In this document: positions 1-64,000 of the stretch, one piece after another | Position numbering within the stretch: position 1 is the stretch's first letter | How the letters are laid out: every line of letters begins with the position of its first letter | Origin: Flavobacteriaceae bacterium | Lineage (GTDB): Bacteria; Bacteroidota; Bacteroidia; Flavobacteriales; Flavobacteriaceae | Direction of reading: 5' to 3' | DNA: 64,000 nt | Assembly (NCBI GenBank): GCA_947461425.1 | Contig: CANHKZ010000001.1 | Location: 1,346-65,345, forward strand | Notes under the pieces: generated by a model | The model's input: only the letters and a program-made list of their open reading frames with translations | What the model was told of the DNA's origin: nothing | Databases searched by the model: none | Made by a program: the position numbers and the translations under genes

Positions 1-89
1 TATTATAGAGAATCCCAAAAAAAGCAAGAACATAAATTACTTTTAGAAACCAAGGTTCTTTGGCAAAATAAGTGTTTTTGAACATAGTA

Positions 90-695
90 TTACTTTTTAT
101 TTTGGTACAACACAGGATTCAAATCATCGTCATTGTACATTTTCATTTGTTTGTACACTTTCATGAATTTGTTTCCACTTTCAATGTCGGTTATCAAATC
201 GTCAATCGCAGTCGATAAATCAGTTCTTTGTTCCAATAAAACGTTTAATTTTTCTTGGCACTTGTTTTTGTGTTCTTGCGAGGCATCGGCCCGACTTACC
301 TCTTCTTGCATATGGTAAATTTTCAGTGCCAAAATGGACAATCTGTCAAAAGCCCAAGCGGGACTTTCGGAGTTGATTTTAGCTTCTGGTTTGGCATTAA
401 CCTGACTGTATTTTTGCAAAAAATAACTGTCAATATATTCTACCATATCCGTGCGTTCTTGATTGGAAGCATCAATTCTTCTTTTCAAAGTCAAAGCGGC
501 AACTGGATTAATATTCGGATCGCGAATGATGTCTTCAAAATGCCATTGTACCGTGTCAATCCAATTTTTGTGGTACAACAAATGCTCAAATTGATCCTTT
601 GGAAAAGGATTGTTAATGGGTTGATCCACGTTATCAAATTGGTGATACTCTTGGATGCTTTTTTCGAATACAGAATAGGCTAATTTTGAAAACAT
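90..695 (-). CDS. DUF4254-like conserved Bacteroidota protein
   Basis: 201-aa ORF with WHFEDIIRDP and RRIDASNQERTD motifs recognised as DUF4254; TATCTTTG -7 element just upstream. Confidence 0.75.
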   Translation of the reverse strand: MFSKLAYSVFEKSIQEYHQFDNVDQPINNPFPKDQFEHLLYHKNWIDTVQWHFEDIIRDPNINPVAALTLKRRIDASNQERTDMVEYIDSYFLQKYSQVNAKPEAKINSESPAWAFDRLSILALKIYHMQEEVSRADASQEHKNKCQEKLNVLLEQRTDLSTAIDDLITDIESGNKFMKVYKQMKMYNDDDLNPVLYQNKK

Positions 696-789
696 ATCGT
701 TATATATTGAAAGACAAAGATACTTTTTTATACATTTATAGTGTTGAAAATAACTAAAGTTTTACCAAAACGTCCAAGAATTCAATATT

Positions 790-1443
790 ATGCAAATCCA
801 TCACCTATCTGAAAATAATAGTATTCTAAATCATTTTTTAGGTCAAATCCGGGAGGTAACTATCCAAAAGGACAGTCTTCGTTTTAGAAAAAACATGGAG
901 CGTATTGGCGAAATCATGGCCTATGAATTAAGTAAAAATTTGGACTATCAAGCGGTTGCAATAGCCACGCCTTTGGGAACTAAAGAAACGCAATACATCA
1001 AAAATTCATTAGTGATTTGTTCCATTCTTCGCGCAGGCTTAAGCTTGCATAATGGGTTCTTAAATTATTTTGACTCTGCCGAAAACGGATTTATTTCGGC
1101 CTACCGACATCATCCCAACAAGGATGATTTTTTCGAAATTATAGTGCAGTACCAAGCTGTTGCTGATATTAATAACAAAACGGTTGTCGTTGTAGATCCT
1201 ATGTTGGCCACTGGGCAATCTATTGTGGCGGTGTATAAACAATTGATGGAAAGAGGTGCGCCAGCCGAAATTCATATTGCTGTGGTGATTGCTGCTCCGG
1301 AAGGAATTGCGCATTTGCTAGCTGAATTGCCTGACAACTGTCATCTTTGGATTGCCGCAACTGATGATCACCTCAACGAGCACAGTTATATCATTCCGGG
1401 ATTGGGAGATGCTGGAGATTTAGCCTACGGCGCAAAATTATAG
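790..1443 (+). CDS. upp: uracil phosphoribosyltransferase
   Basis: SILRAG, PRPP-binding VDPMLATGQS and C-terminal YIIPGLGDAGD motifs. Confidence 0.95.
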   Translation: MQIHHLSENNSILNHFLGQIREVTIQKDSLRFRKNMERIGEIMAYELSKNLDYQAVAIATPLGTKETQYIKNSLVICSILRAGLSLHNGFLNYFDSAENGFISAYRHHPNKDDFFEIIVQYQAVADINNKTVVVVDPMLATGQSIVAVYKQLMERGAPAEIHIAVVIAAPEGIAHLLAELPDNCHLWIAATDDHLNEHSYIIPGLGDAGDLAYGAKL

Positions 1444-2367
1444 TTGACTTACAAACAAAAACAGACTGCACAATAGTACCGCAATAAAAACTATTTCTTT
1501 TTTAAAATTGGTTTGGGAATAGTCCAAATGGGCGCTAGCCAAAACGGCCAAGGGTGCAATGGTGAAAACTAAAATATCACTGCTTTTATTGGCTGAAACT
1601 AGAAAAACAATTACGCCAATGAAAAAGGAAGCGATCATTTTCTTATAAGAAATTTGCGTAGTTGACGGACGGTGTGACAAAGTAATCATCATCGAAAAAA
1701 CAAAAAACAAAACGACTGACACATAAATGGAAAAGGCTAAGTTTTGATTGCTATTGGTAAAATAATCAATTGCAAAATCCGATTGCGTTATTTCTTCAAA
1801 GTACTTTATCGCGTTAATGTTACTATAAGTAGTAAAAAAAGCAAAAAAGACTGCTACTACAAAAAAGGCAATGAAGGGCAAAACCCAATTGGTATAGTCT
1901 CTAGAAACCGATAAAAGAATGGACAAAAAGACTAAAATCAGAAACAAAATGGCCCAAAAATGAAATAGTGAAGCCAAAATGATCCACAAAGAAGCATCAA
2001 ATATTTTTTCTTTAGCTGCTTTCCTCGACTGCAACGAAATCAATCGGCGTAAGGCTAATAAAATGAAAAAATTGGCCAAAAGGAGGTTTAAATTGTTCAG
2101 TATTGTAGGGAAAAACAACAGCAATAAGAAGAAAAAAATAGCCGTATAACCAGTGTCTTTAGTGAGTCCGTTGCGTTTTCCAATAAAGCTAGTTAAGAAA
2201 ATAGAGGCCAATAGAATTAGTAAAGAAAATCCCTTTTTTAGAAGCATAACGCCCGAGCTCAACCAAGAAGGATCTTGAATTTGATAGATAAAAAAGAAAA
2301 ACATCACTATAAATACGATTAAAGCGTAATTTAATGGTGTAGATTTTTTAAAAACACTTGCAATCAT
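1438..2367 (-). CDS. multi-pass membrane protein (DUF6427-like)
   Basis: 309 aa, very hydrophobic, KEKIFDASLWI motif; position next to upp/purD. Confidence 0.65.
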   Translation of the reverse strand: MIASVFKKSTPLNYALIVFIVMFFFFIYQIQDPSWLSSGVMLLKKGFSLLILLASIFLTSFIGKRNGLTKDTGYTAIFFFLLLLFFPTILNNLNLLLANFFILLALRRLISLQSRKAAKEKIFDASLWIILASLFHFWAILFLILVFLSILLSVSRDYTNWVLPFIAFFVVAVFFAFFTTYSNINAIKYFEEITQSDFAIDYFTNSNQNLAFSIYVSVVLFFVFSMMITLSHRPSTTQISYKKMIASFFIGVIVFLVSANKSSDILVFTIAPLAVLASAHLDYSQTNFKKEIVFIAVLLCSLFLFVSQL

Positions 2368-2501
2368 AAGGATATTTTATACTTTTGTGTCCGTAAATAT
2401 ACTATTTGTTTAAAACAAGTTCAAAAAAGATTGGAGGCACGGTCTGGATTTCTTTTTTAAATTTACGCTAACTCAAAATAACAACATAATTTTATATCAT
2501 T

Positions 2502-2732
2502 ATGAAATCATTTTTCGAAGGAATTCAATTCTTATTTGTAGATGTTTTATTTGTCCCTCTTGATTTTTTAAGAGCTATAGAACTTTCTTCTTGGTTTGGT
2601 GCCAATGCGATCAACTGGATCTTTGTGATTGTTTGTGCTTCTGCAATGGTATATTGGATCAAACAATTGCAAATTTTTGACCAAGCCGGTACTGAAGATC
2701 AAGACACAACGGCACATTCTTTCTTGAAATAA
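2502..2732 (+). CDS. small membrane protein (DUF6341-like)
   Basis: 76 aa with one or two hydrophobic segments, ends TAHSFLK; TACTTTTG promoter element at about 2380. Confidence 0.65.
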   Translation: MKSFFEGIQFLFVDVLFVPLDFLRAIELSSWFGANAINWIFVIVCASAMVYWIKQLQIFDQAGTEDQDTTAHSFLK

Positions 2733-2757
2733 TAAAGAAATTAAACGATATTGGAAA

Positions 2758-4032
2758 TTACTTTAAGTCGTTTCCAATATCGTTTCTAAAATACATCTTA
2801 TCAAAATGAAGCTTAGCGATATTTTGGTAAGATTTTTTTATGGCCTCTTCAAAGTTATCGCCATAGGAAGTAACTGTTAAAACACGTCCTCCGTTAGACA
2901 ACACTTGATTGTTTTCTAATTTCGTTCCAGCGTGAAAAACAATCGAATCCGTGATGTTTTCTAAACCGGTTATTACTTTTCCTTTTTCAAATTCTTCTGG
3001 ATATCCGCCCGAAACTACCATAATGGTTGTGGCACTTCTTTCGTCAACTTGTAAAGTAATTTCGTCTAGTTTTTCATTGGCTACCGCCAAAAACAAGGCT
3101 ACTAAATCGGTTTTCAATCTTGGAATGACTACTTCCGTTTCGGGATCGCCCATACGCACATTGTATTCAATCACGATCGGTTCGCCTTTTACATTGATTA
3201 ATCCAATAAAAACAAATCCTTTGTACGGAATACCGTCTTTTTGGAAACCATCAATCGTTGGTTTTACGATGCGTGTTTCGATTTTTTCCATCAAAACAGC
3301 ATCTACGTACGGAACAGGAGAAACGGCTCCCATACCGCCTGTATTTAAACCCGTATCGCCTTCGCCAATGCGTTTGTAGTCTTTGGCTGTGGGCAAAATT
3401 TTATAACTCTTTCCGTCTGTCAAAACAAAACAGCTCAGTTCGATGCCGTCCAAAAATTCTTCGATTACGACTTTAGCACTTGCCGTTCCGAATTTTTGGT
3501 GTACCAACATATTGCGCAATTCTTCTTTGGCTTCCGCCAAATCTTGAATAATCAACACGCCTTTTCCGGCAGCTAATCCGTCTGCTTTTAATACATAGGG
3601 TGGTTGCAACGTTTCTAAAAATTGGCATCCTTTTTCTACCGTTTCCACTGTAAAACTGTCGTAAGCGGCTGTTGGAATGTTATGTCTGAATAAGAATTCT
3701 TTGGCAAATTCTTTACTTCCTTCTAATTGCGCGCCAATTGACGATGGACCAATTACAGGAATATGTTTTATATCGGCATCATTCAAGAAAAAATCGTAAA
3801 TTCCTTTTACCAAAGGATCTTCGGGTCCTACAACTACCATTTCCACTTTTTCTTTCAAGACAAAGTCTTTAATCGCTGGAAAGTCCGTTGGGTTAATGTT
3901 GATATTATTGGCTATTGCTGCGGTTCCGGCGTTTCCTGGTGCTACAAAAAGGTTGTCGCAAAGCGGACTCTGAATCATTTTCCATGCAAAAGCATGTTCT
4001 CTCCCGCCTGAACCCAATAGTAAAATAGTCAT
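2758..4032 (-). CDS. purD: phosphoribosylamine--glycine ligase
   Basis: GSGGREHA, LEGSKEFAKEF, KADGLAAGKGV, NTGGMG and EYNVRMGDPE motifs. Confidence 0.97.
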   Translation of the reverse strand: MTILLLGSGGREHAFAWKMIQSPLCDNLFVAPGNAGTAAIANNININPTDFPAIKDFVLKEKVEMVVVGPEDPLVKGIYDFFLNDADIKHIPVIGPSSIGAQLEGSKEFAKEFLFRHNIPTAAYDSFTVETVEKGCQFLETLQPPYVLKADGLAAGKGVLIIQDLAEAKEELRNMLVHQKFGTASAKVVIEEFLDGIELSCFVLTDGKSYKILPTAKDYKRIGEGDTGLNTGGMGAVSPVPYVDAVLMEKIETRIVKPTIDGFQKDGIPYKGFVFIGLINVKGEPIVIEYNVRMGDPETEVVIPRLKTDLVALFLAVANEKLDEITLQVDERSATTIMVVSGGYPEEFEKGKVITGLENITDSIVFHAGTKLENNQVLSNGGRVLTVTSYGDNFEEAIKKSYQNIAKLHFDKMYFRNDIGNDLK

Positions 4033-4130
4033 GTTGTAGTTTATTAGTTGTCGTGCAAAAATAATGGCTTTTGAACGGAAATAATAATTAATTTTTAAAA
4101 AGTTGTTGGGAGAACTTATGCGTATCTGTT

Positions 4131-4967
4131 TTATTCTAAATTTTTCTTTTTCGAATTATCAGTAAGTGCTTTGAAATTTTCTTTGCTTACAATTTTTTTG
4201 CCCGATTTCTTTTCCAATTCTTTGCGGGCATTACCAGCAACACTTCCACCTGCTTTGGCGGCTTTTTGATTTTCCACAAAACCAATTGCATCTTTATTTT
4301 TTGCAATTTCAGTTGTCGAAGCTTCGCCTAGCATAGTGAATATCAACTCTAAATCGGTCATGTGGTCGCGGAGATTTTCGTTGACTTTAGTTAATCCTTT
4401 TAGTTTTTTGTAATCGCTTGGAACAATACCAAAAGTGGCTTTGCTTATTTCGGCGGTAAGTATCGCATATTCTTTTCCTTCTTTCACACCTCGTTCATTC
4501 CATTCTTTAGTTAATTCATCACGAACTACAATTCCTCTTATTCGTTTTTCTATCCACGCATCACTATAACCTTTAGCTTTGTAAGTGGCTCTAATTCGGG
4601 CTTGAGCCAATTCAGGATTTTCGATTTCGGCAATTCGTTCCGCACCCACTTGCGCTAACCATTGTTTGAAAGGCTCCGCTTTTGGGGATGGAACGGATTG
4701 GATGAGTCTTAAAAGTTGTTCTGTATCAGCAACATCTGTCATTCTCATTTTTCCGTCTGCAGCAAGCATTTTCAAACCGTGACAATTCGTCACGGTTTCA
4801 TTTCCGTCCGCTTTTAATCGTTGCTTTAATTTTCTCCAATAGGCTAAAGGGTCAACACTTTCGGTCAATATAAAAATGATATCCGTAATACTGAAATACC
4901 ATTTCTGCTCTTGCTCGTTCCAAATTGAACGTACATTTTTTTCTTCAAATAATTTAATGTTGCTCAT
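4131..4967 (-). CDS. BRO-N domain / phage antirepressor-like DNA-binding protein
   Basis: N-terminal VRSIWNEQEQKWYFSITD, YWRKLKQRL, LRLIQSVPSPKAEPFKQWLA typical of BRO-family proteins; TACATTTG element at 4997-5004. Confidence 0.8.
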   Translation of the reverse strand: MSNIKLFEEKNVRSIWNEQEQKWYFSITDIIFILTESVDPLAYWRKLKQRLKADGNETVTNCHGLKMLAADGKMRMTDVADTEQLLRLIQSVPSPKAEPFKQWLAQVGAERIAEIENPELAQARIRATYKAKGYSDAWIEKRIRGIVVRDELTKEWNERGVKEGKEYAILTAEISKATFGIVPSDYKKLKGLTKVNENLRDHMTDLELIFTMLGEASTTEIAKNKDAIGFVENQKAAKAGGSVAGNARKELEKKSGKKIVSKENFKALTDNSKKKNLE

Positions 4968-5073
4968 ACTAAATTTAAGTTTGGGGTTCTTAAATTCAAA
5001 TGTACGTTTTTATCCTAAAATGAATTGTTGACAAGTTGAAATAATTGATTTCAAAAGGGTGTTAAATAACTAA

Positions 5074-5104
5074 AACTTACAAGGTCAAAAAGACCTTGCA
5101 GGTT
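5074..5104. repeat. REP-like palindrome
   Basis: aacttacaaggtc-aaaaa-gaccttgcaggtt imperfect hairpin; related to 50981-51013 and 47288-47319. Confidence 0.55.
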
Positions 5105-5169
5105 AGATAATTCTGTAAACAAAAACCCCCTAAAATAGCGGGCTACGATTTGATTTTGTGTGTCAAATT

Positions 5170-5316
5170 TTACTTTTTTTCTAGTAATTCTTTAGTCAAT
5201 TCTAATTGTTGTTTTTGCAGACTTATAATCTCGTCTATTCGGAGCATCCATGCTCCAAGTAATCTAATTACTAAAACAATTACTACCAAAATTACGATTG
5301 CTACAATTGCTTCCAT
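5170..5316 (-). CDS. 48-aa single-TM protein with coiled-coil tail (not in ORF track)
   Basis: Manual translation MEAIVAIVILVVIVLVIRLLGAWMLRIDEIISLQKQQLELTKELLEKK*; A-rich 5' leader. Confidence 0.7.
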   Translation of the reverse strand: MEAIVAIVILVVIVLVIRLLGAWMLRIDEIISLQKQQLELTKELLEKK

Positions 5317-5350
5317 TTTTTTTGGGTTTTTAAAGATTCTTATTTAGTTG

Positions 5351-5398
5351 TTAAAATTTTCTTTGCTTACAATTTTTTGCCTGATTTCTTTTCTAATT
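5351..5398 (-). pseudogene. remnant copy of the BRO-N gene 3' end
   Basis: About 48 nt nearly identical to 4171-4219 (3 substitutions and 1 indel by eye). Confidence 0.65.
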
Positions 5399-5410
5399 GT
5401 CGATCGAGGG

Positions 5411-6343
5411 TTAATTTGATAAAGTTATTTTAATGGCTAATTCACCAAACTTATTATCATATTTATCCAGGTATTTACTAAATTCTGATTTTTTGTGAAT
5501 TCCTCTAGAAACCCATTTGCCTGCAAAGAAGTGCCAGGAAGTGCCTGAATCTGAGGGGATGGTGCCAATCGTTGGGCAGTAACTCAGTCCGTCTTTATAC
5601 ACTTTCTTCTTGGGGCCCGGAAGCCAGCCTTGTATTTTTGCATTATTTTCACCAAGAGTATATTTAAATGTGTATTTATTCTCTTCTATAATCATCCATT
5701 CAAAAGCAATAAACAAACCAGAATCTGGAATTACGATGTTTTTATCTTTCAAATCAACTGTGGTATCTCGCTTTCCTTTTTTAACCCTAACAATAATGAT
5801 GTCGTCTGAATAATCCAAGCCCGGACTTCCGTCTGGAGCCACTTCATAAAACCGAAGCTTTATTTTCGCATTGTTAATATTTGACCGAGTTAAAAAAGTA
5901 ATTGCATCGACAAAAGGATGTTTTTTTATGTCTTGGGTTGGCGTTATAAATTTGGCTATTATTGTAGGCTGGATACCTGCTCCATAATATAAATTAATGT
6001 TTTCCTTTTGATACTTTCCAATTTCGATTTGGTCTTTTCCAATTCGTTTTTGAATTACAACCTCGTTTAATTGATAAGCAATTGATTGTAAAACTACTTT
6101 TCTAGCTTCACTTAGTTTGGCTTTTACTGTTTGAAATCCAACGGCTGAAAAAACGAGGGTTTTGTTTACATCAACGGTGATCGAAAATTCGCCATTTTCC
6201 TCAGAAGTCGTTCCGATGTTTTCATTTTCGACCCAGATATTCACATACGGAATGGGCTTGCCCAATTCGTCAACCACAACGCCTTTGGTTTGCGCAAAAA
6301 AGGAAAAGGACAGCAATAAAAAAAAAGAAAACTTATTCATCAT
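5411..6343 (-). CDS. carboxypeptidase-regulatory-like (CarboxypepD_reg) domain secreted protein
   Basis: Signal peptide, then GVVVDELGKPIPYVNIWVENENIGTTSEENGEFS; paralog of 12332..13210; start placed at MMNKF (ORF track begins 6385). Confidence 0.8.
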   Translation of the reverse strand: MMNKFSFFLLLSFSFFAQTKGVVVDELGKPIPYVNIWVENENIGTTSEENGEFSITVDVNKTLVFSAVGFQTVKAKLSEARKVVLQSIAYQLNEVVIQKRIGKDQIEIGKYQKENINLYYGAGIQPTIIAKFITPTQDIKKHPFVDAITFLTRSNINNAKIKLRFYEVAPDGSPGLDYSDDIIIVRVKKGKRDTTVDLKDKNIVIPDSGLFIAFEWMIIEENKYTFKYTLGENNAKIQGWLPGPKKKVYKDGLSYCPTIGTIPSDSGTSWHFFAGKWVSRGIHKKSEFSKYLDKYDNKFGELAIKITLSN

Positions 6344-6431
6344 ACAAAATAGGATATTAAAATTGTCAAGCTTAATTTGGTTCACTCTGATTAAATTCTG
6401 AAATGGTATTTAAAAGCGCAAGGGGTTTAAA

Positions 6432-6535
6432 ATGGCTGTTAACGTTATGCAACGCGATGTGTTAGATTTAAAAGTACTTGCTTTCAATTTAGCACTAAAC
6501 CCGCCATATTGCCAAGGCTGCTGTTGGCTTTAGTT
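6432..6535 (-). repeat. attC-like cassette boundary element C
   Basis: Minus strand begins (TA)ACTAAAGCCAAC overlapping the TlpA stop and ends GTTAACAGCCAT; 6464-6535 is a near-copy of 7301-7370. Confidence 0.7.
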
Positions 6536-7247
6536 ATTTCAATTTTTCTAATTTTTTGATAAAATCTTTGCCGTCTCCTATTTTTAATTTTCCATTTTCA
6601 CCCCTTTCGTAAGGAATACCATACTCAGAGTATATTACAATTCCGTTTTTATCTAAAAATAGATTTACTGGATAAGATTTTAATTGCAATTTGTCTGTAA
6701 ATTCTCTTGCATCAACTATATGTAAGAATTTATATAAATGTTTTTTTAGAAACTTATCTACCTGTTTTTGAGATTCATAGGTTACAGCTATGAAATTATA
6801 TTTTTCTTTATACTCATCGTAAATTTTGTTAAGTATTGGCATTTCATCGATGCAAGGTGCGCAAGCAGTAAACCAAAAATTTATTAAGGTTGGTTTTCCA
6901 TTTAATTTATTTATTGGTATCTTTTTTCCATTTATATCTGTTAAAATCATTTCAGGAAGTTTTTTGCCTACATATTCTGATAAAGGACCTTTAAAAGCAT
7001 TAGTGTCCTTAATTTCAAATTTAACAAAATGGATAATTGAATCTGTTTTAGTTTCTGTATTATCAATATTGAACTTGACAAACGCTTCCTTATTAGATAT
7101 TTTTTTGTATTTTGTTTTTAATTCAGAAGTTTTTAAGTCAAGTTCTGCTTTAGTCAGCCTGTTTTTTCCATTTGTCGAATAATATTCTGTTTGAGAAAAA
7201 CAATTTAAAGCTGTAATCAAAAATGTTGTTAAAATTAGTTTTTTCAT
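6534..7247 (-). CDS. TlpA/ResA-family thiol-disulfide oxidoreductase (cassette 3)
   Basis: Signal peptide; INFWFTACAPCIDEMP (CxxC) and cis-Pro SYP motif. Confidence 0.88.
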   Translation of the reverse strand: MKKLILTTFLITALNCFSQTEYYSTNGKNRLTKAELDLKTSELKTKYKKISNKEAFVKFNIDNTETKTDSIIHFVKFEIKDTNAFKGPLSEYVGKKLPEMILTDINGKKIPINKLNGKPTLINFWFTACAPCIDEMPILNKIYDEYKEKYNFIAVTYESQKQVDKFLKKHLYKFLHIVDAREFTDKLQLKSYPVNLFLDKNGIVIYSEYGIPYERGENGKLKIGDGKDFIKKLEKLK

Positions 7248-7264
7248 GTTTTAGTTTTTTTATA

Positions 7265-7370
7265 ATTGTCTCCAAACAGTTTGCATATTTATGAAGTGGA
7301 AGATTTAAAAGCAATTGCTTTCAATTTAGCACTAAACCCCTATTTTGCCAGACTGCTGTTGGCTTTAGTT
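7265..7370 (-). repeat. attC-like cassette boundary element B
   Basis: Minus strand AACTAAAGCCAAC (contains the upstream gene's TAA) ... GTTTGGAGACAAT, 17 nt before the next ATG. Confidence 0.7.
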
Positions 7371-8051
7371 GTTTTTTATTCTGTAAATTATTCTGTCATT
7401 ATTACTATTAAAAAAATTCATTCCTAAATCATTTTTCAACTGTAATTTTAATTTATCAAATGATGTTTTTTTCCACTTGTAATTAATTCTTTCAGAATTA
7501 GTTTCGCAAGTGGTTTTTTCTAAAAATTCTGAATTCAATACTTCTGCTAGCTTATTTAAATCACAATTAGATAGTATAATTGAGTCTTTAAAAATGGTAA
7601 CTGAAGAAATTTTATTTTTTGAATTACTAATGAATTTCGAATATTTTAAACTGTCTTTAATTGTAATATTGAATGATTGATATTTCTCTTTAATTATTTT
7701 TAGTTTTAATTCGTGGATAATTTTATTTAAAACAACTTCATTAACAGAAATGTTTTCATCTTTTTGCTTGATAAGTAAAGCGTATTTTTTATTTTGTGAT
7801 TTTTCATTGTCAAATTTTATATTGCTTGTGTCGGTTTTAATTAGTATACCAAATATTTCTTTCAGCGTTATATTTTCTGCATTAATGTTTAATGGTGTTT
7901 TTTGAATATGATTGGTAAAATCATGATGGAAATATGCTGCTTTTTTAATCTCAATTTTATACGTTTCAGTATCTGCATTAAATGAATTGTTTTTACAAGA
8001 ATTCAAAGTAATAAATAACGCAAGAAAAAAGATTTTTTTTAGTAGATTCAT
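7365..8051 (-). CDS. lipoprotein, possibly DUF3738/TIGR03435-like (cassette 2)
   Basis: Start reassigned to ATG 8051 (MNLLKKIFFLALFITLNSC, lipobox); NITLKEIF, NCDLNKLAEVL and LKNDLGM patterns recall DUF3738 (weak). Confidence 0.6.
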   Translation of the reverse strand: MNLLKKIFFLALFITLNSCKNNSFNADTETYKIEIKKAAYFHHDFTNHIQKTPLNINAENITLKEIFGILIKTDTSNIKFDNEKSQNKKYALLIKQKDENISVNEVVLNKIIHELKLKIIKEKYQSFNITIKDSLKYSKFISNSKNKISSVTIFKDSIILSNCDLNKLAEVLNSEFLEKTTCETNSERINYKWKKTSFDKLKLQLKNDLGMNFFNSNNDRIIYRIKNN

Positions 8052-8067
8052 TTTTGTGTTTTTTATA

Positions 8068-8214
8068 ATTAAAGTTAACGTTTTCTGGGGCTTGTAGCAG
8101 TAGCAGATAAATATACCCAAACTTTTCTTTAAACACTAACCCTTGCAAGTACAAAAGCGACTTTCAGTTATGCCCGAAAGCCGCTATTGCTAAAAACTGC
8201 GTTTGTAAGAAGCT
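8068..8214 (-). repeat. attC-like cassette boundary element A
   Basis: Minus strand AGCTTCTTACAAAC 2 nt after a stop codon; internal inverted repeat TAGCAATAGCGG/CTGCTACTGCTA (10/12); ends GTTAACTTTAAT 16 nt before the next ATG. Confidence 0.7.
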
Positions 8215-8216
8215 AT

Positions 8217-8387
8217 TTATAAATTGGTAATCTTGTCATAAATAAAATAACCCATTAGTAATAATAGTAACGAAGTTCTAAGATATTCATATTTCTTTTT
8301 CTTTACTCTGTTATTAACTAATCTATATAAAACAAATAAAGAAATTAAAGAAAAAAAGCCTATATACATAAAATCTAATACTTTCAT
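8217..8387 (-). CDS. 56-aa two-TM protein, candidate immunity protein (not in ORF track)
   Basis: Manual translation MKVLDFMYIGFFSLISLFVLYRLVNNRVKKKKYEYLRTSLLLLLMGYFIYDKITNL*; starts 10 nt after the upstream stop. Confidence 0.7.
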   Translation of the reverse strand: MKVLDFMYIGFFSLISLFVLYRLVNNRVKKKKYEYLRTSLLLLLMGYFIYDKITNL

Positions 8388-8397
8388 ACTTTATAAT

Positions 8398-8982
8398 TTA
8401 AAACCAACCCATACAATCACCAAAATCGTAAACTATCAAAGTTGCGCCAACAACTCCCAAATATCTAGTTGCAACCTTACCAATAGCTCTTATTAATAAT
8501 CTACGATTAGAAAATTGGTTCCAAAAACCTTCGTGAAGTTCAAAACCAACAAAAGAACGAGCAACACAATCTAAAACAGAAGGATCGCCTTGAACTTGCA
8601 TTTGATAATTATCTTCTTCCATTTCGATAATTAAAATACCAACTAAAGCAATTTCAGGCGCATCTAAAGAACCAAATTCGTGAATTATTTCAGCTTGCGT
8701 AATGCCTTCTTGCAATAAAAGGTTTTTTGTTTCAATTACAAATGGTTCTAAAAATTCTTGAGCGTCTGCTTCTGTTAAGCCAGTACCACGCATCTGAAGC
8801 GAATTACTTAGTTTTTGGTTTTCTTTAACCTTATTAAATTGTAATTTTAAGGTTGATGCTAATTTTTTTGCATCAGCCTTTTTTTCAATTACATTTTCAT
8901 CATTTTCACTTGAACAAGAATAAAAAGAAAATGATACCAAAGTTATTAAAAGACTCGCGAAAATAAAAAATTTAGATTTCAT
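8398..8982 (-). CDS. lipoprotein with Cys-bracketed cationic amphipathic C-terminus (bacteriocin-like precursor?)
   Basis: Lipobox FYSC, acidic middle region, C-terminal DCVARS...RRLLIRAIGKVATRYLGVVGATLIVYDFGDCMGWF. Confidence 0.6.
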   Translation of the reverse strand: MKSKFFIFASLLITLVSFSFYSCSSENDENVIEKKADAKKLASTLKLQFNKVKENQKLSNSLQMRGTGLTEADAQEFLEPFVIETKNLLLQEGITQAEIIHEFGSLDAPEIALVGILIIEMEEDNYQMQVQGDPSVLDCVARSFVGFELHEGFWNQFSNRRLLIRAIGKVATRYLGVVGATLIVYDFGDCMGWF

Positions 8983-9064
8983 ATTGATATATTATTATTA
9001 AATTAAAATTGATAAATACTACATTTCCCATTTTATAAAGCAATTTTCAAGATTTTGTAGCAAA

Positions 9065-9072
9065 CAAATTTA
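9065..9072 (-). promoter_or_regulatory. candidate -7 promoter element inside cassette 1
   Basis: Minus strand TAAATTTG matches the Bacteroidota TAnnTTTG consensus, about 80 nt upstream of ATG 8982. Confidence 0.4.
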
Positions 9073-9172
9073 CTCACCGCTTTACTATTAAAAGACTTTT
9101 CTATTTTTAATATTTTTCATTATATATTATTTCTATCTAATTGGTTCAAATTTTGGCGTTTTTTCAGTTATA

Positions 9173-9309
9173 ATTTCTTACAACTCGTTTTTTGGCGCAA
9201 GTTGCCCATACAAGCGGTTACAAACGATTTAAGTCGTTTGCATTTTAAATAAAATCTGTAAAGGAAGTTGATTTGAGATCCAATGCAGTTTTAGGGCTTT
9301 TCAAATGTA
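9173..9309 (-). promoter_or_regulatory. array leader: Pc-like promoter and attI-like GTT box
   Basis: TACATTTG at 9309-9302 faces the array; the leader ends AAAAAACGAGTTGTAAGAAAT at 9173. Confidence 0.55.
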
Positions 9310-9381
9310 ATAAATTAATTGAACAATTTAAAAATTTAAAAATTTAAAATATTCGAAAGTTCGTGTTGTTTATATGCCAAT

Positions 9382-9407
9382 AAAAAACCCGCTTCGAGAA
9401 GCGGGTT
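9382..9407 (-). terminator. intrinsic terminator of the UDP-GlcA decarboxylase gene
   Basis: aacccgctt/aagcgggtt stem followed by a T-tract on the minus strand. Confidence 0.85.
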
Positions 9408-9412
9408 AGTTT

Positions 9413-10396
9413 TTATGTAATATAATTCGAGAAATCTTTGTGTTCCTCTTTCAATAATTCTTCTGGAGATAAGGATTTGAAATACTCATAGGTAATTTTC
9501 ATTCCTTCGGCACGGCCTACTTTGGCTTCCCAGCCCAATAGCTCTTTGGCTTTGGTGATGTCAGGTTGGCGCTGCAATGGGTCGTTTATGGGTAACGGAT
9601 GATAGACTACTTTTTGATTCGTACCCGTTAACTTGATGATTTCTTCGGCAAAGTCTTTAATCGTAATTTCGTCTGGATTCCCAATGTTAACCGGATACAC
9701 ATAATCCGAATGTAGCAACCTAAAAATTCCTTCCACTTGATCATCTACATAACAGAACGAACGTGTTTGCAATCCGTCGCCAAAAATGGTTAAATCCTCG
9801 CCACGAATCGCTTGCCCAATAAAGGCTGGAATGACGCGGCCGTCATTAAGGCGCATTCTTGGTCCGTAGGTATTGAAGATGCGAACAATTCGAGTTTCCA
9901 CGCCATGAAACGTATGGTACGCCATGGTAATCGATTCTTGGAAACGTTTGGCTTCGTCATATACGCCTCTTGGGCCAATGGTGTTTACGTTGCCATAGTA
10001 TTCTTCGGTTTGTGGATGCACTAATGGATCGCCATACACTTCTGAAGTCGAAGCAATTAAAATGCGTGCTTTTTTAACGCGTGCCAAGCCTAATAAGTTG
10101 TGTGTTCCTAACGAACCTACTTTTAGGGTTTGAATCGGAATTTTTAAATAATCGATTGGACTTGCTGGCGAAGCAAAATGTAAAATATAATCTACCTTTC
10201 CGGGAACGTGAACAAATTTGGTGATGTCATGGTGGTAAAATTCGAAGTTTTCCAACTTGAATAAATGTTCGATATTTTTCAGATCGCCCGTAATCAAATT
10301 GTCCATGCCTATAACAAAATAACCTTCTTTTATAAATCGGTCACAAAGATGCGATCCTAAAAATCCCGCCGCTCCTGTTATCAATATTCGTTTCAT
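9413..10396 (-). CDS. UDP-glucuronic acid decarboxylase family (extended SDR)
   Basis: [24 protein letters not shown] and YDEAKR motifs. Confidence 0.92.
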
Positions 10397-10436
10397 AGTT
10401 TATCTTTTTTTACCCATTGGTTTTATTGCTGATTTT

Positions 10437-10600
10437 ACGTCAGTTCGAGTGATTTTCGACCGTCCCGAAACGTCGGGATCAGGAAGAAAATTGTCCTTCG
10501 TCTCCGCTCAGGATGACAGAACTAGTAAAATTTCATTAAAAACGATTCTCGATACATTTTTTGTTCCATTTCACTACACAAAAAACACTCGAATTGACGT
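10437..10600. mobile_element. composite REP/MITE-like element
   Basis: Terminal inverted repeats acgtcagttcgagtg/cactcgaattgacgt (14/15); internal tcccgaaacgtcggga hairpin and ccttcgtctccgctcaggatgaca unit. Confidence 0.7.
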
Positions 10601-10606
10601 TTTTAT

Positions 10607-12289
10607 TTATTGTTGATTTACATTAAATATTTGTTCCAAAATTTTGATCGTAATCAAATAGGTTGGTTTTACGCCTGTGGTTCCTAATCCGCCAGAGGCC
10701 AAAGTGCTTCCGGTTTCTAATGGATTGTCTGAAGCATAATAGGCGTAGCGTACTTTAATATCTTTTGGTACGCTTTTTCTAATTCTTGAAGCCGATTGAA
10801 TGGCTTTTTGATAATAAGCTCCTTCCATTTCTAATCCGATGGCTCTCCAAGTCGATTCGTGGAAAAACTGCAACAAATCCCTGTTTTGCAAGGAAGTTCC
10901 TAAAACCGTTACCATAGGTCCGGCAAATACCGCAATGTCATTGCCTTCAAACATCTCGGCAGTTAATTCGTTTTCAAAAAAGTAATTGTCGGCCGTTCCT
11001 TCGTTGATATGCGCATTTGGAATCATAATATCTCCCTTGCCTCCTTCTAAAATACCGGCTTTTCCCATAATGGAAATCGACTGAGCGTTTAAGAAGGTTT
11101 CTTTTTTAAAGGGTTTGAACAACTCGTCAATCGTTTCATACGCTTGCTCTCCAAAAGCATAATCCATGACAATTAGGACTGGCTTTTCGTCGCCTAGATT
11201 CGCTTTAGGAAAAGACGTTTTGCTCCAATCTATTTTGGCTGTGTCAAAAATCTGAACATCGATATTCGTTCCTGAAGTATCGGGCAAGGAAATCATTCCT
11301 TGTTTCAAGGCAATCGCTTCGACTAGATCCCGTACTTCATTAGCGCCTGACTTACTCAATTCTTCATAAACAAAGAAATCGGATTGGTTTTTGAACTTGG
11401 TTTTCAAAGCTGGAACCGCAAAAATAGAGTTCATCACCGAGTGCATATTGGCACTAATCACATGAATGGGTCTGCCTAATAAATGATTTTCTTTTAATAC
11501 TTCTTTGATGTTGGTCGCCCAAATCTCACCGTGAATGTGGTGTCCCAAACGCTCTCTCAACACTGGGCTGAAAGTAATGGTGCGTTTGTTGTTTTCAAAA
11601 ATTTCTTCGATGGCTAATTTTCCTAACCAATAAATAAGATGTAAAAAACGATCTGGTGCTGCTGCTGAGCCAAAGGCATCATAAATATCTAAGATTTCTT
11701 CGAAAGTTCGGCCAAGAATATTGGCAGTATGAGAAATCGCTTTCTCTTTCTCTATTTGAGTTAATTTTTTATTTTGCTGAACGGCGATTTCTAATTTTTT
11801 CCAATCGTGGGAAACCTCTCCTGCTTCGTCTAGCAACACTCTGTTTTTAATCTTGTGTGATTCGATGAAAATAAAAGTCAAGTGCGTCAAAATATCGTAA
11901 ATGTCGGAACGCCCACGAGTAATGACTACGTTCATTTGCTCTTCGTCAATGCGGTAGCAATTACGGCGTCTTTTTGGAGGAACAATCGCTTTGAAATGGG
12001 ATTTAGAATAACCCTCATCTGAAGTTAAATTGATGAATCGGCATTCTTCAATACCTATTGGAAGTCGTTCAATAACATACAAAAGGCCGTTTAATTCTAC
12101 TTTTTCGTCGGCAATATTTCCATAAATTTCTGGGCGTAAAGCCAATAAAGCTTCGCGTAAAGTGTCTCCTGAAACTCCCATCGGTTTGTAAAAACCGCGG
12201 TTGAATAAATGCCTCATGGTAATGTACAGTCGTTCAATAGCTGCTGACGACTCTTGCGCTCGTGAGCGCGAAATGTGTTTAGTATCCAT
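10607..12289 (-). CDS. conserved Bacteroidota protein (DUF6909-like) with probable C-terminal nucleoside-phosphorylase-like fold
   Basis: 560 aa; MGKAGIL, GLEMEG and YYASDNPL motifs resemble the PNP/UDP-phosphorylase superfamily. Confidence 0.7.
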   Translation of the reverse strand: MDTKHISRSRAQESSAAIERLYITMRHLFNRGFYKPMGVSGDTLREALLALRPEIYGNIADEKVELNGLLYVIERLPIGIEECRFINLTSDEGYSKSHFKAIVPPKRRRNCYRIDEEQMNVVITRGRSDIYDILTHLTFIFIESHKIKNRVLLDEAGEVSHDWKKLEIAVQQNKKLTQIEKEKAISHTANILGRTFEEILDIYDAFGSAAAPDRFLHLIYWLGKLAIEEIFENNKRTITFSPVLRERLGHHIHGEIWATNIKEVLKENHLLGRPIHVISANMHSVMNSIFAVPALKTKFKNQSDFFVYEELSKSGANEVRDLVEAIALKQGMISLPDTSGTNIDVQIFDTAKIDWSKTSFPKANLGDEKPVLIVMDYAFGEQAYETIDELFKPFKKETFLNAQSISIMGKAGILEGGKGDIMIPNAHINEGTADNYFFENELTAEMFEGNDIAVFAGPMVTVLGTSLQNRDLLQFFHESTWRAIGLEMEGAYYQKAIQSASRIRKSVPKDIKVRYAYYASDNPLETGSTLASGGLGTTGVKPTYLITIKILEQIFNVNQQ

Positions 12290-12331
12290 ACTTTTCTATT
12301 TTATTTAACCTGCAAAAATACACTATTTTTT

Positions 12332-13210
12332 CTAGTTAGTAAGGATTAAATTAATGGCTGGCTCAAAAACTTTACTGTCAAATTTTTTAAAATCCTCATT
12401 TTGACTAATCGGTTGTTTCGGAAATTTATACCACCCTTTTTCAGTAAAAACAAAACTGTTTTGGTCGTCAACTAAATTATAAACCAATCCGGGTTCATAA
12501 CTAACTGCTTTTAATTTTTTATTAGGTTGGTTGTAGAAACTTTTATTTTCTTCTAAAAAAAGCGTTTCAAAAGCTATAAAAATTCCGTTTTCAGGGAATA
12601 CAAGATTGTATTTTTCGAAATTGATTGCGTTTTCATTCTTTCCTTTTTTAACTGTAATGATTATTTCTTCATCCATTAAATCGTTGCCGGGATACCCTAG
12701 ATTATTGACTCCCAAAACGCGAAGTTTAAATTTTGCGGATGCTATTTTAGATTTCGTGAAAATTTTAACTTTTTTTATGTATTTAGTCTCTTTGTAGCTT
12801 TCTTTAAAAGGAAAATAACGCCCTTTCAAATTGCTAAATACAGCTGTAATTCGAATTGCATTCTTTTGAAGATTTTCACCAATTTCTATTTCTTTTTTAA
12901 ATTTTGGCCGTTCAACAACCACTTCTTTTAATTCAAAAACTTTAGGATTCAATAAGATTATCCCGTTTTTTGATGAGGCTCTCTTTATTTCAAAACCCAA
13001 AGCCGAAAAGACCAATACTTTTTCGTCTTTTATGTCCAATGAAAAACTGCCGTTTTCTTCAGATGTTGTTCCAATAGTTTCATTCTCTACCCAAATATTC
13101 ACATAAGGAATGGGTTGTCCCGAAATACTATCTTTTACAACGCCGCGAATTTGTGCGGAGGTATAAAACCCAAGCAAAAGCAAAACCAACAAAAACCTTT
13201 TTTTTTGCAT
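12332..13210 (-). CDS. carboxypeptidase-regulatory-like domain secreted protein
   Basis: Signal peptide; GVVKDSISGQPIPYVNIWVENETIGTTSEENGSFS; paralog of 5411..6343. Confidence 0.8.
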   Translation of the reverse strand: MQKKRFLLVLLLLGFYTSAQIRGVVKDSISGQPIPYVNIWVENETIGTTSEENGSFSLDIKDEKVLVFSALGFEIKRASSKNGIILLNPKVFELKEVVVERPKFKKEIEIGENLQKNAIRITAVFSNLKGRYFPFKESYKETKYIKKVKIFTKSKIASAKFKLRVLGVNNLGYPGNDLMDEEIIITVKKGKNENAINFEKYNLVFPENGIFIAFETLFLEENKSFYNQPNKKLKAVSYEPGLVYNLVDDQNSFVFTEKGWYKFPKQPISQNEDFKKFDSKVFEPAINLILTN

Positions 13211-13217
13211 CTTTTTC

Positions 13218-14705
13218 CTATTCTCTATCTAATAAATCAGCAATTTTTCTGTCATTAGACAGTCGCGGAATTTTATTCTGACCCCCTAATTTTCCGATCG
13301 ATTTCATATAGTCTTGGAAACCGTTTTTAGCCACTATTGTAATGACTAATGGGCGCAACACATTTCCAATAATTAAATCGTCATAATATGCATTTTGCTT
13401 TCGCATCGCGCCGTCAATTTGTAATGCAAATGCTGCTAAATTATCGGGGGCGTTTTCAAATTCTATCAACCATTCGTGGTAGGGCAATCCTTCGGCTGGA
13501 TTGATTTGTGGTGCCACTGTAAATTCATTCACGCGAATTGTAGTTCCCTCCATGGCTTCCTGCAAGGCGCTTTCTACTTCTTTTCCAATGACATGTTCGC
13601 CAAAAGCAGAAATATAATGTTTGATTCGACCTGAAACAATCACTCGGTAGGGTGCTAAACTCGTGAACTGAACGGTATCGCCAATATTATACGCCCAAAG
13701 ACCGGCATTAGTGGACAAAATCAAAACGTAATTCACGCCTAATTCCACTTCGCCAATGGTAAGCCGTTGTGGATTTTCCTTATAAAACTCCTCGCTCTTA
13801 ATAAATTCGTAGAAAATTCCAGAATTCAATAATAACAACATCCCTTTCTCTTTTTGGGAATCTTGGTACGCAAAAAATCCTTCTGAAGCTGGAAAAAGCT
13901 CAATTGAATCGACTTTTCGACCAATTAAGTTTTCAAATTTGGCACGATAAGGTTCGTAGTTCACACCGCCATAAATAAATAGATTGAAATTCTTAAAAAT
14001 TTCGCCTACGGGCTTCCCTTCTTTTTGCTGTAATTTTTCAAAATACATTTGAACCCAAGACGGAATTCCAGAAATGACCGACATGTTCTCGTCAAACGTT
14101 TCTTCAACAATGGCGTTGACTTTGGTTTCCCAATCTTCAATACAATTGGTTTCCCAAGAGGGCATCCGGTTTTTTTGTAAATATTTCGGAACAAAATGCG
14201 CTACGATTCCTGACAAACGCCCTAGTTGTATTCCGTTTTTTTCTTCCAAAACCGGACTTCCTTGTAAAAAAATCATTTTTCCGTCTACAAAATCAGCATT
14301 GCCTGTTTCGTGAATGTAATGTAAAATTGCATTGCGCGCCGCTTCAATATGATACGGCATGGATGCTGCGGTCAACGGAATGTATTTTGCGCCAGAAGTT
14401 GTGCCAGAGGTTTTGGCAAAATACAACGGCTTGCCTTTCCAAAGTACATTCTCCTCCCCGTTTACTACTCGATCAACATAGGATTTCAATTGTTCGTAAT
14501 CACGAACAGGGACTTGTTGGGCAAAATCGGCAGGGTTTTTAATTTGATGAAAATTGTGGTCTAAGCCAAACTGCGTGTCTTTCGCTTGACGAATTAATTC
14601 TTGGAAAACTTTCTTTTGCGTAGCAACGGGGCTTGATGACCAAACTTTAGTTTTTTTTACCACTTGACTTGCAAACAAACGAGCTGCAATAGATTTTATT
14701 GACAT
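13218..14705 (-). CDS. GH3 family acyl-adenylate-forming enzyme
   Basis: FAKTSGTTSGAKYIP, FPASEGFF and YNIGDTV GH3 motifs; start reassigned to MSIKS. Confidence 0.9.
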   Translation of the reverse strand: MSIKSIAARLFASQVVKKTKVWSSSPVATQKKVFQELIRQAKDTQFGLDHNFHQIKNPADFAQQVPVRDYEQLKSYVDRVVNGEENVLWKGKPLYFAKTSGTTSGAKYIPLTAASMPYHIEAARNAILHYIHETGNADFVDGKMIFLQGSPVLEEKNGIQLGRLSGIVAHFVPKYLQKNRMPSWETNCIEDWETKVNAIVEETFDENMSVISGIPSWVQMYFEKLQQKEGKPVGEIFKNFNLFIYGGVNYEPYRAKFENLIGRKVDSIELFPASEGFFAYQDSQKEKGMLLLLNSGIFYEFIKSEEFYKENPQRLTIGEVELGVNYVLILSTNAGLWAYNIGDTVQFTSLAPYRVIVSGRIKHYISAFGEHVIGKEVESALQEAMEGTTIRVNEFTVAPQINPAEGLPYHEWLIEFENAPDNLAAFALQIDGAMRKQNAYYDDLIIGNVLRPLVITIVAKNGFQDYMKSIGKLGGQNKIPRLSNDRKIADLLDRE

Positions 14706-15052
14706 GGTGTTTCTTTTTTCTTTAATTCGTTTTCGGTGCTCAATAAAATATAAGCGACAACAGCAATTGACGACAGTACTCCTATCCAAACTTCGGTCGT
14801 TTCTGTTGTAGTAATAACTATTTTAAAAAAACTTATCAGAATTAAAACTAAACTACCTTTTATCATTTTTTGGGTAGAAAATTGTTGTGCAAGATCCCAA
14901 TTGTTTTGGTTTTTCATTGACCTTGTAGTTCGGTAGCCATACCACTGATTTATTTTTTTAGGCGGAAAAAAATGAGATATCAAACCTGAAATAAAAAAAA
15001 TAGAACCCATCAGTAGGTTCATTAATAAACAATGTTCAACAACTGTATTCAT
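14696..15052 (-). CDS. SdpI/YfhL family membrane protein
   Basis: PPKKINQWYGYRTTRSMKNQNNWDLAQ signature; three hydrophobic segments. Confidence 0.85.
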   Translation of the reverse strand: MNTVVEHCLLMNLLMGSIFFISGLISHFFPPKKINQWYGYRTTRSMKNQNNWDLAQQFSTQKMIKGSLVLILISFFKIVITTTETTEVWIGVLSSIAVVAYILLSTENELKKKETPCQ

Positions 15053-15538
15053 TTATTTATTCTTTTGGTAAGATTGTTCTTCTTTGGTTACGCGCTTTCG
15101 TAATTCTAACTCTTCCTTTGTGGCTGATAAATTTCCCTCTACCGGGATCTCTTCTACAGATGACAGAATAGAATCTTTGTTAAATTTTGCAAATTCCAAT
15201 TCGCCTGTCAATACTTTTTTAAGCGATTTAATATAGGCTTCATTATATTCCAAGGCTTGAGTTAAAGAATCTGATTTTAAAGCTAATACGGTAGCATCGC
15301 GTTTTAATTTGGAAGACGAATAGCCCGGAATAAATTCCCGCAAAGGAGTAAAAGCAATAATGAAAGTTGTAATAAAAATAATGAAAATTGCCCCCAATCC
15401 CAACACTATAAAAACATTCATTAACGTTAGTTTTAACGAAAAGGTCTCTTCAAAAGTGTCTTCGTTTAAAATAATTAAACGCCTTTTGTTAAACAGATTT
15501 TCTTTTAATTTTTGTCTAAATAAGCCTTTGTTAAACAT
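15053..15538 (-). CDS. membrane-anchored protein resembling the N-terminal half of flavobacterial M23 peptidases
   Basis: RLIILNEDTFEE, TM helix, FTPLREFIPGY, coiled coil; no HxxxD/HxH catalytic motifs. Confidence 0.65.
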   Translation of the reverse strand: MFNKGLFRQKLKENLFNKRRLIILNEDTFEETFSLKLTLMNVFIVLGLGAIFIIFITTFIIAFTPLREFIPGYSSSKLKRDATVLALKSDSLTQALEYNEAYIKSLKKVLTGELEFAKFNKDSILSSVEEIPVEGNLSATKEELELRKRVTKEEQSYQKNK

Positions 15539-15755
15539 GGAATGTAGTTTATTGAACAAATATAAACAATAAATAATACTAGAAAGAGAGTTGTATTAAA
15601 GAAGCGAAATTGCTACAAAAAGGATTTTAATAGAATTTTAACGCTGCCATCAATAAATAAATGATGAAAAAACAATTGTGGTTCAGTAATTCTATATACA
15701 TTTGTACTTTAAACTAGAATAGAAATTTGCTTCGGCATTTAAAAATATCTTAATT

Positions 15756-15926
15756 ATGGGAAGATTTGGTATTACAGAATTACTTGTTATTGGAGCATTT
15801 ATTTTATTGCTTTTTGGAGGTAAAAAAATTCCAGAACTAATGAAAGGTTTGGGAAGCGGAATTAAAGAATTTAAAAACGCCGCTAAAGACGATTCATCTG
15901 ACAAAAAAGACGAAACCAAAGAATAA
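15756..15926 (+). CDS. tatA: twin-arginine translocase subunit TatA (not in ORF track)
   Basis: Manual translation [44 protein letters not shown]... (56 aa). Confidence 0.95.
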
Positions 15927-15946
15927 TTCTTTTCGCTTTATAATAC

Positions 15947-15977
15947 AAAAACCCAAGTTGATTAACTTGGGTTTTTT
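15947..15977. terminator. bidirectional intrinsic terminator (tatA/rpiB)
   Basis: aaaaacccaagtt-gatt-aacttgggtttttt. Confidence 0.85.
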
Positions 15978-16172
15978 GCTTTTAAACTATCATTGTCAAT
16001 TAAATCAGTTTGCGGTCTTCGTCCGCCTCAGTCACTTTAAGCTCAACCTGTTGGTGCGGTTTGACAACTCCCACAAAACCTGTTTTGAATTAGGAAATTG
16101 GAAGTTGTGTGCTGTTCTATTATTTTAGGTTTTAGCAGCGCTTACTTTTTATTTTACCTATACTATTGGTAT

Positions 16173-16604
16173 TTATTGACAGGCAATTTTATTTACGCGG
16201 TTTTGGTGTCTTCCACCTTCAAATTCAGTGTTTATAAACGTTTCCACCATTTCTACTGCTTGCGGGATGGAAGTATAACGAGCGGGAATACTAATCACAT
16301 TTGCATCGTTATGCAATCTTGCTAAGGCAGCGATCTCTTTTATCCAACACAAAGCAGCGCGCACTTTTTGATGTTTATTCACTGTCATGGCAATTCCATT
16401 ACCGCTACCACAAATCACAATTCCAAAATCAGCCTTTCCATCTTCAACATCTTGAGCCACTGGATGCGCCATATCAGGATAATCAACCGCATCAAAAGAG
16501 TCAGTGCCATAGTTCGTAATTTGATGTCCTTTTGCTTCAAGTATAGCTACAATTGCTTTTTTATATTCAGGACCAGCATGGTCATTTCCAATTGAAATTT
16601 TCAT
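16173..16604 (-). CDS. rpiB: ribose-5-phosphate isomerase B
   Basis: GNDHAG, ICGSGNG, ARLHNDANV and FEGGRH motifs. Confidence 0.96.
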   Translation of the reverse strand: MKISIGNDHAGPEYKKAIVAILEAKGHQITNYGTDSFDAVDYPDMAHPVAQDVEDGKADFGIVICGSGNGIAMTVNKHQKVRAALCWIKEIAALARLHNDANVISIPARYTSIPQAVEMVETFINTEFEGGRHQNRVNKIACQ

Positions 16605-17413
16605 TTAAGTGGTGTGTTTATATTTTGTTCAAAATTAAGGAAAGATTTTGAGTTAGAAATCATAAATAGATTGGTTTATTTACTTGTTTAATATTTGTGT
16701 TACATTATAAAAAAAATAAAATTTAAATAGCAGTCTAACAGAATATTAGCTTAAAACAATTTCTAAATAATATAAAAACATTTAGATTCTAGACTGTATT
16801 TCATATTAAAAATGTTAAAATATTGAATTGTTAATAGTAAAACATAAAGTGTTGATTTTCAGTTAACCTTAAATTAACATACTGTGTTCATAACTCGAGA
16901 TAGAAAATAAGAACTTTTTAGTACAGGAAAAGAAAAATTATGTAATCCAAAATCTAGTTTAAAAATCCTAATTTAGTTTGTTTAATTTTTAGAAAAGTTA
17001 TGAATAGAAAAAAAGGATTTATTAACAGATTTTAAAAATTTACTTATTTACAAAATGAATAAATTTTAGGTTATAAACAGCTGTTAATTAAAATTAAGAA
17101 GTTCTTTGTTTTTAAATCGTTACCTATAAAAATCAATGTTGATAACTAAAAATAACTAGATGTAACTTTATTTAAAATCCTTTTTTAAAAAATTTATACT
17201 AACTATTAACACACTATAATAACCATTAAAAAATAAATTTAAATTTTCTTTTCTTTTTGTTGTAATATATTAATGTTGACAACTTTTAGATTTTTTAAAA
17301 TATTTTTAAAAAATTTTATTTATTTACTAAAAGTTATATTTTTAATAAATCTAAGTCTTAAAAAAGGTATTCTTATTTCTTATTTGTAATTTTAGACTTT
17401 TAAGAAAAAATAT
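16605..17413. other. probable replication origin oriC
   Basis: 809-bp ORF-free, very AT-rich; TTATnAACA-type boxes at 16829, 16885, 17019, 17071, 17082, 17137, 17203, 17274; gene strand switch; parS sites nearby. Confidence 0.7.
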
Positions 17414-19594
17414 ATGGGAAAGCGTTTAAGAAAACCGCTAAAAAAAGAGAGGAATTACTCTGAAAAAATTGTAAAAATACTGTCTGAAAGTGCAAATAAA
17501 CTGTTTAACTACAAACAAATTGCTGCTAAATTAGAGGTAGACGATACACAAAGTAGAAATCAAATTATTAAAGATTTAAAAATTTTAGCAGCTCAAAAAC
17601 TAATTATTGAATCTGAACCTGGAAAATACTTAATTAAAGCAGAAAGTCAAGAATATTTCGAAGGTAAAATTGATATGACAGGACGAAAAACAGCTTATTT
17701 TGTTTGTTCGGATTTAGAAGAAGATGTTTTTATTCCAACTACTAATTTAAATAGGGCTTTAGATAAAGATATTGTAAAAGTATACATCTACAACCGAAGA
17801 AAAGGTCGCCGCCCAGAAGGAGAAGTAATTGAAGTAATTGAACGAAATAAAACAGACTTTGTTGGTGTTATTGATATTCAAAAAAATTTCTCTTTTGTAT
17901 CGACTGCAAATCCAAAAATGTACACGGATATTTTTATTCCAAAAGATAAAATAGGAGAAGCAGAGCAAGGTGATGTTGTTTTGGTTCATATTGAAGATTG
18001 GCCAAAAAGAGCTGATAGTCCTTTTGGAAAAGTAATAAAAGTACTTGGAAAACCTGGCGAACATAATACTGAAATTCATGCTATTTTAGCGGAATATGGT
18101 TTACCTTCTGAATTTCCTATTGAAGTAGAAACCTATGCACAAAAAATAGATACTTCTATTCAAGAATCCGAAATTGTAAAGCGTCGCGACATGCGTGATA
18201 CTTTGACTTTTACCATTGATCCAAAAGACGCCAAAGATTTTGATGATGCGTTGTCTTTTAAAAAGTTAGAGAATGGAAATTTTGAAATTGGAATTCACAT
18301 TGCGGATGTTTCTTTTTATTTAGAAGAAGGAACTATTTTAGATGATGAAGCTTATCAAAGAGCTACTTCAGTGTATTTAGTAGATCGAGTAGTACCAATG
18401 TTACCTGAAGTTTTGTCAAATTTTGCTTGTTCATTACGCCCTCAAGAGGAAAAATACACTTTTTCAGCTGTATTTGAAATTAATAAAAAAGCACAGTTAA
18501 TTAATCAATGGTTTGGAAGAACAGTTATTTTTTCTGATCAACGTTTTGCTTACGAAGAAGCCCAACATATTATTGAAACCAAAGAGGATACTATTCCACA
18601 AGAAGTTTCTATTACTGGTGCATCCTATCAAGTTTCACCAGAGATTGTGGATGCTACTTTACAATTAGATGCACTAGCTAAAATACTTCGAAGAAACAGA
18701 ATGAATGAAGGTGCAATTTCTTTTGATAAAGTTGAAGTTAAATTCAACCTAGACCAAGAAGGAGAACCTGCTGGAGTGTATTTCAAAATCTCAAAAGATG
18801 CAAATCATTTGATTGAAGAATTCATGCTTTTAGCTAATAGAAAAGTAGCTGAGTATATTGGTAAACAAAAGAAAACCTTTATTTATCGTATTCATGACGA
18901 ACCTAATGAAGATAAATTAATTGCGATGCAAACTGTCATTGCTAAGTTTGGTTATAAAATTGACTTTAGAAATAAAGACGATATTTCTAAATCGTTGAAT
19001 AATTTATTAAGCGATGTTGTAGGGACTAAAGAGCAAAACCTTATTGATACATTAGCTATACGAAGCATGAGCAAAGCTAAATATTCAACGGACAATATTG
19101 GTCACTATGGATTAGCGTTTGATTATTATTCGCATTTTACCTCACCAATTCGTCGTTATCCAGATGTAATGGTGCATCGTTTGTTACAATTTTATTTAGA
19201 TGGTGGAAAATCAGTTAATGAAGAAACCTATGAAGCTAAATGTTTACATTCTTCTACAATGGAAGGATTAGCAACTCATGCTGAACGGGATTCTATCAAA
19301 TACATGCAAGTTAAATACATGCAAAATCACCAAGACCAGGAGTTTCTAGGGGTGATTTCTGGAGTAACAGAATGGGGTATTTATGTCGAAATCATCGAAA
19401 ACAAATGCGAAGGGATGGTTCGAATTAGAGACATTAAAGAGGATTATTATACTTTTGATGAAAAACAATATGCTTTAGTTGGCGCCACATCTCACGGCTT
19501 ATTACAACTAGGAGATGAAATTTATGTAAAGGTTAAAAATGCTGACTTAGTTAAAAAACAATTGGATTTTCACTTTATTAGAAGAAACGAATAA
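17414..19594 (+). CDS. rnr: ribonuclease R
   Basis: FTIDPKDAKDFDDA, HFTSPIRRYPD motifs; C-terminal S1 domain. Confidence 0.95.
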   Translation: MGKRLRKPLKKERNYSEKIVKILSESANKLFNYKQIAAKLEVDDTQSRNQIIKDLKILAAQKLIIESEPGKYLIKAESQEYFEGKIDMTGRKTAYFVCSDLEEDVFIPTTNLNRALDKDIVKVYIYNRRKGRRPEGEVIEVIERNKTDFVGVIDIQKNFSFVSTANPKMYTDIFIPKDKIGEAEQGDVVLVHIEDWPKRADSPFGKVIKVLGKPGEHNTEIHAILAEYGLPSEFPIEVETYAQKIDTSIQESEIVKRRDMRDTLTFTIDPKDAKDFDDALSFKKLENGNFEIGIHIADVSFYLEEGTILDDEAYQRATSVYLVDRVVPMLPEVLSNFACSLRPQEEKYTFSAVFEINKKAQLINQWFGRTVIFSDQRFAYEEAQHIIETKEDTIPQEVSITGASYQVSPEIVDATLQLDALAKILRRNRMNEGAISFDKVEVKFNLDQEGEPAGVYFKISKDANHLIEEFMLLANRKVAEYIGKQKKTFIYRIHDEPNEDKLIAMQTVIAKFGYKIDFRNKDDISKSLNNLLSDVVGTKEQNLIDTLAIRSMSKAKYSTDNIGHYGLAFDYYSHFTSPIRRYPDVMVHRLLQFYLDGGKSVNEETYEAKCLHSSTMEGLATHAERDSIKYMQVKYMQNHQDQEFLGVISGVTEWGIYVEIIENKCEGMVRIRDIKEDYYTFDEKQYALVGATSHGLLQLGDEIYVKVKNADLVKKQLDFHFIRRNE

Positions 19595-19616
19595 GCTTAT
19601 TTTAAAAAACAGTATT

Positions 19617-20282
19617 ATGAAAAAATTACTTTTTATTTTAGTATTAATCAGTTCATTAACTCATGCTCAAACCGAAAAGAACGTAGGTGATTTTCATAAA
19701 GTAACCGCTTTTGATCAAATAACAGTGGAGTTATTTTCTTCAAATGAAAATAAAGTTGTGCTTTCTGGAATTAATTCTGAGATGGTAGAAGTGGTTAATA
19801 AAAATGGCGAACTTAAACTCAGAATGCCATTAACTAATTTATTAAAAGGAAATAAGGTTAACGCTAAAGTATATTATACTAATTTAGATGCCCTTGAGGC
19901 TAATGAAGGGTCGAAAATTTCAAGTGGAGCACTTATTATAGGGACTGCTTTTGATATTGTTGTAAAAGAAGGAGCTAAAATTAATATTGGTTTAGATGTA
20001 GCGAAAGTTACAGTAAAAATAACAAGCGGAGGGATAGTAACAACAAGCGGAATAGCTAAAAATCAAGATGTTATAATTTCTGCAGGTGCTATTTATGAAG
20101 GCAAAGAATTAAGCACAGAACAAACTACTATTAGCCTTAATGCTGGTGGAGAAGCTGCTGTTTTTGCAACAGAATTAGTTGACGCAAAAGCAAGAGCCGG
20201 AGGCGATATATTGATTTACGGAAACCCAAAACAAGTCAATAAAAAAACTTTTGCCGGAGGCTATATTAAAATAGTAAAATAA
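19617..20282 (+). CDS. DUF2807 / GIN-head domain secreted protein
   Basis: Signal peptide; Gly-rich beta-repeat pattern ending GGDILIYGNPK. Confidence 0.8.
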   Translation: MKKLLFILVLISSLTHAQTEKNVGDFHKVTAFDQITVELFSSNENKVVLSGINSEMVEVVNKNGELKLRMPLTNLLKGNKVNAKVYYTNLDALEANEGSKISSGALIIGTAFDIVVKEGAKINIGLDVAKVTVKITSGGIVTTSGIAKNQDVIISAGAIYEGKELSTEQTTISLNAGGEAAVFATELVDAKARAGGDILIYGNPKQVNKKTFAGGYIKIVK

Positions 20283-20306
20283 GTATAATCCCAAATCCTA
20301 ATAGCA

Positions 20307-20984
20307 ATGATAAATGATATTATAACCGGAATACCTTGGGGAATTTTCCTTAGTTTTATGATAGGCCCAGTGTTTTTCATTTTAATAGAAACCAGTATTA
20401 CTAAGGGATTTAGATCTGCTTTATTCTTTGATTTAGGTGTGGTTTTAGGGGATATTTTCTTTATTGCAGTTGCTTATTTAGGTAGTTATCGCTTGATAGC
20501 AAGTTTAAAAGACAAACCCGCATTGTTTGTTTTTGGAGGAATTCTAATGTTAACATATGGAACTATTTCGCTGATTAAATTAAAAAAACAATCAAAAATA
20601 CAGTACGAAGCGATTGACGATGAAATCATTAAAAAAAATTATGCAGGCTTATTTATTAAAGGATTTTTTTTAAATATTATAAATATTGGGGTATTAGGAT
20701 TTTGGTTGGCTATTATTATTTCTGTAGGACCAAAATTAGATATGCAAACTTCAAGAATGCTGACATTTTTTACATCAGTAATTCTAACATATTTATTAGT
20801 AGATTGCTTAAAAATTATCTTAGCTAAGCAATTAAAATCAAAATTAACACCTGTTAATATTCTGAAAATCAAAAAAGGGATTAGTATTGTTTTAATCGTG
20901 TTTGGAGTCGCTTTAATGGCTCAAGGTTGGTTTCCAAAAGAAAAAGAAATGGTTAAAAATGCTTGGAAGAAGATTGAAAAGTAA
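20307..20984 (+). CDS. LysE family translocator
   Basis: FMIGPVFFILIETSITKG and GFFLNIIN motifs; multiple TM helices. Confidence 0.88.
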   Translation: MINDIITGIPWGIFLSFMIGPVFFILIETSITKGFRSALFFDLGVVLGDIFFIAVAYLGSYRLIASLKDKPALFVFGGILMLTYGTISLIKLKKQSKIQYEAIDDEIIKKNYAGLFIKGFFLNIINIGVLGFWLAIIISVGPKLDMQTSRMLTFFTSVILTYLLVDCLKIILAKQLKSKLTPVNILKIKKGISIVLIVFGVALMAQGWFPKEKEMVKNAWKKIEK

Positions 20985-21007
20985 GTTTATAAATAATACT
21001 TTATAGA

Positions 21008-21415
21008 ATGAAAAAATCAATTGAAAATAAACTAAATCAAAAAAATACTAAACCCACAAGCATGCGTATTTTAGTTTATGATTTTCTTTCTTCTCAACAT
21101 ACAGCCGTTTCTCTTTCAGAAATAGAAGACCAATTTTCAGTAGCAGATAGAATTACCATTTATCGAACTTTAAAAACTTTCGAAGATAAAGGGATTGTTC
21201 ATAGTATTCAAGAAAACAAAACTACCAAATTTATACTTTGTTCGGATGAATGTAACGAACAAACACACCGCGATCTACATTTACATTTTTATTGTAAAAT
21301 TTGTAAAGAAACCACTTGTCGAGATAATTTTTTATTGCCTGATTTTTCAAATACATTTAGAATCGACGAAATTCGTTTTTTTGCGAAGGGAATTTGCGAA
21401 AATTGCTTAGTTTAA
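21008..21415 (+). CDS. Fur family metal-responsive transcriptional regulator
   Basis: DRITIYRTLKTF wHTH, HLHFYCKIC and GICENC motifs. Confidence 0.9.
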   Translation: MKKSIENKLNQKNTKPTSMRILVYDFLSSQHTAVSLSEIEDQFSVADRITIYRTLKTFEDKGIVHSIQENKTTKFILCSDECNEQTHRDLHLHFYCKICKETTCRDNFLLPDFSNTFRIDEIRFFAKGICENCLV

Positions 21416-21419
21416 ACTT

Positions 21420-21434
21420 TGCAATAGTGTTGCA
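21420..21434. promoter_or_regulatory. TGCAA-N5-TTGCA palindrome, candidate operator
   Basis: tgcaatagtgttgca between the Fur-family gene and the ICMT-family gene. Confidence 0.5.
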
Positions 21435-21469
21435 TTCGTTTTATAATGAAATTTGGTTAAAAATTAATT

Positions 21470-22075
21470 ATGACACTTTTTATTAAATTCTTCTTACTAA
21501 TTTATTTTATTATTTTCTTTGGGATTGCGTTTTTTGGAACTAGTTTCTTTGTTGCAAAAAAAATAGGTAAAAATCCAAATGTTTTACCTAATGATGACTC
21601 GGCTTATGGATTAATAGGAAAGTATTTTAAAATCAATTTAATTACTGTTTTTTTATATGTGATTTTATTATCTTTTGGTTCTTTAGAATTCGAAAATAAA
21701 TATTTAAAAACAACTTATTTTGACAGCAATAATTTAAAGATTTTCGGAATAATTTTGATGATTTTTTCTTTGATTTGCGTGATAATTGCTCAAATTAACA
21801 TGAAAGAATCATGGAGAATCGGTATAGATAAAGAAGTAAAAACAGAATTAATATTGTCTGGCCTTTTTAAATATTCAAGAAACCCTATTTTCTTAGGAAT
21901 GACTTTAAGCTTAGCGGGGCTTTTTTTAGTTAGTTCAAATTGTATAACATTGATTTTCTTAATAGTTGGTTGTATTCTAATGCAAATTCAAATACGATTA
22001 GAAGAAGAGTTTCTTCAAAAAACACATGGTAAATTGTATATTGAATATAAAAACAACGTGAGAAGAATGTTGTAA
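21470..22075 (+). CDS. isoprenylcysteine carboxylmethyltransferase (ICMT/PEMT) family membrane protein
   Basis: SWRIGID, GLFKYSRNPIFLG and EEEFLQKTHGKLYIEY motifs. Confidence 0.88.
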   Translation: MTLFIKFFLLIYFIIFFGIAFFGTSFFVAKKIGKNPNVLPNDDSAYGLIGKYFKINLITVFLYVILLSFGSLEFENKYLKTTYFDSNNLKIFGIILMIFSLICVIIAQINMKESWRIGIDKEVKTELILSGLFKYSRNPIFLGMTLSLAGLFLVSSNCITLIFLIVGCILMQIQIRLEEEFLQKTHGKLYIEYKNNVRRML

Positions 22076-22176
22076 ATTATGATGTGTTTTAAAAAAAATA
22101 ACATAAGACACCTCTAATTTTCGTAAAGTTTCAGTTGCATCCTCATTCCGATGTTTTAGAAGATTCTCACCCTAAC

Positions 22177-22343
22177 CTTACTAATTTTTTTCTAAAATGT
22201 TAAAAAAAGTTACATCACTGTATCTTTTCTAGAAGCATAGTCCGGATTCGAACCATACTTTACTAAATTTTTTCTAAAAAATTAAATAAAAAAAAGAGAC
22301 ACATTACTGTATCTCTTTTAGAGGCATCGTCCGGATTCGAACC
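22177..22343. repeat. two-unit tandem duplication containing the tRNA-Cys 3' end and downstream sequence
   Basis: 22177-22254 resembles 22258-22343; agaagcatagtccggattcgaacc vs agaggcatcgtccggattcgaacc (22/24). Confidence 0.8.
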
Positions 22344-22392
22344 GGAGTAGGAGCTTTTGCAGAGCCCAGCCTAGCCGCTCGGCCACGACGCC
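22322..22392 (-). tRNA. tRNA-Cys (GCA)
   Basis: GGCGTCG/CGATGCC acceptor stem, CTGCAAA anticodon loop, GGTTCGAATCC T-arm, U discriminator; CCA not encoded. Confidence 0.96.
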
Positions 22393-22485
22393 AATTGTTT
22401 ATTGGGTTGCAAAGATAGCAAAAAGTTTAATGTTTAAAAGGCTTATGCTAAAAACTTTGTTTGTAAACAACAGATCGCTTACTTC

Positions 22486-22845
22486 TTAATTACGATATTC
22501 TTCTAGTTCAATGGTAACCGCTTCAACATCCCCGCCTATAGGCGGATTAATTTTAGAAACACCAACCATGATGTAAGAAACAGAGGCTGCTTCTGCAAAA
22601 ACACGAACAATAATTCGGTTCGCTACATGTTCCAACAATTCAGATCGAATCGCCATTTCCTCTTCCACAATTTGGTTTAAAAGGACATAATCAACAGTAT
22701 CAGCTAATTTATCTGAGATACAGGATTTGCGTAAATCTGTTTTTACCTCCAAATCTATTCGATAGTCAGAACCAATTTTACTTTCTTCTACTAAACAACC
22801 GTGGTAGGAGAAGGTGCGAATATTTTTTAGTTTGATGGTTCCCAT
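22486..22845 (-). CDS. folB: dihydroneopterin aldolase
   Basis: FSYHGCLVEE, DTVDY, LLEH and KINPPIGG motifs; start at MGTIK. Confidence 0.93.
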   Translation of the reverse strand: MGTIKLKNIRTFSYHGCLVEESKIGSDYRIDLEVKTDLRKSCISDKLADTVDYVLLNQIVEEEMAIRSELLEHVANRIIVRVFAEAASVSYIMVGVSKINPPIGGDVEAVTIELEEYRN

Positions 22846-22994
22846 TGCTGTTATTTTCAAGATAAATTTTTATCACCATGACGGGTTAAAAGTACAAAAT
22901 GTTTTGCTTTTTTAGTTTTAAAACCGAATAAACAACCATACACTTCGCAGAATCATCAACAATTTTGATAACTTTGCTTTTCAAAATTTTTAAA

Positions 22995-25091
22995 ATGGCT
23001 TCAGAAGAAAAATCATTGCATTTCATTGAACAAATTATAGAAGACAGTTTAGCCTCTGAGTTTCCTCAGGATCATTTGCGCTTTCGTTTTCCACCAGAAC
23101 CCAATGGGTATTTACACATTGGTCATGCGAAATCAATTTGTTTGAATTTTGGTTTGGGATTGAAGCACAATGCGCCTGTAAATTTACGTTTTGACGACAC
23201 CAATCCAGCCAAAGAAGAGCAGGAATATGTAGATGCTATTAAAGAAGATTTGAAATGGTTGGGATTTAATTGGACTGAAGAATTGTATTCGTCGGATTAT
23301 TTCCAACAATTATACGATTGGGCGGTTCAAATGATTAAAAACGGAAAAGCCTATGTGGATAGCCAAACTTCAGAAGAAATGGCGGCCCAAAAAGGAACAC
23401 CAACACAACCAGGCGTTGACGGTCCTTATAGAAACCGTTCTGTTGAAGAAAATTTAGCTTTATTTCAAGCGATGAAAAACGGTGATTTTCCAGAAGGAAC
23501 TCATGTTTTGCGTGCTAAAATTGATATGACTTCTACTAATATGTTAATGCGCGATCCGTTGATGTACCGTATTTTACACCGTCATCATCACAGAACAGCC
23601 AACGAATGGAAAATCTATCCGATGTACGATTATGCACACGGTCAAAGTGATTATATCGAACAAATTTCTCATTCTATTTGTACCTTAGAATTTGTCATGC
23701 ACCGCGAATTATACAATTGGTTTTTAGACCAAATTTATGATACCAATAAAGTACGACCTAATCAATACGAATTTGCACGTTTGAACTTGAATTATACCGT
23801 AATGAGTAAGAGAAAGCTCTTGCAACTGGTTCAAGAAAACGTTGTTAACGGATGGGACGACCCAAGAATGCCAACGATTTCTGGTTTACGAAGAAGAGGG
23901 TATACCCCAAATTCAATTCGGAAATTCTGTGATATTATTGGCGTTGCCAAAAGAGAAAATGTAATTGATTATTCGCTTTTAGAATTTTGTTTACGCGAAG
24001 ATTTAAATAAAACTGCGCCTCGTGTTATGGCAGTTTTAGACCCCATAAAAGTGGTAATTATAAATTATCCAGAAGGAAAAGAAGAATGGTTGGAGGCTGA
24101 AAACAACCAGGAAGATGAAAGCGCAGGGTTTAGAAAAGTGCCTTTTTCAAGAGAGTTGTACATTGAAAGAGAAGATTTTTTAGAAGAAGCACCGGCTAAG
24201 TTTTTCCGTTTGAGTTTGGGTAAAGAAGTCCGATTGAAAAACGCTTATATTATTAAAGGCGAATCTGTATTGAAAGACGTTAACGGAGCTATTACAGAAA
24301 TACACGTTTCGTTTGACGAGGATAGCCGCAGCGGAAGCGGGAGCGAAGCAAGTCAACGGAAAGTGTCTGGAACCTTACACTGGGTATCCATTTCTCATGC
24401 AATAGAGGCCGAAGTTCGTTTGTACGATCGTTTGTTTACTGACGAAGCGCCAGATAGTTACAAAGAGAAAAATTTCTTAGAATTTATAAATCCTAATTCG
24501 TTGCAAATTAGCACTGGATTTGTAGAACCAAGTTTACAGAATGCTCAATCTGCTGATAAATTTCAGTTCCAACGTTTGGGGTACTTCAACCTAGATAAGG
24601 ATTCAACTACTGAAAAGTTGGTTTTCAATAAAACCGTAGGTTTAAAAGATACTTGGGAAGAAAAAGGCAAGAAGGAAGAAAATGTTTTGATGAATACGCA
24701 AAAAGAAATCAATAAATACGTCAAAGAAAAAGACGCTTCAACTGCCGAATTGATTTTGCAACCGATTATTGAAAACATTAAAACGATCGATAATTATAGC
24801 TTAATCAACCAAACGATTGTAAAAAATATCAAGAATGACAATAATTCGTTATTGTTTGCCAATTTGATTTTAGAACATTCAGACAAAGTGAATCCAATTG
24901 ATATTGATACAGACTCTTTAGTAAAATTATATACGATGTCTTTAAAAAGTCAATTGGCTTTAGTTCGAATTGCCGTTATACAAAATTTGCTTCACAACCC
25001 AATTCATTTAGCAAATTTTAAATCCATTTTGTTCGAAATAAAAGCAACTGAAAAAAACGAATCGGTTTTGTCTCTTTTGAACCAAATTTAA
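22995..25091 (+). CDS. glnS: glutamine--tRNA ligase with C-terminal extension
   Basis: RFPPEPNGYLHIGH and MSKR motifs; start at MASEEK. Confidence 0.95.
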   Translation: MASEEKSLHFIEQIIEDSLASEFPQDHLRFRFPPEPNGYLHIGHAKSICLNFGLGLKHNAPVNLRFDDTNPAKEEQEYVDAIKEDLKWLGFNWTEELYSSDYFQQLYDWAVQMIKNGKAYVDSQTSEEMAAQKGTPTQPGVDGPYRNRSVEENLALFQAMKNGDFPEGTHVLRAKIDMTSTNMLMRDPLMYRILHRHHHRTANEWKIYPMYDYAHGQSDYIEQISHSICTLEFVMHRELYNWFLDQIYDTNKVRPNQYEFARLNLNYTVMSKRKLLQLVQENVVNGWDDPRMPTISGLRRRGYTPNSIRKFCDIIGVAKRENVIDYSLLEFCLREDLNKTAPRVMAVLDPIKVVIINYPEGKEEWLEAENNQEDESAGFRKVPFSRELYIEREDFLEEAPAKFFRLSLGKEVRLKNAYIIKGESVLKDVNGAITEIHVSFDEDSRSGSGSEASQRKVSGTLHWVSISHAIEAEVRLYDRLFTDEAPDSYKEKNFLEFINPNSLQISTGFVEPSLQNAQSADKFQFQRLGYFNLDKDSTTEKLVFNKTVGLKDTWEEKGKKEENVLMNTQKEINKYVKEKDASTAELILQPIIENIKTIDNYSLINQTIVKNIKNDNNSLLFANLILEHSDKVNPIDIDTDSLVKLYTMSLKSQLALVRIAVIQNLLHNPIHLANFKSILFEIKATEKNESVLSLLNQI

Positions 25092-25120
25092 AAAGAGTCG
25101 ATTTATAGATTTTATAAATT

Positions 25121-25146
25121 AAAAACCCGTTACATGGCGGGTTTTT
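25121..25146 (+). terminator. intrinsic terminator after glnS
   Basis: aaaaacccgtta-ca-tggcgggttttt. Confidence 0.75.
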
Positions 25147-25395
25147 GTTATTATAATTAGATCTTATAGTCTTGTCTGTTTCTATTGATTTATCCAATTA
25201 AAAACAGATTAAATATATCGCTTTTAAAGATGTTTTTCCTTTTTTACATCAACAAGCCCCAAGCCATAAAAGAAAATCATTTTAACGGCTTTATCTGCTT
25301 TTCATCACATAAAAAGTCGCTTTAACGAGTTCTTAACTTACAAAAGAAAAAATATGTTGTATCTTTAATGGTGTAATCATTAAATAAAAGAAATT

Positions 25396-25725
25396 ATGTC
25401 AAACACTTCAGGAAATTCTTTATTGACGCTTTTAGTAGGCGCATTAATTGGAGCCGGAATTGGAGTTTTGTACGCTCCAGATAAAGGAACCAAAACAAGA
25501 GAAAAAATTAAAGATGGTTTTCAGGATGCAAAAGACGATTTGAAACAGAAATTAGATGAGGTTTCAGAACAATTAAAAAGTAAGTTGACTCACTCAAAAG
25601 ACAATTTAGAAGATTCCTTTGAAGATATGGTTTCCAATGTAAGTCATAAAACCGAAGACCTTATTTCTTTTTTAGAACAAAAGTTGGCCGAGCTGAAAGA
25701 ACAAAACGCCAAACTTCAAAAATAA
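25396..25725 (+). CDS. YtxH domain protein
   Basis: GALIGAGIGVLYAPDKGTKTR signature followed by a coiled coil. Confidence 0.9.
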   Translation: MSNTSGNSLLTLLVGALIGAGIGVLYAPDKGTKTREKIKDGFQDAKDDLKQKLDEVSEQLKSKLTHSKDNLEDSFEDMVSNVSHKTEDLISFLEQKLAELKEQNAKLQK

Positions 25726-25747
25726 GTTTTACTTTAAATCTCAAATT

Positions 25748-26098
25748 ATGGCTTTTGAAGAAATAAAAAATCAAACCGATCAAATTCAAGAACACGCAAA
25801 AGGGTATATAGAAACAAGTATTGAGTATTATAAACTCCGTGGATTCAAAGTTTTAATGCAATCCACCACAATGATTGTCAAATTACTCCTAATTGTACTT
25901 TGTTTAAGCATGGTCGTTTTGTTTGGCTCGATTGCCGCCGCATTTGCAATCGGGGCTTATTTTGATAATATTGTTTTAGGTTTTTTGTCTGTCGGTGGAT
26001 TTTATTTAGTCGCAACAGGCTTATTGTTTTTAGTAAAAGATAAAACAGTTGAAGGGCCTATCTTAGAGAAATTTTCAACCATTTTTTTCAATGATTAA
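25748..26098 (+). CDS. small two-TM protein (YqjE/holin-X-like)
   Basis: 116 aa with two hydrophobic helices; operon with YtxH. Confidence 0.6.
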   Translation: MAFEEIKNQTDQIQEHAKGYIETSIEYYKLRGFKVLMQSTTMIVKLLLIVLCLSMVVLFGSIAAAFAIGAYFDNIVLGFLSVGGFYLVATGLLFLVKDKTVEGPILEKFSTIFFND

Positions 26099-26100
26099 TT

Positions 26101-26352
26101 ATGGCTAAAATATACTCCTCGTACAACCAAATTGATTCAGATTTAGAAATCCTGAAAACAGAAAGAGAAATCCACTTGCAAAAAATCTTCTTGAATATGG
26201 AGAAAACAAAGGACGCTTTTCAGCCAGAAAATCTATTCCGAGAAGCTTTGGTATCTTTCAAAAAAATACTATCGAATTCGTATGGCATGCTTTTACAAAT
26301 TGCCATTCCTTATTTAATTAACTGGCTAATAAACAAAAAAAGAGGCGATTAA
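26101..26352 (+). CDS. DUF6327-like small protein
   Basis: YSSYNQIDSDLEILKTEREI motif; third gene of the YtxH operon. Confidence 0.6.
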   Translation: MAKIYSSYNQIDSDLEILKTEREIHLQKIFLNMEKTKDAFQPENLFREALVSFKKILSNSYGMLLQIAIPYLINWLINKKRGD

Positions 26353-26367
26353 GCCTCTTTTCTTTTT
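26335..26367. terminator. bidirectional terminator
   Basis: aaaagaggc-gattaa-gcctctttt between convergent genes. Confidence 0.75.
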
Positions 26368-26382
26368 CTATCTAATCTAAAA

Positions 26383-27888
26383 TTATAAACTAGTGATCGC
26401 TTTTTGAATTCGCTGAATAGTTTCTTGTTTTCCTATCAATTCAGCTATGTCAAATAAGTGAGGCCCTTTTAGAGCGCCAACCAAACTCAAACGAAACGGT
26501 TGCATTATTTTTCCCATTCCAATTTCGTTTTGAATCATCCATTCTTTTACAACGGTTTCTATTGTTGTAGCAGTAAAGTCTTCAATTCCGTCTAAAACAG
26601 CAATTAAATTTTGCATGAAAGCAGGTGTTTCTGAATTCCAGTTTTTGGTTGCTTTTTCGTCATAAGAAGTTGGTGCAGCAAAAAAGTAATTACTCAAATC
26701 CCAAAACTCCGACACAAAATGCGCGCGTTCTTTAATTAAAGAAACAATGGCAATCAATTTCTCTTCGTCTATTGAAATTCCTTTTTCTTTTAAAACAGGA
26801 GCGAAATCATTCGCTAAGTCAGCATCGGTTTGTTGCATTAAATATTGGTGATTGAACCATTTATTTTTTTCAGGATCAAATTTAGCGCCAGCTTTGTGCA
26901 CTCGATTTAAATCGAAATTTTCCGCTAATTCTTCCAAAGAAAACAATTCTTTTTCGGTGCCGTCATTCCAACCCAATAAGGCTAAAAAGTTAATTACGGC
27001 TTCTGGAAAAAATCCATTTTCTCTGTAACCTGATGAAACTCCTTCTGAAGTTGTCCATTCTAAAGGAAACACGGGGAATCCCATTTTATCACCATCTCTT
27101 TTGGATAATTTTCCGTTTCCAATCGGCTTTAAAATCAAAGGCAAATGCGCAAATTCAGGAGCTTCCCAGCCAAAGGCGCGGTACAACAAAACGTGTAATG
27201 GCATAGACGGCAACCATTCTTCGCCACGAATAACATGTGAGGTTTCCATTAAATGATCGTCTACAATATTAGCCAAATGATAGGTTGGCATTCCATCACT
27301 TTTAAACAACACCTTATCGTCTAATAAATTGGCGTCAAATTTTACTTCGCCACGAATGATGTCTTGTAAATGTAAGGTTTCGTTTATTGGAGTTTTAAAT
27401 CGGATCACATACTCTTCACCAGCTGCAATTCTTTTTTCGGTTATTTCTTTAGATAAGACCAAAGAAGTATCTAATTTTTCACGATTGTGCCAATTATAAA
27501 TAAATGTCTTTCCTTGTTCTTCCTGTTGTTTTCTATGAAAATCCAAACTTTCGGCAGTGTCAAATGCATAATAGGCATTTCCGGATTTTATTAATTGGTC
27601 GGCATATTGTTGGTACAATTCTTTTCTTTCGGATTGTCGATATGGCCCAAATTTTTCATTCTTTCCAACGGTCTCGTCAGGAGAGATGCCCAACCAATTT
27701 AAAGCTTCTAAAATGTATTCTTCAGCTCCAGGAACAAAACGATTTTGGTCGGTGTCTTCAATTCGTAAATAGAAAATACCGTTGTGTTTTTTTGCAAATA
27801 GATAATTGAAAAGCGCCGTTCTCACACCGCCAATATGTAATGGTCCAGTTGGACTGGGCGCAAAACGCACACGAACTTGTTTAGACAT
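26383..27888 (-). CDS. gltX: glutamate--tRNA ligase
   Basis: RFAPSPTGPLHIGG and KLSKR motifs. Confidence 0.97.
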   Translation of the reverse strand: MSKQVRVRFAPSPTGPLHIGGVRTALFNYLFAKKHNGIFYLRIEDTDQNRFVPGAEEYILEALNWLGISPDETVGKNEKFGPYRQSERKELYQQYADQLIKSGNAYYAFDTAESLDFHRKQQEEQGKTFIYNWHNREKLDTSLVLSKEITEKRIAAGEEYVIRFKTPINETLHLQDIIRGEVKFDANLLDDKVLFKSDGMPTYHLANIVDDHLMETSHVIRGEEWLPSMPLHVLLYRAFGWEAPEFAHLPLILKPIGNGKLSKRDGDKMGFPVFPLEWTTSEGVSSGYRENGFFPEAVINFLALLGWNDGTEKELFSLEELAENFDLNRVHKAGAKFDPEKNKWFNHQYLMQQTDADLANDFAPVLKEKGISIDEEKLIAIVSLIKERAHFVSEFWDLSNYFFAAPTSYDEKATKNWNSETPAFMQNLIAVLDGIEDFTATTIETVVKEWMIQNEIGMGKIMQPFRLSLVGALKGPHLFDIAELIGKQETIQRIQKAITSL

Positions 27889-27916
27889 TATTGGAAAATT
27901 TTGTGCAAAGATACAA

Positions 27917-28948
27917 TTATGGCTTCATTTCCAAAGGAATTCTTTTATTCATTATAGCAAACCAAATTGGAGGGAAGAAGGACAAAACCATCGAAGTTGG
28001 ATATCCAAATGGCATTTGAGGTGAAACATCGTGGTATTCTAAAATTTGGTATTTTTTTTGCGATTTGTAATGGTGATCGCTGTGTCGCGTTAGTTCATAA
28101 AGTATAATTCTACCTAACACATGATTGGAATTCCAAGAATGTTTTTCGCTTACACGCTCATATCTTCCAGAAACAAGTTGGTTTCTCTTTAAACCATAAT
28201 GTTCTATATAGTTAATGGTTTCTAATAATAAGAACCCTACAGCTCCTGAAAATAAACCGACAATGAATCCGATAAAATCAAAGAAATAATAAACCGAAAA
28301 CAAATAACTAATTTGAATAATTGTAAACCAAATCATGTCATTCTTAATCGAATACCAAGTCCGATTTTCAATTTGATTCAGTTTCTTTTGAATTTGCCAT
28401 GCTTTGATGTAAGTACCCATTACTGTTTGAAACCAAAACAAATATAAATTCTGATTGTATTTTGCTGTTGATGGATCTTCGGGAGTGGAAACGTGTAAAT
28501 GATGTCCGTGATTGTGTTCGATAAAAAAATGGGTGTAGTGAGACGGAATTAGAAGGATTTTTCCAAGAATTCTTTCTAGTACTTTTTCTCTGTGTCCTAG
28601 TTCATGCGCTACATTTATCCCGTTAGAACCAAGAATAATTCCTAAACTTAAAGTCGTTCCAATTACTTCAGATAGCGATAAATCACTATGAGAGATTTTA
28701 TACAATGTGAAAACTAATGAACTATAAACAATAGGAACGTTTAAATATAATAAAATATCAAACCATTTGTTTTTTATCCGGTTTTGAATTTCCGGTTCTG
28801 TATAATTTATTTTATTTACTGGCAACAATAATTCTAAAACAGGTAATAAAACAAAGGTAAAAATCAAAGCAGCATAACACCATGCCCCCCCATAATAAAT
28901 TCCTAAAATGCCTACAATAGGAATACTATATGCTAGTAAATACTTCAT
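27917..28948 (-). CDS. alkB: alkane 1-monooxygenase (membrane di-iron hydroxylase, AlkB type)
   Basis: His boxes HELGH, EHNHGHH, NYIEHYGL and LTRHSDHH. Confidence 0.9.
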   Translation of the reverse strand: MKYLLAYSIPIVGILGIYYGGAWCYAALIFTFVLLPVLELLLPVNKINYTEPEIQNRIKNKWFDILLYLNVPIVYSSLVFTLYKISHSDLSLSEVIGTTLSLGIILGSNGINVAHELGHREKVLERILGKILLIPSHYTHFFIEHNHGHHLHVSTPEDPSTAKYNQNLYLFWFQTVMGTYIKAWQIQKKLNQIENRTWYSIKNDMIWFTIIQISYLFSVYYFFDFIGFIVGLFSGAVGFLLLETINYIEHYGLKRNQLVSGRYERVSEKHSWNSNHVLGRIILYELTRHSDHHYKSQKKYQILEYHDVSPQMPFGYPTSMVLSFFPPIWFAIMNKRIPLEMKP

Positions 28949-29079
28949 ATTCAGTTTAATTAGGTTTTAAAATTGGCAAAAATTTAGCAATTAACAAATT
29001 TTTTCTTTGACTTTTTCTTAACGCTTTCTTATTTAATTAAAATTGTACATTTATTGACCATAACAAACAGGCACAAAAA

Positions 29080-32000
29080 TTGTCAGATTCAACTATTATT
29101 TTTCAAAAGTTAGAAGACTTTACAAGAAAGTATTATACCAACGAATTGTTGCGAGGCAAAATCTTTTTCGTTGGTTTAGGGTTATTGTATTTTATTTTCA
29201 CGCTATTTGTTGAGCACTTTCTTTGGCTTAGGCCGATGGAGCGCACCGTTTTGTTTTGTTTGTTTATTATCGTTGAAATGATTTTATTGGTTCGGCTGAT
29301 TTTGTTTCCTTTTTCCAAATTGGTTAAACTCCAAAAAGGAATTGACCACCAACAAGCCTCTGAAATTATTGGAAGTCATTTTAACGAAGTAGGGGATAAA
29401 TTGATTAATTTTCTTCAGTTGGCACAAAACACAGACAGGTCCGAATTGTTGTTGGCGTCGATCCAACAAAAATCAATGGAACTACAACCAATTCCTTTTA
29501 CTAATGCGGTTAATTTTAGAACTAATAAGAAGTATCTACCATGGGCTTTGTTGCCATTAGTGTTCATTTTCTTTTTTTATGCAACAGGCAATGGTACTAT
29601 TCTCTCCCAAAGCTTTGACAGAGTGCTGCATTTTAACACTCCATTTTCTCCTCCGGCCCCTTTTCAATTTCAAATCCTTAACGCTAGTTTAATTACTGAA
29701 GAAAACAAAGATTTTACAATTCGTGTCTTGACTCGCGGAAAGGCAGTTCCTGAAAAAACAATTATTTTTTTTAATAATGAAAGTTATTTCATGGAAACAA
29801 TTAGCCCTGGTGAATTTGAATTTACAGTTACGCACCCGACACAAGATTTGACTTTCCGTCTAGAAGCCAACGAAATTAGATCTATAGATTATCAATTAAA
29901 AATAGTTGCAGTTCCTTCTATCACTAATTTTGTAATGCAATTGCGTTTTCCGTCTTATTTGAAAAAGAAACCCCAAATTATCCAAGGAACAGGAAACGCT
30001 ATTGTGCCAGAAGGCACTCAAATTCTTTGGAAAGCTACCACACAAGCCACTCAAAGCATGAGCTGGAAAAGTGTCGGGACCGCGCTATCTTTTACTAAGA
30101 AAGGAAATCAATTTCTTTTCTCAAAAAATATCTTACAAAACACAGACTATCAGATCAGTAGTTCTAATTCTACTGCAAAATACAATGAAAAATTAAATTA
30201 TCAACTAGCTGTAATAAAAGATCAATTTCCAATTATTCAAGTTAACCAAGCTCCAGACAGTTTAAAGCTTGGAACAAATTATTGTGTGGGTCAAATTTCT
30301 GACGATTACGGCTTATCTAAGCTTCAGATAGTGTATTATCCCAAAAACAAACCCTCTAATGTTAATCGCGGAACGATACCAATAAAAACAGAAGTTTTTG
30401 ACCAATTTATTTTTTTGTTTCCAAGCAATTTGGCCGTTCATGCCGGGATTGATTACGAATATTATTTTGAAGTGTTTGACAATGACTTGATGCATCATTT
30501 TAAACGAACTAAATCACCTCTGTTTTCTTCTCGTATAGCTACAGCCGAAGAGAAAGAAGAACAATCGTTACAGCAGCAATCTGAAAATAGTGTTGGACTA
30601 GAGAATTCGCTTAAGTTTCAAGAAAAGCAATTGTTAGAAATTGATCAATTGAAAAAACTCGGAAAAGAAAAAAAAGAATTTGAATTCAAAGAACAGCAAA
30701 AAGTTGAGTATTTCTTGAAGCGTCAAAAAAACCAAGAACAACTCATACAGGAATTTGCCGAGAAGATGAAAGAAAATTTAGAAAATTTCAAGTCAGATCA
30801 AAAAGACCTTTTGAAAGACGATCTAGTAAAACGTTTTGAAAAAGCGACGCAAGACTCCAATAAAAACAAAAAGTCGTTAGAAGAACTTCAACAATTAAAC
30901 GACAAAATTGGCGCAGAGGAGTTGCTTCAAAATTTAGACAATTACAAACAACAAAGTAAAAACCAAACTAAAAATTTAGCGCAATTAGTGGAGTTGACCA
31001 AGCGCTTTTTTGTAGATAAGAAAGCAGGTCAACTAGCCAGAAAGTTAGATCAGCTTTCTGATAAGCAAGAACAATTGTCTAACAACCAAAAAGAAAACAA
31101 ATTCGATGCGCAAGAAGGTATTAACTATGCGTTTGATAAGATTCAAAAAGAATTAACAGAACTTCAAAAAGACAATAACGAATTAATAACCCCATTGGAT
31201 CTCCCAAAAGAAGATAGTAGAGAAAAAAGCATTGATGTTGACTTAAAAAAAGCGCTGAACGAATTGCAGCAAAACAACCCTAAAAAAGCACAACCTAAGC
31301 AAAAATCTGCTGCTAGTAAAATGAAAGAAATGTCTCAAAAAATGAAAGAGAGCATGGAGTCCTCCGAAATGGAACAATTACAAGAAGATGTGATAATGCT
31401 GCGCCAAATCACCGATAATCTTTTAGCATTTTCAAACGCTCAAGAAGAAGTGATGAAGCAATTTAAATCCTCAAAACCCGCTTCGCCCTCCTTTAATAAG
31501 AATATTAAAACACAACAGAATCTAAAGCAGCAATTTAAACATGTTGACGACAGTTTGTTTGCAATGTCGTTGCGCAATCCAAAAATTGCCGAAGAGATCA
31601 CAAAACAAGTGGGCAATGTAGAATATAACATAAACGCAGCTATTGAAACACTTACGAATTCTCAATTTAGCAAAGGAATTTCCTACCAACAATACGCCGT
31701 TTCAAATGCTAATATATTAGCAGACAGATTGAGCGATATGTTGTTCAATATGCAAATGTCTTTGTCTGGAATGAGTAGCGGCAAACCAAAACCAGGTCAA
31801 GGTCAAGGGATGCAATTGCCAGACATCATTAAAAAGCAACAAGGCATCGGGGAACAAATCAAGCAAGGAATGAAAGATAATGGCCAAGACGGCAAATCAG
31901 GAAAGCCACAAAAGAACAGTCAAGGCGGCGAAGATGGCGAAGGTAATGCCGAAGCTATTATGCAAATTTATAAAGAGCAACGCAAACTTAGAGAGACTCT

Positions 32001-32349
32001 TGAAAACGAATTAGAAAAGCAAGGATTGGGCAGCCAAGGGCAGTTGGTTATAGAACAGATAAAACAGTTAGAAAAGCAATTGGTAAATAAAGGATTTAAT
32101 AAAGAAACAATTCAAAAAGCAAATGGTATCCAACAAGAATTGTTGAAACTAAAGACTGCTTTGCAGCAACAAGGAGAAGAAAGTAAACGCGAATCACAAA
32201 CCAACCAAAGACACTATTTAAATTCATCTAGTTCTTTGCCTAAGCCATTGTTAGAATATTTTAATAGCATTGAGATATTAAACCGACAATCATTACCTTT
32301 GCGCTCGAATTTTAATATCAAGGTTCAAAATTATTTCAACATAAAATGA
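29080..32349 (+). CDS. large membrane-anchored coiled-coil protein (DUF4175-like)
   Basis: 1089 aa, TTG start, three N-terminal TMs, DDYGL motif, Q/E/K-rich C-terminus; overlaps the ybeY start. Confidence 0.75.
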   Translation: MSDSTIIFQKLEDFTRKYYTNELLRGKIFFVGLGLLYFIFTLFVEHFLWLRPMERTVLFCLFIIVEMILLVRLILFPFSKLVKLQKGIDHQQASEIIGSHFNEVGDKLINFLQLAQNTDRSELLLASIQQKSMELQPIPFTNAVNFRTNKKYLPWALLPLVFIFFFYATGNGTILSQSFDRVLHFNTPFSPPAPFQFQILNASLITEENKDFTIRVLTRGKAVPEKTIIFFNNESYFMETISPGEFEFTVTHPTQDLTFRLEANEIRSIDYQLKIVAVPSITNFVMQLRFPSYLKKKPQIIQGTGNAIVPEGTQILWKATTQATQSMSWKSVGTALSFTKKGNQFLFSKNILQNTDYQISSSNSTAKYNEKLNYQLAVIKDQFPIIQVNQAPDSLKLGTNYCVGQISDDYGLSKLQIVYYPKNKPSNVNRGTIPIKTEVFDQFIFLFPSNLAVHAGIDYEYYFEVFDNDLMHHFKRTKSPLFSSRIATAEEKEEQSLQQQSENSVGLENSLKFQEKQLLEIDQLKKLGKEKKEFEFKEQQKVEYFLKRQKNQEQLIQEFAEKMKENLENFKSDQKDLLKDDLVKRFEKATQDSNKNKKSLEELQQLNDKIGAEELLQNLDNYKQQSKNQTKNLAQLVELTKRFFVDKKAGQLARKLDQLSDKQEQLSNNQKENKFDAQEGINYAFDKIQKELTELQKDNNELITPLDLPKEDSREKSIDVDLKKALNELQQNNPKKAQPKQKSAASKMKEMSQKMKESMESSEMEQLQEDVIMLRQITDNLLAFSNAQEEVMKQFKSSKPASPSFNKNIKTQQNLKQQFKHVDDSLFAMSLRNPKIAEEITKQVGNVEYNINAAIETLTNSQFSKGISYQQYAVSNANILADRLSDMLFNMQMSLSGMSSGKPKPGQGQGMQLPDIIKKQQGIGEQIKQGMKDNGQDGKSGKPQKNSQGGEDGEGNAEAIMQIYKEQRKLRETLENELEKQGLGSQGQLVIEQIKQLEKQLVNKGFNKETIQKANGIQQELLKLKTALQQQGEESKRESQTNQRHYLNSSSSLPKPLLEYFNSIEILNRQSLPLRSNFNIKVQNYFNIK

Positions 32350-32765
32350 TCGATTTTAATTACGAAACCAACTTTAATTTAGAGAATGAAGATGCCATAT
32401 CCTTGTGGCTGTCTCAGGTAATTGTCTCTGAAGACAAGAAAGAGGGCGAGATTAATTATATTTTTTGTGATGACGATTACCTTTTAAAAATTAATATTGA
32501 ATACCTTAATCACGATACTCTAACCGACATTATTAGTTTCGACTATACAATGGGCAACGAGTTAAATGGCGATATTTTTGTTTCAGTACCAAGAGTTCAA
32601 GACAACGCAAATGATTTTAATGTTTCTTTTGAAGAAGAGTTAAAAAGGGTTTTGGTTCACGGACTGTTACACTATTGCGGATATAATGACAAAACAGAAG
32701 CAGACGAGCAATTAATGCGTTCTAAAGAAGACGAAAAGCTGGCCATGTTTCACGTGGAACAATAA
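32346..32765 (+). CDS. ybeY: rRNA maturation endoribonuclease YbeY
   Basis: TDIISF, GDIFVS and HGLLHYCGYND motifs. Confidence 0.93.
   Translation: MIDFNYETNFNLENEDAISLWLSQVIVSEDKKEGEINYIFCDDDYLLKINIEYLNHDTLTDIISFDYTMGNELNGDIFVSVPRVQDNANDFNVSFEEELKRVLVHGLLHYCGYNDKTEADEQLMRSKEDEKLAMFHVEQ
32746..32761. other. parS site 1 (within the ybeY 3' end)
   Basis: TGTTTCACGTGGAACA, 15/16 to consensus TGTTTCACGTGAAACA. Confidence 0.88.
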
Positions 32766-32791
32766 CGGATTAAATATAATTATTCACAATA

Positions 32792-32807
32792 TGTTTCACG
32801 TGGAACA
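32792..32807. other. parS site 2
   Basis: TGTTTCACGTGGAACA. Confidence 0.88.
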
Positions 32808-32863
32808 AGTACTAAAAAAAGAATTCAATTCACAATCCATAAATTGGATTAAAATCATAAAAA

Positions 32864-34735
32864 ATGTTTCTAAACAAGTATGATGTCATTGTTGTTGGTG
32901 CGGGTCACGCAGGCTGTGAGGCCGCAGCTGCAGCTGCTAACTTAGGGTCCACAACATTGTTGGTCACAATGAGCTTACAAAACATTGCTCAAATGTCTTG
33001 CAATCCTGCCATGGGCGGTATTGCAAAAGGACAAATTGTACGTGAGATTGACGCTTTGGGGGGTTATTCAGGAATTGTTTCTGACAGGACGGCTATACAG
33101 TTTAAAATGCTGAACAAGTCCAAAGGACCCGCTATGTGGTCTCCACGAGTGCAGAGTGATAGAATGCGTTTTTCAGAAGAATGGAGAATGATGTTGGAGG
33201 CAACTAAGAATCTTGATTTTTATCAAGAAATGGTAAGTGGTTTAATTATTGAAAACGGCAAAATTTTAGGCGTTAGAACATCTCTTGGTTTAGAGATTAA
33301 ATCCAAATCGGTTGTTTTGACTAATGGTACTTTTCTGAATGGATTGATTCATATTGGAGAAAAACAATTTGGTGGTGGTAGAGCTGGAGAAAGCGCTTCT
33401 TTTGGGATCACTGAAGATTTGGTTAAAGCGGGTTTTCAAGCTGGAAGAATGAAAACAGGAACTCCTCCGCGTGTTGACGGACGCTCGTTGGACTACTCTA
33501 AAATGAACGAAGAAAAAGGAGATGCCAAACCGGATAAGTTTTCGTATTCGGATGTCACCTCGCCCTTGATTCATCAAAGATCCTGTCACATGACGTATAC
33601 TTCTTTAGATGTTCATGATATTTTACGAGAAGGTTTTGATCGTTCGCCAATGTTTAATGGCCGAATTAAAAGTTTAGGCCCAAGATACTGTCCGTCTATT
33701 GAAGATAAAATCAATCGTTTTGCTGATAAAGAAAGGCATCAGTTGTTTGTAGAGCCTGAGGGCTGGAAAACCTGTGAAGTCTATGTGAATGGTTTTTCTA
33801 CTTCTTTACCAGAAGACATACAGTTTAAAGCATTAAGTTCTGTAGCTGGATTCGAAAAAGTCAAATTTTTACGACCAGGTTACGCCATTGAATATGATTA
33901 TTTTCCTCCTACACAATTGAGACACACTTTAGAAACAAAGTTGATCGAAGGCCTTTATTTTGCTGGACAGATTAACGGCACAACTGGATATGAAGAAGCG
34001 GCTTCTCAAGGATTGATGGCTGGTATTAATGCACATTTAAAAGTTCACGAAAAACCACCGTTAATTTTAAAAAGAGACGAAGCGTATATAGGGGTGTTAA
34101 TTGACGATTTAATTACGAAAGGAACAGAAGAGCCTTATAGAATGTTTACTTCTCGTGCTGAATACAGAACTTTATTGCGTCAAGATAATGCAGATTTTAG
34201 ATTGACTCCAATGTCACATGAAATAGGACTAGCTTCCGAAGCGCGTTTACGGCGCATGGATTTTAAATTAAAGGAATCAGAAAAAATGGTCAATTTTTTC
34301 AAAGAGACTAGTGTTTCTGTCGCAGAAACCAATCCGATATTGGAAGCTAAATCAACGGCTCTTATTTCTCAAGGAGATAAAATGTATAAAATATTTTCAC
34401 GTCCTCAAATTAATTTAGAAGACATGCTGCAGTTTGAAAAAGTAGCGGCTTATGTTGAAGAAAATAATTTAGATCAAGAAGTTATTGAGCAAGCTGAAAT
34501 TCAGGTCAAGTACTCCGGATATATTGAAAAAGAGCGAAACAACGCAGATAAATTGACTCGATTGGAAGATGTAAAAATCCCAGAAAACTTCGATTATAAT
34601 AAAATTAAATCAATGTCGATAGAAGCGAAACAAAAGCTGAGTAACATTAAACCAGCTACTATAGCACAAGCCTCTAGAATAAGCGGTGTGTCACCTAGCG
34701 ACATTTCGGTCTTATTAATTTATATGGGTAGATAA
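32864..34735 (+). CDS. mnmG: tRNA U34 carboxymethylaminomethyl modification enzyme MnmG (GidA)
   Basis: GAGHAGCEAA, MSCNPAMGG, GPRYCPSIEDK and GQINGTTGYEEAA motifs. Confidence 0.97.
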   Translation: MFLNKYDVIVVGAGHAGCEAAAAAANLGSTTLLVTMSLQNIAQMSCNPAMGGIAKGQIVREIDALGGYSGIVSDRTAIQFKMLNKSKGPAMWSPRVQSDRMRFSEEWRMMLEATKNLDFYQEMVSGLIIENGKILGVRTSLGLEIKSKSVVLTNGTFLNGLIHIGEKQFGGGRAGESASFGITEDLVKAGFQAGRMKTGTPPRVDGRSLDYSKMNEEKGDAKPDKFSYSDVTSPLIHQRSCHMTYTSLDVHDILREGFDRSPMFNGRIKSLGPRYCPSIEDKINRFADKERHQLFVEPEGWKTCEVYVNGFSTSLPEDIQFKALSSVAGFEKVKFLRPGYAIEYDYFPPTQLRHTLETKLIEGLYFAGQINGTTGYEEAASQGLMAGINAHLKVHEKPPLILKRDEAYIGVLIDDLITKGTEEPYRMFTSRAEYRTLLRQDNADFRLTPMSHEIGLASEARLRRMDFKLKESEKMVNFFKETSVSVAETNPILEAKSTALISQGDKMYKIFSRPQINLEDMLQFEKVAAYVEENNLDQEVIEQAEIQVKYSGYIEKERNNADKLTRLEDVKIPENFDYNKIKSMSIEAKQKLSNIKPATIAQASRISGVSPSDISVLLIYMGR

Positions 34736-34737
34736 AA

Positions 34738-34753
34738 TGTTCCACGTGAAACC
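34738..34753. other. parS site 3
   Basis: TGTTCCACGTGAAACC directly after the mnmG stop. Confidence 0.8.
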
Positions 34754-34806
34754 ACCCTGTAAAGACTTGTTTTTAAAAGGATTTAAAATAAAAGAATATA
34801 ATAAAA

Positions 34807-35655
34807 ATGGACATTTCAAATAAAAAACATTTTCTTGCCGTAACCGATTATTCGGTTTCTAAAGAAATTTTCGAACTGTATCAAGACGAGGAGTTGGATA
34901 TGTTAATTACACATCCGCAACCCAGTTTAGATGAGTTGGGAAAATATTATGAAAGCACTGATTATATTTCACACACGGATAGCAAACGCACTTTATTTGA
35001 AAAAGCCTATCATTTCGTAAAAGGCATTGCTTTAAAAAAGAAACTCAATTTAATTAATTCGTTACAGAAAACCAAAGGCGCAATTTTAGATGTTGGAGCT
35101 GGCACAGGAGAATTTCTTTTAGTGGCACAACTAAACGGTTGGCAAACAATAGGAGTGGAACCCAGCGACAAAGCAAAACAAATTGCGAGGAACAAAGGGG
35201 TTTCTTTTGTAGACACTCTTGCTCAATTAGAAGACCATTCTTTTGATGTAATTACAATGTGGCATGTTTTAGAACACGTTCCTGATTTGAATCACCAAAT
35301 CAAGGAATTAAAGCGTTTGTTAAAACCAACAGGTTCTTTAATTATTGCTGTTCCAAATTTTAAATCTTTTGATGCACAATATTATGGAAAATATTGGGCT
35401 GCTTATGATGTGCCAATTCATTTTTGGCACTTCTCAAAAACTGCCATTCAAAAATTATTTCAAAAAGAGCAAATGGAATTAGTTAAAATTCTACCTATGA
35501 AATTTGATTCGTTTTATGTAAGTCTATTGTCCGAAAAGTACAAAACAGGTAGAATGAATTTTGCGAAAGCATTTTTCGTCGGATTATGGTCTAATATTAA
35601 AGGAAAATCTGATTTAGAGTATTCTTCTCATATTTACGTCCTGAAAAATTGGTAA
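34807..35655 (+). CDS. class I SAM-dependent methyltransferase
   Basis: ILDVGAGTGEF and FDVITMWHVLEHV motifs. Confidence 0.9.
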   Translation: MDISNKKHFLAVTDYSVSKEIFELYQDEELDMLITHPQPSLDELGKYYESTDYISHTDSKRTLFEKAYHFVKGIALKKKLNLINSLQKTKGAILDVGAGTGEFLLVAQLNGWQTIGVEPSDKAKQIARNKGVSFVDTLAQLEDHSFDVITMWHVLEHVPDLNHQIKELKRLLKPTGSLIIAVPNFKSFDAQYYGKYWAAYDVPIHFWHFSKTAIQKLFQKEQMELVKILPMKFDSFYVSLLSEKYKTGRMNFAKAFFVGLWSNIKGKSDLEYSSHIYVLKNW

Positions 35656-35902
35656 AAATCATTTTAAGCGCCTGTAAGGCGCTTAATTTATCTCATAAAA
35701 GGAATTTAGTGTCTTTTTTGAGAACGCATTTTAAAACGTTTAATATAAATCCGTTTTTAATAACTTTGCCTTATAACGATTATAATAGTTATAATAAAAA
35801 CTGATATATTAAATAACACAGCATTTTTCTAAGTTTTTGTTAGGACTATCTATTTTTTTATATTTTTGTCTGATACACTTATAAAATTTACAAATTCACA
35901 AA

Positions 35903-36466
35903 ATGAAAAAAGTATTAGTAATTATTGCACTTTCAATTTCAGTTATTGCTTGTGACAAAAAAACAGAAGTTAAAGAAGTTAAAACAGCGTATGTAGACAC
36001 TTCAAAATTGATGAGCGAATATACAGAAGCAAAAGACCTTGAAGCAAAATACAAAGCTCAAGCAGATGAAAAAGGAAGATTGTTAGAAGCTGAAATTAAT
36101 CGTTTCAAACAGGAGGCGTCAAATTTTCAAGCACAAGCACAAGCCAACGGGCAAGCTTGGGCACAACAAAAAGGAGCTGAATTACAAAAAAGAGAACAAC
36201 AATTGGGTTATGCACAACAACAGTTGTCTCAACAATTGCAACAAGAAAGTGGAAAAGAAATGGATTCTCTGGTTTCAGGTGTGAAAAAATTCATCAAATC
36301 ATATGGAAAAGAAAAAGGATATTCTTATATTTTTGGTACTGGAGATGTAGCTTCGGTATTGTATGCTGAGGATAAATTTGATATCACCAAAGAACTGATT
36401 GCAGCTTTAAATGACAAGTACAAATCAAGCGGAACTAAAGACGATAAAGCAGCTGCTAAAAAGTAA
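35903..36466 (+). CDS. OmpH/Skp family periplasmic chaperone (lipoprotein)
   Basis: Lipobox VIAC, TAYVD, Q-rich coiled coil, YSYIF...DIT C-terminus. Confidence 0.85.
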   Translation: MKKVLVIIALSISVIACDKKTEVKEVKTAYVDTSKLMSEYTEAKDLEAKYKAQADEKGRLLEAEINRFKQEASNFQAQAQANGQAWAQQKGAELQKREQQLGYAQQQLSQQLQQESGKEMDSLVSGVKKFIKSYGKEKGYSYIFGTGDVASVLYAEDKFDITKELIAALNDKYKSSGTKDDKAAAKK

Positions 36467-36483
36467 TTGAAGTTTACTTCTAT

Positions 36484-36523
36484 AAAATGCCTTCATCTTG
36501 AACTAGATTGAAGGCATTTTTTT
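36484..36523 (+). terminator. intrinsic terminator
   Basis: aaaatgccttca...tgaaggcattttttt. Confidence 0.8.
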
Positions 36524-36586
36524 ATAACAATGACTAAAAGAAATATTTATTTTCAATATTTTAGCATTCTCAAATCTATACGCCCA

Positions 36587-38857
36587 ATGCAAACCATCTC
36601 AGAAGCAGCAGCTTACACCTTACGATTTATTAATCAAACACAACGATCCGTTTTTCTTACCGGAAAAGCCGGAACGGGAAAAACCACCTTGCTTCGTGAA
36701 ATCATTGAAACCACCCATAAAAATACCGTGGTGGTTGCGCCAACAGGAATTGCGGCCTTGAATGCGGGTGGAGTTACGATTCACTCCATGTTTCAACTGC
36801 CTTTTGGAGGATTTATTCCGGATAATTCGGCACCCGATTTTTCTGAAAGCACCAAGTTTGAAACCAAAGCGACACTTCGACGCCATTTCAAAATGAGCGG
36901 TTTGAAGAAATCGGTAATTCGAAATATGGAGTTATTGATTATTGACGAGGTGAGTATGCTCCGTGCTGACTTGCTAGACGCTATGGATTTTATGATGCAA
37001 ACAGTTCGAAAAAACAACAGTCCATTTGGCGGTGTTCAGGTTTTGTTTATTGGGGATTTATTACAATTGCCTCCCGTAATTCGCGATGACGAATGGCATA
37101 TTCTCAAGAAGCATTACAAAGGAAAATTCTTTTTCCATTCGCAGGTGGTGCAACAAAATCCGCCACTTTATATTGAGTTGGATACCATCTTCCGCCAGAC
37201 GGACGATGCGTTTATTTCGGTTTTGAACAACTTACGCAACAATCAAATTTCAAAAGACGATATTGCAGCCTTAAATCAATACGTTCAACCTAATTTTGAT
37301 TTGAAAGCCAATAACGGGTATATTACTTTAACCACACATAATGCCAAAGCCGATTTTATGAATGCCGAAGCATTGGAATCTTTAGGGGCTAAAGAATGGT
37401 TGTATCCGCCAGAAATAACGGGAGATTTTCCGGATAAAATTTACCCAGTTGACGAAGTCTTGCGTTTGAAAGAAGGGGCGCAAATCATGTTTGTTAAAAA
37501 CGATTTGTCTTTTGATAAAAAATACTTCAATGGAAAAATGGGCGTAGTGAAATCACTTTCTGCTAAAGAAATTCTAGTGCATTTTCCCGAAGAAAATAAA
37601 ACCATAGAAGTTGAAAAATATGAGTGGCAAAACATTCGCTACAAAGTAAACGATACGACCAAAGAGATTGAAGAAGAAGTTTTAGGCACCTTTGTACATT
37701 ATCCCGTCAAACTGGCTTGGGCTATTACTGTTCATAAGAGCCAGGGCTTAACGTTTGATAAAGCCGCACTCGACGTGTCCCAAGTTTTTCTTCCCGGACA
37801 AGCCTATGTGGCATTGTCCCGTTTGCGCGCCTTAAAAGGGCTTATTTTGCTTTCTCCGCTGCAAATGAATGGTATTTCAAACGATCAGGATGTAATGGAC
37901 TATTCTTTGAACAAAGCTTCTGAAACACATTTGGAAAATGCCCTACACTTTGAAACCAAAAATTTTATTCATCAGTACTTGGTTCAATCCTTTGATTGGG
38001 CTGAATTGGCTCAAGAATGGCGCAACCATCAATTTAGTTATAACGAAAAATCTGAACTGTCTTCTAAAGCCAAATATTCCTTCTGGGCCAAAGAACAAAC
38101 CGAACGAATAGAAAAAGTGGTCGATCCGGCTAAAAAATTCATTCAGCAATTAAACGTACTTTTTAGTCAAGAAACAGTCGATTTGAATCATATTTTGGAC
38201 CGAATGCAAGCGGCGTTCAACTACTTTTTTAACCCAATGGACGAATTGGTTTTTGAGATTTTATGGAAACTAGAAGAAGTCAAGCGACTTAAAAAAGCCA
38301 AGGCGTATTTTGACGAATTAGTGCTTTTAGAAGAACTTCAAACGAAAGCCGTTTTGCGTTTAATGAAAGCCAAACTCTTGATAGAAACAGTTGTGGCAGG
38401 AGAAACTATTTCGAAAGAAAAGTTGACTTCACCAGAAATAAAAAACTACGTCAGCAGAAAAGTAGCTGCAATTCAAGCGACATTCAAAAAAGTAAATGCG
38501 AACTTGATTGACGACGAATTAGACGAAGAACGCTATCTTCCTAAAAAGAAATCCAAATCTCCCACCAAGAAAACTACGGTAGAAGAAACCTACGATTTGT
38601 GGAAACAAAACAATTCAGTTACAGAGATTGCGGCTATACGGGTACTAACCAAACAAACGATCTATGGTCATTTTGTCAAATTAATTCAATCCGAAAAAGT
38701 AGCTATTGAAGATATTATTCCTTCGGATACATTAGACAAACTTGCCGCTGCATTTGAAAGCTATAAAGAGGAGTCGTTAAATGCTTTAATGGAAAAACAC
38801 GGCGACAAATTCAGTTGGGAAGAAGCACGAATGTTCAAAGCAAGTCTGAATATCTAG
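36587..38857 (+). CDS. PIF1/RecD-like SF1B helicase with C-terminal helix-turn-helix
   Basis: GKAGTGKT, IIDEVSM, GDLLQLPP, AITVHKSQG and GQAYVALSR motifs; start at MQTIS. Confidence 0.9.
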   Translation: MQTISEAAAYTLRFINQTQRSVFLTGKAGTGKTTLLREIIETTHKNTVVVAPTGIAALNAGGVTIHSMFQLPFGGFIPDNSAPDFSESTKFETKATLRRHFKMSGLKKSVIRNMELLIIDEVSMLRADLLDAMDFMMQTVRKNNSPFGGVQVLFIGDLLQLPPVIRDDEWHILKKHYKGKFFFHSQVVQQNPPLYIELDTIFRQTDDAFISVLNNLRNNQISKDDIAALNQYVQPNFDLKANNGYITLTTHNAKADFMNAEALESLGAKEWLYPPEITGDFPDKIYPVDEVLRLKEGAQIMFVKNDLSFDKKYFNGKMGVVKSLSAKEILVHFPEENKTIEVEKYEWQNIRYKVNDTTKEIEEEVLGTFVHYPVKLAWAITVHKSQGLTFDKAALDVSQVFLPGQAYVALSRLRALKGLILLSPLQMNGISNDQDVMDYSLNKASETHLENALHFETKNFIHQYLVQSFDWAELAQEWRNHQFSYNEKSELSSKAKYSFWAKEQTERIEKVVDPAKKFIQQLNVLFSQETVDLNHILDRMQAAFNYFFNPMDELVFEILWKLEEVKRLKKAKAYFDELVLLEELQTKAVLRLMKAKLLIETVVAGETISKEKLTSPEIKNYVSRKVAAIQATFKKVNANLIDDELDEERYLPKKKSKSPTKKTTVEETYDLWKQNNSVTEIAAIRVLTKQTIYGHFVKLIQSEKVAIEDIIPSDTLDKLAAAFESYKEESLNALMEKHGDKFSWEEARMFKASLNI

Positions 38858-38862
38858 AAAAT

Positions 38863-38888
38863 AAAAAAACCGCCTCGAAAGGCGGTTT
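38863..38888. terminator. bidirectional terminator
   Basis: aaaccgcc-tcgaaa-ggcggttt. Confidence 0.8.
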
Positions 38889-38893
38889 GTGTT

Positions 38894-39829
38894 TTATAAA
38901 GATTCAATTAAAATCCATGCTTCAGGATTTTCTTTTGCTCTGATTTCGTTTTTCAATTTTTCAGCTTCAGCATAAGTAGTAAAGCTTCCATAAAGTACTG
39001 GATACAATCCGTGTTTATTTCGCTCAATTCGTTTTGCTTTGTATCCTTTTTCGCTTAAATCTTCATAAATGCGTTGTGCATTATCCTCATCTCTAAACGC
39101 TCCCGCCATAATGTGATATGGTAATTTGCCTTCTTTAACCGTAAGGGTTACGGCCGGAATAGGACTTTCGATGAAGAAAGTAGCCTCTTGTATTTTGTTT
39201 TGCACTTGTCTTTGAACAGCCGATTCCACAATAATATTTTGAGTAGCAATCTCGTTTTGTAAAATAGGGTAACCTATAGCAGCAGTTAACCCTAATCCTA
39301 AAACGAAAATAGCAGCATACTTTAGGAAAGTATATTTGTTATTGTGCTCTGGAACTAACTGGATTGTTGCCGTTTCTTCTATAGATTCCAAATGTTGTTC
39401 GAAAATTTCTCTTTTTACCATTGGAGAAACAAAAGGACTCAAACCAAACGAACTACTTAAGTAATTACTTTGTTCGTAAGGATTGAAAATTAAATTTCTA
39501 TCAGCATTTAAGTAAAAATCACCGATGTTTTTGATAGAAAAAACGCCTGTTTCCTGCAAGGTTTTTTTCCAATTGAACACTTCATATTGAATAGCGCTAA
39601 CAGCATATTCGTAAGATGTTTTTTCAGCCTGTGCAATATGATTGGCTAATAATCCGTCGTTATTTTTTATATAAGTATTGAAAGAAATTAATTTCTTTGG
39701 AGGAAAAAATGTGTTGGAATTATCCACCAACCGTGCAGATTGAATTTCTGTTAAAAAAGCACCAAAACCAGGAACAGTTACACATTGGTAACGGTATAAA
39801 AGCTGCGCGATATAAGTTTCGATTTTCAT
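38894..39829 (-). CDS. SPOR domain protein with N-terminal HU-like (CCDC81-type) domains
   Basis: CVTVPGFGAF and NNDGLLA N-terminus, one TM, C-terminal YHIMAGAF...AWIL SPOR pattern. Confidence 0.85.
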   Translation of the reverse strand: MKIETYIAQLLYRYQCVTVPGFGAFLTEIQSARLVDNSNTFFPPKKLISFNTYIKNNDGLLANHIAQAEKTSYEYAVSAIQYEVFNWKKTLQETGVFSIKNIGDFYLNADRNLIFNPYEQSNYLSSSFGLSPFVSPMVKREIFEQHLESIEETATIQLVPEHNNKYTFLKYAAIFVLGLGLTAAIGYPILQNEIATQNIIVESAVQRQVQNKIQEATFFIESPIPAVTLTVKEGKLPYHIMAGAFRDEDNAQRIYEDLSEKGYKAKRIERNKHGLYPVLYGSFTTYAEAEKLKNEIRAKENPEAWILIESL

Positions 39830-40047
39830 AGTAACAAAGTTATACAACGAAAATAGTTATCAAAACTTTATTCACAATTTTTATTAACAATCTGATTTAT
39901 TTTTCCATTACATTTCATTTCAACAAGTTAATAATCTACGACCCGATAGTAAAAAACTAAAAACTAAATTTCTACAGCGAATTTTTATTCAAAAAGGAAA
40001 TTCCTTTAAGACTTTATAACTACATTTAGACTCCAAATTTACCCCCA

Positions 40048-41148
40048 ATGAATGACCAAGAATTATTTTATTTACTTGCCTTACAAAGCGTAGAAGGTGT
40101 AGGCGATATTATTGCTAAAAAACTATTAACCCAATTAGGCAATGCCGAAGCGGTTTTCAAAGCAAAACCAACTCAATTAGCATCGATAGACGGAGTAGGA
40201 AATATTCTTTTGAAGAACTTCAAAGACCTCTCGGTTTTCACGAAAGCAGAAAATGAATTGCAATTTATCACTTCTAATCTCATTTCCGTCACTAGTTTTC
40301 AAGATCTCGATTACCCTGAACGATTGAAACATTGTTTTGATAGTCCGCTTTTGCTGTTTAGTTCCGGAAATATTAATTTGAAAAATAGAAAAACAATTAG
40401 CATCGTCGGGACACGTCAAATTACTTCTTACGGATTGGAATTTTGCCGTAAATTCATCGAGGAAATAGCACCGTTAAATCCAGTTATTGTCAGCGGTTTT
40501 GCCTATGGGGTGGATATTGTGGCGCATCAATTGGCTATGGAAAACCACCTCCAAACTATTGGTGTCGTGGCGCATGGATTGAACCAAATTTACCCAAAAG
40601 CCCACAAAAAACACGTTGCTCGAATGGAGGAAAATGGAGGTTTTATGACCGAATTTTGGAGTTCGTCTAACCCGGATAAAGAGAATTTTGTTCGAAGAAA
40701 TAGGATTGTGGCAGGAATAACCGAGGCTACGATTGTCATCGAATCGGCAGAGCGCGGAGGGAGTTTAATAACTGCCAACATGGCCAATGATTACAACAGA
40801 GACGTGTTTGCAGTCCCGGGAAGGGTGACGGACAAGTACAGCCAGGGCTGTAATACACTGATTAAAACTCAAAAAGCGAATGTGCTTACAAGTGCTGCAG
40901 ATTTGATCTATATGCTAAATTGGGATTTGGATAAAACAGTAAAATCCGTTCAAAAGCAGTTGTTTGTAACCTTAGATGAGGACGAACAAAAAATCTATGA
41001 TTTTCTTTTAAAAACCGGCAAAGAAATACTTGATATTATTGCGCTAGAATGTGACTTTCCTATTTATAAAATTTCAGGAATTTTATTGAATATGGAATTG
41101 AAAGGCGTGATTAGACCTTTGCCAGGTAAGTTATTTGAGGCAATATAA
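40048..41148 (+). CDS. dprA: DNA-processing protein DprA
   Basis: SIVGTR, VSGFAYGVDIVAH, FVRRNRIVAG and GGSLITA motifs. Confidence 0.95.
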   Translation: MNDQELFYLLALQSVEGVGDIIAKKLLTQLGNAEAVFKAKPTQLASIDGVGNILLKNFKDLSVFTKAENELQFITSNLISVTSFQDLDYPERLKHCFDSPLLLFSSGNINLKNRKTISIVGTRQITSYGLEFCRKFIEEIAPLNPVIVSGFAYGVDIVAHQLAMENHLQTIGVVAHGLNQIYPKAHKKHVARMEENGGFMTEFWSSSNPDKENFVRRNRIVAGITEATIVIESAERGGSLITANMANDYNRDVFAVPGRVTDKYSQGCNTLIKTQKANVLTSAADLIYMLNWDLDKTVKSVQKQLFVTLDEDEQKIYDFLLKTGKEILDIIALECDFPIYKISGILLNMELKGVIRPLPGKLFEAI

Positions 41149-41186
41149 TCTACGATTTGCGAAATTGGATTTACGATAAGAATTTG

Positions 41187-42167
41187 TTAACTCAACTTTT
41201 CGAAACCTAACTTTGCTCTCACTTTTGCTAAAACACCATTCGCTAAAGCGCTTGCTTTATGAGCGCCTTTTCGAAGCAATTCATCCACTTCATTTAGATT
41301 GTTCATGTAGTAATTGTATTGCGTTCTTTCGGTTTTGAATTTTTCTACAATTAATTCAAACAAAGCTTGTTTGGCATGACCGTAGCCATAATTTCCACCT
41401 AAATAATTGACCTTCATGGCTGCAATTTCACTTTCAGAAGCCAAGAGTTTGTATATACCAAAGGTGTTGCAAGTATCTGGATTTTTAGGATCTTCTAGTG
41501 GCGTACTGTCCGTTTCTATGCTCATGATTTGTTTGCGCAATGCTTTGTCATCCAAGAAAATGTCGATTACATTATTAGCCGATTTACTCATTTTTTCACC
41601 ATTAGTTCCAGGAATAAGCATGCTATCTTTTTGAATTTTGGCCTCAGGAATAACAAAAGTTTCACCCATTTGGTGGTTGAAACGAGAAGCGACATCACGC
41701 GTGATTTCCAAGTGTTGCAATTGGTCTTTTCCAACAGGTACAAACTCCGCATCATACAACAAAATATCTGCAGCCATTAACATAGGATACGAAAACAAAC
41801 CTGCGTTAACATCGTCTAAACGATCCGATTTGTCTTTGAAAGAGTGCGCTAAAGTCAGTCTTTGGAAAGGGAAAAAACAACTCAAATACCAAGACAATTC
41901 TGCTGTTTGAGGCACATCCGATTGTCTATAAAATACTACTTTATCTACATTTAGGCCACAAGCTAACCAAGCAGCAGCGGTGCTATACGTATTGGCACGT
42001 AAGGTTTCGCCATTTTTTATTTGGGTAACCGAATGTAAATCAGCAATAAAAAGAAAGGATTCATTTGCTGGATTATTAGACAATTCAATTGCGGGAATGA
42101 TCGCACCTAATAGGTTTCCTAAATGCGGAGTTCCTGTACTTTGAACTCCTGTAAGTATTTTTGCCAT
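41187..42167 (-). CDS. trpS: tryptophan--tRNA ligase
   Basis: HLGN, VPVGKDQLQHLE and KMSKS motifs; start at MAKIL. Confidence 0.96.
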   Translation of the reverse strand: MAKILTGVQSTGTPHLGNLLGAIIPAIELSNNPANESFLFIADLHSVTQIKNGETLRANTYSTAAAWLACGLNVDKVVFYRQSDVPQTAELSWYLSCFFPFQRLTLAHSFKDKSDRLDDVNAGLFSYPMLMAADILLYDAEFVPVGKDQLQHLEITRDVASRFNHQMGETFVIPEAKIQKDSMLIPGTNGEKMSKSANNVIDIFLDDKALRKQIMSIETDSTPLEDPKNPDTCNTFGIYKLLASESEIAAMKVNYLGGNYGYGHAKQALFELIVEKFKTERTQYNYYMNNLNEVDELLRKGAHKASALANGVLAKVRAKLGFEKLS

Positions 42168-42303
42168 GGTTGTTTTTCTTGTGTGCAAATTTCGCAAAGT
42201 TTGCGGCATTTTCACTCGCTTTTCGTTCTTTTTTTTAAATATACGGTATGATGATAAAGATTATTAGCTAGAATTAAAGATAAAATGCTAAGTAAATAAA
42301 AAC

Positions 42304-42331
42304 AAAAAGGCCTAATTACATAGACCTTTTT
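42304..42331 (-). terminator. probable terminator after the M1 peptidase gene
   Basis: aaaaaggccta...tagaccttttt imperfect stem with T-tracts. Confidence 0.55.
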
Positions 42332-42349
42332 GATTGTAGTGCGAATCAA

Positions 42350-44221
42350 CTATTTCGCTATATAACTATTGTTTTCCGGCTTTACATCTGCCATTAGACC
42401 GCTTGGGTCAAGGGTAATTTTTTTAATGCTTGCTTTTGGTTTGGCAATGCTAAACTCATAAGTAGGATAGGCCCAAGCCCAATCGTTTAAAACCGTTCTT
42501 TTGATTGCTGGCGTTGGGTTTTCTTTCTCAAAACTCATCATGCGTAGCGGAATGTAAAAACTTTCCAAAGTGCCGTCGGTATATTCTACCAAAACGTCCA
42601 TTGGCATTGGCATTTTACCTAATCGCTCAAGCGTTACGGCAGTAGTTCCAGCAGTATCTTTTACGTCTTTAATGCCGTAATCGATCGTATTAGCCGTTTG
42701 TGTCCAATCTAACAAATACCAATCTAAATTAGCATCTGTAATACGTTCTGCTGAACGTTTTACATCGTTAGGTGTAGGGTGTTTGAATTTGAAATCAGCG
42801 TAGTATTTTTTCAACGTTTTTAGCAAATTTTCTTTCCCAATCAAATAGATCAATTGTGTTAAAAACAATTCGCCTTTGCTATACGAAGTGATGCTATATA
42901 CGCGGTTTTCGTCAAAACGATCAGCATGTGTTCCTTGAGGTTGCTCTTTTCCGGAATTAGCTAACCAATTGTACCCTTTGTAAGCGCCACTGTATGGATT
43001 TTCTACTTTTTTATCGGCAGTTTCATTTAAACCATAATCTTCTAAAAACGAAGTAAATCCTTCGTCCATCCAGCCGTGTTTGGATTCGTTAGACGCCAAT
43101 ACATGTTGGAACCAAGAATGCGCCATTTCGTGAGCTGTAACGCCTAGTAATCCATCCCAATCTCCTTGACCTAAAATCAAAGTACACATGGCATATTCCA
43201 TTCCGCCATCACCACCTTGAATTACAGAATATTGTTTGTACGGATAATTTCCAACGGTTTTGTTGTACACCTCCATCAACTGAACTGTTTTTGGTTGTAA
43301 GTTTTTCCAGTTTTGAATGTACTTTGGATTGTTTTTATATAAGAAGTGAATGTCTACATCATTAGGTCCTTTTGCTATGTCGTGAATGTATTCTTTGTCG
43401 GCCGCCCAAGTAAAATCGTGAACCATAGGCGCTACAAAATGCCAAGTAAGCGTTTTGTTTTTCTTTGGATGAACCACGGTAATTCCCGCATCTTGATAAC
43501 CGTGACCAATTTCATTTTTGTTTTGCAAATAACCAGAACCGCCTAAAATATAGTTGGAATCAATACTTATTTTTATATCAAAATTTCCCCAAACACCGTG
43601 AAATTCTCTTGCAATATAGGGATCAGCGTGCCAACCTTCAAAGTCAAATTCGGCTAATTTTGGGTACCATTGTGCCATTGATAATTCCACCCCTTCAGCA
43701 TTGTTTCTTCCTGAACGACGAATTTGAATCGGCACCTGACCGTCAAAATCCAAGCTGAAAGTAGTTTTAGAATTGGGTAAAATTGGCTTTGCCAAAGTCA
43801 CTTCTAAAACCGTTCCCACTTCTTTTGCCAAAGCTGTTTGTCCATCTTGTTTGAAATTAGCAACATGTAAATACCCAATTTCATTTGGCTTCAAGGTTTT
43901 GATTCGGCTTTCTTTTACCTCGGTTTCGCCCACTTTTATTTTGTGAACCATTCTTCCGTCTGGATCTTTAATGCTTTGGATTCTCGCATCCATTTCGCTT
44001 CCAGGTTGAAAGGCGTTGTTGAATAAATGATAATATACTTTTCGTAAAGTATCAGGCGAATTGTTGGTGTATACCAATTCTTGTTTTCCTTTGTATTGAT
44101 AGGATTTTACATCCATCTGGACTTCCATTTTATAATCGGCATGTTGTTGCCAATAGGAAGTGTTTTGTGACATTCCCGCAAATCCAAAAGAAAAAGCTGC
44201 GATAAAAAAGAGGTTTTTCAT
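42350..44221 (-). CDS. M1 family zinc aminopeptidase
   Basis: GGMEY, HEMAH-x18-E and YSKG motifs; signal peptide. Confidence 0.92.
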   Translation of the reverse strand: MKNLFFIAAFSFGFAGMSQNTSYWQQHADYKMEVQMDVKSYQYKGKQELVYTNNSPDTLRKVYYHLFNNAFQPGSEMDARIQSIKDPDGRMVHKIKVGETEVKESRIKTLKPNEIGYLHVANFKQDGQTALAKEVGTVLEVTLAKPILPNSKTTFSLDFDGQVPIQIRRSGRNNAEGVELSMAQWYPKLAEFDFEGWHADPYIAREFHGVWGNFDIKISIDSNYILGGSGYLQNKNEIGHGYQDAGITVVHPKKNKTLTWHFVAPMVHDFTWAADKEYIHDIAKGPNDVDIHFLYKNNPKYIQNWKNLQPKTVQLMEVYNKTVGNYPYKQYSVIQGGDGGMEYAMCTLILGQGDWDGLLGVTAHEMAHSWFQHVLASNESKHGWMDEGFTSFLEDYGLNETADKKVENPYSGAYKGYNWLANSGKEQPQGTHADRFDENRVYSITSYSKGELFLTQLIYLIGKENLLKTLKKYYADFKFKHPTPNDVKRSAERITDANLDWYLLDWTQTANTIDYGIKDVKDTAGTTAVTLERLGKMPMPMDVLVEYTDGTLESFYIPLRMMSFEKENPTPAIKRTVLNDWAWAYPTYEFSIAKPKASIKKITLDPSGLMADVKPENNSYIAK

Positions 44222-44231
44222 GGTTTATAAT

Positions 44232-44255
44232 AAAAAAGGAAGGGCAAGCCCTTCC
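44232..44255 (-). terminator. intrinsic terminator after the S8 peptidase gene
   Basis: ggaagggc/gcccttcc stem with a T-tract on the minus strand. Confidence 0.7.
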
Positions 44256-44275
44256 AAGTTAGTATTCTTTTTAAA

Positions 44276-45856
44276 TTATTTTTTTGACATTTTTTCAGCC
44301 ATTTGTAATGCATTGTATGCATTTACAATTTTTCCGGATTTAGAAAGTGCAGAAAACGGACGTGAATCCGTAGCTTTTCCACCTACAATTACACTGTTAT
44401 CCAATGTCACACCAGAATCCATTAAAATATGTTTCACTTGCTTAGCAGTTAATTTTGGATAGTAGGAGCGAATTAAAGCAGCCACTCCTGCCACGTTTGG
44501 AGATGCCATCGAGGTTCCTTGTAAAAAGCTGTAGGTGTTTTTTGGAGTAGTAGCGTAAATTTTAACTCCTGGAGCAAAAACATCTACGTTGATTTTTCCA
44601 ATGTTCGAAAAACGAGCTACTACTTTTTCTCCGTTTTCAAAGTTTAAAGCACCAATTGTAATGAAATTATCCGCAAATTCAGTTACTTTATCATCTGAGT
44701 CATTAGGGAAATTATCGTTATAGTCAATGTCTTTCGCATCATTACCAGCAGCGTGAACTATCAAAACATCTTTCTTTTCAGCATATTTAATAGCATCATA
44801 CACCCATTGTTTTTGAGGGGAAAAGGCTTTTCCAAAACTTCCATTAATAACTTTTGCACCATTATCTACTGCATAACGAATACCCAAAGCAACATCTTTG
44901 TCGTACTCGTCTCCATCGGGCACTGCACGAACAGTTAAAATTTGAACATTGTTTGCAATTCCGTCTCCGCCTAAATTGTTATTTCGTACTTGAGCAACAA
45001 TTCCAGCAACGTGAGTTCCATGACGCGCTTCATCCTTGTCTGGACCAATAACATTGTTATTTCCATATTTAGTATTGCTAATATCGTTTGGATTATCCCC
45101 TACTACTTTTCGATAATCGGTTTTAAGATTATCGCCGTTCAATAAGCCAATAAATCCATCCAATTGTTTTTGAACAGCTTCTTTCAATTCTGAAATTGGC
45201 ATTCCATAAGACAACATTTTTTGCATAGCTGCTTTGCTTTTTTGTAGCGCAGCATCTGTTGAACTAATTGCGTTTACTTCATTAAGGGTGTAGGTATTTT
45301 TCCCGAAGTGCTTGCTTAAAGTAGCATCACCCTCGGCGATAGTAGCTAACATTTGTTCTAAACGAGCTTTCCCTTGAGCCGCTTCGGCTACCTTTTTATC
45401 ATTCATGGCTTTAGCGGTCAAATACGTTTTCTCGTCTACCAACGATTTGTCTTTAACAATACGTTCGTATTCCGAGTTTTCTTTAGTGATGTCTCCTAGG
45501 AAATTCCAACCGTGAATATCATCGATATATCCGTTTTTGTCATCGTCAATTCCGTTACCAGGGATCTCTTTTTTATTGGTCCACACCACTGATTTCAAAT
45601 CCTCGTGTTCAATATCTACTCCTGAATCTACAATTCCTACAATAACCGGAACCCCTTTTTTGCCTTGTAATAATTCAGCATAAGCTTTGTCCACGCTCAT
45701 TCCAGGAATGGTGTCTTTGACCAAATCCAAATGACTCCAACGATTTAACTCCGTTTCTGTTAGTTTTGCTCTTTTAGTTATTGTTTGTGCTTTTGCCGAA
45801 AGCGACAAAACAGCTACCACCACAAGCGATAATGGGTATACATTTATTTTTTTCAT
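44276..45856 (-). CDS. S8 (subtilisin-like) serine peptidase
   Basis: Catalytic triad motifs VDSG, HGTHVAG and GTSMASP. Confidence 0.95.
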   Translation of the reverse strand: MKKINVYPLSLVVVAVLSLSAKAQTITKRAKLTETELNRWSHLDLVKDTIPGMSVDKAYAELLQGKKGVPVIVGIVDSGVDIEHEDLKSVVWTNKKEIPGNGIDDDKNGYIDDIHGWNFLGDITKENSEYERIVKDKSLVDEKTYLTAKAMNDKKVAEAAQGKARLEQMLATIAEGDATLSKHFGKNTYTLNEVNAISSTDAALQKSKAAMQKMLSYGMPISELKEAVQKQLDGFIGLLNGDNLKTDYRKVVGDNPNDISNTKYGNNNVIGPDKDEARHGTHVAGIVAQVRNNNLGGDGIANNVQILTVRAVPDGDEYDKDVALGIRYAVDNGAKVINGSFGKAFSPQKQWVYDAIKYAEKKDVLIVHAAGNDAKDIDYNDNFPNDSDDKVTEFADNFITIGALNFENGEKVVARFSNIGKINVDVFAPGVKIYATTPKNTYSFLQGTSMASPNVAGVAALIRSYYPKLTAKQVKHILMDSGVTLDNSVIVGGKATDSRPFSALSKSGKIVNAYNALQMAEKMSKK

Positions 45857-45922
45857 CCGTTTGGTTTTTAATAATTATTCAAAAATACTTTTATTTTGGG
45901 AAAGTAATCGCAACGATTAATT

Positions 45923-46783
45923 TTATTTTACTATTTCATTAGCAGAAAAAACTTCTTTTAATCGAACGCCTTTTTCTGTTTTTTCTACGGTGATAATTTC
46001 ATTGTGTGCATCGTGTTCTAAAAACAAATAGTAATTGTTTTCTGCTGCCGTGTTCATGAATTTGGTTTTTTCGGGCATGGTTAATAGCGGACGCGTATCG
46101 TAGCCCATAACATAAGGAATAGGAATGTGACCGGCTGTTGCCAATAAATCAGCACAAAAAACGATCGTTTTGTCGCGGTATTGAATGTGGGGAATCATCT
46201 GTTTTTCTGTATGACCATCTACAAATAGAATTCCAAAACCCAATTCTGACTTCGATAAGAAATCATTTTCAGGCCTTTGAATAAAACGTAGTTGTCCACT
46301 TTCCTCCATTGGTAAAATATTTTCTTTTAAGAACGAGGCTTTTTCTCTAACATTCGGTTCGGTAGCCCATTGCCAATGGTTTTCGTTGGTCCAATATATT
46401 GCATTTTTAAAAGCAGTTTCATAGCCAGTTCTTTCTTTGTTCCATTGGACACTTCCGCCACAATGATCAAAATGCAAATGCGTCATAAACACATCGGTAA
46501 TATCATCGCGATGAAAACCGTATTTAGCCAATGACGCATCCAAAGAATGACTTCCCCAAAGGGAATAATATCCAAAAAACTTATCTGATTGTTTATTGCC
46601 CATTCCGGTATCAATCAAAATCAACCGACTTTGGTCTTCAATTAATAAACAACGTGCTGCAATATCTATTAAATTATTCTCATCCGCAGGGTTGGTTCTG
46701 TTCCAAAGGGTTTTTGGCACCACGCCAAACATAGCTCCGCCATCCAGTTTAAAATTTCCGCTTTCTATTGGGTATAAATTCAT
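45923..46783 (-). CDS. MBL-fold metallo-hydrolase
   Basis: LDGGAMFGVVPK, THLHFDHCGG and GHT motifs. Confidence 0.9.
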   Translation of the reverse strand: MNLYPIESGNFKLDGGAMFGVVPKTLWNRTNPADENNLIDIAARCLLIEDQSRLILIDTGMGNKQSDKFFGYYSLWGSHSLDASLAKYGFHRDDITDVFMTHLHFDHCGGSVQWNKERTGYETAFKNAIYWTNENHWQWATEPNVREKASFLKENILPMEESGQLRFIQRPENDFLSKSELGFGILFVDGHTEKQMIPHIQYRDKTIVFCADLLATAGHIPIPYVMGYDTRPLLTMPEKTKFMNTAAENNYYLFLEHDAHNEIITVEKTEKGVRLKEVFSANEIVK

Positions 46784-46909
46784 CTTGTATTTGATTAAAA
46801 TCGTTGCAAATTACTAATTAGTTTAATTCTAATTTTTAAAATCGATTTTTTCTATGCCCACATTAGATATAAAAATCTTGTTACGCATGGCAATTCTTTG
46901 AAAAGGTAG

Positions 46910-46943
46910 TATATTTGTTCTTTATTTAGAAAAAATAAAAATA
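46910..46943 (+). promoter_or_regulatory. suf promoter -7 element plus palindromic operator
   Basis: TATATTTG (46910-46917), then TATTTAGA-N5-TAAAAATA (46923-46943). Confidence 0.55.
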
Positions 46944-46957
46944 ACAAATTTTTGCAC

Positions 46958-47287
46958 ATGATAAAAGTTTCAGATACTGCCAGTAAAAAGATAGTCAATA
47001 TGATGCAAGAAGAAGGCTTTGATGCTAGCCAAGATTACGTTCGTGTGGGCGTAAAAAGCGGTGGTTGTTCGGGCTTGTCTTATGAATTGAAATTTGACAA
47101 AGAACTATCCGAGAACGACAAGGTTTTTGAAGATAATAATGTAAAAATTGCCGTGGAGAAAAAATCATTTTTGTACTTAGCAGGAACGGTTTTAGAATTT
47201 TCAGGCGGTTTAAACGGAAAAGGATTTGTATTCAACAATCCCAACGCAAGTAGAACTTGTGGATGTGGGGAATCTTTTTCTTTATAA
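46958..47287 (+). CDS. sufA: A-type Fe-S carrier (HesB/IscA/SufA)
   Basis: GGCSGLSY and CGCGESF motifs; first gene of the suf cluster. Confidence 0.9.
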   Translation: MIKVSDTASKKIVNMMQEEGFDASQDYVRVGVKSGGCSGLSYELKFDKELSENDKVFEDNNVKIAVEKKSFLYLAGTVLEFSGGLNGKGFVFNNPNASRTCGCGESFSL

Positions 47288-47319
47288 AACCCTCAAAGGT
47301 TCCAACCTTTATTAGGGTT
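47288..47319. repeat. REP-like hairpin
   Basis: aaccct-caaaggtt-cc-aaccttt-attagggtt. Confidence 0.45.
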
Positions 47320-47333
47320 AAACGATAAAAATT

Positions 47334-48782
47334 ATGAGTAAATATACTGAAGACGATTTAAAAATCGAACTCGAAAACAAGGAGTACGAATACGGATTTT
47401 ATACTGAACTCGATTCGGAAACCTTTCCCATAGGTCTAAATGAAGATATTGTACGCGCTATTTCCAAGAAAAAAGAAGAGCCGCAATGGATGACCGATTG
47501 GCGTATTGAGGCGTTTCGTGCTTGGGAACAAATGGTTGAGCCAGAATGGGCTAACGTACATTATGAAAAACCTGATTTTCAAGCCATTTCCTATTATTCA
47601 GCTCCAAAAAAGGCAGACCCCAATAAAACCTTAGACGATGTAGACCCCGAATTGTTGGCGATGTACAAAAAGTTAGGAATTTCTGTCGACGAGCAAAAAA
47701 TGATGAACAACGTGGCGATGGATATTGTAGTCGATTCTGTTTCGGTAGCGACAACTTTCAAGAAGACATTGGCTGAAAAAGGCATTATTTTCATGAGTAT
47801 TTCGGAAGCCATTCGGGAGTATCCAGATTTGGTTCAAAAACATTTAGGAACAATTGTTCCGCAAAAAGATAATTATTATGCCGCTTTAAATTCAGCAGTA
47901 TTTTCAGATGGCTCGTTCTGTTATATTCCAAAAGGAGTAAGATGCCCAATGGAATTATCAACTTATTTTCGAATCAATCAAGCGGGAACGGGACAATTTG
48001 AACGAACGCTTTTAATTGCTGACGAAGGAAGTTATGTGAGTTATTTGGAAGGATGTACGGCGCCAAGTCGAGATGAAAACCAATTGCATGCGGCTGTAGT
48101 AGAATTAATTGCGATGGAAGATGCTGAAATCAAATATTCAACCGTTCAAAACTGGTATCCTGGGAATAAGGAAGGAAAAGGCGGAGTCTATAATTTTGTG
48201 ACCAAAAGAGGTTTGTGCGAGAAAAATGCTAAAATCTCATGGACTCAAGTTGAAACAGGATCAGCGATTACTTGGAAATATCCCTCGGTAGTCTTAAAAG
48301 GAGATAATTCAGTGGGCGAATTTTATTCGATTGCCGTAACTAATAATTTCCAACAAGCTGATACAGGAACGAAGATGATTCATTTAGGGAAAAACACAAA
48401 ATCGACCATCATTTCTAAAGGAATCTCGGCAGGAAAATCCCAAAACAGTTATAGAGGTTTAGTCCAAATTAGTCCAAGAGCAGATAATGCTCGTAACTTT
48501 TCGCAATGCGACTCATTGTTGATGGGAAATAGTTGTGGAGCGCATACTTTTCCGTACATCGAAAGTAAAAACCCTACGGCTAAAATAGAACACGAAGCAA
48601 CAACAAGTAAAATTGGCGAAGACCAAGTGTTTTATTGCAATCAGCGTGGCATTCCAACTGAGAAAGCCATTGCCTTAATCGTCAACGGATTTAGTAAAGA
48701 CGTTTTGAATAAGTTGCCAATGGAGTTTGCTGTTGAAGCACAAAAATTATTAGAAATTTCACTTGAAGGAAGTGTAGGGTAA
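47334..48782 (+). CDS. sufB: Fe-S cluster assembly protein SufB
   Basis: [27 protein letters not shown] and HEATTSKI motifs. Confidence 0.97.
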
Positions 48783-48827
48783 TTGATATAAATCTTAATA
48801 CCGAACGGTTTAAAATAAAAGAATAAA

Positions 48828-49577
48828 ATGTTAAAAATTAGTAATTTACACGCCAATATTGGTGACAAAGAAATATTAAAAGGAATCGACCTTAAAGTTA
48901 AAGCGGGAGAAGTTCATGCTATTATGGGACCCAATGGTGCCGGAAAAAGTACGCTGGCATCTATTATTGCAGGAAACGAAAACTATGAAGTGACCGAAGG
49001 ACAAATCTTTTTGGAAAACAATGACATTTCTGAATTGGCTCCAGAAGAAAGAGCACACAAAGGGGTGTTTTTGTCGTTTCAATATCCAATAGAAATCCCA
49101 GGAGTCTCGGTGACGAATTTCATCAAAACGGCGATTAACGAAAAACGCAAAGCCAATGGTCAAGAAGAAATGCCGGCAAATGAAATGCTGAAATTGATTC
49201 GTGAAAAATCAGAATTATTAGAAATGGACAGAAAGTTCTTGTCCCGTTCTTTAAACGAAGGTTTTTCTGGTGGAGAAAAGAAACGTAACGAGATTTTTCA
49301 AATGGCTATGTTAGAACCTAAAATTGCTATTTTGGACGAAACGGATTCCGGTTTGGATATCGATGCGTTACGAATTGTAGCCAACGGTGTTAATAAATTA
49401 AAAAACGAAAACAATGCAGTTGTAGTGATTACCCACTACCAAAGACTGTTAGACTATATTGTTCCTGACTTTGTTCACGTTTTAATGGACGGAAAGATCG
49501 TAAAATCTGGCACTGCAGCTTTGGCTTTGGAACTAGAAGAAAAAGGGTACGACTGGATTAAGGAAGAGTTGGTTTAA
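48828..49577 (+). CDS. sufC: Fe-S cluster assembly ATPase SufC
   Basis: GPNGAGKST, FSGGEKKR and LDETDSGLD motifs. Confidence 0.97.
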   Translation: MLKISNLHANIGDKEILKGIDLKVKAGEVHAIMGPNGAGKSTLASIIAGNENYEVTEGQIFLENNDISELAPEERAHKGVFLSFQYPIEIPGVSVTNFIKTAINEKRKANGQEEMPANEMLKLIREKSELLEMDRKFLSRSLNEGFSGGEKKRNEIFQMAMLEPKIAILDETDSGLDIDALRIVANGVNKLKNENNAVVVITHYQRLLDYIVPDFVHVLMDGKIVKSGTAALALELEEKGYDWIKEELV

Positions 49578-49580
49578 AAT

Positions 49581-49638
49581 GTTCTCCGTTTTCTGTTTTC
49601 CGTTTTGAACGGACAACCAATAACGGACAACCGATAAC
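49581..49638. repeat. inverted heptamer microrepeat arrays
   Basis: gttctcc gttttct gttttcc, then gaacgga caaccaa taacgga caaccga. Confidence 0.6.
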
Positions 49639-49646
49639 TTTAAAAA

Positions 49647-50963
49647 ATGGAATTAAAAGAAAAATTACTATCGTCTTTTATGGCTTTTGAAGAAGGAGTA
49701 GATGTTCAAACGGAACTTCACGACCTTCGCACTCTGGCTTTAAAGAACTTTGAACATAAAGGGTTTCCAACTAAGAAGGACGAAGCTTGGAAATACACCT
49801 CACTGAATGCAATTCTGAAAAATGATTTTAGTGTATTCCCAAAAAATGAAACTACAATTGAGTTTAAGGATGTAAAAAAATATTTTTTACACGAAATTGA
49901 CACGCACAAAGTAGTCTTTATTGACGGCGTTTTTGCTTCTAATTTGTCATCGACTACCCATGACGGGATAGATGTTTGTTTAATGTCTTCGGCATTGACC
50001 AAACCTAAATACAAAATGGTAATCGACACTTATTTTAACCAAATTGCAAATAAAGACGAATCGTTGACTTCTTTGAATACAGCTTTTGCCAATGAAGGAG
50101 CCTATATCAACATTCCAAAAAGCAAAGTCGCAGACAAACCGATTGAGATTATGTATTTCTCCACGGGTTCAGAAGCAGCTCTTTTGGTACAGCCAAGAAA
50201 TTTGGTTATTGTTGGGGAAAATTCACATGTTCAAATCATTGAAAGACACCAATGTTTGAATGAAAATCCGGTTTTGACGAATTCAGTAACTGAGATTTTT
50301 GCACAAAAAAGAGCCATTGTCGATTATTATAAAATTCAAAACGACGAGATAGAAGCGAATCTGATCGACAATACCTATGTTTCCCAAAAACAAGAAAGTC
50401 ACGTTTCAGTTCAGACCTTTTCTTTTGGAGGAAATTTGATTAGAAACAACTTAAATTTCTATCATTTTGGAGAACGTTTGACAAGTACTTTGAACGGAAT
50501 TACTATCATTGGGGATAAACAACATGTTGATCATTATACTTTAGTACACCATGCAGCTCCAAACTGTGAAAGTTTTCAAGATTATAAAGGCATTTTTTCT
50601 GACCGATCAACAGGGGTTTTCAATGGTAAAATTTTTGTAGAAAAAGAAGCACAAAAAACGAACGCTTTCCAAAAAAGTAATAACATTTTGTTAAGCGATA
50701 AAGCCACAATTAATGCAAAGCCACAATTGGAAATTTTTGCTGATGATGTAAAATGTTCTCACGGATGTACGGTAGGACAACTAGACGAAACGGCTTTGTT
50801 TTATATGCAACAACGCGGAATCCCAAAGAAAGAAGCCAAAGCATTATTGATGTATGCTTTTTCAAATGCGGTTATTGAAAGCATTAAAATTCCAGAATTA
50901 AAAAAACGAATTACCACGATTATTGCCAATAAATTGGGCGTAAAGTTGGGTTTTGATTTGTAG
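49647..50963 (+). CDS. sufD: Fe-S cluster assembly protein SufD
   Basis: EAWKYT, VFNGKI and PQLEIFADDVKCSHG motifs. Confidence 0.96.
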   Translation: MELKEKLLSSFMAFEEGVDVQTELHDLRTLALKNFEHKGFPTKKDEAWKYTSLNAILKNDFSVFPKNETTIEFKDVKKYFLHEIDTHKVVFIDGVFASNLSSTTHDGIDVCLMSSALTKPKYKMVIDTYFNQIANKDESLTSLNTAFANEGAYINIPKSKVADKPIEIMYFSTGSEAALLVQPRNLVIVGENSHVQIIERHQCLNENPVLTNSVTEIFAQKRAIVDYYKIQNDEIEANLIDNTYVSQKQESHVSVQTFSFGGNLIRNNLNFYHFGERLTSTLNGITIIGDKQHVDHYTLVHHAAPNCESFQDYKGIFSDRSTGVFNGKIFVEKEAQKTNAFQKSNNILLSDKATINAKPQLEIFADDVKCSHGCTVGQLDETALFYMQQRGIPKKEAKALLMYAFSNAVIESIKIPELKKRITTIIANKLGVKLGFDL

Positions 50964-50978
50964 TTTTTAACCCCAGGT

Positions 50979-52367
50979 TTAAACCTGACAGGTTTTTAAA
51001 ACCTGTCGGGTTTTTTTATTTTTTCTTTTTATGCTCCCCACAATTCCGCCGAGTAACCCATTAAAATCAAATTCAGGATCTTCTTTGAGCCCCATTCGAA
51101 CAATAACTAAATCATGATTAGGAAAGACAGCAACCATTTGCCCTTGGAAACCACTGGCGAAATACATATCCTTAGGCGCGTCAGGAAAACGTCCGCTTGC
51201 ATTGAGCCAGAATTGGCCTCCGTATTGTCCGTTTGAAGTGTTGGTAGGGGTCGCAACATATTTGGCCCAACTAGGCTTAAAAAGCTGCTCTCCGTTCCAA
51301 TTTCCTTTATGTAAATACAACAATCCAAACTTTGCCCAATCGCGTGTTGTAGCCCATCCATAAGACGAACCTACATAATTGCCCGCCATGTCAGTTTCCA
51401 CCAACATCGAGTGCATCCCAATTTTATCAATCAAAGCCGAATACCAAAAATTCAGGTATTCTTGATGCGTTTTGAATTGTTTTCTCAAAATGCCAGAAAG
51501 CAAATTAGTAGTTCCAGAAGAATAATTCCAATGCGTATTGGGCTGGAATGCCAAGGGTTTTTCGAGTTGTGCACGCGTCATGTCTTCGTCTTGAAACAAC
51601 ATTTTAGTCACATCCGAAATGGCTCCGTAATCTTCATTCCATTCCAAACCAGATTTCATGTGCAATAAATCGTTAATGGTGATTTTTTTGCGTTCGTCTT
51701 TCGCCCATTCCGAAATAGGAGCCGCTTGATAAATATTGAATTTTTTTTGTTTTTCGAGAATTCCATAAAGGGTTGCAGTAATACTTTTAGTCATGGACCA
51801 ACCTAATATTTTACTGTTTTTAGTAAATCCCGTATCGTATTTCTCGGCAATAATTTTATTTTTGTAAATGACAATTACAGATCGGGTGCGTTTGTTTTTT
51901 TGTCCTTTTTGGTCAAAAGCGTTGGCTACAGTTTGGTTCAATTGATCGTAATCGATATTGGAAAAAATCGTGTCTTTTTGTTCGGCATCACCGTAAGGAT
52001 ATACTAAGTTTACTTTCGAGCGATCTCTTTTCGGAACCAAATACGGTTTCGAAACATCAAAATTATCGTTGATTAAAGTGGCACCCAATCCTTTCCGATA
52101 AATGGCTTTGCGTTCTTTTAAACCTTTGACAGAAGCGGTGGCAAATTGACCTTTTTCGTCAATTGAATTTTGTGCTAAATCGATGAGGTCAATATCGTTG
52201 TCGCCTTTTTCAATTAATTCTTGTGAACGGTCGTCAATAAAATGCCCAGAGGCAATACTTTTAGCCGAAAAACCAGAGATTAAATCGAGTTTTGGATAGG
52301 TGGTATAGCCTAAATACAGCAGCCCAATAGCCCCAGCAACACCAATAATTTTAACTATTTTTTTCAT
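50979..52367 (-). CDS. beta-lactamase-family serine hydrolase
   Basis: SxxK (WSMTKS), LLHMKSGL and WNYSSG motifs; start at MKKIV; antisense within the suf cluster. Confidence 0.88.
   Translation of the reverse strand: MKKIVKIIGVAGAIGLLYLGYTTYPKLDLISGFSAKSIASGHFIDDRSQELIEKGDNDIDLIDLAQNSIDEKGQFATASVKGLKERKAIYRKGLGATLINDNFDVSKPYLVPKRDRSKVNLVYPYGDAEQKDTIFSNIDYDQLNQTVANAFDQKGQKNKRTRSVIVIYKNKIIAEKYDTGFTKNSKILGWSMTKSITATLYGILEKQKKFNIYQAAPISEWAKDERKKITINDLLHMKSGLEWNEDYGAISDVTKMLFQDEDMTRAQLEKPLAFQPNTHWNYSSGTTNLLSGILRKQFKTHQEYLNFWYSALIDKIGMHSMLVETDMAGNYVGSSYGWATTRDWAKFGLLYLHKGNWNGEQLFKPSWAKYVATPTNTSNGQYGGQFWLNASGRFPDAPKDMYFASGFQGQMVAVFPNHDLVIVRMGLKEDPEFDFNGLLGGIVGSIKRKNKKTRQVLKTCQV
50981..51013. repeat. 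REP-like palindrome overlapping the serine hydrolase 3' end
   Basis: aaacctgacaggtttt-t-aaaacctgtcgggttt. Confidence 0.7.
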
Positions 52368-52443
52368 TTGGAGTGATTTGAAATTGATGCAATGTAAAAA
52401 AAAAACAGGAATTATTTTCAATAGAAAAACATTCGTCTATTTT

Positions 52444-52541
52444 AGCCCCGATGGGAGCGGCATCCTTTTAGGCTTTTAGCCAAAAAGATAGAGCGTACAG
52501 CGGGATTAAATGCTTGTGAAATACAAAATATGAGCTCCTAA
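52444..52541 (+). ncRNA. Flavo-1-like structured RNA/repeat
   Basis: agccccgatgggagcggcatcctttt...aaaagatagagcgtacagcggga...agctcctaa; nested stems; matches my recollection of the Flavo-1 motif, strand uncertain. Confidence 0.55.
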
Positions 52542-52582
52542 AATCAAGCCTAATTATTTTGAAAAATCAACTTCATTTTCAC

Positions 52583-52611
52583 TACTTTTGTATTTAGATA
52601 AATTCTAAATA
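52583..52611 (+). promoter_or_regulatory. sufS promoter -7 element plus perfect palindromic operator
   Basis: TACTTTTG (52583-52590) immediately followed by TATTTAGA-TAAAT-TCTAAATA (52591-52611). Confidence 0.65.
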
Positions 52612-52612
52612 A

Positions 52613-53827
52613 ATGTTTGACATTCAAAAAATAAGAGCTGATTTTCCGATACTTTCAAGACAAGTCAACGGAAAGCCTTTGGTGTATTTTGATAACGGAG
52701 CAACTACCCAAAAGCCACAAGTGGTGATTGATGCGATTGCGACCTATTATCAGGAAATCAATGCGAATATTCATCGCGGAGTACACACTTTGAGTCAATT
52801 AGCGACCGATGCTTATGAAGCCTCTCGAACTACAATCCAACACCACATCAACGCCCAATTTTCTCATGAAGTGCTTTTTACCTCTGGAACAACGCATAGT
52901 GTGAATTTGGTTGCAAATGGATTTGCTTCGATTTTAAAAGTAGGCGATGAGGTTTTGATTTCGGCTTTGGAACATCACAGTAATATTGTGCCGTGGCAAA
53001 TGTTATGCGAAAAAACAGGCGCTGTTTTGAAAGTGATTCCGATGAACCAAAAAGGCGAATTGGTTATGACTGAGTTTGACCAACTACTTTCGGATAGAAC
53101 AAAAATTGTAACGGTTAATCATATTTCGAATGCCTTGGGAACAATAAACCCAATCAAGTATATGATCGACAAAGCGCATCAATTTGGCGCTGCCGTTTTC
53201 ATTGATGGCGCTCAAGCTGTACCGCATTTGAAACCCAATGTGCAGGAACTAGATTGTGATTTTTATGCTTTTTCAGGACACAAATTGTGTGGACCAACAG
53301 GAACTGGAATTTTGTATGGAAAAGAAGTGTGGTTGAATAAACTACCACCCTATCAAGGTGGCGGCGAAATGATTAAGGAAGTGACCTTTGAAAAAACAAC
53401 CTATGCTGAATTGCCGCATAAATTTGAAGCTGGAACGCCCAACATTGCCGGCGGAATTGCGTTAGGAACGGCTGTAAATTATATGAATTCTATTGGTTTT
53501 GATAACATTCAAAAACAAGAATCGAAATTATTATCTTACGCTACAGAACAATTATTAGCCATTGAAGGACTAAAAATTTACGGGACAGCTGAAGCTAAAA
53601 CGTCGGTGATTTCATTCAATATTGACGGAATTCATCCGTATGATATAGGAACGATTGTCGACAAATTAGGGATTGCCGTTCGCACAGGACACCACTGCGC
53701 GCAACCGATTATGCAATTTTTTGACATACCGGGAACAATCCGTGCTTCGTTTGCTTTTTATAATACCAAAGAAGAAATTGACCTTATGGTCGAAGCGGTC
53801 AAGAAAGCTAAAATGATGTTGTCTTAA
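52613..53827 (+). CDS. sufS: SufS cysteine desulfurase
   Basis: YFDNGATTQKP, FSGHK (PLP lysine) and RTGHHCAQP motifs. Confidence 0.96.
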   Translation: MFDIQKIRADFPILSRQVNGKPLVYFDNGATTQKPQVVIDAIATYYQEINANIHRGVHTLSQLATDAYEASRTTIQHHINAQFSHEVLFTSGTTHSVNLVANGFASILKVGDEVLISALEHHSNIVPWQMLCEKTGAVLKVIPMNQKGELVMTEFDQLLSDRTKIVTVNHISNALGTINPIKYMIDKAHQFGAAVFIDGAQAVPHLKPNVQELDCDFYAFSGHKLCGPTGTGILYGKEVWLNKLPPYQGGGEMIKEVTFEKTTYAELPHKFEAGTPNIAGGIALGTAVNYMNSIGFDNIQKQESKLLSYATEQLLAIEGLKIYGTAEAKTSVISFNIDGIHPYDIGTIVDKLGIAVRTGHHCAQPIMQFFDIPGTIRASFAFYNTKEEIDLMVEAVKKAKMMLS

Positions 53828-53838
53828 AAACAACTACT

Positions 53839-54267
53839 ATGAAAAAGAGCTTGATCTTATTTTTGATTATTTTTGTTTTTACAGGATGTGCTGGGCAGAA
53901 AAAAGGAACGGAAAGTTCGCTAAAAATAGAATATAAAGCCCATTCAAGAGGATTTTATCAAATGATTTTGATTGAAAGCCAAGTGGTTTATGTGACAAAA
54001 AGAAGACAGGACAAACCCAATGTATTTCAACTTTCAGCGGCTGATTGGAATAGTTTGAAGACAACAGTTTTAAAGTTGGATTTGGAATCCTTACCCAATA
54101 TTAAGGCGCCAACCGAAAAACGATTTTTTGACGGCGCGGCGATTGCCAGTTTAAAAATAATTCAAGGAGGAAAAGTATACGAGTCTCAAAGTTTCGATCA
54201 TGGATTTCCTCCAACAGAAATAAAAAAATTAGTTGATAAAATAAATACATTTACTAAAACTCAATAA
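53839..54267 (+). CDS. hypothetical lipoprotein in the suf operon
   Basis: Lipobox FTGC; APTEKRFFDGA and FDHGFPP motifs; stop overlaps the sufE start. Confidence 0.75.
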   Translation: MKKSLILFLIIFVFTGCAGQKKGTESSLKIEYKAHSRGFYQMILIESQVVYVTKRRQDKPNVFQLSAADWNSLKTTVLKLDLESLPNIKAPTEKRFFDGAAIASLKIIQGGKVYESQSFDHGFPPTEIKKLVDKINTFTKTQ

Positions 54268-54686
54268 TGACAATACGAGCCATACAAAACGATATAATTG
54301 AGGAATTCTCTATGTTCGATGACTGGATGCAGCGATACGAATATATCATCGAACTGGGTAAAAACTTACCCTTGATCAAAGAAGAGTTCAAAACGGAAGA
54401 GAACATTATCAAAGGTTGCCAATCCAAAGTGTGGTTGCAAGGCGAACAAAAAGAAGACAGTGTTGTTTTTACAGCGGATAGTGACGCAATATTGACAAAA
54501 GGAATTATTGCTATTTTGATACGGGTTTTTTCCAATCAAAAACCAGCGGATATCTTGGAAGCCGATATGGATTTTATAGACGCTATTGGATTAAAAGAGC
54601 ATTTGTCACCTACTCGCGCTAACGGACTCGTTTCAATGATAAAAAATATAAAAATGTATGCCTTGGCATTCCATTCAAAAAACTAA
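54267..54686 (+). CDS. sufE: SufE sulfur acceptor
   Basis: GCQSKVW, DSDA and LSPTRANG motifs. Confidence 0.95.
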   Translation: MTIRAIQNDIIEEFSMFDDWMQRYEYIIELGKNLPLIKEEFKTEENIIKGCQSKVWLQGEQKEDSVVFTADSDAILTKGIIAILIRVFSNQKPADILEADMDFIDAIGLKEHLSPTRANGLVSMIKNIKMYALAFHSKN

Positions 54687-54691
54687 TAATT

Positions 54692-55015
54692 ATGACACAA
54701 GAAATAGACACTAACGAATTAGGGGAAGCGATTGTAAAAAAGTTAAAAACGATTTATGATCCAGAAATCCCTGTTGATATTTACGAACTTGGCTTGATTT
54801 ACGATGTGATGGTTAATACTGACTACGAAGTAAAAATCTTAATGACTTTGACATCTCCTAACTGTCCTGTGGCAGAAAGTTTACCAAGAGAAGTGGAAGA
54901 AAAAGTGAAGTCAATTGAAAACGTTAAATCGGCTGATGTAGAGATTACGTTTGATCCACCTTGGAGTAAAGATTTGATGAGTGAAGAAGCCAAATTAGAG
55001 TTGGGAATGCTTTAG
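54692..55015 (+). CDS. sufT: DUF59/SufT Fe-S assembly protein
   Basis: DPEIPVDIYELGLIY, TLTSPNCP and FDPPW motifs. Confidence 0.9.
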   Translation: MTQEIDTNELGEAIVKKLKTIYDPEIPVDIYELGLIYDVMVNTDYEVKILMTLTSPNCPVAESLPREVEEKVKSIENVKSADVEITFDPPWSKDLMSEEAKLELGML

Positions 55016-55055
55016 TAAAAGAGTGTTCAGTTAAAGACGAATCAATAAATTAATC

Positions 55056-55562
55056 ATGGAAGAAATAGTAAACAAAGTAGCCCAGAGTTCCTTGATAGTT
55101 TTCGATTTAGAAGATTACTATCCAGATGGTCATGTGGTAGATTTAGATGTTTCGCAGTGGTTGACGGAAGGGTTTATCCTGATAGAAGCCGATTTTAGGG
55201 CGCAATTAAAAGAAATGGATTTTTCTTTATTTCAAGATAAATATGTGGCTTTATATTGTTCTACCGAAGCTATTTTACCCGCTTGGACTTTTGCCTTGGT
55301 AGCGGCTCATCTAGCCCCATTTGCTTTGAAAATTATACATGGAACAAAAGAAACGGCTATTATTGAGTGGTACCAAGACATTTTGAACAAATTAGATTAT
55401 ACCGAATTCTTTGATAATCCCGTTATTTTGAAAGGATGTTCTAAAAAAGCGGTTCCAAATCAAGTGTATACATTGGCAATTCAAAAATTAATTAAAGTGT
55501 CAAAAAGCGTAATGTTTGGCGAGGCTTGTTCGGCAGTGCCCTTGTATAAGGCAAAAAAATAA
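55056..55562 (+). CDS. DUF2480 family protein
   Basis: EIVNKVAQS, CSTEAILPAW and MFGEACSAVP motifs. Confidence 0.8.
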   Translation: MEEIVNKVAQSSLIVFDLEDYYPDGHVVDLDVSQWLTEGFILIEADFRAQLKEMDFSLFQDKYVALYCSTEAILPAWTFALVAAHLAPFALKIIHGTKETAIIEWYQDILNKLDYTEFFDNPVILKGCSKKAVPNQVYTLAIQKLIKVSKSVMFGEACSAVPLYKAKK

Positions 55563-55581
55563 ATTCCTAAAGCGATGCTAT

Positions 55582-55621
55582 AAACAAAGCCCTTTTGATT
55601 TTTCAAAAGGGATGTTTGTTT
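55582..55621. terminator. bidirectional terminator
   Basis: aaacaaa-gcccttttga...tcaaaagggatgtttgttt between convergent genes. Confidence 0.65.
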
Positions 55622-56847
55622 TATTCTTCTTTTTCAACAGCGTCTTTGTAATCGGGATACAAGAATTTGTTGTACGGAAAACGTGTAATGTGTATTTGGC
55701 GAACCGCTTCATACACTCGTTCTCTAAATTCTTCGAAGTTCTCTTTTTGGGTAGCCGAAATAAATAAAGCATTTTGCTCTCCTAATCGGTTCATCCAGGT
55801 TGATTTCCATTCGTCCAGCGTATAATGGCGAGTTGTTTTTTCTGTAATTAAATCATCTTCGTCAATGGTCAAATGTTGATAGGAATCAATTTTGTTAAAC
55901 ACCATAATCACCGGTTTATCATTAGCTTTGATGTCCATTAAAATTTGGTTTACCGCCACAATATGATCTTCAAAATCAGGATGAGAAATATCAACAATGT
56001 GTAATAGTAAATCAGCTTCACGCACCTCATCAAGAGTACTTTTGAAAGAATCCACCAGTTGCGTAGGTAATTTTCGAATAAATCCAACTGTATCAGAAAG
56101 TAAGAAAGGGAGGTTTTTAATGACCACTTTTCGAACAGTAGTGTCCAAAGTAGCAAACAATTTATTTTCTACAAAAACCTCACTTTTCCCAACGGCATTC
56201 ATCAAAGTTGATTTCCCTACATTGGTATAACCCACCAAAGCCACGCGCACCATCGCACCACGGTTGCCGCGCTGAACCCCCATTTGTTTGTCAATCGTTT
56301 TAATTTTGTCTTTCAATAACGATATTCGATCACGAACAATACGGCGGTCGGTTTCAATTTCAGTTTCTCCAGGCCCACGCATTCCAATACCTCCTTTTTG
56401 ACGTTCCAAGTGCGTCCAAAGTCCTGACAAACGGGGTAATAAATAAATACATTGTGCCAATTCTACTTGTGTTCTGGCATAGGAAGTTTCTGCTCTTTGG
56501 GCAAAAATATCTAAGATTAAATTAGTTCGGTCTAGAATTTTGCAGTCAATTATTTTCGAAATATTTTTTTGTTGTGAAGGCGTTAACTCATCATCAAAAA
56601 TAACGGTTGAAATCTCGTTTTCTTTAACATACAGATTGATTTCGTCTATTTTTCCAGTTCCCAAAAAAGTTTTAGGATTCGGTTTGTCCATTTTTTGCCA
56701 AAAACGTTTTACCACTTGTCCTCCAGCAGTAAAGGTCAAAAACTCCAATTCGTCCAAATACTCTCTTAATTTTTCCTCGGATTGGCTTTGTGTAACGATA
56801 CCTACAATAGCGGTTTTTTCGAAATTTAATACTTCTTTTTCTAGCAT
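55621..56847 (-). CDS. hflX: ribosome-splitting GTPase HflX
   Basis: GPGETEIETDRR, GYTNVGKST, DTVGF and NKID motifs. Confidence 0.96.
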   Translation of the reverse strand: MLEKEVLNFEKTAIVGIVTQSQSEEKLREYLDELEFLTFTAGGQVVKRFWQKMDKPNPKTFLGTGKIDEINLYVKENEISTVIFDDELTPSQQKNISKIIDCKILDRTNLILDIFAQRAETSYARTQVELAQCIYLLPRLSGLWTHLERQKGGIGMRGPGETEIETDRRIVRDRISLLKDKIKTIDKQMGVQRGNRGAMVRVALVGYTNVGKSTLMNAVGKSEVFVENKLFATLDTTVRKVVIKNLPFLLSDTVGFIRKLPTQLVDSFKSTLDEVREADLLLHIVDISHPDFEDHIVAVNQILMDIKANDKPVIMVFNKIDSYQHLTIDEDDLITEKTTRHYTLDEWKSTWMNRLGEQNALFISATQKENFEEFRERVYEAVRQIHITRFPYNKFLYPDYKDAVEKEE

Positions 56848-56882
56848 GATATTGAATAAGCCACAAATTTAATCATTTGCTT

Positions 56883-58238
56883 TTACTTATCCCCATAAAT
56901 CTGAACATCATCAATTTGAAAAGCGCCGTCTAAGGTTAGTGTTCTCCCAGAACCTGTATAGCGAAAGCCAATATGTACTTTCCCTTTATAAGAAGACAAA
57001 TCGATCCCACCTGAACCGACAAATTGATACCAAGGCGTTGCTTGTGTAGGCAATTTAGCCTTGAGCGGAATCCAAGTCGCCGCTGCAATGTTTAAACCAT
57101 CAAAATTTTCTGAAATAAACACGTCTAAAGCATTTAAAGGCGAGTCTACATCTAGATGATGTTGGGCAGAGCGAAAGGTTAAAACCTCATTAGTATAGGT
57201 GTCTAAATCTATTTCTGGAGTAATTAACCAACCCACATTAGAAACTACTTTAGTCCCGCTAATCGCATATTCAGCACAACCATTACCTGAATACACGGAA
57301 CCTTTCCAGTACAAACTACCTTTTTGAACAATGTTTGCCCAACCCGGCAAGTTGATATTGGTATTAGCAACAGCTGTTTCAAAATTTTCAGAAAAGAACG
57401 AAGTATTGCGTTTACCGGTCATAGTTACATCTTTTTCAGAGCGCGGAATTAGTTGGTAATCGGTGCCGTATTTGGTCAAAATTCCTTTTATTTTTCCACT
57501 TCCTAAAGGAACATCTTTGGTAGAAAAATCGGCAAAACTGCTGGTTCTACAATAGACTTTGTTACCCAATTTGTCTTCAACATTCCAATTGGTGCCTCCA
57601 CCCACATCATTGCTGCTTTCATAATAATGCCTCCCGATAGCTTCTGCAGAAAATTGTACCTCAGCAATTTCTACTAAGGTGTTGAGATAGAGATCATTAA
57701 GCAAATCATTAAGAGAAACAGATTTGGTTAAGACTGATTCGTTGAGTTTAGAACAAGATGCAACTAGGACTTTTTTATAAACATTGGGCGAAAGTCGCCC
57801 AACACCTCCTTCGTTAAACGAATTGACATATATATTCCCAATTCGTAAGCTTCCATAGAAGATATCAGTGTATTGATCTTTGAGTTGGATATAAACTTTA
57901 TTGCCCAATCGGTAATCAATATAGGTGTTGCTTACATCTACAGGAACACTGAACCCAATAGCGGGTTTTTCAGTTGTACCCAATGTTTGAAAGGAAATGG
58001 TTTTAAAAAAATTCCCGTTTTCATCAGAGGACACCACATAAGCTTCAATAATATCGTCGAATTTGTATTGTTTGACAATGGCATCTGCACTGTTGCGAAC
58101 TTCTTCAACAGTTCGGTTAACAGTTAAGTTAGGTTGCGTACATACTAAAGGAGGTAAGGCAATGTCGTCTTTTACACAACTTGTTGCGCTTAGTAACACT
58201 AAAACATAAAAAAAGAGATTTGAAATACGGGTTTTCAT
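56883..58238 (-). CDS. DUF5689-like lipoprotein
   Basis: Lipobox ATSC; VVSSDENGNFFK OB-fold pattern; C-terminal beta-sandwich (WLITP, FQIDD). Confidence 0.75.
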   Translation of the reverse strand: MKTRISNLFFYVLVLLSATSCVKDDIALPPLVCTQPNLTVNRTVEEVRNSADAIVKQYKFDDIIEAYVVSSDENGNFFKTISFQTLGTTEKPAIGFSVPVDVSNTYIDYRLGNKVYIQLKDQYTDIFYGSLRIGNIYVNSFNEGGVGRLSPNVYKKVLVASCSKLNESVLTKSVSLNDLLNDLYLNTLVEIAEVQFSAEAIGRHYYESSNDVGGGTNWNVEDKLGNKVYCRTSSFADFSTKDVPLGSGKIKGILTKYGTDYQLIPRSEKDVTMTGKRNTSFFSENFETAVANTNINLPGWANIVQKGSLYWKGSVYSGNGCAEYAISGTKVVSNVGWLITPEIDLDTYTNEVLTFRSAQHHLDVDSPLNALDVFISENFDGLNIAAATWIPLKAKLPTQATPWYQFVGSGGIDLSSYKGKVHIGFRYTGSGRTLTLDGAFQIDDVQIYGDK

Positions 58239-58250
58239 AATATTAGGGTA

Positions 58251-61088
58251 TTATAAGTTAATAGCAAGGCTTATAAAATAGGTTCTTCCATAGCCATAAA
58301 AATATTTGTTGCCAAAGTTGGGAGTTCCGCTGGAAATTTCTTGATTGCGTTGCCTGAAGGTGGCATTTCTAGCTTGTTCGTAACCGCCTGTTTTGAATGA
58401 AGTGTTTAATAAATTGTTGATACTAACAAACAAGTTCAAGTTCTTTTTAAGAATCCGCCACGACTTTCCACCGACTAAATTCAACAACATAACAGCAGCC
58501 AAATTTTCTTGTTTTAAAAGCACTTTAGCGCGCTCTTCATCCGCTTCAGGAAATGGGAATCCGCTAGCCGGATTGGTAAAAAAAACCGAAGTACGGGCTA
58601 TGGGAGATATGTCGACATAACGGTTAGCTAAATAATTTAGATTGGCGCTTACCCACCAATAGCTGCGATTTCTATATTCCAATCCTATCGAATACCCCTG
58701 TTGAGGTGTACCCGCTTGGCGGTAATTTTTGAGTGCAGCAGTGCCAAAATCAAAAACAGGCAAGCTGTTTTCAGCAGATGCTTTCGCATCGTTGGTAATA
58801 GTCACTTTGGGATTACTTGAATAGATATATTCGCCAAAACCCGCCGCAAAAACAGTTTTCAAAGTGGGATCAATTTGGTACTCTAAACTCAGTTCGGTTC
58901 CCCAATTCTTTTTATCCAGTTGCGTTAGGGTTTGGCTAACAAAGCCGTTAGTATTAGTATTCCCTGCGCCGTTGTCAAAAATACCTTCAGCATAAAAAAA
59001 AGAGGTTTCGGTTGCGTTTTTTATTTGGCTAAAATAACCTGTGAATCTCATTTTTAATTTTGGCGAACGATAGACATAACTCGCATCTATACTACTGTTG
59101 TTTTCATTTTCGATTCCGGCTACTAGTGCATTGTTGAGGCGGGAATTAGGGAAAGCAGCTTTCAGATTTGGGGCTTTGGAGGCGTGTGAGCTATTGAAAA
59201 GCAGTAACTGTTTGCCTGATAATTTCCAAGTAATTCCACCTTTGAAACCAAAGTTTTCGAAATGAATAGTTGGGCTTTTACCAAAAGAATTCGTTGGATA
59301 AATCCCGTTTTTAAACAATCCTTCGCGTTGATATATTGAGGTCGAAAACTCTTGAGCCAAGTAAAAATCCACTTTTTTGTACTGGAATTGGAATTGGGTA
59401 AACCCATTACAACGTGTAGCAAACAAATTAAAATTGTACCCATAAGAATCACCTTCTTTCACTTGTCGGTTGGGGTGGTTTAAATCAGATTGCGCTTGAT
59501 TGCCTTTGTAAAAGGTATCAATATCTTCAAAATACAATCCGCCTAATAAATCCAATACATTCTGATAATTATGTGACTGTAATTTATGGAAAGAAGCCCC
59601 TGCATTTAGTCGTATATTTTCCGATAGCTCTGAATTCAAAAGCGCATTGAAAGCTAAGGTTGTATCGTCCGTTCGATCTTCATAAAGAATGTATTTGCTT
59701 TGTGCCGGTTCAAAACCCGTGATGTTGCCATTAGCATCCGTAATTGGATTTTGATTGGCTTGATACATGGCAGTCCAATCAATTTGCGGTTGGGATAAAA
59801 ATAGTGTTTTACTAAGATTGGCATTTGCTAAATCAGGGGTATAAGCACCCGAAAACTCCCCCTCATCTTTGGCGTGTAGTGAACTAAAATAACTCGGCAT
59901 TTTTTTATAATAAGAGGGATCGGGGCTATTGGCATGTTGGTAATCAATAGTGCTATTTCCAATTTTTCCAAATTGGTAAAGCACACCCAAATGGAGTTGG
60001 GTGGAAGTATTAATTTTGAAATAATCGTTCAGCATCAAGACCGGTTCTTCGATAGTTTTAACACGTGAATTGCGTTGTTGTCCGTTTTGAACACCCCAAT
60101 ACGAATTGTATTTTGTAGAAGTTAAATGGATTATTTCATCTGTGTTTGGCGAATTTTTCCCTCGGGAATTTGGGGTAAAAAAAGCCGTGAAGTTCAGTGA
60201 ATTACGATCAGTAAGTTTTTTTTCGATACTGGTAAAAAAGGAATTAGCATCATAGGTTGTTCCTTGAAAATTCCCCTCATCAGCATATCGTTTTCCTGCT
60301 GAAACTACAAACGCCCAACCTTTTTCGTTCATCCCTGAAGCATAAGTAACCATAGTACGCCATTGGTAATTAGTGTTGGTTCCAGAAAACGAAATCCGTG
60401 TTCCTTTTTTGTAAGTTGATGCTTGTGTGCTGATGTGTTGCGTTCCTAAAATACCTCCAAAGGCATAATCAGAAGGACTGGTGCCAATACTGATCTCTTG
60501 ATTGCGCAACACATCGTTGAGACCACCCCAGTTGCCCCATTGTGGTCTTCCATCATAGATCTTGTTCATTGTTATTCCGTTAATCAATAGGGCTGCATAT
60601 TGATTATCGAGACCACGAACCCTATATCTTGCTTGTCCCCAATTGAAAGCCGCCGCTTGTTGGAAAGCATCCCTAGAAGCCTGTAATAATCCTGATGTAC
60701 TTTCCGAACCACCGTTGTCCTCGTCTAAGTCATTGTCTAAAATAGAAATGACAATAGCCCGTTCATTTAGTTCATCGTCATCTTCCAAAGGAATATTGCC
60801 CAAGTCTAGTATTTGTTCTTTACCAATTACGATCGCAATCAGTTTGTCTTTGTATCCTTGACTGTGAAAAAGCAGTAATTGTTTGCCTTGTAAATTAGTC
60901 TTTATTTGGAATTTCCCCTTGGAAGAAGTTAATGCCATTGTAGCGCTATTCTGAATAGTCACAACAATAGAAACCAAAGGATTTTGTGATTTTAAATCGA
61001 TTACATTTCCAGTAATAAGAGTTTCTTTTTGAGCAAAAACCCAATTTATTTGGAATAGAAATAGTAGAATTGGGATATAGGATTTCAT
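58251..61088 (-). CDS. TonB-dependent receptor-like outer membrane protein with N-terminal CarboxypepD_reg domain
   Basis: Signal peptide, plug-like RVRGLD...INGI...WGGLNDV, C-terminal YGYGRTYFISLAINL beta-strand. Confidence 0.85.
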   Translation of the reverse strand: MKSYIPILLFLFQINWVFAQKETLITGNVIDLKSQNPLVSIVVTIQNSATMALTSSKGKFQIKTNLQGKQLLLFHSQGYKDKLIAIVIGKEQILDLGNIPLEDDDELNERAIVISILDNDLDEDNGGSESTSGLLQASRDAFQQAAAFNWGQARYRVRGLDNQYAALLINGITMNKIYDGRPQWGNWGGLNDVLRNQEISIGTSPSDYAFGGILGTQHISTQASTYKKGTRISFSGTNTNYQWRTMVTYASGMNEKGWAFVVSAGKRYADEGNFQGTTYDANSFFTSIEKKLTDRNSLNFTAFFTPNSRGKNSPNTDEIIHLTSTKYNSYWGVQNGQQRNSRVKTIEEPVLMLNDYFKINTSTQLHLGVLYQFGKIGNSTIDYQHANSPDPSYYKKMPSYFSSLHAKDEGEFSGAYTPDLANANLSKTLFLSQPQIDWTAMYQANQNPITDANGNITGFEPAQSKYILYEDRTDDTTLAFNALLNSELSENIRLNAGASFHKLQSHNYQNVLDLLGGLYFEDIDTFYKGNQAQSDLNHPNRQVKEGDSYGYNFNLFATRCNGFTQFQFQYKKVDFYLAQEFSTSIYQREGLFKNGIYPTNSFGKSPTIHFENFGFKGGITWKLSGKQLLLFNSSHASKAPNLKAAFPNSRLNNALVAGIENENNSSIDASYVYRSPKLKMRFTGYFSQIKNATETSFFYAEGIFDNGAGNTNTNGFVSQTLTQLDKKNWGTELSLEYQIDPTLKTVFAAGFGEYIYSSNPKVTITNDAKASAENSLPVFDFGTAALKNYRQAGTPQQGYSIGLEYRNRSYWWVSANLNYLANRYVDISPIARTSVFFTNPASGFPFPEADEERAKVLLKQENLAAVMLLNLVGGKSWRILKKNLNLFVSINNLLNTSFKTGGYEQARNATFRQRNQEISSGTPNFGNKYFYGYGRTYFISLAINL

Positions 61089-61276
61089 ACAATTTGGGAT
61101 TAAAATGAAATTATATTTTTCAAAACCTCAGGGGGTCTAAAGTTCTGAAAAGCAAATAGTAAAAAACACACAAGCTGGTATTTTCTCCAATTTACAAGCT
61201 AAAAGTACTACTATTTTTTATTTTTTCACCAAGTTTTTTTCCTTAGTGTGGCAAAGTTAAAAATGCAAAATTAATT

Positions 61277-62488
61277 TTATGTTGCGGTTTTGATTTTGGA
61301 TACCATAAAAGAAATAAGAACACCAAACACGCCAATAAAAGCAAAAGAAAATTGCAATCCAAAAGCTTCGGCTATGTAACCAATAATTGGCGGACCCATT
61401 AAAAATCCTAAGAAACTGACGCTCGCCACAGCGGTTAAGGCTTCGCCGGTTGGAATAGTAGGATGTTTTCCCGCAATACTATATAAAGTTGGGATAATAG
61501 TCGAAACGCCCAATCCTACAAACATAAAAGCAATCGTACAGGGAATTAAATAAGGAAAAAATACTGCTGTAAAAAGACCGCTGGAAATGACTACACCGCT
61601 AATTTGCATAACTCGTTTTCTTCCAAATTTTAAAATAAACCGATCGCCTAAAAAACGGCCGCTTGCCATCATAATCATAAACGAAGTGTATCCTAAAATC
61701 ACCAAAGGACCTGGCGCTTTAACCACATCTTTAAAATACAAACCGCTCCAGTCAAACATTACGCCTTCGCTTGCCATACAACAGAATCCTATGATGCCTA
61801 ACCATAATAACATTTTGTCTGGTTTTCGGAATCCTTTTTCTTTTTTGGGTTGCGGTTTTTCAATGGCTTTGATGAGGTATTTGATGTTGAACGAAATCAG
61901 AGATAAAACAAAAATGCCTACAATCGCGAAGTGTTGTAATGGTGTTAGTTCCAGCGCTAACATACCCAATCCCACAAAAGCGCCAGTAAAACCCGCCAAA
62001 CTCCACATACCGTGGAAAGAAGACATAATGGTTTTTCTAAACAAACCTTCGGTATACACCCCTTGGGTATTTACAGAAATGTTCGATAGATTTCCAAAAA
62101 CACCAAAAAAGAACAATCCTAAAGCTAATAACCAAGGATTTGTTGCCAAGCCCAAACAGGTCAAACTTATGGTGTACATAATTATGGCAAAAAGAAGCGT
62201 GTTGTGACTGCCAAAACGAGTGACTAATTTTCCAGAAAAGGGCATCATCACTAATTGACCTACTGGAACCGCAAATAAAATGGAACCTAAAGTAGCTTCG
62301 CTAAGATGTAAAGTCGTTTTAATATCCGGAATTCGACTTGCCCAAGAGGCAAAACACAATCCCATCCCAAAATAAAACGAACCAACTCCTAATCGGATTC
62401 TGTTTAAGTACGAGGCTTTGGCTTCGCGGTAGCTTTTTTTGTATTTTCCTTTACCTTTAAACCGGCCTAAAAAGTTTAAATCAATCAA
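61277..62488 (-). CDS. MFS transporter
   Basis: About 12 TMs; WASRIPDIK, SSFHGMWSLAG and GPPIIG motifs; start codon uncertain. Confidence 0.88.
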   Translation of the reverse strand: MIDLNFLGRFKGKGKYKKSYREAKASYLNRIRLGVGSFYFGMGLCFASWASRIPDIKTTLHLSEATLGSILFAVPVGQLVMMPFSGKLVTRFGSHNTLLFAIIMYTISLTCLGLATNPWLLALGLFFFGVFGNLSNISVNTQGVYTEGLFRKTIMSSFHGMWSLAGFTGAFVGLGMLALELTPLQHFAIVGIFVLSLISFNIKYLIKAIEKPQPKKEKGFRKPDKMLLWLGIIGFCCMASEGVMFDWSGLYFKDVVKAPGPLVILGYTSFMIMMASGRFLGDRFILKFGRKRVMQISGVVISSGLFTAVFFPYLIPCTIAFMFVGLGVSTIIPTLYSIAGKHPTIPTGEALTAVASVSFLGFLMGPPIIGYIAEAFGLQFSFAFIGVFGVLISFMVSKIKTAT

Positions 62489-62687
62489 AATGAATCTTTA
62501 AGATTTTGTGTTGCAAAAATACAAAAACGGACAGTTCGAAAGCGATAAATCTGTAATGTTACTCAATTACAACGTTATTGTTTATAAAAATTTACCACTA
62601 AGGCGCAAAGGCACAATGTTTTTCGAAAAGTTAAGAAATGAAGGAAATTAAGATTTCTCAAATTTCTTCAATCTGCTTTCTACCTAC

Positions 62688-62729
62688 TAAATCGTAAATC
62701 GTAAATCGAATATCGTAAATCGAATATCG
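62688..62729. repeat. heptamer tandem repeat (6 x WAWATCG)
   Basis: taaatcg taaatcg taaatcg aatatcg taaatcg aatatcg. Confidence 0.85.
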
Positions 62730-62732
62730 TAT

Positions 62733-63776
62733 TTACCCTATCGTTATTACTTTTTGTTGGGCATTACTTTCAATGGCCGCTTCAATAATTTGCATTACGT
62801 TAGCACCATCTTGAGCGGTAACTGGTTCGGGGTTGTTTTCTAGTATCGAATGGTATAGCCCGTCAAAATAGCCGTAATAATTTCCCTGAAGTGTCGGTAT
62901 TTTTTCTCGAATAATGGCTCCATTAATTTCGGTGTGCAACACTCCTTCTTTCTCTTTGGGTTCGGTTCCCCAAGTGGTTAAGTTGGGTATTTTACCTAGT
63001 TTTAAGTCGTCTTCTTGTACATCGCCACGGGGCTTTAAGAACGATCCTTTTTTGCCGTGTAACACAAACGCTGGATTCGCTTCGCGAACAAAAAAACCGG
63101 CCTTCAGCCGCACTCTTTTATCTGTATAATACAACATAATATCAATATAATCGTCCACGACAGAATGTTCTCTTGTGACACGAATATCAGCAAAAACGCT
63201 GTTGGGCATCCCAAACAAACACAAGGCTTGGTCTATTAAATGCGGACCTAAATCTTTCAAAATTCCAGCACCTGGATTGGCGGTTTCTTTGTGAATTTTT
63301 GGACTTAAAACTGGGTTGTAACGATCAAAATGGAACTCGGCTTCTACAATGTCACCCAATACAGTATTCGCAAGTATTTTTTGAACGGTTTTAAAATCGC
63401 TATCCCAACGTCGGTTTTGGAAAACAGCCAATTTTAATCCTTTAGCTTTCGCCAATTCCATCAATTCTTGCGCTTCGGCAACAGTTGTAGTAAAGGCTTT
63501 TTCGACTAAAGCATGTTTGCCTGACAGCAAGACTTTTTTGGCATAGTCGAAATGCGTTTCCACAGGAGTATTCACCACAATCAGTTCGGCATCCGATTCT
63601 AAAACGGCTTCCATATTAGGATAGCTTGTTACAGTTGGATAGTCTTTTTGAATTAATTTTTTACTTCTTTCCCAAGAGCCCAATAGTTCAAAACCTGGGT
63701 GTAGTCTTAAAAAAGGAGCGTGAAATACCTTTCCAGACATACCGTAAGAGAGTAAAGCCGTTTTGATTTTTTGCAT
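62733..63776 (-). CDS. Gfo/Idh/MocA family oxidoreductase
   Basis: SYGMSGKVFHAP, VEKAF, FQNRRWDSDF and DLGPHLIDQ motifs. Confidence 0.92.
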   Translation of the reverse strand: MQKIKTALLSYGMSGKVFHAPFLRLHPGFELLGSWERSKKLIQKDYPTVTSYPNMEAVLESDAELIVVNTPVETHFDYAKKVLLSGKHALVEKAFTTTVAEAQELMELAKAKGLKLAVFQNRRWDSDFKTVQKILANTVLGDIVEAEFHFDRYNPVLSPKIHKETANPGAGILKDLGPHLIDQALCLFGMPNSVFADIRVTREHSVVDDYIDIMLYYTDKRVRLKAGFFVREANPAFVLHGKKGSFLKPRGDVQEDDLKLGKIPNLTTWGTEPKEKEGVLHTEINGAIIREKIPTLQGNYYGYFDGLYHSILENNPEPVTAQDGANVMQIIEAAIESNAQQKVITIG

Positions 63777-64000
63777 GATTTTTTATTTTTGATGCGTATG
63801 CAAAGTACAGTTTTTTTTGCCGCGAAGAAGCATAAGCGTAAAGATTTTTGAGATTCGTAATTCGTAAAATATAAAATAGACAAAATCGAGTATGGAATTG
63901 GTTGGTCATGTAAAAATTTCGGTAATGATTGACGAAAATACAGACAAGGAACAAATGTTTTTGCCAATAATTAATCATCAATTAATTTCCAATAAATTAG

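What the first reader, a model, noticed from the sequence alone, without database searches (positions are those of the whole stretch)
6432..9309. Integron-like gene-cassette array with non-canonical recombination sites and no adjacent integrase
Seen in sequence: three co-oriented, very AT-rich modules on the minus strand (8217-8982, 7365-8051, 6534-7247). Each ends at, or overlaps its stop codon with, a roughly 105-150 bp element that opens with an ...AAC box (AGCTTCTTACAAAC, AACTAAAGCCAAC, AACTAAAGCCAAC) and closes with a GTT...AT box (GTTAACTTTAAT, GTTTGGAGACAAT, GTTAACAGCCAT). Cassettes 2 and 3 start only 16-17 nt after the GTT box, through near-identical spacers (TATAAAAAACACAAAA / TATAAAAAAACTAAAAC), leaving no room for a promoter. 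Established: this layout (promoterless ORF, stop overlapping R'', AAC...GTT-bounded imperfect palindrome) defines integron cassettes. The boxes here keep only the AAC/GTT triplets, not the full RYYYAAC/GTTRRRY consensus, and extend to about 12 bp. Inference: a Bacteroidota-type cassette capture system served in trans by a tyrosine recombinase encoded elsewhere, which standard attC models may miss.
Basis: partly seen in the sequence, partly recalled or inferred. Interest (0 to 1): 0.9.

Follow-up and report, generated by a model that had tools for sequence, protein, structure and literature searches.

The report
Orphan integron-like cassette platform, Bacteroidota
Three gene cassettes sit behind a landing site in a freshwater bacterium, and related wild strains lack or swap whole cassettes there, one of them exactly at the predicted cut base; the likely enzyme is an integron-like recombinase of Bacteroidota that lacks the hallmark segment of integron integrases and was not found in this genome.

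Summary
The boxes, spacers and layout are real. The closest complete relative lacks the whole 5.3-kb island. Metagenome contigs of three samples from two studies lack cassette 1 exactly at G|TT; one also has another unit in place of cassette 3. Cassettes 2 and 3 recur elsewhere starting at the same base. In congener G010 the same site family forms a one-strand array of 58 sites, where 41 of 43 cassettes have self-complementary ends. It is headed by a tyrosine recombinase that lacks the IntI insertion, lies outside the IntI clade and has a weakly HARP-like N-terminus. Intact sites differ from attC: no RYYYAAC/GTTRRRY, and 4 extra bases on the right arm. Against activity: the window's three sites no longer fold, and no such recombinase was found in this 90%-complete assembly. 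The scan noted this system before on other DNA; ten paper searches found no description. Verdict: an eroded, integrase-less platform of a non-canonical integron-like system.

The parts
9204..9345 (-). Leader module, repeated at other chromosomal places in this lineage; carries the promoter-like box
   Evidence: 79-85% identical copies at G000 C44, G119 (one; a second at 72%), G209 (two); weaker partial copies in G148
9302..9309 (-). TAnnTTTG box (TACATTTG), candidate cassette promoter Pc; the Bacteroidota -7 consensus is recalled, not from a call
   Evidence: similar boxes follow the recombinase stop in many integrase-linked arrays; no RNA data
9172..9203 (-). Site Z, attI-like landing site; crossover G|TT with G at 9184
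   Evidence: homology among six leader copies ends at G|TT, each followed by different DNA; cassette 1 absent exactly here in runs X9, X10, X14; direct match to an integrase-linked attI matrix is weak, 0.9 bits
8079..9183 (-). Cassette 1 (1105 bp), in first position
   Evidence: its start GTTGTAAGAA is complemented by its own left box in A apart from one extra base; missing as a unit in three runs
8398..8982 (-). ORF 1a, 194 aa, lipoprotein-like by its N-terminus, no family over cut-off
   Evidence: 8 relatives found, 46-94% identical
8217..8387 (-). ORF 1b, 56 aa, hydrophobic, no family
8068..8214 (-). Site A, attC-like, standard length class, eroded; crossover G at 8079
   Evidence: close relatives of the element in other genomes of the genus
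7277..8078 (-). Cassette 2 (802 bp), ORF 7365-8051, 228 aa, no family
   Evidence: L221 is 91% identical from the G|TT onward behind a different cassette and site; sits directly at the attI-like site in X9, X10, X14
7265..7370 (-). Site B, shortened (83 bp AAC to G) and eroded; crossover G at 7277
   Evidence: run X9 shows an intact-looking right arm as a loose end at 7301
6443..7276 (-). Cassette 3 (834 bp), ORF 6534-7247, TlpA/ResA-like redoxin, 237 aa
   Evidence: Redoxin/AhpC-TSA; L222 (94%) and L223 (75%) begin at the same G|TT in other settings; replaced by 514 other letters in one X10 contig
6432..6535 (-). Site C, shortened (82 bp) and eroded; left 84 nt are B-like; crossover G at 6443
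4102..6442 (-). Rest of the island: CarboxypepD_reg-domain gene 5411-6385, 48-aa ORF 5170-5316, Bro-N gene 4131-4967; no sites detected, not shown to be cassettes
   Evidence: absent from G119 and from one X3 contig together with the array

Best explanation
This is an integrase-less landing platform with three gene cassettes that differ between strains at a fixed G|TT base, likely moved by an integron-like Bacteroidota tyrosine recombinase that is not a classical IntI and was not found in this genome. Shown: cassette boundaries, self-complementary cassette ends in the family, strain-level presence or absence at G|TT, and co-location of the site family with this recombinase family in other genomes. 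Inferred: each cassette excises as a circle closed by its own two boxes (GTT plus six variable complementary bases); the bottom strand of the site folds into a hairpin with a 2-versus-6-base asymmetric loop and G-T pairs; the recombinase joins it to the attI-like site, so new cassettes enter next to the promoter. Cassette 1 is then the latest arrival, or was lost from the other strains. Inferred, weaker: the enzyme acted in trans or was lost from the lineage later, and its HARP-like N-terminal domain reads the folded site in place of the IntI insertion. In this strain sites A, B and C have eroded, so the three cassettes are probably now fixed while site Z may still accept new ones.
For: Empty locus in G119 and in an X3 contig. 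Cassette 1 absent at G|TT in X9, X10 (study P3) and X14 (study P5); one 1627-bp X10 contig runs leader, cassette 2, 514 other letters, downstream flank. Cassettes 2 and 3 start at the same G|TT in 3 of the 4 other loci found (L221, L222, L223); the fourth, L220, is eroded there. Six leader copies diverge at G|TT. G010 array: 58 left and 61 right ends on one strand, 0 on the other; own-end complementarity 4.87 of 6 against 2.02 for the same site and 2.40 +/- 0.16 shuffled, n=54; 41 of 43 perfect once IS-split junctions are set aside. Sites within 1.5 kb of 9 of 17 genus and 14 of 30 phylum recombinase loci, against 1 of 28 other tyrosine-recombinase loci and 0 of 29 uxs loci. Recombinase spans 54-59 aa where IntI spans 95-96 and is outside the IntI clade. 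Bottom strand folds lower in 33 of 44 sites; A-C mismatches on top (66) become G-T pairs on the bottom.
Against: No recombination was observed and no circle was seen; all evidence is comparative. No cognate recombinase in G000 (89.6% complete), G119 (one contig, 99%), G209 (68%) or G148 (95%). A, B and C do not fold better than shuffles. Own-end pairing in the window is imperfect: one extra base for cassette 1, 4 of 6 for cassette 2, no clean match for cassette 3. Z scores only 0.9 bits on the attI matrix, matched by 8472 of 3.8 million positions. Eight of 17 genus and 16 of 30 phylum recombinase loci show no site within 1.5 kb. HARP support is weak: E 0.2 by profile, E 0.81 by Foldseek, Z 4.0 to T4 UvsW. 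The matrices were trained on G010 alone, and kin are not independent.
Confidence: 0.8

Rival explanations
1. Frozen relic: a complete integron-like element once stood here with its recombinase between uxs and the leader. The strain differences arose then or by homologous recombination, the gene was lost, and nothing acts in trans today. This shares the cassette mechanism and differs only in timing, so it overlaps the best explanation.
For: Eroded sites; no recombinase found in four genomes that carry the leader; in the co-oriented layout the promoter-like box directly follows the recombinase stop, so deleting the gene leaves just such a leader.
Against: In X9 a contig links the leader to uxs (9265-9637) with no room for an integrase, yet its array differs by whole cassettes; X9 shows intact-looking right arms; none of 11 other uxs-purD intervals holds sites or was seen to hold an integrase; G233 has cassette 3 at one locus and a full recombinase on another contig.
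Confidence: 0.35
2. The sites recombine as double-stranded DNA, by host XerC/D (like pdif modules) or by the linked enzyme without folding.
For: The recombinase's best solved relatives by sequence are archaeal XerA and it lacks the IntI insertion described as essential for integron function (PMC8138268).
Against: Intact sites keep long complementary arms with a fixed 4-nt offset in 42 of 44 cases and a bottom-strand G-T bias; the linked enzymes are apart from host XerC/XerD in the tree; XerC/D and other recombinase loci lack sites.
Confidence: 0.1
3. An ordinary CALIN: remains of a classical IntI integron with drifted attC sites.
For: Same layout, AAC/GTT triplets and G|TT crossover.
Against: Only 3 of 58 left ends fit RYYYAAC and 3 of 46 right ends fit GTTRRRY in G010; 0 of 3 and 0 of 4 in the window; extra bases lie on the right arm between the boxes; linked recombinases lack the insertion.
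Confidence: 0.05
4. Chance boxes, terminators or REP/MITE-type repeats between horizontally acquired genes.
For: The window's copies are degenerate and do not fold.
Against: Single-base breakpoints across strains, strict strand polarity and cassette-own pairing; no Rfam family at gathering score in the region.
Confidence: 0.02

Closest known systems
Integrons (IntI + attI + Pc + attC cassettes), e.g. class 1 IntI1 and V. cholerae IntI4 (PDB 2A3V)
   Same: Cassettes with start codons close behind the site, one-strand arrays, AAC/GTT triplets, G|TT crossover, variable cassette next to an attI-like site, recombinase at the array head with an IntI-like C-terminal SPLD motif.
   Different: Recombinase lacks about 40 aa of the IntI insertion, lies outside the IntI clade and has an extra 70-110 aa N-terminal region in most members; R boxes are GTT plus six free complementary bases; the right arm carries 4 extra bases; sites in G010 are mostly 119-124 or 181-186 bp.
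CALIN (clusters of attC sites lacking an integrase; Cury et al., 10.1101/030866; Neron et al., PMC9024848)
   Same: Several sites and cassettes with no integrase nearby.
   Different: Here a leader with a promoter-like box and an attI-like site is kept, recurs at several loci, and shows cassette turnover; sites are non-canonical. IntegronFinder 2 lists 0 complete, 0 CALIN, 0 In0 for the 30 of 76 Flavobacterium rows I viewed.
Inverted-integrase integrons (Treponema; passage in 10.1101/030866)
   Same: Many arrays of this family have the recombinase co-oriented with the cassettes.
   Different: Those carry IntI proper; this family also has divergent layouts (G010, G056).
'Integron-like' tyrosine recombinase subgroup of Smyshlyaev et al. 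2021 (PMC8138268)
   Same: [quoted passage not shown] These may include this family; I did not test that.
   Different: The passages I read describe no cassette arrays or sites for these members.
attG secondary insertion sites (10.1101/2022.09.11.507474; abstract start seen in a listing)
   Same: Cassettes placed in chromosomes away from an integrase gene.
   Different: Here the landing site is part of a conserved leader family and takes several cassettes in turn.

Membership tests
Canonical integron | Adjacent integron integrase gene | tested here: not met
   One PF00589 hit in G000, on another contig, at Xer-level similarity; assembly 89.6% complete.
Canonical integron | Integrase carries the IntI-specific insertion in the catalytic domain | tested here: not met
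   46 linked recombinases span 54-59 aa where IntI1 and 17 insertion-bearing viral rows span 95-96; 2A3V residues 210-246 unmatched; TIGR02249 192 bits against cut-off 265.
Canonical integron | Integrase falls in the IntI clade | tested here: not met
   IntI rows form a branch of SH-aLRT 99 that excludes all 46; quick tree without bootstrap, midpoint root, long-branch warning, IntI group picked by its insertion.
Canonical integron | attI site where cassettes enter at G|TT | tested here: met
   Breakpoints at 9184 in three runs and six leader copies; motif score itself weak.
Canonical integron | Pc promoter driving the cassettes | tested here: inconclusive
   A TAnnTTTG box at 9302-9309; consensus recalled; no RNA holder listed.
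Canonical integron | Cassettes are discrete mobile units with complementary own ends | tested here: met
   41 of 43 in G010; window cassettes recur with the same 5' boundary, own ends partly eroded.
Canonical attC | RYYYAAC / GTTRRRY core consensus (PMC5027507) | tested here: not met
   3 of 58 and 3 of 46 in G010; 0 of 3 and 0 of 4 in the window.
Canonical attC | Folded site with 2-3 extrahelical bases near L'' (PMC5027507) | tested here: not met
   Intact sites fold (median z -3.9), but the best register puts 4 extra bases on the right arm between R and L boxes in 42 of 44; window sites do not fold.
Canonical attC | Recombination of the folded bottom strand, resolved by replication | not testable with these tools
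   Only indirect: bottom strand lower in 33 of 44, G-T bias.
CALIN | Two or more IntegronFinder attC hits without an integrase | not tested
   IntegronFinder and its attC model were not available.
HARP domain (SMARCAL1 / T4 UvsW N-terminus) | Significant sequence or fold match of the recombinase N-terminal domain | tested here: inconclusive
   DUF5710 in 10 of 21 members at E<=10, best 1.4e-5; 4O66 best PDB sequence hit, E 0.2; Foldseek rank 2, E 0.81; VIA top rows UvsW Z 4.0, rmsd 2.4, 51 aligned, tied with unrelated rows.
XerC/D-dif (pdif) modules | 28-bp dif-like sites used by host XerC/XerD | not tested
   No dif model was run; the linked recombinases are outside the host XerC/D branch.

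The most novel reading that the evidence does not exclude
Bacteroidota carry a second class of integron, hidden from standard tools. Its recombinase swaps the IntI insertion for a HARP-type branched-DNA-binding domain that reads an asymmetric hairpin; it serves satellite promoter-plus-attI platforms spread around the chromosome in trans; and it supplied the truncated recombinase and cassette in which tet(X3)/tet(X5) tigecycline resistance reached Acinetobacter plasmids.
Probability: 0.4. Interest if true: 0.93.

Novelty: new variant of a known kind. Interest (0 to 1): 0.8.

Why it matters
IntegronFinder 2 found a single complete integron in Bacteroidetes proper (PMC9024848), yet 80 of 250 phylum genomes sampled match this recombinase profile at E<=1e-90 (not all need head arrays) and one congener holds 58 sites over about 220 kb. 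If confirmed, a major phylum has an overlooked gene-capture system. It would also test whether the IntI insertion is needed to recombine folded DNA. This locus adds direct evidence that an integrase-less platform differs by whole cassettes between wild strains. The link to the tpnF/xerD-tet(X3)/(X5) module would offer an explanation for how a last-resort resistance gene first became mobile.

Tried and rejected
Rfam: no family at gathering score in the region; a Flavo-1 RNA lies elsewhere, at 52440. TIGR02249 scan of 151 genomes rang nowhere, controls included, so it shows nothing. The attI matrix does not single out Z; one search used a wrong Z coordinate and its Z score is void, as are the Z rows. 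Idea that the recombinase once lay at uxs-purD: no sites in 11 other intervals, which hold glycosyl-, TA- and other genes; not decisive. Idea of a phage donor: the best 80 viral loci match only the core, mostly 26-48% identical; 16 of 80 have a site nearby; no close full-length copy. No RNA holder listed. No circular cassette joint seen; contigs cannot show rare circles; the '7335 goes back to 6483' joints come from other B/C-like sites. Protein-atlas search unanswered three times. Foldseek of the N-terminal model gave nothing at E<=0.001. No covariance model was built; position matrices from G010 were used instead. Paper searches listed no description of the system; most subscription journals and bioRxiv supplements are outside the library.
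Full report
Observation. B and C share 84 nt at 87%. Module 1 has two ORFs, and a fourth right-hand box lies upstream with its G at 9184. ORF 3 is a TlpA/ResA-like redoxin; ORFs 1a, 1b and 2 have no family over cut-off. The host is probably a Flavobacterium; this is inferred from the names of close hits and a Flavo-1 RNA. The eight runs that hold half of the sampled words or more are freshwater or lake metagenomes from two studies.

The island. In G119, the closest relative among 150 searched by uxs DNA (91%), purD and uxs are adjacent and window 4102-9412 is missing. One X3 contig joins 4101 to 9414. Eleven other genomes have 2.8-7 kb of other genes in this interval and no sites.

The platform. 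Window 9204-9345 recurs at C44 of this genome, twice in G119 and twice in G209; three weaker copies in G148 lack the matching end. In the six full copies similarity ends at G|TT and different DNA follows. The leader holds a TAnnTTTG box 125 nt upstream of the G (consensus recalled). In co-oriented integrase-linked arrays a similar box follows the recombinase stop and an attI-like site lies mostly 100-200 nt further on. Z matches a matrix of 10 such sites poorly: 0.9 bits, 8472 of 3.8 million positions as high; its homologues score 16.8, 10.9, 7.8, 4.3 and -7.2. Its role therefore rests on breakpoints, not on motif.

Turnover. I laid 7 of the 20 listed runs. Contigs of X9 and X10 (study P3) and X14 (study P5) join the leader to cassette 2 at 8079, with 10-11 diverged letters in place of the bases before the G; cassette 1 (1105 bp) is absent exactly at G|TT. 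One X10 contig of 1627 bp runs leader, cassette 2, 514 other letters and rejoins at 6450, seven bases before C's crossover, so cassette 3 is replaced there; X14 keeps cassettes 2 and 3 together. X3, X6 and X8 hold near-identical pieces of the window's arrangement; X13 was too thinly covered to tell. Elsewhere cassette 3 starts at the same G|TT in L222 (94%, beside dnaK) and L223 (75%, behind another site), and cassette 2 in L221 (91%, behind another cassette); L220 is eroded at that junction. In L223 the cassette's own ends are fully complementary, in L222 at 5 of 6. The window's copies have drifted, and C's left part resembles B rather than the L222 or L223 sites.

The intact system. A search with site C hit 10 of 41 genomes, with a cluster in G010. 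There, 58 left and 61 right ends lie on one strand and none on the other, downstream of a divergent 361-aa tyrosine recombinase. The left box of each site complements the right box upstream of its own gene (4.87 of 6) and not that of the same site (2.02); shuffles give 2.40 +/- 0.16, maximum 3.02 in 10,000, n=54. Leaving out 13 junctions split by an IS and 2 spans over 7 kb, 41 of 43 are perfect. This is what circular cassettes opened at G|TT would leave. Only 3 of 58 and 3 of 46 ends fit the canonical heptamers (definition from passages of PMC5027507). Arms pair with 4 extra bases on the right in 42 of 44 sites, the bottom strand folds lower in 33 of 44, and median z is -3.9; A, B and C give z of -0.2 to +1.0.

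The recombinase. It has Phage_int_SAM_4 and Phage_integrase domains, scores under the TIGR02249 cut-off and skips residues 210-246 of 2A3V. Close relatives occur in 17 of 151 genus genomes; a profile hits 80 of 251 genomes across the phylum sample. Sites lie within 1.5 kb of 9 of 17 and of 14 of the best 30 such loci, against 1 of 28 other recombinase loci and 0 of 29 uxs loci; kin are not independent. In a quick tree of 110 rows (two partial Xer rows left out) the family is outside both the IntI and the host XerC/D branches. The N-terminal domain is modelled at pLDDT 93 as a small beta-beta-alpha-beta-beta-alpha fold. Three weak results point to HARP; none is significant. No cognate gene was found in G000, G119, G209 or G148; G233, which carries cassette 3, has one on another contig.

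Mechanism. Shown: boundaries, turnover, polarity, co-location. Inferred: circle formation, folded bottom-strand substrate, action by this enzyme, action in trans, and the role of the N-terminal domain. My rough odds are 0.9 for site-specific cassettes, 0.8 for this enzyme family, 0.65 for a folded bottom strand, 0.55 for action in trans at this locus and 0.35 for a HARP role. The frozen-relic rival differs only in timing.

What is known. I read passages, not whole texts, of PMC9024848, PMC8138268, PMC13616975, PMC8618304, PMC7722449, 10.1101/030866, PMC8352920 and PMC5027507, and searched the supplements of the first two. PMC9024848 reports one complete integron in Bacteroidetes proper; the 30 of 76 Flavobacterium rows viewed are all zero. 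PMC8138268 counts many Bacteroidota proteins in its integron-like subgroup, so the enzymes may have been binned already; I saw no account of their arrays. PMC8618304 lists Bacteroidota among phyla with integrons. Ten searches found no description of the system; papers outside the library and bioRxiv supplements may hold one. The scan's own notes report the same system in other genomes; they are not independent support. I saw before testing for the insertion; the HARP lead came.

Verdict. It works like an integron platform but fails the IntI and attC membership tests: a new variant of a known kind. This copy is eroded, but it shows clear strain-level cassette turnover without an adjacent integrase. 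Interest 0.8.

Noticed in passing
L224:4052-6073 and L225:4052-6150 (Acinetobacter plasmid p29FS20-1; plasmid pHH1107): The truncated tpnF/xerD gene upstream of tet(X5)/tet(X3) is 48.7% identical to the G010 recombinase, lacks the IntI insertion and groups with two Bacteroidota members at SH-aLRT 100. It is followed by a promoter-like box and a GTT right-type box 18 nt before the tet(X) start; in pHH1107 the tet(X3) stop is followed by what looks by eye like a left arm that breaks off. The matrices did not score these above 5 bits and the two ends match only partly. Passages of PMC7722449 treat tpnF only as part of an ISCR2 unit.
   Followed up: partly
G010:C1 896,000-1,140,000 (L068, L024-L035): An IS1182-family element sits at the crossover of 15 of 61 right ends, always at the GT; in the four copies printed the displaced GTT box reappears after the element. 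It looks like a site-targeting IS.
   Followed up: partly
G000 contigs C44:765-4200, C33:20276-20410, C54:1505-2350: Three more arrays or sites in this genome, with better-preserved sites. C44 has the same leader, an apparently gene-less first cassette, and a short repeat of the upstream gene's 3' end after the array.
   Followed up: partly
window 9185-9195: The 10-11 bases just before the crossover G differ strongly between strains and leader copies while the rest of the leader is about 90% alike between strains. Unexplained.
   Followed up: no
window 6452-6535 and 7287-7370: C's left 84 nt resemble B, whereas other copies of cassette 3 end in different site types; possibly gene conversion between neighbouring sites.
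   Followed up: partly
L189, L190, L191 (G148); L149, L150 (G119); L187 (G209): The leader module often lies next to small toxin-antitoxin-type gene pairs (judged from the ORFs by eye) and in G148 lacks the matching attI-like end.
   Followed up: no
window 52440-52511: Flavo-1 RNA (RF01705, 66.8 bits); a tRNA at 22322-22392.
   Followed up: no
window 4131-4967: Bro-N domain gene inside the island, absent from G119.
   Followed up: no
L261, L277, L258, L297, L335 (viral contigs): Viral contigs with shorter or partial insertion-less recombinases and sites of this family nearby; 16 of 80 loci have a site.
   Followed up: no
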